Virus record (IMG/VR): IMGVR_UViG_2534682094_000013
Reading direction: 5' to 3' (one strand)
Length of the DNA stretch: 14,710 bases
Origin: a virus
Lineage: Duplodnaviria > Heunggongvirae > Uroviricota > Caudoviricetes
Under the pieces are notes generated by a model that saw only the letters and a list, made by a program, of their open reading frames with translations, ran no database searches and was not told the origin of the DNA. The translations under genes and the position numbers were made by a program. Numbering within the stretch: position 1 is the stretch's first letter; each line of letters starts with the position of its first letter. Of the stretch, positions 1 through 14,710 are shown piece after piece.

Positions 1-2
1 GG

Positions 3-410
3 CATGTGAAAAATGAACGCGTTAACCGTTCAGCAAGCTGGCAGTATATCGGTGCAGGTGATGATCGCATCGTTCTTTCTGGTGTGCTTTATCCTGAAAT
101 TACTGGCGGCGAAGTGTCGCTGTCGCTGCTGACCACGCAGGCGTATACCGGACGCCCCTGGCCTCTGATTGATGGCGTCGGGCAGATTTACGGCATGTAT
201 GTCCTGACCGAAACGAGTACGACCCGCTCTGAGTTTGATCGCTACGGTAAGGCGAAAAAGATAGAATTTTCACTAACCCTTGAACGCTGTGATGAGGATT
301 TGCGGGAACGCCTGCAATCCTCATCATTCAGCGATATGCTGTCCGGCTTCAAAGATAAGGTGACATCATCTCTTAACAGCGCGGCCAGTTCAGTTAAAGG
401 GCTGTTCTGA
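3..410 (+). CDS. gpU-like phage tail protein, 5'-partial (frame open to window start)
   Basis: ORF 6..410 translation has P2 gpU-family motifs (VLYPEITGG...GRPWPLIDGVGQIYGMYVL...EFSLTLERCDE). The frame is open from position 3, so the N-terminus lies outside the window. Family assignment is from memory. Confidence 0.6.
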   Translation, partial: HVKNERVNRSASWQYIGAGDDRIVLSGVLYPEITGGEVSLSLLTTQAYTGRPWPLIDGVGQIYGMYVLTETSTTRSEFDRYGKAKKIEFSLTLERCDEDLRERLQSSSFSDMLSGFKDKVTSSLNSAASSVKGLF

Positions 411-419
411 TTAACGCAA

Positions 420-445
420 AACCGCTAATGGTCAGATTAGCGGTT
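420..445. terminator. Hairpin between convergent gpU-like gene and G; possible bidirectional terminator
   Basis: Perfect 10-bp inverted repeat AACCGCTAAT (420-429) / ATTAGCGGTT (436-445) with 6-nt loop. Followed by CTTTCT on the + strand and by TTTTGCGTT on the - strand. Confidence 0.5.
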
Positions 446-531
446 CTTTCTGAAAGTGTTTCTCTGGAGCTGATAAAAACGTATTCCTCCTGAGAAGATT
501 AAAATTTCTTATCAGGGAGCAGGAGAATAGC

Positions 532-942
532 CTACGCCTCCGGCAGTTCAGGCCAGATGACATCCGGTGCGGTGCTGGTATCTGTTGCCGTCACCGCGTC
601 GATATAATCCAGCACAACGTTAAGTCGGGTAGTTTCTTCTTGCGTCAGTTTGCGCCCGGCCTGCAGCTTTAACTGAATCACGCTGATATTGACCATTGCT
701 GCGTCTATCAGCGACTGTTTTTTCTGTTCAGCGTCAGCTACCAGTTCATCATGAGAACGTTCCGGAGTGGGCGGCGCAGTAAATCCCCCGTCTGAATACG
801 CCCAGCCGATTCCGGGCTGCTCACTGATATCAGAAATATTAATGAGCTGTAGATTATCCGGCACAGTGAATTCAGCCTCGCCATCCCAGGCAATTACATT
901 CACAACCATCCCATTTTCAATAACTGCATATGACGCATTCAT
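532..942 (-). CDS. Tail fibre assembly protein (gpG/Tfa-like)
   Basis: Track ORF 532..966. Start is taken at the ATG at 942..940, which overlaps the TAA stop of H (TAATG). Translation MNASYAVIENGMVVNVIAWDG... resembles phage tail fibre assembly proteins and sits immediately downstream of the fibre gene. Confidence 0.8.
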   Translation of the reverse strand: MNASYAVIENGMVVNVIAWDGEAEFTVPDNLQLINISDISEQPGIGWAYSDGGFTAPPTPERSHDELVADAEQKKQSLIDAAMVNISVIQLKLQAGRKLTQEETTRLNVVLDYIDAVTATDTSTAPDVIWPELPEA

Positions 943-2843
943 TATGCAAACTCCTCGATAATACAAATCCCTGCAGCGCCTTTCCCGCCCGTCATACTGG
1001 CTCCGCTATAACCAGCATCGTATGCACCACCACCGCCTGAACCATATGCCTTACCGCTAACACCACCGCCAGCGCCTGCGCGTCCACCGCCGCCCCAGTG
1101 CGATGTTCCGCCTTCACCGCTGACGCTGATATTCCCGGACTGACCGTCGCCTCCATTTCCACCAGTGATGTTGATACCGCCAGTACTTGGCACACCGCCG
1201 TTACCACCGTTCGTGTTTGTGACTCCTACTTTCCCGCCGCCTTCACCGCCAGGGGCTATTACCGTTCCGAACGAGCTATCACCGCCCTTGAGGCCGTTCG
1301 TCGCACCAACACCGCCGCCCCCACCTGCGCCGATAGTGACAGGATAACTATCCTTCGTCAGGATCAGCGTGACAATTGCTGTTCCCCCAGCCCCACCGCC
1401 AGCACCGAAAAACGTTTCGTTATTGGATGTAGCCTGGCAGCCGCCCCCACCGCCACCGCCGCCCGTTATTGTGACCCTGATTCGTTTTGTTCCTGGCGTC
1501 GGGGTGTACGTACCTGATGACGTGAAAATTCGAGTGTTTACAAGGCGTCCAACATATCCGTTTGAATCGCTCAGGCCAAGGTCAGCAGTGGTAGGTTTAA
1601 TATGTGAACTGTAAATTACATAGACCGCTCCATCTGTCAGGCCTGTCGGTTTATTCGCTGTATAAGTTGGTGATGTATGAATCGTTACGCTGGCGTTACT
1701 GGTATAATCCCACTGGATATTTACACCCGTGGCGTAACCACCTATTTCAACATAAACATCATAGGTATCACCGGATGTATTCACCCATGCAAAATTAGTA
1801 AATCCAACCGATGTCCGTCGCCATAACGCACCAGTAAGACCTTTTGGATTCCCATTTCCCGCACGAAGAACAAGTTCAGATATACCAGCCTGCATAGGGG
1901 AGTTAACATTATATCCAGAACCACCAATCAGGCTTATGTAAACTACGGAACTTGCCTGTGGCATGGTTACAGTTGCCAGCTTGAACCATCCTGCACCACC
2001 AATAAAAGACATGGTTGTTGAATTTGTTGCACCAATATTGCGCAGGAATAATCTTTTATCAGGAATATCCGCACCGTTCTGATCTTTCTGAAGACGTTTC
2101 TCAGCATTGTCATAGGCAGACTTCACCGCTTTCGGTGTTGCGGCCAGCGTTTCAGAAGTGCTATTGGTGGCGCTACTGAGCTGGACAAGACCTTTTCGCG
2201 CTGTGGTCGCGTCCTGTGCGGTATATTTCCCGTTAGCAAGGTCATATGCTGTCTTTACCGCCTTTGGCGTTGCCGCAAGCGTTTCAGAATCGCTGTTGGT
2301 TGCGCTGCTTAACTGAGTAAAACCTTTTGCGGTCAGCGATGCATCCGGGTGTCGTCGTGACTGTTCGTGTTCTGAGATTTTGTCATCCACATATTTACGG
2401 GTCGCCAGTACCACCGACGGGTCGATTTTCAGCGTGATGGCTTCGGTATTCGAGACAGCCAGAATCATGCGGATAGTCTGGGTACGACCACTGCCTTCCT
2501 GCAACTGCGGTTTGTACGTTTCCGGGCAATTCGCCACCGCAATGAGTACGCCTTCATCATCATAAAGCCCAATCTCACGGATCCAGAATCCTCCCTCGTT
2601 TTCAGGGATAATTTGTTCCGCAATAATCTGGCTCTGATTGTTAGGGTCAACACTCAGAAGATTCAGCGGTGCAATGCGTTTCTGGTTAATCAGTTTTGTT
2701 TGTGCAGGGTCTGGTGTTGGTAACACACCATTTGCATCACCAACGGCCATTTGCGTCAGATTCAGCTTACTGCCGAGCATCGTCGCGTTAGCCAGTCGTG
2801 CCGCGCCCTGATTAGTCAGAATGGCGTAGTATTTCACTGTCAT
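942..2843 (-). CDS. Tail fibre protein gpH (P2-type N-terminal domain, glycine-rich C-terminal domain)
   Basis: 633-aa intact ORF. The N-terminal third matches P2 gpH as I recall it (GGFWIREIGLYDDEGVLIAVAN, EHEQSRRHPDASLTAKGFTQLSSATNSTSETLAATPKAVK). The C-terminal roughly 200 aa are Gly-rich, including an octa-glycine run. The ATG at 2843 overlaps the stop of I. Confidence 0.9.
   Translation of the reverse strand: MTVKYYAILTNQGAARLANATMLGSKLNLTQMAVGDANGVLPTPDPAQTKLINQKRIAPLNLLSVDPNNQSQIIAEQIIPENEGGFWIREIGLYDDEGVLIAVANCPETYKPQLQEGSGRTQTIRMILAVSNTEAITLKIDPSVVLATRKYVDDKISEHEQSRRHPDASLTAKGFTQLSSATNSDSETLAATPKAVKTAYDLANGKYTAQDATTARKGLVQLSSATNSTSETLAATPKAVKSAYDNAEKRLQKDQNGADIPDKRLFLRNIGATNSTTMSFIGGAGWFKLATVTMPQASSVVYISLIGGSGYNVNSPMQAGISELVLRAGNGNPKGLTGALWRRTSVGFTNFAWVNTSGDTYDVYVEIGGYATGVNIQWDYTSNASVTIHTSPTYTANKPTGLTDGAVYVIYSSHIKPTTADLGLSDSNGYVGRLVNTRIFTSSGTYTPTPGTKRIRVTITGGGGGGGGCQATSNNETFFGAGGGAGGTAIVTLILTKDSYPVTIGAGGGGGVGATNGLKGGDSSFGTVIAPGGEGGGKVGVTNTNGGNGGVPSTGGINITGGNGGDGQSGNISVSGEGGTSHWGGGGRAGAGGGVSGKAYGSGGGGAYDAGYSGASMTGGKGAAGICIIEEFA
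2109..2318 (-). repeat. Tandem 44-codon repeat inside H (two copies of the ...QLSSATNS(D/T)SETLAATPKAVK(T/S)AYD... motif)
   Basis: Protein residues 176-201 and 220-245 are near-identical, and the underlying DNA copies (2241..2318 and 2109..2186) are clearly related. Confidence 0.6.
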
Positions 2844-3403
2844 GCGTTTACTCTCAGATTATCAATTAAATGAATGACCGGGGCAGGGAAATAATCCCCT
2901 TCGACAATAATGGACTCCGGGGTGTAGGGATAAACCGTCAGGGCATCGCCGTGATAGCATCCCGTACCAACGAAAATATTTCCGTTCACACTCAGGCTGA
3001 TCGCCAGCCCTGTCAGATGGCGACTTACTGGTTTTGCATCCGCAATAAGGCGCTCAAGTTCCTGATACATTTCATCTGTGATGCCCTGATCAAGTACTCC
3101 GACAACAATGCGAAATGTTCCCGGCTCCTCGTTGAGTTGCCACCACTCCTTTACTTCAATCAGGTAGCCGAGAGGCTCCACGGCTCTTCGCAGTGCGCTG
3201 ATGGTCCCTTTGTGTCGGTGTATCAGCCATGCATCACGAATAACCTGTCGCTTTGTCTCTTCCGGCCAGTTGCGATCCCAGCGGTCAACGGAAAAGCCCA
3301 GGCGAGATAAGGCAGCAGATGCACCGGGCAGGTGTCCGGCGACCACAGCGTGTTGAGGTCTACCGGAATGTCTGTAATGCGTGTTCCGACGGCTTCGGCA
3401 CAA
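2840..3403 (-). CDS. Baseplate assembly protein gpI (largest frame; true N-terminus in another frame starting near 3447)
   Basis: Translation SVDRWDRNWPEETKRQVIRDAWLIHRHKGTISALRRAVEPLGYLI... matches P2 gpI. The gpI N-terminus (MSNSLLPP...NTLWSPDTCPVHLLPYLAWAF) is in the 3223..3480 ORF frame, so a 1-nt frameshift lies near 3290-3310. Confidence 0.75.
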   Translation of the reverse strand: MCRSRRNTHYRHSGRPQHAVVAGHLPGASAALSRLGFSVDRWDRNWPEETKRQVIRDAWLIHRHKGTISALRRAVEPLGYLIEVKEWWQLNEEPGTFRIVVGVLDQGITDEMYQELERLIADAKPVSRHLTGLAISLSVNGNIFVGTGCYHGDALTVYPYTPESIIVEGDYFPAPVIHLIDNLRVNA

Positions 3404-3439
3404 CGCATGAAATTGCTGGCTGATGGTGGTAACAACGAA

Positions 3440-4331
3440 TTACTCATTGCGTCCACCTTCGCTGATGGTGAATGACTCACAGCGCGCCGCCTGTATGTCG
3501 CTGATGGCCATATTCTGTGTGGGTTCGATTATCTCCACGCGTTGCACACCGTGCACATGCAGTGCGGCAGCAATGGCGGACAACGCCACGTCCTGACCGA
3601 TAAGTCCCTGCTCAGCCAGCCACTTCCTGAACGACGATTCCGCCGCAGCCAGAATAGGTTCGGATTCCGGGCCGGGGTAAAAGTACAGTTTTGCATTCAG
3701 CCGCCATGTCACGATTCTGGCGCTCTGTACGGTCAGGCGGTCGGCCACCGGGCGGGTATCCTCTGCATTCAGAACGGCGCGAACGGTATTAAGCAACGCC
3801 TCCGTTGCTGTGCCGTCGCCCTCAGTGGACAGGATGGAAACCGTCACATTTGCCGGAGACGGGCTGATAGCCCGCGCATCACGCACCAGACCGCTGGCGC
3901 TGCGGGCAAAATACTCGTATGCACCTGACGGGCCAGCAACACTCAGGCCGTCGTACGCCCGTGCGCCCGCAGTCTCAGCGAGGTGTCGCTTCCATCACCG
4001 CGTCGGTGGTATCCGTTGCCGGAGTGATAACCAGGCGCTTTGTGTTCATATTGCCTGCGAGGTTGTCCAGGTCTGTCCCGGCGCTGTGGCTTAACATCAG
4101 GCGCGTGCCCCTCATTACCCGCTGGCGTAACAGCATTTCACGAAACGACATGGTTTGAGCGATAACGTTAAGGGGTTCCGATTCCAGCTCCAGCGCGGCG
4201 GAAACGGCTTCACGCTGTTCGGCGGGATAGGACGCAATCATCATGGCTTTTGTGTCAGCCAGAATTGCTTCAAAGTCAGGCTCCGCGATGATGGCGGGTT
4301 CCGGTAACTGGGAAAGGTCAACGGCGGGCAT
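3440..4331 (-). pseudogene. Baseplate assembly protein gpJ, split by at least two frameshifts
   Basis: N-terminal fragment 3975..4331 (MPAVDLSQLPEPAIIAEPDFEAILAD...) and C-terminal fragment 3440..3886 (...RPVADRLTVQSARIVTWRLNAKLYFYPGPESEPI...) both match P2 gpJ. The middle lies in a third frame, and the 892-nt span is not a multiple of 3. Confidence 0.8.
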
Positions 4332-4399
4332 GATTTACTCCCTCAGCGTGATGGTTAACTCAACATTCTGCATGGTCTGCATGACAGTGCCCGACAGTG

Positions 4400-4684
4400 T
4401 CACCCCGGCGGGCCTCCCGCTTTCCAGACAACGTCGATGGCATCCAGGGCAATGCGGGGTTCCCATCGTGTCAGCGCAATCACGGCAGCACTCATGCATT
4501 GCAGACGCGTGGTGTTATTCATGGGTTCGTCAATCAAATCAGGCACAAGGCTGCCATATTCCCGTCGCATAACCCGGCTGGCCAGCGGGGTGGTCAGGAT
4601 GTCCCTGACTGACTGTTTCAGGTGCTCCATATCATTCAGGTTTCCCGTTCCGTCCGGGTTCATTCCTGTGTAGCGGGTTGTCAC
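4400..4684 (-). CDS. Baseplate protein gpW (gp25-like); C-terminus truncated by a frameshift, true stop at 4335..4337
   Basis: MTTRYTGMNPDG...SVRDILTTPLASRVMRREYGSLVPDLID matches gpW. The ORF ends at the C4 run 4403..4406; adding one C restores ...GVTLSGTVMQTMQNVELTITLRE ending 6 nt before the J start. Confidence 0.75.
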   Translation of the reverse strand: MTTRYTGMNPDGTGNLNDMEHLKQSVRDILTTPLASRVMRREYGSLVPDLIDEPMNNTTRLQCMSAAVIALTRWEPRIALDAIDVVWKAGGPPG

Positions 4685-5277
4685 TGCGGGCCTCCTGTCG
4701 AATCGCTGCCACCTTTAACACCACCGTGTTTATGCGTATGCACTGTGATGCCGTTTGAGGTGAAATCGCCGCCGCTGTGCGTGATATTGCCGCTCATCTT
4801 TCCTCCTTTTGTGACGTCAAGCGTCGCTGTTCTCAGAAGGTTTGTGCATTCCACGACGGGCGTGTCCAGTGTCACGCTGACGGATGCCTGTAAAGTGGCC
4901 GTTTTCATGCCGCTGGCGCTCAGTGCGCCTGCGTCCGCGTCGTAGCGGAACACCGCGCCATCCGGCGCGCTGATCACGATTTCTTTCAGGCTTTTGCCGG
5001 GGGCCGGACTGGCATCACTCCACAGGCTGCCAATTATCATGGCGGTTTCCGGGTTGCCGCCAATGCAGGCAATTACCACCTGTTCGCCTGGTGATGGCGG
5101 CAGCCACACATTGAAGGCTCCCGCGCGCGTGGTGTTCCAGCGCAACCAGCCTGTTTCCAGTTCGCCGCTGCGAACGCGCACGCACCAGGATTCCTCATCA
5201 ACTTCAGAGATGATCCCGGTCGGATGATGTTGCTCAGCAGTCGCATGAGTTCTGCGCTCACCGTACAGCCTCCGCAA
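4681..5277 (-). CDS. Baseplate spike gpV; N-terminus appears frameshifted (probable true start GTG at 5261)
   Basis: C-terminal 170 aa match gpV (...GNITHSGGDFTSNGITVHTHKHGG). The gpV-like N-terminus (MSAELMRLLSNII...) is in the 5073..5261 frame and joins the main frame near 5215. Confidence 0.75.
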   Translation of the reverse strand: MRRLYGERRTHATAEQHHPTGIISEVDEESWCVRVRSGELETGWLRWNTTRAGAFNVWLPPSPGEQVVIACIGGNPETAMIIGSLWSDASPAPGKSLKEIVISAPDGAVFRYDADAGALSASGMKTATLQASVSVTLDTPVVECTNLLRTATLDVTKGGKMSGNITHSGGDFTSNGITVHTHKHGGVKGGSDSTGGPQ

Positions 5278-5887
5278 TCCGGCCCAGCACCGTGTTATAA
5301 ATCAGGCGCTCATCTGCCTGGCTGATACCCAACAGCTCACGTACCGGGTAATCGGTGAAAATGCCCGGCGCAACCTGATCGCGCTCACCGAACTGATGAA
5401 CGCGGCAATACGTGCGGCCACGCCGCTGTAACCCACCGTCACACCGGAAGCATCTGCACGGGCTTTCAGGTAGCGGGCGGTGCGCAGTTTTACGAACATG
5501 GGGACGCGCTTTGTGCTGTCCTGGTTGATGCGCCGGGTGCGTATTTCCAGAAAACGGTCGATGTCATCCCGGTAAAACGTGCGGATATTGTTTTTATCCT
5601 CATCCCACCCGGTAATGGTTCGCCCGTATTTCCCCGTGTCGTGATGCCAGTTTTTCAGCGTGCGTGCTTCGTTATTCCAGATAAAGCGAATGCGTCCTGT
5701 ATCCGGGTTACGCGGCGTCTGCGTGGTGTCCAGCGTCCCGTCCGGCGCTTTCTGTGACCGGATACGGCCTGCTGGGCGCGGCGTAAATCCTGTGCCAGCT
5801 TTCTGGCGATGTTATTGATGGCCTGCTGATTCAGGCTGTCGCGGATGCCTCAAAGGTTTCATCCACGCGGGTGAATGCCTTATCCAT
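5258..5887 (-). pseudogene. Tail completion / virion morphogenesis protein gpS-like, multiple frameshifts
   Basis: ATG at 5887 overlaps the R stop (ATGGATAA). By hand translation, gpS-like segments (MDKAFTRVDETF / ...IRDSLNQQAINNIARKLAQDLRRAQQ / ...MFVKLRTARYLKARADASGVTVGYSG... / ...LIYNTVLGRIAEAVR*) lie in different frames. No intact ORF covers the span. Confidence 0.65.
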
Positions 5888-6342
5888 CGCTTTCACCCCA
5901 CGTCACATCCTGGAATACATGCGACCAGTCGCCTTCGGAAGAGGCAGGCGGGGTTTTGGCTCGGCAGGTGTTCTGCCTGCGGTGTGCCCTGACTGCTGCG
6001 CTGATGCGAACGCGTTCCCGCAGGGGGAGCGTAAACAGGAGATCGGCGCTGTCATCGTCATTGATAACGGCGGAGAATTTGATGTCCTGATTACGCTCGG
6101 TTGAGCAACAACTGTGGCTGATTTTCGGATAACCACGCCAGCAGCGGCAGCGTGAGGTCGTCCAGCTCCCCGGCGTAATCCATGACAAACATCACCATCT
6201 GATAGCGGTAAACAAACGAGGGCGTTTCTCCGGTCGTTTCAATGTTGCCGCTCTCCACGAAAATGGTGAATTTTTCCGGGTTAGCCTGACACCATCGGCA
6301 TGAACGGGTCATGGCTTCACGCAGGGAATCAGTTTTCAGCAT
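5880..6342 (-). pseudogene. Tail completion protein gpR, one frameshift
   Basis: N-terminal fragment 6091..6342 (MLKTDSLREAMTRS...LPLLAWLSENQPQLLL) matches gpR. It continues in the 5880..6188 frame (ERNQDIKFSAVINDDDSADLLFTLPLRE...) after a 1-nt deletion near 6105-6112. Confidence 0.75.
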
Positions 6343-6619
6343 GGTTGTTGTCCTCGTTGTTCAGTCGTTGCAGCCTGCGCTGTTCCAGTAATTCAATGGC
6401 CCGTTTATCAGCGTTACAGGTTTCCAGTGCATCCAGAAGGCGGTCGCCCCATATACCGAGATTTCCCCATGTGGGAGTGTCAGGGAAGGGGGGAGGCGTT
6501 ACCGGTATGGTCAGCGTCTGCGGTATAAGCCGGACTGACGGCGCTGGCAGTGGCGCGTTCTGCGTGCCTGCGCAACCTGTCAGTAAAACGAGCGTCAGGC
6601 AAAGCGTGGGCGCATTCAT
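6329..6619 (-). CDS. lysC: Outer-membrane spanin lipoprotein (LysC / Rz1-like)
   Basis: Start taken at the ATG at 6619. Signal peptide with lipobox (LLTGC), Pro-rich mature region. Begins embedded out of frame in lysB and extends past its end. Confidence 0.7.
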   Translation of the reverse strand: MNAPTLCLTLVLLTGCAGTQNAPLPAPSVRLIPQTLTIPVTPPPFPDTPTWGNLGIWGDRLLDALETCNADKRAIELLEQRRLQRLNNEDNNHAEN

Positions 6620-6887
6620 CTTTTGCAATATCGTTGCGTAGCTGTTCACGTCTGGCCTCTCCGTCCTGATTTCTCTGTTGATTTTCCACGCGGAGTTGCG
6701 CCAGCACCTGCTGCATATCCTGTACCCCGGTGCTGATGATATTCAGGGTGTCGACGGTACTTTTCAGGGCGCTGGCCTGCGCTTCGTTTCTGGCGTTCTC
6801 CCGGCCCAGCGACCACGACAGACGCATGGATGTTCCCCATGCGGCAATCAGAAGGAAAGCGACACCCAGCGTGGGCCAGAGCTTCAT
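6480..6887 (-). CDS. lysB: Inner-membrane spanin (LysB / Rz-like)
   Basis: Start taken at the ATG at 6887 (MKLWPTLGVAFLLIAAWG...), giving an N-terminal TMD followed by a charged, probably coiled-coil region. The track ORF extends upstream to 7031 into the endolysin gene. Confidence 0.7.
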   Translation of the reverse strand: MKLWPTLGVAFLLIAAWGTSMRLSWSLGRENARNEAQASALKSTVDTLNIISTGVQDMQQVLAQLRVENQQRNQDGEARREQLRNDIAKDECAHALPDARFTDRLRRHAERATASAVSPAYTADADHTGNASPLP

Positions 6888-7276
6888 GCCGGATAGGCTC
6901 CGTGTGGTAACTGAAAATGCGGTCCGTCTTTCAGGGTCTTCCAGTCGCCGCCCCATTCCACCGGAATATTCAGTTCCCGGCTGGCCTGTCTGAATGCTGC
7001 TGCGATTTTTTCGTACAGCGGCCATTCCCATGACACCTGGCTGCCGATATAAGCCACAACATCCACGGCATGTCCCGTAAGGTGGCGGCTGTTCATGGTC
7101 TGGCTCTTACCCGTGGCCACAAGTTGCTTCTGGCGGTAACGACTGCGCAACCCTTCGGTGATACCAAAATCCACTTCCGAAATTTCCAGTGCCCGTCGGG
7201 TCACTTTCACCAGATCAGGATTTACGCCCTGCAAATTCTTTTCGCTCCGGCTGCTGAATTTAAATGTGTTGCTCAT
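6884..7276 (-). CDS. Endolysin, peptidase M15-like (L-alanyl-D-glutamate peptidase type)
   Basis: 130-aa intact ORF with SRHLTGHAVDVV and a distal His, as in M15 endolysins. Sits between holin and spanins; start overlaps holin stop. Confidence 0.65.
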   Translation of the reverse strand: MSNTFKFSSRSEKNLQGVNPDLVKVTRRALEISEVDFGITEGLRSRYRQKQLVATGKSQTMNSRHLTGHAVDVVAYIGSQVSWEWPLYEKIAAAFRQASRELNIPVEWGGDWKTLKDGPHFQLPHGAYPA

Positions 7277-7491
7277 TCGTCCTTCTCCTTCACCCTGCGA
7301 TTAAAGGCTGCAATAACCTTGTCGCGTGCTTTCTCTGCGCCCATAAAACCGATTGATGCGCCGATAAACGTCACGGCATCTTCAGGAAAACCGAAGAAGC
7401 GCAACGACCCGGCCACGGCCATGGCAAGAACGCCGCACGCCAGCGATCCCGTTACGGTCTGAACCAGTGTTCGTCCGTCATAAAGACTCAT
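7273..7491 (-). CDS. Holin (class II-like, two TMDs)
   Basis: 72 aa with two hydrophobic segments (TVTGSLACGVLAMAVAGSL, AVTFIGASIGFMGA) and a charged C-terminus (EKARDKVIAAFNRRVKEKDE), immediately upstream of the endolysin. Confidence 0.6.
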   Translation of the reverse strand: MSLYDGRTLVQTVTGSLACGVLAMAVAGSLRFFGFPEDAVTFIGASIGFMGAEKARDKVIAAFNRRVKEKDE

Positions 7492-7595
7492 CAGCGCGGA
7501 AATGCTGACCGCCGCGCCTCTGCATACACCGTTGGCAGGTGGTCAAAGAGCCACGCAATAACCTGCTCTGTGATCCCTGTTTGAATGGTGCTCAC
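7491..7595 (-). CDS. Hypothetical 34-aa ORF between X and holin (GTG start, GGAG RBS); possible holin partner or detached holin N-terminus
   Basis: GTG at 7595 lies 6 nt downstream of GGAG. Its TGA stop overlaps the holin ATG (TGATG). Not in the supplied ORF track (under 60 aa). Confidence 0.3.
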   Translation of the reverse strand: MSTIQTGITEQVIAWLFDHLPTVYAEARRSAFPR

Positions 7596-7597
7596 TG

Positions 7598-7798
7598 CTA
7601 CTCCCCCCACAACTGAATCATTTCTCGTTTCTTCTTCTCCGGCTCCGGCATCTCCACTTCCTGCCCGGCGTCCAGAAATACCTGCTGACAGAGTCCGGGG
7701 TTGGCATCCAGCACCTTTTCGGTGACGCCCTGCGTCGTGCCGTAGTACCGGAAACAGAGCGAATCCACGGTGTCGCCTTCCAGTGCCTTCACTTTCAT
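7598..7798 (-). CDS. Tail protein X (gpX, LysM-like)
   Basis: MKVKALEGDTVDSLCFRYYGTTQGVTEKVLDANPGL matches P2 gpX. The track starts at GTG 7804; the ATG at 7798 fits the P2 N-terminus better. Confidence 0.75.
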   Translation of the reverse strand: MKVKALEGDTVDSLCFRYYGTTQGVTEKVLDANPGLCQQVFLDAGQEVEMPEPEKKKREMIQLWGE

Positions 7799-7836
7799 CA
7801 GCACAACTCCGCAAAATTCGCGGGCGGCACAGAATG

Positions 7837-8287
7837 TCAGAGATGGCCCAGCTCACATCCGCCACAAATCCGATGTCTGTATATCCAGGCGTCCGCCCGG
7901 CGGTCGCCCTTGTCCGTTGTGTCTGCATCACGATAACGCTCCAGAATCAGGGCGCGCGTGGCGGTATAAACAGCATTGCGCCAGTGCCAGAGATTGACGC
8001 TTTCTCCGTTAATTACGGGTGCCGGAACATCGGCCAGCGTCTGATGGCCAGCGCCTGCTGTTCCTGCTGCCAGCTTCCAGCTCGCGGGTAACGTGTGCCA
8101 CGCCCCGGTGGCTATGCAGCAGGCGGGAGGTGGTCACCGCCCGGCAGTCGTACCGCCAGACGCAGTCCGCAGCACAATATCCGGCCAGAATGCACCCGCT
8201 GAAATCGGGTATCCCATCATCGGTATCGGTGATGTCGTCCTCTGCGGGTCCGGGGTTGGTTCTGGCAACCATACTCATGGGGTTCAC
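7837..8287 (-). pseudogene. Head completion protein gpL-like, frameshifted
   Basis: The position between M and X, and a Cys-containing N-terminal fragment (8009..8287: ...DFSGCILAGYCAADCVWRYDC...), suggest gpL. A second frame (...LWHWRNAVYTATRALILERYRDADTTDKGD...ICGGCELGHL*) ends at 7837. The exact junction is unresolved. Confidence 0.5.
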
Positions 8288-8372
8288 TCCTGAAAAAATC
8301 GGGCGGTGGGTGCGCGGTGTAAACGGTCACGGAGTCAAACCGGAACACCGCGCACGCCGCCCGCTGACGGGG

Positions 8373-9153
8373 TCAGTCGTTAACCGCGCTTCGCCTTCTG
8401 CGTCGCGGTGGTTTTTCGTGTTGCAGGCTTCCGCGTTGTCTTTTTACTTTTGCTGCTTTCGTCCTGCGCCTGCTGTGCGCTGGCGTCTTCTGGTCGGCTG
8501 CGGAATCGGCTTTTTTCAGGGCGCGGGAAAGGGTTGCAATCTCGCGTTTCACACCTGCGTTCGGGTTCAGGTGCATGCTTCGCGCAGCAGCTTCAGTGAA
8601 GGCCATGTGTCGCATCTCAGCCACGCGGGCAAAGGCGCACGCTTGCATAATTTGGCGCGACTTCGTCCGGCATGTCCTGGTCGGTGACAATCTCCGGAGG
8701 GTGTCCAGGGTTCGATAAAGGCGGAAAATCCGCGTCGGCATCCGCCCGGCCTGCGTCAGTACCGGTTCAGATTTCTTCGGTCAGACGTGGCAGCAGTACG
8801 GCCAAAGTTATCCGGCATATGAGGTTTGACGGACCACATACGCCCATACGCACGCAGCGGAAGATCGCCCAGTCAATCGCCCACACCATCAGCGTGGCAA
8901 TCACTTCATCCTGCTGCCCGCCGTCAGCCTCCAGCGTTCCCTCAATCCAGCCGGAAAAATCCGGCAACAACTCTTTTTTGATGGCGGCTTTCGCGCTTCT
9001 GGCCTGTACGCCCTTAAGCCGGGCCTGTGCCAGACGCAGACGATACAGCACCTCTTCATGCGCGGTACGCGCGGCGTGGTCCACGCCTTCATTCGCCCGG
9101 CCTGCGCGCTGTGCCATCACGTTCTGCCAGTGTTGCTGTGCAGGAGTAATCAT
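8373..9153 (-). pseudogene. Terminase small (endonuclease) subunit gpM, at least two frameshifts
   Basis: N-terminal fragment 8767..9153 (MITPAQQHWQNVMAQRAG...KKELLPDFSGWIEG...) and C-terminal fragment in 8373..8741 (...HLNPNAGVKREIATLSRALKK... with a basic tail) both match P2 gpM. The middle lies in another frame. Confidence 0.8.
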
Positions 9154-9170
9154 TTGTTCTCTCCGTTACA

Positions 9171-9189
9171 GGCGGGCATGATGCCCGCC
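9171..9189. other. GC-rich hairpin in the N-M intergenic spacer
   Basis: GGCGGGCA-TGA-TGCCCGCC: 8-bp perfect stem with 3-nt loop, between the capsid gene stop (9216) and M start (9153). No U-tract on the transcribed strand. Confidence 0.35.
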
Positions 9190-9215
9190 GTGAGTTGATT
9201 AGCTGTCGGCGAACT

Positions 9216-10250
9216 TCAGACCAGTGACCATGCGCACTTGCCATAGTCTTCAACGACATAAGCGTCATTGATGGACTGGTAGGTGGCGATGCGGTTGTAT
9301 TCCGGCTCGTCTTTCATCAGGCGACGCATTGAGCCTCTCTGCCAGTAAATTGACAGGTTGTTGAATGAGGTGATCAGCATCGTTGCATCCGGGAAGAACG
9401 GCGCAAGGAATACATCCAGCCCGCCAATGGTGCGCGATGACAGGATGAGCTGTCCGGCGAGTAATTCCGCATTGGGATTCTGGCCGCTGATGCTGTTCAG
9501 CACGGGCAGGCGTAGCGAGTTAAACAGGTTGCGCCCCATAATCACCACGAGGTCGTCAGCTTCCTTGTGCCATTCATCCAGCAGGGATGAGCGTGCGTCC
9601 TGTACCAGTGCATCAGCGTTCGCATACTTACCCGCGTGCGCCACGGTGTTGTCCATGTTGCGGGAGGTCAGCGTCACGTCATTCATAACGCGCTCGCTGG
9701 CGTCGGTTCTGATGTGCTCCAGCCAGCCCACGTTAACGTCCTGAAGCAGCTTGTTGGTGCTGAAGTTGGACTCATCCGCGTGAGACGTGCCGTTGAAACC
9801 GATCATGATGCGGTCAAGCGCCACCTGTCGGGCAATCTGTGCGCTGATGCGGGACTGAAAATCAGGGTGTGCCGACCAGGCATCAAGCTTCGGATACGAA
9901 ATAAACGTGTCGTAGTTCACCTGTTCGCACTGGTATTTGCGGTTTTTCAGATCAACCACGTTATTCGGGTTACGGCGTTTTGTGCCGTCATAACTGGTAT
10001 TCGTGCGTGCAATTGGCCCGGTGGTGTCCAGGAGGATTTTTTCGCCTTTCTGGTCGGTCACGCCGATCACGTTAATTCTTTTTGTAAATTCGGTACTTTC
10101 CTTTGAGGCGTTTTCAAAACGCTGCTGTACCGAGGGTTCCACGGTAAATCGCGATACCAGTGCAGATACCGGGATATTGTTAAGCGACGCCTGCTGCGCC
10201 ATATAGCAACCCAGCTTGTTGCGGGTAATATCTGACATCACCAGATTCAT
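9216..10250 (-). CDS. Major capsid protein gpN
   Basis: Intact ORF with strong P2 gpN similarity throughout (FTVEPSV...QKGEKI...NRKYQCEQVNYD...LQDVNVGWL...DDLVVIMGR...MLITSFNNLSIYWQ...YVVEDY). Start is taken at ATG 10250 (AAGGAG 8 nt upstream), not the track's 10304. Confidence 0.9.
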   Translation of the reverse strand: MNLVMSDITRNKLGCYMAQQASLNNIPVSALVSRFTVEPSVQQRFENASKESTEFTKRINVIGVTDQKGEKILLDTTGPIARTNTSYDGTKRRNPNNVVDLKNRKYQCEQVNYDTFISYPKLDAWSAHPDFQSRISAQIARQVALDRIMIGFNGTSHADESNFSTNKLLQDVNVGWLEHIRTDASERVMNDVTLTSRNMDNTVAHAGKYANADALVQDARSSLLDEWHKEADDLVVIMGRNLFNSLRLPVLNSISGQNPNAELLAGQLILSSRTIGGLDVFLAPFFPDATMLITSFNNLSIYWQRGSMRRLMKDEPEYNRIATYQSINDAYVVEDYGKCAWSLV

Positions 10251-10272
10251 AAAAATTTGCTCCTTTGTCTTA

Positions 10273-11047
10273 TCAGAAGTCAGCCAGCTGGTCGGAGGCT
10301 GCACCTGTTGCGGTGAACCGGTTCTGCGGATCGCCGTCCTGCGTGCGCAGTTTTTCCTTCAGTGCTGTCAGCTCTGTGGTCAGTGACGTGATTTTCTGGC
10401 GGTCCTGCTGATGGCGGGTTTCCAGCACATTAAAACGGTCGATAATGTCGGCCTGTGACGTTGCGACCCTTCCACGCTTCCTGAATACGGGAGAAACTGG
10501 CGTCATCCGCTTTGCGGCCACGACCAATAATCCCCATACGCGGTTAAACCACTGGGTGCCTTCTTCCTGCGTTGTTCGATTCGATATTCGACTCATGCCG
10601 GAACGCTCCCCTGACGTTGAAGTCATAGCTACGTTGTGTGCCGAAACAGCGTCGTGCCCAGGCTGCGGGGTGTCGGTCATGCCAGCCCGCAGTAGGCCCC
10701 CGTAGGACTGGGTCAGTCATACTGGAATAGATTTTCTTGCCGTCCGCGACAAGCTGCTTCATGCGCTCGGTCGGTTCGATTTCTGCATACAGCGCAGTAC
10801 GTCCGGCCAGCGGACCTTCCGTAATGTCTTCCGTACTCAGTGCGGTGACATCGCCCATTGCGGAAAATTCGCTTGACGGGCATGGCGAGAGATAGTGCTC
10901 AACGTTCACGCGGGCAGCGTAAACATCCGGGTTGAAGTTCTCGGCGGCTTCACGCAGATGTACCGGGCTGATTTCGCGGCCATCAACAGTTGATCCGGAG
11001 ACAGCCACGCGAAACTTTTTGCGGGATGTCTTTTTTTCATTAGCCAT
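10273..11047 (-). pseudogene. Capsid scaffold protein gpO, frameshifted
   Basis: N-terminal fragment in 10544..11080 (MANEKKTSRKKFRVAVSGSTVDGREISPVHLREAAENFNPDVYAARVNVEHY...) and C-terminal fragment in 10273..10680 (...LTTELTALKEKLRTQDGDPQNRF...) match gpO. The centre is out of frame, and the 775-nt span is not a multiple of 3. Confidence 0.8.
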
Positions 11048-11201
11048 AGTTTTTGCCCCTCTGACTGGTTCTTCAGTCATGATGGCAAAGCGTAACAGGC
11101 TGACACAAAGGGCTTTTGTTGTAAGAAAACGGCCAGAACAGGGGGTTAAGGAGAACAGTTTCGCGCGCGGGTAATCTTCCTGTAATTACTCAGGGGGAGC
11201 A
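11048..11201. promoter_or_regulatory. Divergent intergenic region between O (-) and P (+); expected site of the two late promoters
   Basis: 154-bp gap between divergently oriented operons. Contains an imperfect dyad ACAAAGGGCTTTTGT (about 11104..11119) and a strong SD (GGGGGAG) before the P start. In P2 both late promoters here depend on Ogr; no consensus match is claimed. Confidence 0.4.
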
Positions 11202-12940
11202 ATGATTCAGGACGCTTTTGTGCGCCAGCGTGCGCGGCAACTTTACTGGCAGGGTTATCCGCCCGCAGAAATATCACGTCTGATGGGAATAAACCCGAAC
11301 ACGATTTATGCGTGGAAAAAACGCGACCAGTGGGATGAAACGCCACCCGTGCAGCGTGTCACGCAGTCCATCGATGCGCGCCTCATCCAGCTCACTGAAA
11401 AACAGAATAAAACAGGTGGTGACTTCAAGGAAATAGACCTGCTGACCCGGCAGCTTAAAAAACTGCATGATGGCCAGCCGGATGTGATGGCCGCAGGAAA
11501 GAAAGGCCGGGCGAAAAAACTTAAAAATCATTTCACGCCGGAACAGATTGCCGCACTGCGGGAAAAAATCATCAGCAGGCTGGAGTGGCATCAGCGGGGC
11601 TGGTTTGACTCCCTGACACTTTGCAGGGAAGCCGGGATACGTAACAGGATGATCCTGAAATCCCGACAGATTGGGGCGACCTGGTATTTTGCACAGGAAG
11701 CCTGCTGATGGCGCTGCGTGACGATGTGGCGCAACCTTACCAGCGTAACCAGATTTTTTTGTCTGCGTCGCGTCGTCAGGCGTTCCAGTTTAAAAGCATT
11801 ATTCAGAAGGCCGCGGCTGAAGTTGATGTGGAGCTGAAAGGGGGCGATAAAATCATCCTCTCCAACGGCGCAGAGCTGCATTTTCTCGGCACTTCTGCTG
11901 CGTCGGCACAGTCCTATACGGGCAATTTTTATTTTGATGAATTTTTCTGGGTCAGTCGCTTTGCCGAACTGCGCAAGGTGGCTGGCGCTATGGCAACCCT
12001 CAGCGGACTGCGGCGCACCTACTTCTCCACGCCATCCACCGAAACGCACGAGGCTACGCCTACTGGAACGGCGACCGCTGGAACGAGAAAAAGGCCCGCA
12101 TAAACGCCAGCGTTTTTCTGTGGACTGGAAAACGCTGCATAACGGGCTTATCTGCCCTGACCGGACTGGCGGCAAATTGTCACGCTGGAAGATGTGGTTA
12201 ACACGGCTGGAAACACACCAATATCGACGAAATTCGTGATGAAAACACCGAAGACGAGTTCCTCAATCTCTATATGTGTGAGTTTGTCCGCGAAGGGGAA
12301 TCGGCATTTAACCTGAATATCCTGATTGGCTGCGGTGTTGACGGATACGACGACTGGAAAGACTGGAAACCTTTTGCTCCCCGCCCATGGGGAATCGTCC
12401 GGTATGGATTGGGTATGACGCAAACGGCAGCAGTGGCAACGGCGACAGCGGCGCTGTGTCCGTGGTGGTTCCTCCGGCTGTTCCTGGTGGCCGTTTTCGA
12501 ACGGTGGAACGCGACGCGTTCAGGGGCTGGAGTTTGAAGAACAGGCCAGAGTCATTGAAGAGTTCACGTGTCGCTACAACGTGGAACACATCGGCATTGA
12601 TGTGACGGGCGGGAACGGGGAGGCTGTTTATCAGATAGTGAACGTTTTTCCCTGCGCTATTCCGTACACCTTCACGCTGTCATCAAACGGTCGCTGGTAC
12701 TGAAAATGCTGCAAATAATGCGTGCCGGCGTGGGAATACGATCGCGCCGAACGCGAGCTGGTCGCGGCCTTTAACGCCGTGCGTAAGGTGAAAACACCGG
12801 GCGGCTTTATCACTTACGAAACGGACCGCGCGAGGGGGATCAGCCACGGCGACCTTGCGTGGGCAACCATGCTTGCTGTCATTAACGAACCAATTGGCGG
12901 CGAAGGAGAAAACGAGCGTTTCACGGTTATGGAGTTCTGA
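11202..12940 (+). pseudogene. Terminase ATPase (large) subunit gpP, at least five frameshifts
   Basis: Fragments 11202..11708, 11708..12103, 12274..12537, 12387..12605 and 12722..12940 each match consecutive parts of P2 gpP (QLYWQGYPPAEI..., NQIFLSASRRQAFQFK...GNFYFDEFFWV..., MCEFVREGESAFNLNILIGCGVDGYDDWKDWKPFAPRP, GNRPVWIGYDANGSSGNGDS..., ...SHGDLAWATMLAVINEP...). The 1739-nt span is not a multiple of 3. Confidence 0.85.
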
Positions 12941-13983
12941 TGAGCAGAAAAAATAAAAAAGTGCGCATGAGTTCACGCATTGATCTCGCTGATGCGCTCA
13001 GGAAAGAATCGTCGCTCAGTGCATTCACATTTGATGGCCTTATCGCCTGACCGGGCATGACCTGCTGGATAATATGTACTGTGCTGATAACGGGCGGTGG
13101 TATGAAACCCCGGTGGACTGGTACGGTCTGGCAAGAGCTGCCCGGCAAACGTCCTGGCATCAGTCTGCGCTTTACTTTAAGCGCAATGTATTGCTCGGTT
13201 GCTACATCCCGCACCCGCTGCTTTCCCGGCAGGATTTCTCGGCGTGGCGCTGGACTGGTTTGTGTTCGGTAACGCATTCCTTGAGCTTCGGAGCAATATG
13301 CTCGGCGAACCACTTAAATTACGGCACGCACTGGCGAAATACATGCGACGCGGAAGCGATCTTGAATCATGGTGGTATGTGCAGGATGGCAAGGACGCGT
13401 TTCAGTTTCGCCCTGGCAAAGTGTGCCACCTGATGAATCCGGACATTAACCAGGAAATTTACGGCATGCCGGAATATCTTGGCGCATTACTCTCGGCCAG
13501 CCTGTCTCATTCGGCGGACATGTTCAGAAAACTGTATTACGACAATGGATCCCACGCCGGGTGCATCATCTACATCGGTGCAGCGCAGGTAAACCGCGAA
13601 AGCATGGACTCCCTGAAAGAAACGTTACAGGGTGCGCGTGGTGGTGGGCGTTTAAAAACGTGCTCATCCATGCGCCCAACGGGGGCAAAGAGGGGGTGCA
13701 AATTTTGCCGTTCCAGCAGATCACCGCAAAGGATGAGTTCATGAATGTTAAGGCGGCATCCCGTGATGATGTGCTGGCTGCGCACCGCGTTCCGCCGCAA
13801 CTGATGGGGGCGATGCCGGGCGAAAAAAGTGCGTTTGGTGATGTGGAGAAGGCCGCGCGGGTTTACGCAATTAACGAGCTGATGCCCGTCATGGAGGCCA
13901 TGAAGCACATCAATGACTGGCTTGGCGAAGAGGTGATCCGCTTTAACCCTTACGCACTGTTAGACACCCAGCCCACATCCTGA
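12940..13983 (+). pseudogene. Portal protein gpQ, at least three frameshifts
   Basis: ATG at 12940 overlaps the P stop (ATGA). gpQ-like segments lie in frames 12940..13048 (MSRKNKKVRMSS...), 13074..13433 (...NGRWYETPVDWYGLA...YFKRNVLLGCYIPHPLLSRQDFS), 13199..13744 (...DWFVFGNAFLE...NPDINQEIYGMPEYL...YYDNGSHAG...) and 13561..13983 (...KNVLIHAPNGGKEGVQILPF...AAHRVPPQLMG...). Confidence 0.85.
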
Positions 13984-14009
13984 CGCGCTTCGCTTGTCTG
14001 CTGCTTCGC

Positions 14010-14034
14010 CGGGGCATAAAAAATTTATGCCCCG
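14010..14034. other. Perfect hairpin just downstream of the portal gene (possible terminator or protein-binding element)
   Basis: CGGGGCATAAA-AAA-TTTATGCCCCG: 11-bp perfect stem, 27 nt after the Q stop. No flanking T-tract on either strand. Confidence 0.4.
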
Positions 14035-14407
14035 ACTCTCCAGCTCCTGTATCAGTCAGATAATTTCACGACGCTTTCCTGCTTATTGCCATCATCGACA
14101 GTCAGACTCTTACGCAATCCCACCGCGTTGACTGCATGTTCTCGCCGTCTCAGTGCGATTTTGACGGCCTTACCTTTCACCCCATCAAATCAAAAGCCCT
14201 CACGTCTTTTTCACGCTCAGCGTGAGAAATATAGCCATTCTGTTGTGTCGCTGCGACATCGTTCAGGGGATGCTATTTACCCCCTGAAACGCGGGCTGTT
14301 CCCCCGTCACCTGCGCGCAGAAAAAACGCGTTTTTTTGTGCACGCACGGATCCTTGACGGATCCAGCCGCCATGCGGGCCGGAAGGGCAAAAAGTCGTTC
14401 AAAAAAA

Positions 14408-14434
14408 TTGTGCAAATTTGTGCACTATTGTGCA
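14408..14434. repeat. Three direct TTGTGCA repeats phased at exactly 10 bp
   Basis: TTGTGCA at 14408, 14418 and 14428 (aTTGTGCAaat TTGTGCActa TTGTGCAaac), at the point where composition switches to AT-rich. Confidence 0.5.
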
Positions 14435-14557
14435 AACCGAACGGAGTGTTTATTTATAGAAAAATTGAGCCTATGTATACGACGTTGCTTATAAATACAT
14501 CCCTGACTGTTATGTGAAAATATGCAAAGAAAATTACATGCTATGGAGATGAGAGTT

Positions 14558-14597
14558 ATAACGACCTTTTCTACTTATTTGTAAAAGAGGTCGTTAT
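14558..14597 (+). promoter_or_regulatory. Hairpin that would sequester the SD and start codon of the downstream small ORF
   Basis: 5' arm ATAACGACCTTTT (14558..14570) pairs with 3' arm AAGAGGTCGTTAT (14585..14597): 13 bp with one G-U pair, 14-nt loop. The 3' arm contains AAGAGG and the AT of the ATG at 14596. Confidence 0.4.
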
Positions 14598-14691
14598 GTA
14601 TAAAGTTAAATTATTTTTTACTCTTGATATGTGTAAAAAATATAGCTTTGATGTTTATATTTTATTAGAATACATTATTTATCCTCTTTAA
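14596..14691 (+). CDS. Hypothetical 31-aa peptide (MYKVKLFFTLDMCKKYSFDVYILLEYIIYPL)
   Basis: ATG preceded by AAGAGG at 6-nt spacing; 31 codons to TAA at 14689..14691, in the AT-rich terminal segment. Not in the supplied track (under 60 aa). Could be a chance ORF. Confidence 0.3.
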   Translation: MYKVKLFFTLDMCKKYSFDVYILLEYIIYPL

Positions 14692-14710
14692 TGATTTTGT
14701 TATAGTCAAA

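Follow-up and report, generated by a model that had tools for sequence, protein, structure and literature searches.

The reference map for the tail genes considered here is that of phage P2. In the annotated P2 record (NC_001895), V-W-J-I-H-G is followed by fun(Z) on the opposite strand and then by FI-FII-E-T-U-D-ogr. FI to U point in the same direction as V to G, and D lies directly after U within the F operon. The variable accessory locus right after G, the Z/fun hotspot, is bounded by an intrinsic terminator. In P2-like phages, this hotspot has been described as the seat of fibre swaps and of DNA invertases, accompanied by inversion of the genes next to it (bioRxiv 10.1101/2024.10.15.618418).

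The P88-type phages (Xuanwuvirus, Peduoviridae) include P88, 500465-2, 503458, 520873, P884B11 and Citrobacter phiSM. P88 has been described as an inducible phage (PMC5285337) and phiSM as an active one (PMC6456863). In the orientation used throughout this text, P88 has D on the minus strand, FI, FII, E, E', T and U on the plus strand, and an invertase gene on the minus strand. An invertible fibre segment separates this gene from a minus-strand run of the assembly gene, H, I, J, W and V. Like the G segment of Mu, the invertible segment encodes another version of the fibre C-terminus, along with a second assembly gene, and it is flanked by gix-like sites (TTATCNAAAACCTCGGTTTACAGGAA). An inversion of the FI to U operon is not discussed in the papers on P88 and phiSM (PMC5285337, PMC6456863). 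In PhiR44_2 (PV340564), known here from its complete genome record, with E. coli C as host, U directly faces G and there is no invertase.

The DNA analyzed here, referred to as the window, is a 14,710-nucleotide stretch of a tailed-phage sequence (IMG/VR record IMGVR_UViG_2534682094_000013). Its initial annotation placed a gpU-like tail gene head-on against the fibre assembly gene G, and proposed an inverted tail operon, a rearrangement or deletion breakpoint, or a collapsed Z/fun hotspot. The P2 map on which this was based agrees with the annotated P2 record.

Tail genes of the window and their order in relatives

The gene at the left edge of the window reads without a stop from base 3 on the plus strand to a TGA at 408-410 (Table 1). 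Its product matched Phage_P2_GpU over profile positions 23-120 of 120 (Pfam, E=8e-30), with 103.4 bits against a curated gathering score of 27.5, and matched P2 gpU in BLASTP with 47% identity over 97 aa (E=4e-34). Since the product aligns with residues 28-162 of the E. coli gpU WP_000979954, which is 162 aa long (98.5% identity), the left edge of the window cuts off the start of the gene. Its first 27 codons would lie further left, and the GTG at base 6 is not the true start of gpU. In relatives with U ends that are 96-100% identical, T precedes U, and T, E', E, FII and FI all lie upstream of U on the same strand. By comparison with these relatives, gpU is predicted to be the last gene of an FI-FII-E-E'-T-U operon.

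The product of the gene facing U matched the Caudo_TAP family (Pfam, E=1.4e-21) with 77.5 bits, where the gathering score is 22.1. It is 27% identical to P2 G and 95.6% identical to the 136-aa protein of an E. coli prophage that is 96-98% identical to the window (L004). This gene lies directly downstream of the fibre gene, its ATG at 942..940 overlaps the fibre stop codon, and it closes the V-W-J-I-H-G operon. Both gene calls therefore pass the HMM tests, and a gpU-like gene does converge on the assembly gene with a 121-bp spacer, as had been claimed.

The fibre protein consists of a collar domain, PF03406 repeats and a glycine-rich C-terminal domain (PF21722). Upstream of H in the same operon are I, J, W and V, with I, J and W each split by single-base deletions, as their tblastn pieces lie in different frames. 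Beyond these genes, the minus strand carries S, R, lysis genes, X, L, M, N and O, and the plus strand carries P and Q. This gene content is that of a P2-family structural region. No homologues of D, ogr, FI, FII, E or T were detected by tblastn in the whole window, which bears out the earlier remark that no D follows U. At the other end of the window, homology to L004 within 13984-14710 stops at 14437, past the portal gene. Other E. coli prophages matching 13984-14710 carry an AAA family ATPase gene next, so that the right edge of the window reaches into the counterpart of the P2 old/tin accessory hotspot.

Table 1. Positions of the features at and around the U/G junction in the window
Feature	Position	Strand	Evidence
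gpU-family tail protein gene, 3' 135 codons	3..410	+	PF06995
Perfect hairpin AACCGCTAAT-GGTCAG-ATTAGCGGTT	420..445	both	fold energy, shuffles, conservation
86-bp spacer segment particular to the invertase-less variant	446..531		homology searches
Tail fibre assembly (chaperone) gene, 136 aa, functional equivalent of P2 G	532..942	-	PF02413
Tail fibre gene, P2 H equivalent, 633 aa	942..2843	-	PF12571, PF03406, PF21722
Baseplate genes I, J, W, V	2843..5277	-	PF09684, PF04865, PF04965, PF04717, PF18715

The window is closest to P88. Positions 1-449 are 96.2% identical at the DNA level to the end of the P88 U gene, and 3005-11793 are 96.2% identical to Escherichia phage P88. The two share about 96% identity over these parts, the second of which runs from I through the terminase region, and the same overall order. 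At its right end, the window matches E. coli chromosomes with 99% identity. These matches assign the window to an E. coli prophage of the P88-like kind (Xuanwuvirus-type, Peduoviridae), as judged from 14.7 kb.

Relatives share the arrangement seen at the left edge. The order D on the minus strand, FI-FII-E-E'-T-U on the plus strand, and tfa, H, I, J, W and V on the minus strand is found in PhiR44_2 as well as in P88. E. coli prophages integrated at three chromosomal sites share the same convergent order of D, FI to U and V to G, as do L003, from a prophage lineage that is more distant and differs in its lysis genes, and an IMG/VR contig (L007). A comparison of synteny with relatives had been set beforehand as the test of the arrangement, and the convergent U/G order turned out to be shared, as is normal for the lineage. 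Also, 1311 of 5426 complete E. coli genomes carry a P88-type gpU gene, so the convergent layout is common. We are highly confident that convergent U and G are a normal, common and already annotated feature of the P88-type lineage. This confidence applies to the explanation as a whole, which consists of the layout of the P88-like lineage, an empty gap at the position equivalent to Z/fun, and a fixed fibre.

In this explanation, the FI-FII-E-E'-T-U operon of the P88-like lineage is inverted compared to P2, so that it ends head-on against the end of V-W-J-I-H-G. D and ogr retain their P2 orientation on the far side of FI, divergent from it, and the lack of D after U is due to this location. The idea of an inverted tail operon is thus apt for P88-like phages as a group, in which FI to U are inverted relative to P2, but not as an event specific to this genome. 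In the window itself, U and G can be seen to converge, and D and ogr can be placed only in relatives. These share 95-100% identity with the window at the junction, and from them we infer that T, E, FII, FI, D and ogr lie to the left of the window.

A late promoter motif bears on how D could be expressed. The sequence TGTTGT-N12-AGAAC is present in the divergent O/P promoter region of the window (11117-11139) and also in the 157-bp FI/D intergenic region of four relatives (L001, L002, L004, L005). In P2, the pO and pP promoters share an activator site, which this motif resembles. The resemblance is suggestive of an Ogr-type late activator site serving divergent late promoters. When the FI/D intergenic region was searched for the strict Ogr site TGT-N12-ACA, a match was found only in L003. 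An Ogr-type site in this region would allow separate transcription of D in the P88-type lineage.

The annotated length of D varies among relatives. D is annotated as about 790-800 bp, compared to about 1100 bp, in L012 (10577-11368), L013 (10574-11374) and L015 (570-1358), with a gap of about 400 bp before FI. Therefore, D is truncated or disrupted in part of the lineage.

The gap between U and the assembly gene

The spacer occupies 411..531. It had been described as containing only a perfect hairpin, and this is correct for the perfect 10-bp hairpin itself but leaves out the 86 bp that follow it. The hairpin starts 9 nt past the gpU stop, and its arms (420-429 and 436-445) form 10 perfect pairs around a 6-nt loop. 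On the plus strand, the predicted fold has an energy of -13.9 kcal/mol (z=-3.45), and 0 of 200 shuffled sequences folded as well. On the minus strand, the fold has 12 pairs and an energy of -14.8 kcal/mol (z=-4.1). The hairpin is 100% conserved in P88, PhiR44_2 and Chuche, and exact copies were found in 113 IMG/VR contigs. A scan of species-representative genomes gave no exact match.

The hairpin is kept whatever cargo follows it. Since it is conserved regardless of cargo and has a strong stem on both strands, it is most likely a bidirectional intrinsic terminator. Its U-tracts are weak and short, reading CUUUCU on the plus strand and UUUUGCGUU, which is partly inside the stem, on the minus strand. 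The shortness of these tracts explains why the hairpin at 420-445 was missed when 1-1200 was scanned for consensus terminators and promoters. Five terminator-like hits from the same scan were set aside, as all were within coding sequence. In P88, the same hairpin would also terminate the invertase gene. The hairpin is the conserved left edge of a swappable fibre module and of the variable region that contains it.

To describe this variable region, 117 loci with the exact hairpin, mostly from IMG/VR contigs, were classified by what comes next. A Gin-type invertase gene immediately follows the hairpin in 105 of them. In 11 others, the fibre assembly gene directly faces U (the window type in 7, the PhiR44_2 type in 4), and the remaining locus has a glycosyltransferase after the hairpin. 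In E. coli O157:H7 and APEC prophages, homology ends at the U stop codon, and an acetyltransferase-like or transferase gene lies in the gap. The gap is a site of variable cargo, since relatives hold an invertase and cassette, transferases or nothing there. As in a P2-type Z/fun hotspot, variable cargo lies between the assembly gene and the next tail operon, with conserved flanks. By position, the U/G gap is thus the equivalent of the P2 Z/fun accessory hotspot, and it is empty in the window. It holds only the putative terminator hairpin and 86 bp that probably came in with this fibre module. The collapsed Z/fun hotspot that had been proposed is a fair description of such an empty gap, given the varied cargo of relatives, provided that it is applied at the level of the lineage.

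The 86-bp segment itself is rare. Among the 5426 complete E. coli genomes, only 12 contain it, and it was also found in four IMG/VR contigs, between the same flanking genes. A distant blastn search for its origin against complete E. coli genomes returned the same 12 genomes only. The segment had no match in the phage collection and no exact 25-mer match in the species-representative genomes. Rfam, at gathering thresholds, matched nothing in this segment or elsewhere in the window. A weak, imperfect hairpin at about 485-524 folds no better than shuffled sequences (z of about -1.5 to -1.7). On the minus strand, this weak hairpin is followed by a T5 run (475-479), and together they may be an extra terminator for the V-G operon.

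The fibre module and the inversion switch

The window and P88 are homologous up to position 449, which coincides precisely with the P88 invertase stop codon. Beyond this break, weak similarity returns within H, and full homology at the I gene and beyond. Because the break extends from 449 to H, the swapped module spans the region from the hairpin to the fibre gene. Where P88 has an invertase and an invertible segment between U and the assembly gene, the window has 121 bp, followed by a different module of fibre and assembly gene. PhiR44_2 is like the window in its lineage, in the hairpin after U, in having U face the assembly gene, and in lacking an invertase. It differs in its 253-bp spacer, which is unrelated past the hairpin, and in its fibre and assembly type (H of 2760 bp and G of 528 bp). 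The variable part of the fibre and the assembly gene (525-1582) are a swappable module, 93.5% identical to a silent cassette in the invertible segment of the L003 prophage. The fibre and assembly genes of the window are in this way a close homologue of a cassette from a switch of the Gin-Cin-Pin kind, such as the Mu G segment, the P1 C segment and the e14 P segment.

The window lacks the other parts of such a switch. When the P88 invertase was used as a tblastn query, no serine DNA invertase was found in the window, and there is one assembly gene, with no second, oppositely oriented cassette. Crossover sites were searched for with the core of the 26-bp site, AAACC-NN-GGTTT, allowing up to two substitutions. 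Canonical gix/cix-like sites are present in P88 and L003. In the fibre region of the window (532-2843), the only match was a weak one, CAACTGCGGTTT at 2502, far from the junction between the constant and variable parts of the fibre. That junction (at about 1575-1600 on the minus strand) reads ACTGCTGACCTTGGCCTGAGCGAT where relatives carry a Gin/Cin-type 26-bp site. The left half of this sequence matches the site at 1 of 10 bases and the right half at 5 of 10, with the CCTTGG core kept. Since the window has no invertase, second cassette or intact crossover site, the fibre is fixed and not switchable.

How the fibre came to be fixed is a separate question. A P88-like ancestor could have lost a Gin-type invertase and the alternative cassette between U and G, leaving one fibre and assembly pair frozen in place beside the U terminator. 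The invertase-bearing state is by far the commonest, being found at most of the hairpin loci described above and in about half of a spread sample of genomes with a P88-type gpU. The near identity of 525-1582 to a cassette that is silent within an invertible segment points the same way. Also, the fibre protein retains the motif LGLxD..GYVGR.VNTR.FTSSGTY, which follows the crossover site in L003. On the other hand, no relic of an invertase, gix/cix-like site or second cassette was found in the spacer segment 446-531, and this segment is unmatched outside the 12 genomes and four viral contigs. The degenerate crossover site fits a module swap by ordinary recombination, or a long decay, better than the product of a frozen inversion. 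We give this loss of the switch somewhat less than an even chance, and infer that the module probably arrived or was fixed by ordinary recombination in the conserved flanks and not by simple freezing of an inversion. The history of loss concerns past events only and is compatible with the normal, empty-gap layout preferred above.

Fibre length also differs among otherwise near-identical prophages, with 633 aa in the window, 571 in L012, 745 in L004 and 759 in L013. The Phage_fiber_2 repeats (2103-2348 in the window) align at several offsets in relatives. This variation in length suggests gain and loss of repeat units.

Integrity of the junction and its meaning

A regulatory role for the arrangement was also considered. 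Convergent transcription or antisense read-through could balance expression of the fibre against that of the sheath, tube and tape-measure proteins, with the 86-bp segment encoding a small regulatory element. We think this improbable.

A rearrangement private to this sequence is less likely still. In such an event, inversion of FI to U or a deletion removing D would have produced a defective tail region, and the breakpoint initially proposed would be specific to this genome. In its favour, D follows U in the collinear genomes of P2 and its close relatives, and the many frameshifts in the window are those expected of a decaying prophage. Compared with L004, 2109-14437 contains about 100 indel events, all of which are deletions in the window. 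These events run from 3296 to 14141, are mostly of single bases outside homopolymers, and are dense at 8052-8870 and 10577-10718. By tblastn, they put pieces of I, J, W, S, R, the holin gene, L, O and Q in different frames. The same is probably true of M and P, whose alignments are poor or partial. Such a pattern has the look of long-read assembly errors that were left uncorrected, and not that of genuine pseudogenes. The junction region, in contrast, is free of frameshifts. In addition, P88, PhiR44_2 and many prophages share the convergent order with D intact upstream of FI. A breakpoint specific to this sequence is contradicted by these related phages.

An assembly misjoin or chimera, for which the apparently poor polishing of the rest of the window might speak, is the least credible reading and can be dismissed, since 1-2186 contains no deletions and a single 1-bp insertion compared with L004, and since a 291-bp junction query (330-620) was matched at 98.6-100% identity in 13 records from 12 independent complete genomes among the 5426 from E. 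coli, with the spacer and the same flanking genes also recurring in four IMG/VR contigs.

Some of these 12 genomes contain decayed prophages. L002 and L012 have large deletions, L012 and L013 a truncated D, and L004 a frameshifted terminase. The large internal deletions (L002, 18893-20593; L012, 20254-21827) fuse the fibre gene to a replication endonuclease or J to the terminase. With such deletions in two of the 12 junction genomes, the empty-gap variant is often found in defective prophages. We found no proven viable phage with exactly this spacer, as that of PhiR44_2 differs in being 253 bp.

The P2 reference map fails for a large share of the E. coli prophages that are called P2-like. Since about a quarter of complete E. 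coli genomes carry a P88-type gpU, convergent U and G or a missing D after U should not be taken for damage. Published and annotated genomes already show this layout. The main use of the result is as a caution for annotation. For the P88-type lineage itself, the empty-gap variant means that the fibre inversion switch is dispensable cargo.

Follow-up and report, generated by a model that had tools for sequence, protein, structure and literature searches.

What is the glycine-rich end of this tail fibre, and how is it related to the fibre ends of other phages? The gene lies in a window of 14,710 nucleotides, by which we mean the whole stretch of DNA analysed, corresponding to E. coli draft contig AQAR01000289.1. 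A sequence-only reading had taken it for a P2-type tail fibre with a conserved N-terminus and an unusual C-terminal domain. Our analysis upholds the first part of that description and not the last. The ORF is very probably the tail fibre of a P88-like (Peduoviridae) E. coli prophage, a mosaic of five modules that carries a Gly_rich_2 tip of the Pam3 gp24 type in a cassette with the fibre assembly gene Tfa. The gene and its surroundings are as follows.

942..2843, minus strand: tail fibre gene (gpH equivalent), ATG start, 633 aa, intact in the ORF list and translation
2840..3448, minus strand: gpI, baseplate/tail protein (PF09684, Tail_P2_I), directly upstream and overlapping the fibre start
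532..942, minus strand: Tfa, tail fibre assembly chaperone (gpG equivalent), 136 aa (PF02413, Caudo_TAP, E 1.4e-21; phrog_188)
420..445, no strand assigned: hairpin between the convergent gpU and Tfa genes, with a 10-12 bp stem and a U-rich tail on each strand

Among PHROG families, the fibre matches best to phrog_6202 'tail fiber protein' (E 1.6e-266), and neither the fibre nor Tfa had a match in NCBIfam. The gene occupies the position expected of a P2-type operon, with gpI upstream and Tfa downstream on the same strand in the order I-H-Tfa, and the ATG of Tfa overlaps the fibre stop codon (TAATG). The earlier description had given no strand for the fibre ORF, which is on the minus strand. 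Folding of the hairpin gave -13.9 and -14.8 kcal/mol for the two strands (z -3.3 and -3.6). It is likely a bidirectional terminator that closes the fibre operon, and a consensus terminator scan did not include it among its calls.

Many frameshifts surround the intact fibre, and this prompted the idea of a decayed prophage in which the fibre is retained under selection. We rejected this idea because genes are intact in sister assemblies and the breaks differ from one assembly to another. For example, gpI is frameshifted in this assembly only, where tblastn with the gpI of P88 splits over two frames; in sister assemblies it is intact at 202 aa and the order V-W-J-I-fibre-Tfa is preserved. The fibre gene itself is carried by 11 contigs.

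From its N-terminus onward, the fibre can be divided into the following four modules; Tfa, encoded by its own gene, is the fifth.

2394..2843, minus strand: tail-collar fibre N-terminal domain, residues 1-150 (PF12571, E 9.9e-63, profile positions 1-150 of 150)
2076..2339, minus strand: two tandem 44-aa 'phage tail fibre repeat' units, residues 169-256 (PF03406, two stretches, E 1.5e-41)
1578..2075, minus strand: beta-rich middle module of about 165 aa, residues 257-422
945..1577, minus strand: putative receptor-binding tip, Gly_rich_2, 211 aa, residues 423-633, predicted to be a TNF-like beta-sandwich with an inserted glycine-rich lattice

The collar domain would dock the fibre on the baseplate, and the repeats belong to its shaft. 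The tandem repeat that had been noticed from the letters is confirmed by comparison of the fibre with itself, which gave a sharp peak at an offset of 44 (29 matches, against 12 or fewer at the other listed offsets), with 26 of 44 residues identical between units 169-212 and 213-256. The S protein of the Mu fibre can be aligned over residues 199-275 (PDB 8ju3, E 1e-20; 5yvq, E 3e-18), and in the relative from E. coli CPF6 the fibre is 132 nt longer, which equals one extra repeat unit. Phage P2 has the same collar and fibre repeats, with 67-70% identity over residues 1-250, and the same layout, with gene order I-H-G and Tfa downstream. Beyond this point the two diverge. The alignments with P2, Wphi and 186 do not extend beyond residues 1-250/271, as had been suspected of the C-terminus, and the distal 380 residues of the fibre together with the N-terminal half of Tfa are modules different from those of P2 gpH and gpG. 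The proposal that the first 250 or so residues are gpH-like thus holds for the protein alignment to P2, although DNA homology to the nearest phage relatives ends at about residue 156.

The middle module had been overlooked: the glycine-rich C-terminus of about 200 residues is real, but it is preceded by this separate unit. Pfam gave no match in residues 257-422. Identity in the module is 91% for Yersinia phage vB_YpM_39 and 82% for the P1-like phage JL22, and in each of them a different C-terminus follows. An AF2 model of residues 250-440, built from a shallow alignment of 11 sequences, had eight strands at low confidence (pLDDT 55.6).

The composition of the tip sets it apart. Glycine makes up 34% of residues 436-633 compared with 4-13% in the three preceding segments (binomial p ~1e-23 against a background of 8.7%), with motifs at residues 461 (GGGGGGGG), 480 (GAGGGAGG) and 561 (GGNGGDGQSG). 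This composition also leaves a trace on the opposite strand, where three stop-free stretches lie in one frame.

1012-1140, plus strand: stop-free antisense stretch, 44% Pro
1144-1344, plus strand: stop-free antisense stretch, 42% Pro
1348-1611, plus strand: stop-free antisense stretch, 22% Pro

These stretches are proline-rich because GGN codons are read as CCN on the other strand, and they are a by-product rather than genes. Three spurious ORFs had been counted here; the three stretches exist, but only two ORFs of at least 60 aa arise from them (1165-1347 and 1369-1614). The proline-rich frame is shifted one base relative to the codons of the fibre, and the antisense ORF that is in phase with them (1098-1517) is rich in Ala and Thr, not Pro.

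With a third of its residues glycine, in runs of up to eight, the region could be read as a spacer of low complexity, disordered or resembling collagen or PE-PGRS proteins, or even as an accident of composition, and not as a folded domain. A few matches in BFVD are indeed named collagen-like or PE-PGRS, and the low-complexity filter of BLAST hides most matches. The filter masks glycine runs, which is why tblastn of residues 400-633 against the phage collection returned only four records; apart from Goslar it yielded just two matches, each of 24 residues. For the glycine-rich part, filtered BLAST was therefore replaced with unfiltered local tblastn and HMMER. The domain search and structure prediction that had been proposed for the C-terminus then identified the curated family PF21722 (Gly_rich_2; 45.2 bits against a cutoff of 24.3), with residues 442-630 covering positions 2-224 of the 226 in the profile, and yielded an AF2 model of residues 421-633 with a pLDDT of 94.9 and a pTM of 0.89. 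The spacer is already contradicted, and we regard it as having next to no chance of being correct.

As modeled, the glycine-rich domain has the fold of the tail fibre gp24 of cyanophage Pam3 and is superposable on 7YPX/7YFW. A profile of 52 homologues matches Pam3 gp24 over the whole domain (E 5.4e-15), and Foldseek with the tip model gave the same order of matches. This relationship reaches significance only in the profile search and the comparison of folds; in single-sequence phmmer searches of the PDB, the matches to Pam3 gp24 were nonsignificant (E about 1-3). In the Pam3-type fold, a TNF-like beta-sandwich carries long loops whose glycine-rich stretches pack side by side and form a rigid, hydrogen-bonded lattice. 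Most glycine-rich stretches of our AF2 monomer model were assigned by DSSP to neither helix nor strand even though their pLDDT exceeded 90. Together with the superposition on Pam3, this suggests that their backbone may adopt an extended geometry of the polyglycine-II type.

The domain is widespread and its glycines are constrained. It is carried by about 7,800 clusters at 50% identity. Among the best 150 representative clusters, it reaches the last residue of the protein in nearly all, and the final strand is conserved as G.G(I/V).(I/V)(I/V)EE(F/Y)(A/S). This position is consistent with a tip that would be trimeric and distal on the fibre. Conserved motifs of the domain include DGQ, WGGGGRAG and GSGGGGAYD. 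Columns that are invariant or at least 90% conserved are all glycine but one, and among 55 distinct close tips mean entropy was 0.11 at glycine positions and 0.39 elsewhere, with the nonglycine variation clustered in a few segments. Between close relatives, these variable segments are residues 489-499, 518-528 and 556-563. It is conceivable that the tip is not solely a binding module but an enzyme, such as a depolymerase, an esterase or a 'carbohydrate kinase'. Some stand-alone E. coli proteins of 308 aa with this domain bear the last of these names in NCBI (P0115, P0116), and the conserved motifs could be counted in its favor; we nevertheless consider an enzyme very unlikely. On the binding-module reading, the invariant glycines would build the scaffold of the tip, and the three variable segments would be the likely contacts with a receptor.

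The tip is not confined to P2-like fibres. Of 5426 complete E. coli genomes, 270 contain near-identical tip DNA (80-95%); the exact allele of the window is absent from the complete genomes (best DNA identity 95%) and present in draft assemblies. Identities of tip and Tfa to the window were 92 and 92% in the P2-like prophage of E. coli HS, 92.5 and 92% in P2-like CPF6, 96 and 85% on a P1-like plasmid, 91.5 and 89% in a Mu/e14-like prophage, and 69.5 and 65% in the jumbo phage Goslar (gp090). The Mu/e14-like copy is listed as a 'glycine-rich domain-containing protein' next to stfP. Upstream of a joint at about residue 423, sequences are unrelated across the P2-like, P1-like, Mu/e14-like and Goslar contexts, and at the joint these fibres have in common the motif 'LGLSD-SGYVGR'. 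In each context that we looked at, the tip comes with a Tfa of 65-92% identity. Judged from these alignments, the tip has clearly been exchanged horizontally between phages, as had been surmised, and the comparison shows that the tip (from about residue 423) and Tfa co-transfer as one cassette. The cassette most likely recombines at the conserved joint.

Tfa itself appears to follow the pattern of the Pam3 chaperone, with a variable N-terminal half, a conserved C-terminal half and a gene located downstream. It most likely grips the unfolded tip through the variable half and so would aid trimerization of the fibre. If it does, tip and Tfa must therefore move together, and co-transfer is what we observe. 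Chaperoning could alternatively be a property of the tip, which might act as an intramolecular chaperone and be removed after trimerization, as in T5 pb1 or the K1F endosialidase, leaving the receptor-binding end in the middle module. C-terminal chaperone domains are common in fibres, and the middle module does occur with other tips. Yet a dedicated downstream Tfa travels with this tip, nothing matched the helical chaperone domains known from the T5 pb1 and K1F families, and the Pam3 homologue is described as the distal, host-recognizing portion of its fibre, with the chaperone being released from it (PMC9608196). We assign removal of the tip a probability close to nil.

For a receptor-binding tip, the receptor would be LPS or an outer-membrane protein. 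A Klebsiella phage fibre with the same fold responds to LPS, and host-adaptation mutations fall in its glycine-rich domain (PMC12671077). No receptor study came up in our literature search on the domain in P2-like fibres or those of E. coli. Glycine motifs are mentioned in the RBPseg atlas and in the papers on the B. pseudomallei fibre and on PinQ, but only those of the gp38 type. We tentatively suggest, with rather less than even confidence, that tip and Tfa form a self-contained, portable host-range cassette that has spread among four or more unrelated lineages of E. coli phages, recognizes a receptor not previously linked to any coliphage, and draws its specificity from the three variable segments. 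Its clean joint gives the cassette modest practical value for redesigning the host range of P2-type phages or tailocins, for which the tip has to move together with its Tfa.

The fibre gene is nonetheless an ordinary one that is already catalogued: the protein, the domain family and the fold of the homologue are all public. NCBI contains a 100% identical protein of 633 aa (P0002), and many annotated P2-like fibres of E. coli have a tip with about 92% identity to this one; one cluster of such fibres is found on 260 contigs. With its domain near-identical to common annotated tips of P2-like fibres, the unusual character that had been claimed for the C-terminus falls away.

Comparison with known systems places the fibre more precisely. 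Over 78-86% of its length, the window is about 96% identical in DNA to 500465-2, P88 and relatives. P88 and 500465-2, its nearest genome relatives, share with it at this identity the head, lysis, baseplate and gpU genes and the first 156 or so fibre codons; to 500465-2, the fibre DNA is 97% identical from nt 2376 upward. The C-terminal half of Tfa (nt 525-717) matches the Tfa of 500465-2 at 85% DNA identity, whereas nothing there corresponds to the N-terminal half. In P88 and 500465-2, the interval between gpU and the fibre contains a DNA invertase as well as an invertible segment that includes alternative fibre ends and two Tfa genes. In the window, by contrast, the fibre end is single and fixed, there is one Tfa, and an invertase is absent; between the ends of gpU (nt 410) and Tfa (nt 532) there is nothing but the hairpin, and tblastn of the P88 invertase and alternative fibre end against the window gave no match. 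The cassette here occupies the position of their invertase-switched fibre segment.

Other adhesins and ligand-binding proteins are more distant. The gp38 adhesins of T-even phages (S16/T2/T6 type) bind outer-membrane proteins with glycine-rich motifs and hypervariable loops. The tip might accordingly be taken for a fused homologue of gp38, and S16 gp38 (PDB 6F45) does resemble it in presenting hypervariable receptor-binding loops on a scaffold of glycine-rich motifs. However, gp38 is a separate protein rather than a fused domain, it is without the TNF-like sandwich, and neither sequence nor fold searches with the tip detected it, so that homology to gp38 seems very unlikely. The ligand-binding 'TG' domain of ALK/LTK (PDB 7LIR, 7NX3, 7LS0) is likewise TNF-like and glycine-rich but belongs to animal receptor tyrosine kinases; Foldseek TM-scores were low (0.26-0.31), there was no match at the sequence level, and the tip is not by sequence a member of the corresponding Pfam family, Gly_rich (PF12810). 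Mycobacteriophage Bxb1 gp33 ('wing brush') and gp29 (PDB 9D93) have 21-33% identity and differ in attachment, being tail-tip accessory proteins of a siphophage with a Gram-positive-type host. The solved homologue is Pam3 gp24 with its chaperone gp25 (PDB 7YFW, 7YPX), with only about 30% identity and an unrelated host and receptor. In Pam3 the fibre is minimal, consisting of a helical stalk and a tip in about 280-290 aa, whereas here the tip sits on a P2-type collar, repeats and a middle module.

The protein that the sequence-only reading had described, a tail fibre with a tandem repeat, a glycine-rich end, and spurious frames on the opposite strand, had been described accurately. Its parts and neighbors are listed below.

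Tail fibre gene, domains, and surroundings
942..2843, minus strand: tail fibre, a single ORF of 633 aa
Residues 1-150, minus strand: tail-collar fibre N-terminal domain (Pfam PF12571, full-length, E 1e-62)
2076-2339, minus strand: two units of the "phage tail fibre repeat" (Pfam PF03406)
1578-2075 (residues 257-422), minus strand: middle module, beta-rich
Residues 442-630, minus strand: Gly_rich_2 (Pfam PF21722, 45.2 bits against a cutoff of 24.3)
Upstream of the fibre: gpI, baseplate/tail protein (PF09684)
Downstream of the fibre: Tfa, tail-fibre assembly chaperone (PF02413)
420-445, both strands: hairpin, 10-12 bp stem, U-rich tails on each strand
1012-1140, 1144-1344, and 1348-1611, plus strand: Pro-rich stop-free stretches, all in a single frame

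The whole protein is matched by phrog_6202 of PHROGs (E 1.6e-266). Self-comparison peaks at an offset of 44, with 26 of 44 residues identical between the two repeat units, and the glycine motifs quoted earlier lie at residues 461, 480, and 561. Glycine accounts for 34% of residues 436-633 versus 4-13% of the three preceding segments (p about 1e-23 against a background of 8.7%). Copy number of the repeat is variable between the window (2076-2339) and Escherichia coli CPF6, whose fibre (94.7% identical) is longer by 132 nt, equal to one 44-aa repeat (L001 5162-5519). The three antisense stretches are Pro-rich because a one-base shift of phase turns GGN codons into CCN on the opposite strand, and the in-phase antisense frame is Ala/Thr-rich; the Pro-rich frames are by-products, not genes. 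At the other end of the gene, the fibre stop codon and the ATG of Tfa overlap as TAATG. The stable hairpin separates the fibre operon from convergent gpU and probably acts as a bidirectional terminator for gpU and Tfa, which converge on it; it was not listed by a consensus terminator scan.

One implication of the sequence-only reading did not hold, namely, that the C-terminal domain is unusual: the tip (residues 423-633) is near-identical to the tips of common annotated P2-like fibres. An identical 633-aa protein is present at NCBI, along with full-length relatives of 90-93% identity, and tips about 92% identical occur in many E. coli proteins annotated as "phage tail" or "tail-collar fibre," one cluster of which spans 260 contigs. 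Of 5426 complete E. coli genomes, 270 contained the tip DNA by megablast, at 277 chromosomal and 77 plasmid places. The fibre is already catalogued, and the finding is a known one. Two stand-alone 308-aa E. coli proteins (P0115 and P0116) consist mainly of a 90% identical Gly_rich_2 tip and are named "carbohydrate kinase" at NCBI; we found nothing to support this name, which is therefore probably a misannotation.

The analyses that the sequence-only reading had proposed place the tip in a well-populated family. The domain search assigned its glycine-rich part to a curated family, Gly_rich_2. When residues 421-633 were searched exhaustively with HMMER against 1.84 billion cluster representatives, homologs turned up in 7,785 clusters with E up to 1e-3, and in 1,308 with E up to 1e-10. 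The domain runs to the last residue of the protein in nearly all of the top 150 clusters, most of which share a final strand, G.G(I/V).(I/V)(I/V)EE(F/Y)(A/S). Across an alignment of 52 diverse members, the invariant or nearly invariant columns are all glycine but for one serine. Two cysteines were also seen: Cys469 (window 1437-1439), right after the G8 run, where Cys is the majority residue across diverse homologs ("GGGGGGGGC.A"), and Cys627 (963-965), in the final strand "GICIIEEFA" of close E. coli relatives. The AlphaFold2 model of residues 421-633 built from the 52-member alignment was confident (pLDDT 94.9, pTM 0.89) and had no disordered segment. Its structural matches are given below; Foldseek returned them in an order that agrees.

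Structural matches to the tip, with score
Cyanophage Pam3 fibre (7ypx_A): 23.3 (196 residues, 2.5 A, 31% identity)
Mycobacteriophage Bxb1 gp33: 18.2
Mycobacteriophage Bxb1 gp29: 12.9
ALK glycine-rich domains (invertebrate and human): 8.2-9.3
Next match, an unrelated enzyme: 5.2 (66 residues)

A profile from the same alignment matches the Pam3 fibre, gp24, over the whole domain (E 5.4e-15), so the two are homologous and do not just resemble each other. The tip domain is already known, as a curated family with a solved homolog. A search of BFVD gave 273 matching viral proteins with E up to 1e-3; among them are the fibre of Goslar, a jumbo phage of E. coli (69% identity), and proteins from Xanthomonas, Edwardsiella, and Achromobacter phages, cyanophages, mycobacteriophages, and giant viruses.

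Horizontal exchange of the C-terminus, also proposed from the sequence, was demonstrated. Tip and Tfa recur together in five other contexts with unrelated upstream sequence.

Other contexts of the tip and Tfa (identity)
Classic P2-like prophage, E. coli HS: tip 92%, Tfa 92%
E. coli CPF6: tip 92.5%, Tfa 92%
93-kb P1-like phage-plasmid: tip 96%, Tfa 85%
Mu/e14-like prophage, next to stfP: tip 91.5%, Tfa 89%
Lytic jumbo phage Goslar: tip 69.5%, Tfa 65%

In the junction alignment, homology starts at "LGLSD.SGYVGR(L/W)," about fibre residue 423, and sequences upstream of this joint are unrelated. Tip and Tfa are transferred together, as one cassette. Several RefSeq genomes annotate the adjoining Tfa as a pseudogene "missing N-terminus" (L003 3588-3938, L004 3582-3938, and, in CPF6, L001 3591-3941). 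There, tblastn recovered an essentially full 136-aa Tfa (134-136 residues, 85-92% identical) directly after the fibre stop, and its N-terminal half was probably missed by the annotation model.

The fibre is a mosaic. Residues 199-275 resemble Mu fibre protein S (PDB 8ju3, E 1e-20; 5yvq, E 3e-18). The middle module, which had no Pfam match, recurs in front of other C-termini in Yersinia phage vB_YpM_39, at 91% identity, and in P1-like phage JL22, at 82% (L006 2230-2721; L007 3013-3468); in the fibre of a P1-like plasmid, about 1.4 kb separate the module from the Gly-rich tip downstream of it. The module is an independent building block. We assign it no fold because its predicted structure is of low confidence (pLDDT 55.6).

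Over 78-86% of its length, the window shares about 96% identity with P2-family phages (500465-2, P88, and relatives). An exact-protein look-up identified the window as a 14,710-bp contig from an E. coli draft assembly, AQAR01000289.1 (locus L012, 100% identical). Compared with P88 and sister assemblies, nucleotides 2840-14434 carry about 124 indels, nearly all 1-nt deletions (e.g., 3296, 3962, 4411, 5404, and 7520), with clusters at 8000-9000 and 10500-11000. As a result, gpI, J, W, S, R, holin, L, terS, scaffold, terL, and portal are frameshifted. Prophage decay could produce such damage, yet amino-acid identity flanking the frameshifts stays near 100%, and in the sister assemblies, of which at least five hold the same prophage, these genes are intact or broken elsewhere. 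Since the breaks differ between assemblies, we rejected decay in favor of assembly errors, and the fibre therefore sits in a prophage that is apparently complete. In the best sister assembly (L010, an 81-kb contig), neighboring genes are intact except for a split major capsid gene. They extend from the terminase large subunit through gpI and continue with gpU, tape measure, tube, and sheath, with gpD present as two ORFs because of a split. P88-type homology stops at about 14434-14437, and GC falls to 25% in the last 210 bases (14501-14710), which may be a prophage boundary or flanking sequence.

Homology to 500465-2 at the DNA level extends over nucleotides 1-449 (gpU plus the hairpin), 525-717 (Tfa, C-terminal half, 85%), and 2376 onward (fibre codons 1 to about 156, 97%); between these intervals lies a module that differs. 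In P88 and 500465-2, gpU and the fibre are separated by a DNA invertase together with an invertible segment that carries an alternative fibre end along with two Tfa genes (L002 446-2467; L009 446-3150), whereas the window has only the hairpin at 410-532, and one fixed fibre end and one Tfa. Queries with the P88 invertase and alternative fibre end had no match in the window. The fibre of this lineage is therefore fixed rather than switchable.

Comparison with the Pam3 gp24-gp25 complex offers a view of what the tip may do. Cryo-EM showed that the Pam3 fibre is a trimer that ends distally in a TNF-like sandwich. Six long loops emerge from the sandwich, and their 12 glycine-rich motifs stack in four layers, a lattice that main-chain hydrogen bonds hold together; sequence diversity rises toward the distal tip, where the authors propose receptor binding (PMC9608196). 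Recognition of LPS is reported for a Klebsiella phage fibre that shares this fold and is 32% identical to gp24; the host-adaptation mutations of that fibre fall within its glycine-rich domain (PMC12671077). Among 55 distinct close E. coli tips, glycine positions are almost fixed (entropy 0.11 versus 0.39 elsewhere), and variation clusters at residues 489-499, 518-528, and 556-563. In the Pam3 chaperone gp25, the C-terminal domain is helical, conserved, and related to Mu Tfa (PMC9608196). The window Tfa is likewise two-part, with a conserved C-terminal half and a module-specific N-terminal half. By analogy with Pam3, the window fibre would be trimeric and would share its backbone geometry and chaperone mechanism; the data for the tip and Tfa fit the Pam3 picture.

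What the first reader, a model, noticed from the sequence alone, without database searches (positions are those of the whole stretch)
2840..13983. Single-base frameshifts in thirteen of the late genes; the junctions traced are 1-nt deletions, mostly at short G/C runs
I, J, W, V, S, R, L, M, O, P and Q each have homologous protein segments in two to six reading frames, with no in-frame nonsense codons in the segments I followed. The five junctions I reconstructed by hand are all single-base losses: C4 at 4403..4406 in W, CC at 5848..5849 in S, GG at 13246..13247 and GGG at 13646..13648 in Q, and one near 6105..6112 in R. An indel-only pattern concentrated at homopolymers is what uncorrected long-read or flow-based assemblies produce, whereas natural decay usually adds nonsense mutations and larger deletions too. 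The other reading is a genuinely inactivated cryptic prophage. The two imply opposite conclusions about function.
Basis: partly seen in the sequence, partly recalled or inferred. Interest (0 to 1): 0.6.

Follow-up and report, generated by a model that had tools for sequence, protein, structure and literature searches.

The report
Assembly artefact: two prophages merged
The frameshifts that riddle this P2-like prophage are not gene decay or homopolymer read errors: the assembler merged reads from two slightly different prophage versions and dropped nearly every base at which they differ, so the sequence says nothing about whether the phage works.

Summary
The window is the whole 14,710-bp contig AQAR01000289.1 (GCA_000358395.2). 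It carries the late genes of a P88-like (P2-family) prophage.

Against five intact relatives it lacks about 142 bases in 118 events, with no insertions.

They are not at homopolymers; the run lengths of deleted bases match background (p = 0.15). They cluster strongly, and 58 of 67 unambiguous single-base losses fall on third codon positions (p = 2.5e-19).

Sister assemblies of the same ETEC ST423 lineage carry two alternative alleles at those same sites (86 of 113 events; odds ratio 80). In the densest patch, the window's 178 bases are an exact common subsequence of both 237-base alleles.

The tail-fibre segment, 1–3294, has no deletions.

The sister assemblies were made from Illumina HiSeq reads with Celera Assembler, not from long or flow-based reads.

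Verdict: this is a consensus artefact from collapsing two related prophage alleles. Natural decay is rejected. It is not a biological feature, and interest is low.

The parts
1..3294 (.). Clean segment that only one prophage copy has: the 3' part of gpU (6–410, +), tail-fibre assembly gene G (532–966, −), tail-fibre gene H (942–2843, −, 633 aa, intact) and the start of I.
   Evidence: There are no deletions against nine sister contigs. L013 and L014 show 0 mismatches over 3.3 kb. The H ORF is intact. No complete E. coli genome has this H gene above 95.8% identity.
2840..3447 (-). Gene I (baseplate). One base is lost at 3295, a third codon position where the reference has C and the sisters have T.
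3440..4331 (-). Gene J (baseplate). Five single-base losses at 3961, 3989, 4097, 4107 and 4116.
4335..4684 (-). Gene W. One base is lost at 4410, where the reference has C and the sisters have T. Sister L006 has the same gap.
4681..5246 (-). Gene V (spike). One base is lost at 5220.
5258..5887 (-). Gene S. Six single-base losses between 5404 and 5846. At 5846 the two alleles are G and A.
5880..6342 (-). Gene R. Four events remove five bases between 5942 and 6098. The '2-nt' loss at 6098 is two variant sites, CTC[A/C]GG[G/A]TTG.
6329..7276 (-). Genes lysC, lysB (DUF2570) and endolysin K (M15). No deletions.
7273..7595 (-). Holin gene Y. One base is lost at 7519.
7798..8278 (-). Gene L (head completion). 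Thirteen events, with a dense patch at 8052–8213. Sisters L006, L009 and L010 share gaps at identical positions.
8292..8292 (.). Intergenic A7→A6 length variant. It is natural, not part of the artefact.
   Evidence: The same state is found in intact phage P88 (L001) and in CH4793 (L002).
8380..9153 (-). Gene M (small terminase). Twenty-five events, with a dense patch at 8576–8869.
   Evidence: In one search, the 386 window bases are an exact subsequence of both the 412-nt A-type (L004) and B-type (L005, L006) alleles.
9199..10250 (-). Gene N (major capsid). One base is lost at 9231, near the 3' end. Elsewhere the consensus follows a single allele. The A6→A5 change at 10250 is a natural intergenic variant.
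10273..11047 (-). Gene O (scaffold). Forty-two events remove 62 bases. The densest patch is at 10467–10718.
   Evidence: In some searches, the window patch of 178 nt is an exact subsequence of allele A (L009) and of allele B (L005). Each allele is 237 nt and they are 78% identical.
11202..12940 (+). Gene P (large terminase). Thirteen single-base losses, with a cluster at 12642–12729.
12940..13983 (+). Gene Q (portal). Three single-base losses at 13037, 13244 and 13647.
13984..14710 (.). Segment beyond Q, towards the variable gene slot of the prophage. It has no deletions. About the last 36 nt overlap the 3' end of an AAA-family ATPase gene in the closest complete genomes.

Best explanation
The deletions are a consensus artefact of the deposited draft assembly.

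The read set held two versions of the P88-like late-gene block. Most likely these are two related prophages resident in the same ETEC ST423 genome, about 97–99% identical overall with short mosaic patches of about 78% identity.

The overlap-layout-consensus assembler placed reads of both versions in one pile-up. At a column where the versions differ, neither base won, and the column was emitted as a gap. The result is a sequence holding only the bases the two alleles share, that is, one base lost at each variant site.

Variant sites between functional alleles are mostly synonymous third codon positions. The losses therefore fall there, cluster where the alleles diverge most, and frameshift 13 genes.

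Shown here: the coincidence of losses with two-allele sites, the codon-position bias, the common-subsequence property, the clean unique segment, and the platform and assembler used for the sister records.

Inferred: that the second allele is a second resident prophage rather than a contaminant, and the exact way the consensus step turns a split column into a gap.
For: 1; the window is the entire contig AQAR01000289.1. Nine other assemblies carry the same prophage with an identical 633-aa H protein, but their late genes are broken at different places.
2; 58 of 67 unambiguous single-base losses are at third codon positions (p = 2.5e-19). The same holds in sisters L009 (19 of 21) and L010 (21 of 25).
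3; at the deleted positions the sisters carry two alternative bases. This applies to 86 of 113 events (odds ratio 80, Fisher p = 2e-94). A further 18 events lie at sites that are polymorphic in sisters or in public prophages.
4; in the O patch the window's 178 nt is an exact subsequence of both allele A (L009) and allele B (L005). Random deletion of the same number of bases from A gives an LCS with B of 148 ± 2.5, with a maximum of 157. One search gives the same result for the M and L patches, and for the S/R patch against sisters L006 and L010 (one base unexplained against the public references).
5; allele B occurs at ≥99% identity in 236 complete E. coli genomes (100% in the records listed), annotated as an intact scaffold gene. 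Both alleles are therefore natural and functional.
6; the dense patches contain no private substitutions and no insertions. There are zero deletions in the 3.3-kb tail-fibre segment.
7; contigs of seven assemblies end within about 40 nt of each other inside gpU, as expected at a repeat boundary.
8. L011, from a different and later assembly, has only one length difference over V–W–J–I, and its genes are intact.
9; sisters APWY, AQEG, AQEF and AQAM are ST423 CS17 ETEC isolates sequenced with Illumina HiSeq 2000 and assembled with Celera Assembler. records that column-by-column consensus in that assembler is known to mishandle allelic variation.
Against: - No reads were examined, so read depth and allele fractions are not known.
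- The AQAR record itself was not found in any text I could read. Its platform and assembler are inferred from its accession block (AQAI–AQAS, which includes AQAM = P0304777_2) and from the shared artefact.
- About 12 of the 118 events have no second allele in my small sample.
- I found no published statement that Celera's consensus emits gaps at split columns.
- No complete genome of this lineage was available to show the two prophages side by side.
Confidence: 0.9

Rival explanations
1. Platform error. Uncorrected long-read or flow-based reads miscall homopolymer lengths and leave random single-base indels in the consensus.
For: The differences are indels only, with no nonsense changes and no large deletions. 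Two losses do lie in A6 and A7 runs.
Against: - The run-length distribution of deleted bases equals background (p = 0.15).
- 87% of unambiguous losses are at third codon positions.
- Identical gap positions recur in independent assemblies.
- The dense patches have no insertions and no extra substitutions.
- The two poly-A changes are natural variants also seen in intact phage P88.
- The sister records are Illumina plus Celera Assembler.
Confidence: 0.03
2. Genuine decay. The prophage is a cryptic remnant that has accumulated more than 100 small deletions in the cell.
For: Bacterial pseudogenes are biased towards deletion. Related prophages can carry real lesions, for example a terminase gene with an internal stop in strain MS20654.
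Against: - A mutational process cannot know codon position or the sequence of another allele.
- There are no nonsense mutations, no insertion sequences and no large deletions.
- The damaged patches contain no private substitutions.
- Isolates of the same lineage show different and partly overlapping gap sets.
- About 25% of bases are lost in one 140-nt stretch whose flanks match intact relatives apart from ordinary allelic differences.
Confidence: 0.02
3. The same consensus artefact, but the second allele comes from a mixed culture or cross-sample contamination rather than from a second resident prophage.
For: I could not show two copies in one closed genome. The isolates were sequenced in one batch at one centre.
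Against: Both alleles show up in at least five assemblies, and the four I could identify are four separately named isolates, 178200, 180600, 199900_1 and P0304777_2. Contigs break at the same repeat boundary in seven assemblies. Many E. coli genomes carry two or more prophages of this type, up to seven places per genome.
Confidence: 0.06

Closest known systems
Escherichia phage P88 and P88-like prophages (Peduoviridae, Xuanwuvirus), for example in E. coli O55:H7 CB9615
   Same: The gene order is the same: U | G H I J W V S R lysC lysB K Y X L M N O | P Q. Once the gaps are set aside, the region is about 98–99% identical, with 165–167 mismatches in 11,600 aligned bases.
   Different: The window lacks about 142 bases in 118 places. 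Its tail-fibre H and G genes are a different allele.
Collapsed-repeat or mixed-haplotype consensus errors in overlap-layout-consensus assemblies (column-by-column consensus in Celera Assembler)
   Same: The consensus matches neither underlying allele. Errors are confined to the repeated or shared block. Contigs break at repeat boundaries.
   Different: Here the error takes one unusually pure form, a gap at nearly every variant column in some patches. I did not find that outcome described in the papers I read.
Homopolymer indel errors of 454, Ion Torrent or nanopore assemblies
   Same: Single-base indels create false frameshifts in otherwise intact genes.
   Different: There is no homopolymer preference, there are no insertions, the losses are biased to third codon positions, and they depend on allelic differences.

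Membership tests
P2-family (P88-like) prophage late region | Collinear late-gene order and high nucleotide identity to P88-like prophages | tested here: met
   The best phage records cover 80–86% of the window at 96.3–96.5% identity (P88 itself 81% at 96.5%). The I–Q block is covered 100% at 97.1–97.4% by the best of over 1,000 E. coli prophages. Gene order matches the annotation.
Homopolymer sequencing-error artefact | Indels enriched in homopolymer runs | tested here: not met
   65% of single-base losses are at run length 1, against 55% of all bases. Chi-square p = 0.15.
Homopolymer sequencing-error artefact | Errors independent of codon position and not reproducible between independent assemblies | tested here: not met
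   58 of 67 losses are at third codon positions. Gaps at identical positions are shared by L006, L009 and L010.
Homopolymer sequencing-error artefact | Long-read or flow-based platform | tested here: inconclusive
   The sister records are Illumina HiSeq plus Celera Assembler. The AQAR record's own metadata could not be read.
Naturally decayed cryptic prophage | A mixed spectrum of lesions: nonsense changes, larger deletions, insertion sequences, and excess substitutions in dead genes | tested here: not met
   The losses are 1–6 nt only. There are no nonsense changes once gaps are filled and no private substitutions in the damaged patches.
Naturally decayed cryptic prophage | The same lesions inherited by clonal relatives | tested here: not met
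   ST423 sister assemblies have different, partly overlapping gap sets. L005 has only 12 and L011 only 1.
Collapsed two-allele consensus artefact | Lesions sit at sites where two co-occurring alleles differ | tested here: met
   86 of 113 events lie at two-allele sites, with odds ratio 80 and p = 2e-94.
Collapsed two-allele consensus artefact | The consensus is a common subsequence of both alleles | tested here: met
   In the O patch all 178 window bases fit both alleles, against 148 ± 2.5 in the random control. All 386 bases of the M patch and all 221 of the L patch fit both allele types. All 441 of the S/R patch fit sisters L006 and L010, and 440 fit the public references.
Collapsed two-allele consensus artefact | Segments present in only one copy are clean | tested here: met
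   There are 0 deletions in 1–3294.
Collapsed two-allele consensus artefact | Doubled read depth and bi-allelic pile-ups over the collapsed block | not testable with these tools
   No reads are available here. The sister runs are SRR446286, SRR446717, SRR446718 and SRR447007.

The most novel reading that the evidence does not exclude
The sequence could be real. Recombination between two resident prophages would form heteroduplex DNA, and an unknown repair route would remove the mismatched base at each difference. That would leave a true 'intersection' allele, arising independently in each isolate.
Probability: 0.01. Interest if true: 0.8.

Novelty: not a real feature. Interest (0 to 1): 0.1.

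Why it matters
The evidence points to two probably intact prophages hidden behind one corrupted consensus.

In practice, this record and at least four sister ETEC ST423 records carry false frameshifts in prophage genes. These would be miscounted as pseudogenes or as a 'defective prophage'.

The signature found here is a cheap way to recognise collapsed near-identical repeats without reads. It consists of deletions only, no homopolymer bias, a strong bias to third codon positions, and a clean unique flank.

Tried and rejected
- Exact search for a 74-nt stretch of the most damaged patch found nothing in GTDB species-representative genomes or in IMG/VR. The pattern itself was verified in the window.
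- Searching papers for the WGS and assembly accessions found nothing in main texts.
- Table S1 of the mBio 2015 study (PMC4462620) is not held. The AQAR isolate name and its metadata therefore remain unverified.
- I looked for a complete genome of the same lineage to show the two prophages side by side. The best match to the H-gene segment was only 95.8% identical.
- I looked for a published description of gaps being called at split columns. I found only general statements on DAG consensus and on column-by-column consensus.
- I considered a programmed frameshift. The known one in P2-like phages lies in the E/E' tail-chaperone gene upstream of T, outside this window, and it could not account for 118 events.
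- I considered error bursts from low-coverage long reads. I rejected this because of the codon-position bias and the dependence on allelic differences.
Full report
**What the window is**

The whole window matches P2-family prophages of the P88 type (Xuanwuvirus). The best phage records cover 80–86% of it at about 96.4% identity. The I–Q block is fully covered, at 97.1–97.4% identity, by the best of more than 1,000 prophages in complete E. coli genomes.

Gene order follows the annotated relatives. On the plus strand there is the 3' part of gpU. On the minus strand come G, H, I, J, W, V, S, R, lysC, lysB, K, Y, X, L, M, N and O. P and Q are on the plus strand.

An exact look-up of the intact 633-aa tail-fibre protein showed that the window is the complete 14,710-bp contig AQAR01000289.1 of assembly GCA_000358395.2. 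Nine other assemblies carry the same prophage with an identical H protein.

**Checking the observation**

I aligned the window base by base to three intact E. coli prophages and to phage P88.
- There are 117–118 places where the window is shorter, 140–142 bases in all, and no place where it is longer than the three E. coli prophages. Against phage P88 there is a single 1-nt insertion.
- About 103 of the events remove one base, about 11 remove two bases, and a few remove three to six.
- A fifth intact reference gives the same picture.

Thirteen genes are hit. Events per gene are I 1, J 5, W 1, V 1, S 6, R 4, Y 1, L 13, M 25, N 1, O 42, P 13 and Q 3. H, G, lysC, lysB, K and X are untouched.

When the missing bases are filled in, no gene has a nonsense change, apart from one stop in the badly aligned O patch.

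The stated context is wrong:
- 67 of 103 single-base losses hit a base with no identical neighbour.
- The run-length distribution of deleted bases equals that of all bases in the region (p = 0.15).
- All four bases are lost about equally.
- At the five junctions traced by hand, the lost base lies beside the named G/C run, or its loss creates that run. The base is not part of the run itself.

**Three properties that no read-error or decay process explains**

1. The losses cluster strongly. The variance-to-mean ratio per 100 nt is 6.1, and 77 of 117 bins are empty.
   - Dense patches lie at 5694–6098, 8052–8213, 8576–8869, 10467–10718 and 12642–12729.
   - In 10577–10718 about a quarter of the bases are missing. 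The flanks differ from intact relatives only at ordinary allelic sites, and the patches contain essentially no private substitutions.
2. Of the 67 single-base losses whose position is unambiguous, 58 fall on the third codon position of the intact gene (p = 2.5e-19).
3. The first 3,294 bases, which hold this prophage's own tail-fibre genes, have no losses at all.

**The sister assemblies explain this**

Against the same reference, the sisters have their own gap sets: 12 in L005, 26 in L006, 38 in L009, 42 in L010 and 1 in L011. Some gaps fall at exactly the window's positions and some elsewhere.

Where one assembly has a gap, the others show two different bases.
- Of 113 window events in the region the sisters cover, 86 lie at a site with two alleles among the sisters (odds ratio 80, Fisher p = 2e-94).
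- Across all 118 events, 18 more lie at sites that are polymorphic in sisters or in public prophages.
- Two, at 8292 and 10250, are natural intergenic poly-A length variants shared with intact phage P88.
- About 12 have no second allele in my small sample.

The densest patch gives the clearest test. L009 carries allele A and L005 carries allele B. Each is 237 nt and they are 78% identical.
- The window's 178 nt is an exact subsequence of both.
- Deleting the same number of bases from A at random gives a longest common subsequence with B of 148 ± 2.5, and never more than 157 in 1,000 trials.
- The M and L patches behave the same way. The S/R patch fits sisters L006 and L010 exactly and leaves one base unexplained against the public references.
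- Allele B occurs at ≥99% identity in 236 complete E. coli genomes (100% in the records listed), annotated as an intact scaffold gene, so both alleles are natural and functional.

At the 237 two-allele sites, the window has one allele at 107, the other at 52 and a gap at 78. These states come in runs.

**Mechanism**

The contig is the consensus of a pile-up that mixed two versions of the late-gene block. In some stretches the consensus dropped every column at which the versions disagree.

Differences between two functional alleles are mostly synonymous. This explains the third-position bias. Deletion density tracks local divergence between the alleles. The segment that only one version has is clean.

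Contigs of seven assemblies end within about 40 nt of each other inside gpU, which is typical of a repeat boundary.

Four sister records are listed in Table S1 of Sahl et al. 2017 (PMC5469772). APWY is isolate 178200, AQEG is 180600, AQEF is 199900_1 and AQAM is P0304777_2. All are ST423, CS17 ETEC from Bangladesh.
- They were sequenced as 100-bp Illumina HiSeq 2000 reads and assembled with Celera Assembler.
- A companion study reports the same methods and more than 200× coverage (PMC4462620).
- Levy et al. 2007 (PMC1964779) record that this assembler's column-by-column consensus needed special handling for allelic variation.

Two points remain inference. The first is the exact step that turns a split column into a gap. 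It may be that a mismatch is represented as a pair of gapped columns, each of which loses the vote. The second is that the AQAR record shares these methods. It sits in the same accession block and shows the same artefact, but I could not read its metadata.

**Two resident prophages or contamination?**

Both alleles appear in at least five assemblies, and the four I could identify come from four separately named isolates. Many E. coli genomes hold several prophages of this type. I therefore favour two resident copies. Only read depth or a closed genome can settle this.

**Rivals**

- Homopolymer or long-read error fails on context, codon position, reproducibility between assemblies and platform.
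- Natural decay fails because a mutational process cannot track codon position or another allele's sequence. It also fails because no other type of lesion is present, and because relatives in the same lineage differ in their gap sets.
- A real 'intersection' allele made by some unknown heteroduplex repair is not strictly excluded without reads. It has no known mechanism and would have to arise independently in each isolate.

**Comparison with what is known, and verdict**

The underlying element is an ordinary P88-like prophage. The frameshift pattern belongs to the known class of collapsed-repeat or mixed-haplotype consensus errors, in an unusually pure form.

It is not a biological feature. 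The data suggest two probably intact prophages behind it.

Interest is low. The practical value is a warning about these public records, and a read-free signature for spotting such collapses: deletions only, no homopolymer bias, third-codon-position bias, and a clean unique flank.

Noticed in passing
L005, L006, L009, L010 (public records AQEG01000113, AQAI01000034, AQAM01000002, APWY01000433): The same gap-at-variant-site artefact affects the sister ETEC ST423 assemblies. It extends into tail genes outside this window: sheath and gpD are split in L005 and L008. Prophage pseudogene counts from these records would be inflated.
   Followed up: partly
window 1–32 and the ends of L006, L009, L010, L012, L013, L014: Contigs of seven independent assemblies stop within about 40 nt of each other inside gpU, at about codons 28–37 of a 162-aa gene. 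This marks where the unique tail-fibre segment meets sequence shared with a second copy.
   Followed up: partly
window 942–2843 (−): The tail-fibre H allele has a glycine-rich C-terminal domain (Pfam Gly_rich_2). It has no match above 95.8% identity in 5,426 complete E. coli genomes but is identical in ten draft assemblies. It appears to be a lineage-specific receptor-binding variant.
   Followed up: no
window 14438–14710: Similarity to most P88-like prophages stops at about 14437. The tail of the contig matches only 24 complete genomes and runs into the 3' end of an AAA-family ATPase gene, which is followed by a DNA adenine methylase. This is the variable slot beside Q, where P2 carries old and tin, so the pair is a possible defence cargo.
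   Followed up: partly
window 8292 and 10250: These are two intergenic poly-A length differences (A7/A6 and A6/A5). They are the only losses at long homopolymers, and they are natural variants also present in intact phage P88 and in strain CH4793.
   Followed up: yes
L015 12807–14558 (E. coli MS20654, NZ_CP082083.1): In this closed genome the large-terminase gene of the related prophage is annotated as a pseudogene with an internal stop. It shows what real decay looks like in this phage group.
   Followed up: no
NZ_CP182198.1 (E. coli EC130) 1935275–1941874: Matches to the window's tail-fibre segment and to its far end lie only about 3 kb apart in this genome, against 11 kb in the window. This suggests a prophage remnant that has lost most of its late genes.
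   Followed up: no

Follow-up and report, generated by a model that had tools for sequence, protein, structure and literature searches.

A predicted cos packaging site between the portal gene and the cargo hotspot of a P88-like Escherichia coli prophage

Genomic context

The window, a stretch of 14,710 nucleotides from IMG/VR record IMGVR_UViG_2534682094_000013, is identified by its sequence identity as a P88-like E. coli prophage (Xuanwuvirus, Peduoviridae, P2 family). Identity is 96–97% both to P88 and to E. coli prophages; for the last 811 bases it is 94–97% to P88-like phages and at most 99% to E. coli prophages. In P88, P88_4B11 and E. coli MS20654, the scaffold and capsid genes lie on the minus strand and the genes for terminase P and portal Q lie on the plus strand. 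A non-coding stretch follows Q, and beyond it are variable genes and the replication gene A on the minus strand. As this gene order is the P2 map reversed, the non-coding stretch occupies the position of the P2 cos site, past the 3' end of Q and ahead of the variable region that precedes gene A.

The relatives encode cognate terminase genes, with gpM 37% identical to P2 M and gpP 44% identical to P2 P, while the portal protein is 47% identical to P2 gpQ. Alignment with the P88 portal coding sequence places one-nucleotide deletions in the Q gene of the window after 13036, 13244 and 13647, and the window copy of terminase P is also frameshifted. Compared to the prophage of E. coli MS20654, positions 8018–13647 contain 119 single-base deletions and one insertion. 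The deletions are concentrated at 8052–8869 and 10467–10718, three of them affecting portal Q and several affecting terminase P, and most of the late genes consequently appear as frameshifted fragments. None falls within 13984–14437. The pattern suggests poor sequence quality more than genuine decay, a degraded prophage being the less likely reading.

The features of the region are as follows (U, no strand assigned).

12937–13983, plus strand: portal gene Q, 97% identical to the P88 portal coding sequence and broken by three 1-nt deletions
14010–14034, U: hairpin with perfect 11-bp arms CGGGGCATAAA/TTTATGCCCCG, 27 nt past the Q stop codon; positional equivalent of P2 tQ and 186 tW
14211–14225, U: palindrome TCACGCT-C-AGCGTGA, lineage-specific and outside the shared cos module
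14246–14258, U: palindrome TGTCGC-T-GCGACA, lineage-specific and outside the shared cos module
14290–14313, U: predicted cosN with core GGGCTGTTCCCCCGTCACC at 14293–14311 (reverse complement GGTGACGGGGGAACAGCCC), nicks uncertain by a few nucleotides
14311–14320: CTGCGCGCAG, adjoining AAAAAACGCGTTTTTT (the palindrome A6CGCGT6) at 14321–14336
14314–14330, U: GC dyad and A-tract between cosN and the T-run, equivalent by position to P2 CGCCCGCTTCACGGGGCGG
14331–14343, plus strand: T7 then GTGCAC, the first TTGTGCA motif; nearly invariant and the equivalent of TTTTAATGCA in P2, 186 and P4
14344–14374, U: variable spacer with ACGGATCC-TTG-ACGGATCC, in which only GATCC of the first copy is semi-conserved
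14346–14353 and 14357–14364: the two copies of the ACGGATCC direct repeat, with TTG between them
14375–14394, U: GGGCCGGAAGGGCAAAAA, moderately conserved; rival candidate for the cut site
14399–14435, plus strand: TCAAAAAAATT then GTGCAA, GTGCAC and GTGCAA (14410, 14420, 14430) at an exact 10-bp spacing; right edge of the module
14438–14710, minus strand: start of the variable cargo hotspot, AT-rich, with the 3' end of an AAA-family ATPase gene from about 14675

Coding status and palindromes

The region from 13984 to 14437 is non-coding. Seven frames were examined across 60 distinct homologues, namely those of six ORFs in the region and that of P88 gp21, and a third-codon-position excess was absent from all of them. 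The four ORFs submitted matched no family in Pfam or PHROG, and a search of the region against Rfam matched no RNA family. An ORF of 143 codons had been set aside as probably not a gene in an earlier note made from the sequence of the window, and this ORF indeed shows neither a coding signal nor a Pfam or PHROG family. The small hypothetical coding sequences annotated here in P88 and in phage Chuche are probably spurious as well, since the ORFs lack both a coding signal and a family match.

The same note drew attention to a concentration of palindromes at 13984–14400. Each palindrome and direct repeat that it listed was found in the window, and its coordinates were accurate except for two palindromes placed one base low, which lie at 14211–14225 and 14246–14258. 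Four perfect inverted repeats (minimum arm 6, maximum loop 4) were observed in 13984–14400, whereas 0.47 ± 0.74 were expected from 1000 dinucleotide shuffles (P = 0.002). Among 131 tiles of this size taken from elsewhere in the window, none reached four.

The interval between the portal gene and the module

The hairpin at 14010–14034 is a GC-rich stem-loop that directly follows the last gene of its operon. Its folding energy is –22.2 kcal/mol on the plus strand (z = –4.4) and –28.9 kcal/mol on the minus strand (z = –6.95). Terminators are annotated after the portal gene in P2 (tQ) and 186 (tW), at the end of the late P-Q operon, and the window resembles both in having a stable hairpin right after the portal stop codon. 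Unrelated GC hairpins occupy the equivalent post-portal position in Enterobacter phage phiT5282H, E. soli pENTAS02 and E. coli ES1. The window hairpin differs from tQ and tW in that its lower stem is A/T-rich and no U-tract follows the stem, which is succeeded by ACTCTCCAG on the plus strand and by GCGAAGCAG on the minus strand. These two properties make intrinsic termination doubtful, and a terminator scan did not call the hairpin. From its position and stability, 14010–14034 may be regarded as a putative terminator-type element at or past which late P-Q transcription would stop. Between about 13950 and 14250 the plus strand is rich in C and poor in G (GC skew –0.26 to –0.35), so that Rho-dependent termination in this tract may be entertained as speculation.

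From about 14040 to 14289 no alignment is possible between lineages, and the two palindromes within this interval are consequently lineage-specific. Both are kept in close relatives and missing from the satellite and plasmid copies described below, and the RNA fold of the 14211–14225 palindrome is unexceptional. In the proposed arrangement, these approximately 250 bp would act as a lineage-specific spacer that separates the hairpin from the cos module.

In phage PhiR44_2 (L261, 586–1195), a 635-bp insertion lies between portal Q and the hairpin, at about window position 13958–13980. It encodes a 174-aa gene on the opposite strand together with a canonical bidirectional terminator. An insertion on the Q side is also present in vB_EcoM-569R5, 705R2 and several E. 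coli genomes, and insertions of this type constitute a second small cargo site on the Q side of cos. The finding matches the published description of the Q-to-cos interval as an insertion hotspot (PMC5694545).

Boundaries and anatomy of the probable cos module

The limits of the module may be deduced from sequences that share little else with the window. In Enterobacter phage phiT5282H and E. soli pENTAS02 the shared segment is confined to about 14290–14434 (74–76% identity), and the Salmonella plasmid pSA20083530.2 shares only 14293–14434 (76% identity). A recurrent family of integrated satellites shares only 14275–14434 (81% identity), which for its members L015, L130 and L136 is the sole DNA homology to the helper. 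The intersection of these segments, 14293–14434, defines a self-contained unit. In P2 and P4, likewise, cos is the only DNA in common (PMC9122126). Judged on its sequence and position, 14290–14435 (about 142–145 bp) is very probably the self-contained cos module of the P88-like prophage, and we consider it equally probable that 13984–14437 as a whole comprises the non-coding Q-to-cos interval and this packaging site. The reading draws on the observed boundaries of the module, its conservation, its colinearity with mapped cos sites and its occurrence in satellites and plasmids. The core of the module was found in 1150 of 5426 complete E. coli genomes (approximately 21%).

Conservation was read from 100 distinct IMG/VR cores and seven divergent sequences. 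Three parts are nearly invariant: CG(C/T)GGGCTGTTCCCCCGTCACCTGCGCGC at 14290–14318, TTTTTTGTGCA at 14332–14342 and TCAAAAAAATTGTGCAAATTTGTGCACTATTGTGCA at 14399–14435. The first is the most conserved block, being nearly unchanged in approximately 130 prophage-type copies (54 distinct variants). The variable parts are 14320–14330, which is the A-run arm of A6CGCGT6, and 14344–14374. The GC dyad at 14314–14330 overlaps CTGCGCGCAG and the left arm of A6CGCGT6; within it, GCGCGC is conserved while the A-run and CGCG differ between lineages.

Of the six copies of TTGTGCA in the window, four begin at 14336, 14408, 14418 and 14428, and these four are all on the plus strand. The last three form an array that is nearly invariant among helpers, satellites and plasmids and that is the equivalent of ATGCAAnnnnATGCACC...TGCA in P2, 186 and P4. 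The segment 14399–14435 is presumed to be a binding array for gpM, the small terminase subunit. Its three GTGCA repeats share one helical face and, together with the single GTGCAC, most likely position this subunit.

The earlier note had placed a packaging site in the stretch past Q, and a cos module does lie there, between portal Q and the variable cargo. Its range took in most of the module, which continues past 14400 to 14435. The palindromes, in which it saw candidate sites for terminase or host factors, correspond poorly to the conserved working parts, as most of them lie elsewhere. Those at 14211–14225 and 14246–14258 fall outside the shared segment and cannot be aligned between lineages, and the ACGGATCC repeat belongs to the variable spacer inside the module. 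Only the pair CTGCGCGCAG/A6CGCGT6 is within the core; its GCGCGC and T-run are conserved, but the A-run arm, and hence the symmetry, is not. The two most conserved elements, GGGCTGTTCCCCCGTCACC (14293–14311) and the TTGTGCA repeats, three of the four past 14400, had been missed.

Comparison with the mapped cos sites of P2, 186 and P4

The cos sites of P2, 186 and P4 have 19-nt 5' cohesive ends and a 55-bp core (Ziermann and Calendar 1990, as cited in PMC5694545 and PMC9122126). They too lie between portal Q and a variable hotspot and represent the sole DNA common to helper and satellite. In the orientation of the window, their layout begins with GCGCGC(A/G), the 19-nt cohesive end (GTGCTTTCCCCGCCTCGCC in P2) and a 19-nt GC dyad, and continues with TTTTAATGCA, a variable 67-nt spacer and ATGCAAnnnnATGCACC..TGCA. 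The window presents GGGCTGTTCCCCCGTCACC, a 19-nt GC dyad with an A-tract, TTTTTTTGTGCA, a 68-nt spacer and GTGCAAatttGTGCACtattGTGCAA. The order is the same and the distances are nearly so: a C-rich 19–21-mer, a GC dyad of about 19 nt, a T-run with TGCA, and a spacer of 67 or 68 nt, after which three (A/G)TGCA(A/C) motifs at a spacing of about 10 bp close the module.

Sequence and architecture both indicate homology to the P2/186/P4 core. The two best matches of a profile built from the 100 P88-type cores were the cos junctions of P4 (E = 0.009) and 186 (E = 0.048), each colinear over 130 nt. A global alignment of the P88-type and P2-type consensus sequences scored z = 4.9 (P = 0.002, permutation test), and T7-GTGCAC aligns column for column with the P2-type motif. 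When ten sequences were aligned, including intermediate sites from Arsenophonus plasmids, the alignment was nearly gap-free and the mapped cohesive end of P2, 186 and P4 was positioned opposite window 14293–14313. Alignment with the cos regions of P2-like phages had been recommended in the earlier note as a check, and its outcome is a colinear, nearly gap-free match with P2, 186 and P4.

At the level of individual elements the divergence is considerable. The window has GTGCA in place of ATGCA, and the reciprocal search with a P2-type profile (109 cores) found no match in the window. The best match in the region to the 19-nt cohesive end GGCGAGGCGGGGAAAGCAC is 13/19, at 14293–14311 on the minus strand, a score that about 10% of shuffles of the region reach and that is not significant by itself; when the P2/186 19-mers were scanned over the whole window, 14/19 was reached elsewhere by chance. 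A diverged cos is to be expected, since identity to the P2 terminase subunits is only 37% for gpM and 44% for gpP. The earlier search for a cohesive end came up empty; a probable diverged homologue lies at about 14293–14311. Further differences are the distance from Q to cos (about 310 bp in the window versus about 170 bp in P2), the cargo genes, which in the window read towards cos and not away from it, and the ends themselves, which are mapped for P2, 186 and P4 and predicted from sequence for the window.

Two other placements were considered and discarded. Equating window CCGTCACCTGCGCGCAG with the P2 left flank CCGTCAGCGCGCA (a cut after 14320) is contradicted by full-length alignments, which put the segment opposite the P2 dyad. 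A symmetric cut at the large imperfect palindrome of 14312–14346 was likewise discarded, since conservation does not extend to its left arm.

Lambda cos (cosQ-cosN-cosB, including R sites and a site for IHF), which has a 12-nt overhang, is similar in that a nicking site lies beside phased repeats for the small terminase subunit; sequence, terminase family and arrangement are unrelated. An IHF consensus, read by eye, was not found in the region, TTCAAAAAAATTG being one base off in spacing. The cos of Ralstonia phage phiRSA1, of the P2 family, is 5'-GGTGAGGCGGGGTCCAAC (PMC5694545). It starts with GGTGA, as does the predicted GGTGACGGGGGAACAGCCC, but only about 10 of 18 positions are identical to the predicted window sequence.

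Predicted location of the cohesive ends

It is likely that the cohesive ends are cut at 14290–14313, where the terminase (gpM and gpP) would introduce staggered nicks at approximately these positions. Apart from the alignment, deletions in two phage-named records whose sources are apparently phage particles point to this block. LR595891 lacks 14291–14295, its only indel in 3.5 kb relative to P88, and phage Chuche (PP925824) lacks 14296–14302. These different small deletions, both inside the 14290–14318 block, may be assembly scars at genome ends.

A scan of metagenome contigs gave partial support only. The 19-mer is held by 115 contigs, about 8 of which are unrelated chance matches, and a contig end lies within 100 nt of it in only two, both phage-sized and P2-like. 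PPYF01370356.1 (32,523 bp) starts 3 nt before the 19-mer, equivalent to 14290, and ERZ1643251 NODE_1134 (31,753 bp) starts 22 nt before it, equivalent to 14271. A second copy of the 19-mer was not found at the far end of PPYF01370356.1; this contig may therefore start at a break made by the assembler near cos instead of at a filled-in end. LR595891 (P88_4B11) is a linear record that starts and ends exactly at 14389|14390 with zero overlap. The breaks of records and contigs cluster in 14271–14390 and do not fix the nick positions.

The break in LR595891 raises the alternative of a staggered cut at about 14371–14389 (GGGCCGGAAGGGCA), between the single and the triple GTGCA, with 14293–14311 as a flanking recognition element. 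The stretch around this alternative cut is rich in G, as is P2 cos, and shows moderate conservation. However, it is replaced in E. coli ES1, which keeps all of the other blocks, and its GGCAAAAA part aligns with GGCAAAAAC in the P2-type spacer, about 100 bp from the mapped ends. No metagenome contig ends about 78 nt past the 19-mer, and the two distinct deletions at 14291–14302 in phage-named records would be left unexplained. The break itself could reflect a physical end followed by trimming of an overlap of about 94–99 nt. A cut at 14371–14389 is thus unlikely, and 14290–14313 is retained as the predicted site.

Alternative interpretations of the conserved region

The palindromes could instead be operators or other transcription-control sites, bound by a repressor or by an Ogr/Delta activator, for the late or cargo genes; an operator cluster had been the second suggestion of the earlier note. 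Their density is above chance, and those at 14211–14225 and 14246–14258 are kept in close relatives. However, the palindromes could not be brought into alignment across other lineages, conservation of A6CGCGT6 does not extend to its A6 arm, and a search of both strands of 13984–14600 found no promoter-like site. The elements that are conserved are direct repeats and a non-palindromic C-rich block. By direct reading, TGT-N12-ACA, which is taken here to be the form of an Ogr site, is absent from the GTGCA array. Moreover, the module occurs in plasmids and satellites without any phage gene. Control of transcription is accordingly a very improbable role for the palindromes.

That the region is conserved merely by recent common descent, with chance or neutral palindromes of no function, is scarcely credible: most E. 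coli copies are 95–99% identical, so that conservation within this set says little, but the core keeps 72–81% identity in other genera, satellites and plasmids amid flanking DNA that is entirely unrelated, and the spacing of its elements matches that of the mapped P2-type sites.

The interpretation as a cos region makes it an ordinary feature of a common P2-family prophage, expected rather than surprising. Literature searches on cos in P88 and Xuanwuvirus, on P88_4B11 and on the predicted cohesive-end sequence returned nothing relevant, and the searchable literature contains no description of this P88-type cos sequence. The features given above amount to a working map of the packaging signal, which belongs to a group of prophages that occur in about 21% of complete E. 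coli genomes, and they show where the defence-gene hotspot starts relative to the signal. The short cos sequence flags satellites and plasmids that are likely moved by P88-type phages, with uses in annotation, in the prediction of phage-mediated plasmid transfer and in packaging vectors.

Satellites and plasmids that carry the module

The satellites and plasmids that bear cos, the former with a capsid gene of their own, are more interesting leads than cos itself. The integrated satellite family includes L015 (3148–12140; E. coli ETEC6333, NZ_CP122600.1), L114, L130, L136, L292, L320 and L328, with L300 and L359 as diverged members. Its genes encode an integrase, a toprim primase, an Ogr/Delta-like zinc finger, an Icd-like protein and a 236-aa protein, as well as a capsid protein of 423 aa that is 36% identical to the helper gpN and has a 120-aa N-terminal extension. 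A blastp comparison against P4 identified no homologues of Sid or Psu in the family. A P4-style satellite with its own capsid protein seems unusual.

The Salmonella plasmid pSA20083530.2 (NZ_CP030205.1; L262, 4623–4763) contains a complete P88-type cos module. It is a non-mobilizable plasmid of 33,467 bp with an IncFII RepA, partition and toxin-antitoxin genes and IS elements, and tblastn found no P2-like proteins in it. Since its size fits a P2-type capsid, pSA20083530.2 may be a natural cosmid that is moved by a helper phage.

A cos-like module is also carried by plasmids of Arsenophonus nasoniae (six matched), which are 40–63 kb with TrfA or RepA replicons. In L011 and L012 (about 2880–3050), the module is intermediate between the P2 and P88 types and consists of GCCTCGCAC GCCTGCCCG..., TTTTTTGTGCAGTTGCAC and four TGCA at 10 bp. 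Two circular records deposited as plasmids contain P2-like genome DNA together with the module: E. soli pENTAS02 (L009, 32.6 kb) has terminase, portal and replication endonuclease genes, and in E. coli pZ1323PEC0009-2 (L263, 34.5 kb) the match to the prophage spans the module. Partition genes of the ParM type are encoded by P88 itself. Given these genes and the circular plasmid records, some members may be phage-plasmids or assembled excised circles.

In the proposed mechanism, a replicon that carries the cos module would be packageable by a P88-type helper. Tentatively, then, the 142-bp module could act as a portable packaging ticket well beyond the phage. If P88-type helpers do package carriers of the module, there would be a natural network of cosmids and satellites built on a cos type that is so far undescribed and occurs in roughly one in five E. 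coli genomes.

The cargo hotspot

In about 1130 of 1148 E. coli records, homology stops at 14434–14437, where the GC content falls from about 0.55 to 0.17–0.33. This boundary coincides with that of the published defence hotspot adjoining cos (PMC9122126). The cargo of the window (14438–14710; L003, 6776–9336) comprises an AAA-family ATPase of 565 aa and a DNA adenine methylase, both read towards cos. Cargo of this type is common to only 14 of the 1148 records, and for this rarity it may be considered a candidate defence cassette in a known hotspot. In the contigs L125 and L346, the cos module and the same ATPase/methylase cargo occur without an upstream portal gene. Both contigs have a truncated replication gene followed by an integrase, and they may represent a decayed or rearranged prophage.

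Follow-up and report, generated by a model that had tools for sequence, protein, structure and literature searches.

Phased TTGTGCA repeats beside the cargo hotspot of a P2-like prophage probably form the conserved outer edge of its cos region

The window analysed here is a stretch of 14,710 nucleotides of Caudoviricetes DNA (IMG/VR record IMGVR_UViG_2534682094_000013), near the right-hand end of which the GC-rich phage backbone gives way to AT-rich DNA. Three closely spaced copies of TTGTGCA lie at this junction. An earlier note on the same DNA took them to be the opening of a variable cargo segment, and suggested that they could be bound cooperatively by a regulator or nucleoid protein. The locus thus raises two questions: whether the repeats belong to the cargo or to the phage, and what they are for.

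The window comes from a P88-like (Xuanwuvirus) P2-family E. coli prophage. By megablast, positions 13900–14710 have matches in 1148 records of E. coli and 16 of phages. Sequence past the window end is supplied by NZ_CP082083 (locus L001), a chromosome with 99.1% identity. There the plus-strand genes for the terminase large subunit and the portal are followed by a 690-bp gap, then by a minus-strand gene for a 565-residue ATPase, one for a DNA adenine methylase, and gpA. The ATPase is annotated as an "AAA family ATPase" and gpA as a replication endonuclease.

The quality of the record needs comment. The portal gene in the window is broken up by single-base deletions. Compared with L001, to which it is 96.8% identical, the window has 126 small deletions, 114 of them of 1 bp, and only 3 insertions, all between positions 3015 and 13647. 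The deletions have no particular sequence context, and split the terminase, portal and other open reading frames. This looks like the result of an error-prone long-read assembly, or possibly of a decaying prophage. There are no indels after 13647, and the findings on the repeats and cos are therefore unaffected. In L001 the terminase large-subunit gene (9287–11038) is annotated as a pseudogene with an internal stop, and that prophage may be defective.

The features of the right-hand part of the window are listed here; those marked "no strand" have no orientation assigned.

13561–13983, plus strand: 3′ end of the portal (gpQ-type) gene (portal CDS 11038–12084 of L001, equivalent to window 12937–13983)
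14010–14034, no strand: perfect 11-bp inverted repeat just past the portal gene, at the P2 tQ position and hence a putative tQ equivalent
14295–14313, no strand: predicted cohesive-end (cosN) segment, GCTGTTCCCCCGTCACCTG; the P2 19-nt end, reverse-complemented, aligns with it in register
14336–14342, plus strand: proximal repeat, a T-run and TTGTGCA, the counterpart of TTTTAATGCA, which borders the 55-bp cos core in P2/P4
14343–14400, no strand: semi-conserved spacer, mean pairwise identity 0.50
14401–14407, plus strand: conserved A7 tract directly before the triplet
14408–14434, plus strand: distal repeat array of three TTGTGCA at 10-bp spacing, the last conserved backbone sequence
14435–14437, no strand: homology breakpoint (match ends), the cos-side edge of the cargo hotspot
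14438–14674, no strand: tail of the cargo island, AT-rich (GC about 0.27) and non-coding
14675–14710, minus strand: last 11 codons and stop of the gene for an OLD-like ATPase-Toprim protein (565 residues)

The triplet occupies 14408–14414, 14418–14424 and 14428–14434. The exact 10-bp spacing described in the earlier note is borne out, and the phased 27-nt pattern occurred in 0/200 dinucleotide-preserving shuffles with 3 mismatches permitted. A fourth TTGTGCA, absent from that note, is found at 14336–14342, 72 bp upstream of the triplet. All four copies are on the same strand and are therefore direct repeats. Given the phasing, cooperative binding of a protein on one face of the helix is plausible.

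The drop in GC content that had been placed at about 14395 is only partly what it seemed. GC is 0.55 over 1–13983, 0.62 over 14295–14389, 0.31 over 14390–14434 and 0.26 over 14435–14710, so that the fall from 0.62 to about 0.27 is real, but foreign DNA starts only at 14435–14438. The first 45 AT-rich bases (14390–14434), which comprise the A7 tract and the triplet, are conserved phage backbone.

This boundary is defined by the point at which homology to other genomes ends. In both the phage and the E. coli collections, matches that do not share the cargo stop at query positions 535–538, corresponding to 14434–14437 of the window. Among the 1107 E. coli records with a match to 14280–14560, 60 were sampled in even steps; 59 of these end at 14434–14437, and one has the cargo, 100% identical. 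All matching phage records retain the triplet. Conservation thus ends with the third TTGTGCA, and the inserted DNA starts 0–3 nt later. The AT-rich DNA beyond it is indeed variable cargo, common to only 14–15 of about 1100 matching E. coli genomes. The proposal that the repeats open the cargo segment is contradicted, since they lie within sequence common to 16 phage records and about 1100 E. coli genomes, which diverge only past the third copy. The triplet is the conserved outer edge of the cos region, and not the start of foreign DNA.

The cos region sits between the portal gene and the gpA-proximal variable region. For P2, P4 and 186, cos is described as a conserved core of 55 bp that contains the 19-nt cohesive ends (Ziermann and Calendar 1990, as relayed in PMC5694545 and PMC9594776). 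This core consists of GCGCGCA, the 19 nt, and a further 29 nt; it ends exactly at copy 1 of the repeat, leaving copies 2–4 outside. The window contains a segment homologous to GGCGAGGCGGGGAAAGCAC and flanked by GCGCGC; the CCCCCG core is shared, and intermediate forms are present in other genera.

For comparison, the portal protein was used to gather 52 loci from contigs that represent each species by one genome. Downstream of the portal gene, most enterobacterial genera have TGTGCA at x, x+72, x+82 and x+92. The loci were stacked without gaps by anchoring on the core CCCCCG[TC]C. In this stack the window, 35 loci, P2, 186 and P4 share a single register, and the experimentally known cohesive ends of P2, 186 and P4 align with window 14295–14313. 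Counted base by base on the ungapped stack, 10/19 positions of the cohesive-end block match P2.

Measured from the start of the cohesive end, the TGCA offsets are +44, +116, +126 and +136 in the window lineage, +44, +116, +126 and +138 in P2, and +44, +116, +126 and +139 in both 186 and P4. The motif is TTGTGCA in the window lineage and (A/C)ATGCA in P2, 186 and P4. Across 36 distinct portal-linked loci from about 20 genera, the TGCA core of copies 1 to 4 is kept in 34/36, 33/36, 23/36 and 28/36 respectively. Mean pairwise identity is 0.70 in the cohesive-end block, 0.88 in copy 1, 0.50 in the spacer, 0.76 in the A-tract and triplet, and 0.29 in the next 30 nt. The repeats are present with any cargo and at fixed offsets from the cohesive end in many genera, which contradicts the view that they are a property of the insertion.

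One record conflicts with the predicted position of the cohesive end. NC_049391 (Xuanwuvirus P884B11), which is the only linear record of the lineage, starts and ends at 14389|14390, inside the spacer and about 76 bp from the prediction; this point may be a real terminus or just an arbitrary linearisation. A cohesive end at 14370–14389 was considered on this basis and dropped; the family alignment puts the P2-homologous block at 14295–14313.

Some further features of the region are worth noting. The spacer contains a dyad, CCGC-CAT-GCGG, at 14367–14377, which has 4 bp in the window. A dyad recurs at the spacer centre (columns 14363–14384) in the portal-linked loci L005–L054, 186 and P4 with differing sequences (CCGCC/GGCGG, CGCCA/TGGCG, AGCCC/GGGCT, CTAAG/CTTAG), with stems of up to 8 bp (Brenneria and P4). 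The pattern hints at compensatory change; the dyad is significant in no single locus. At 14312–14346 an inverted repeat with 15-nt arms (87% complementary), TGCGCGCAGAAAAAA and TTTTTTGTGCACGCA, connects copy 1 with the sequence beside the cohesive end; the window and a Salmonella locus (L005) have it, and most other genera do not. A search of Rfam gave one sub-threshold chance match, on the portal-proximal hairpin.

More distant relatives were also compared. The P2 portal is 47% identical to that of the window lineage, and the 186 small terminase 35% identical. In the record of the Pseudomonas phage phiCTX (NC_003278), CTGCR occurs at +45, +117 and +128, and repeats R1–R6 and IHF sites are annotated around cos. 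In Shewanella, Colwellia and Pseudoalteromonas loci, with portals 31–42% identical, simple scans recognised neither the cos core nor phased repeats. Covariation of the terminase with motif type was looked at and set aside, being inseparable from phylogeny. In P2 (33424–33480; 3425–3480 of locus L003) the outermost ATGCA overlaps TTGAAT, which is likely to be the −35 hexamer of the old/tin promoter; in this phage, therefore, the cos region runs right up to the promoter of the cargo.

The P4-like satellites are of particular interest, P2 and P4 being reported to have essentially only cos in common. We gathered 80 P4-like loci via Psu, which gave 67 distinct cos-region slices. Every satellite cos sequence listed has TTTTAATGCA, GCATGCAAA, CCATGCACC and GATGCATG between psu and the cohesive end, the exceptions being L069 and L094, in each of which one core has a single-base change (TACA). 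One satellite has a spacing of 78 bp rather than 72 bp. Satellites in which Psu is only 62–64% identical and the spacer has diverged still keep all four positions. No TTGTGCA-type cos was found among the 80 Psu-linked loci, all the cos sequences listed being of the ATGCA type. The single atypical E. coli match is a divergent P2-like prophage with Doc/Phd cargo.

The arrangement in the satellites separates cos from hotspot. Their repeats lie between psu and cos, with the hotspot on the opposite side, which contradicts the idea that the repeats are tied to the hotspot. The repeats therefore travel with cos, and this argues against a role for them in cargo regulation or as a recombination site. 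Across the satellite loci (L059–L138) the sequences diverge directly outside GCGCGCA, 7 bp from the cohesive end on the side opposite the repeats, and this point gives a base-precise edge for the P4 hotspot.

We therefore have a conserved block in fixed register with the cohesive end, and its function can be proposed from the comparisons above. It is probable, on our reading, that the triplet is the distal end of an extended cos (DNA-packaging) region of about 150 bp, and that the repeats are recognition sites within it. Reading from the portal, a cohesive-end segment at about 14295–14313 would be followed some 22 bp later by the T-run and TTGTGCA at 14336, then by a 65-bp spacer, the A7 tract, and three copies on one helical face at 14408–14434. 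We infer that the four copies are sites for recognition by, or assembly of, the phage terminase (gpM/gpP), possibly aided by bending of the DNA across the spacer. One proximal and three phased distal sites would broadly resemble the R sites of lambda cosB. Their binding partner is more likely to come from the packaging machinery than to be a regulator of the cargo or a nucleoid protein that silences it.

This proposal would also explain the position of the breakpoint. If the repeat block is needed in cis for packaging it would be irreplaceable, and swappable defence cargo would for that reason begin at the first base after the last copy, at 14435–14438. In cosmids, longer P4 cos flanks gave more than 1000-fold better transduction (PMC9594776). 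This is consistent with functional sequence beyond the core; the text of that paper does not give the exact extents of the flanks. Together with the conservation of the whole block in P4-like satellites, it lends indirect support to the idea that the region may suffice in cis for packaging by a helper phage. Several observations weigh against a packaging role. The division between GTGCA and ATGCA follows phylogeny, and is thus by itself no proof of recognition by a phage-encoded protein; in P2 the spacer differs and the last copy is shifted by 2 bp; and one satellite has the 78-bp spacing. The spacer contains no IHF consensus and the copies are all direct, unlike those of lambda cosB, and the ends of NC_049391 do not fall at the predicted cohesive end.

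Several other functions for the repeats have to be weighed. That they are operator-like sites for a regulator, or for a nucleoid-silencing protein of the AT-rich cargo island, is suggested by the exact 10-bp phasing, which suits cooperative binding, and by the overlap of the last P2 ATGCA with the −35 region of the old promoter. However, the repeats are present regardless of cargo. The adjacent cargo gene in the window is transcribed towards them, so that they lie past its 3′ end, and in the satellites they adjoin psu, on the side of cos away from the hotspot. An operator function is largely refuted by these points, and we consider it very improbable. We give equally little credence to the suggestion that the block has no binding function and is a conserved flank used by homologous recombination to swap cargo. 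The breakpoint is sharp and common to hundreds of genomes, which speaks in its favour, but neutral flanks would not hold the motif register across about 20 genera while the spacer drifts to 50% identity, nor would the block be kept in P4-like satellites, where the hotspot is across cos.

Two further alternatives leave the repeats with a function at cos. The copies might be sites for a host architectural protein that bends the cos DNA, with the terminase reading the 55-bp core only. The conserved A-tract and the helical phasing suggest bending, IHF sites are annotated near cos in phiCTX, and IHF acts in lambda cosB (PMC4669245). On the other hand, the IHF consensus WATCAANNNNTTR was not found in 14290–14440 with up to 1 mismatch, and a motif that is GTGCA in P88-like phages and ATGCA in P2, 186 and P4, all of them in E. 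coli, is unexpected for a single host protein; host-directed bending as the main function therefore seems unlikely. A still smaller chance attaches to the possibility that two adjacent copies form a minus-strand hairpin which, with the T7 run, acts as a weak intrinsic terminator and shields cos and the late genes from read-through out of the early operon and the cargo. A scan does flag GTGCA-CAAATT-TGCAC followed by AATTTTTTT at 14425–14410, P4 can form an analogous 5-bp stem followed by TTTT, and Dodd and Egan (1996) are cited as putting a terminator at the other edge of the hotspot. But the stem is just 5 pairs long, folding is no better than chance (z-score −1.13; 24/200 shuffles fold as well), a single terminator-like match against 0.7 expected is no enrichment, and P2 has no T-run there. 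A terminator would also leave unexplained both the third copy and the fixed 72-bp distance to copy 1.

Sites for the late activators (Ogr/B/delta) were also considered and rejected. The B sites of 186 have the form GTTGTG-N..-TCCA, the triplet lacks TGT-N12-ACA/CCA, and the cos copies of P2, 186 and P4 have no TGT.

Beyond the repeats lies the cargo. In P2-like phages the interval containing gpA, cos and the portal gene is a hotspot for defence genes, with old and tin in P2 (Rousset 2022, PMC9122126; Vassallo 2022, PMC9519451). The earlier identification of this position as an old/tin-type hotspot agrees with these reports and with the variable content found here. It is also correct that the cargo gene lies mostly past the window end, with only its last 11 codons and stop inside (14675–14710). 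Extension rightward to the replication gene, on L001, found an OLD-like ATPase-Toprim gene and a D12 methylase gene before gpA, and not ordinary backbone. The island in L001 is about 3 kb long, from just past the repeats to the end of gpA, with a GC content of 0.25–0.40. Other cargo occupies the same slot elsewhere: ParA/ParB-like genes in NC_049391 and Doc/Phd in NZ_CM176349.

The defence-system HMM search that had been suggested gave PADLOC matches for both the ATPase and the methylase. The N-terminus of the ATPase contains Pfam AAA_15 and AAA_21 (ABC-type) above cut-offs. Its best PADLOC matches are HEC-04, PtuA, ATPase-Toprim_I-B (9.9e-16), AriA and GajA, with a best E-value of 8.9e-17. 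No Pfam Toprim domain was found in the protein; in its C-terminal half E350, D412xD414 and E433 are invariant in 32 homologues. The AlphaFold model has a mean pLDDT of 80, and Foldseek matches it over its full length, with probability 1.0, to the retron Eco8 effector, GajA and the Thermus OLD protein 6p74. From the domains, invariant residues and fold matches, the protein is predicted to be an OLD-like ATPase-Toprim nuclease. Its relationship to P2 Old is not close, the similarity found by BLASTP (E = 0.011) being confined to the ATPase motif.

The D12 methylase matches PADLOC PD-Lambda-5_B over its full length (8.7e-122). The cargo is nevertheless not PD-lambda-5, since the methylase alone matches; PD-Lambda-5_A is absent among the 25 best PADLOC matches of the ATPase, and the C-terminal half of the ATPase matches HEC-04 only. 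An OLD-like ATPase-Toprim gene stands beside a D12 methylase gene in E. coli (L001 12776–15336), Enterobacter cancerogenus and the Firmicute Desulfosporosinus, and this adjacency is kept in L001, L139, L140 and L141 though the gene order differs. It suggests that the two genes may form a conserved module resembling a restriction-modification system.

It is worth adding two observations on the tail of the island. An inverted repeat at 14558–14597, 78–117 nt past the ATPase stop, has 17-nt arms (88% complementary) and a 6-nt loop, without a T-run; transcripts of the cargo operon may end at this hairpin. On the plus strand, 14596–14691 is an open reading frame of 31 codons, MYKVKLFFTLDMCKKYSFDVYILLEYIIYPL, preceded at a distance of 6 nt by a Shine-Dalgarno sequence, AAGAGG. 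This frame and the ATPase gene converge, and their 3′ ends overlap by 17 nt.

The reading of this locus as a cargo hotspot is right and already documented, and the cargo is one more OLD-like nuclease and methylase pair in a well-catalogued hotspot. Much of what is described here is known biology. The additional comparative insight is modest, and consists of the conserved register of TGCA cores in P2-like phages, P4-like satellites and phiCTX. It has some practical consequences. The edge of the P2 defence hotspot can be set to the base, with cargo beginning right after the last cos repeat, and this helps the automated extraction of hotspot cargo. For cosmid and phage-particle delivery vectors based on P2 or P4, the comparison suggests that the insert should extend for about 125 bp from the cohesive ends towards psu/old, and not be limited to the 55-bp core. 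The repeats are also testable sites for terminase recognition, and for the specificity of packaging between helper and satellite in Peduoviridae.

A wider hypothesis, which we offer tentatively and with some doubt, is that the P2 family, P4-like satellites and phiCTX share an uncharacterised multipartite packaging signal. This would consist of one proximal and three distal sites with a TGCA core, held in fixed register and extending about 90 bp past the 55-bp core. The flavour of the motif (GTGCA, ATGCA or CTGCR) might set which helper packages which satellite, and the limit of the hotspot would be set by where the signal ends.

It remains to compare the locus with known systems. Like the old/tin hotspot of P2, the cargo lies at the gpA–cos locus, is AT-rich, and encodes an OLD-like ABC ATPase with a Toprim architecture. 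Unlike P2 old, its ATPase gene is transcribed towards cos and not away from it.

The comparison with lambda is instructive. The cosB of lambda has the order R3-I1-R2-R1 and spans about 120 bp (PMC4669245). In both regions several short repeats extend for some 100–120 bp to one side of the nicking site, one copy lying near it and the others past a spacer. They differ in that all four copies in the window are direct, whereas R2 of lambda is inverted. The window has no IHF consensus between the proximal and distal repeats, the two regions do not resemble each other in sequence, and their terminases are unrelated. The end that is packaged first may also differ. The right end of P2 DNA is said to sit at the tail; if it is packaged last, the repeats would lie on the last-packaged end, unlike in lambda cosB. 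Because its copies are direct, the IHF consensus is missing and the proteins are unrelated, the cos of the window does not belong to the lambda cosB class.

The cos of P2, P4 and 186 is much closer. It too lies between the portal gene and the hotspot on the gpA side, with a homologous cohesive-end block, a proximal T-run and TGCA at +44, and distal copies at +116 and +126. The window differs in having TTGTGCA instead of (A/C)ATGCA, and its last copy at +136 instead of +138/139. The attP-cos-ctx region of phiCTX, also from a phage of the P2 family, likewise has repeats across cos, with CTGCR close to the register of the window; it differs in its motif, in extra copies at +54 and +100, in a cohesive end of 21 nt, and in the adjacent attP.
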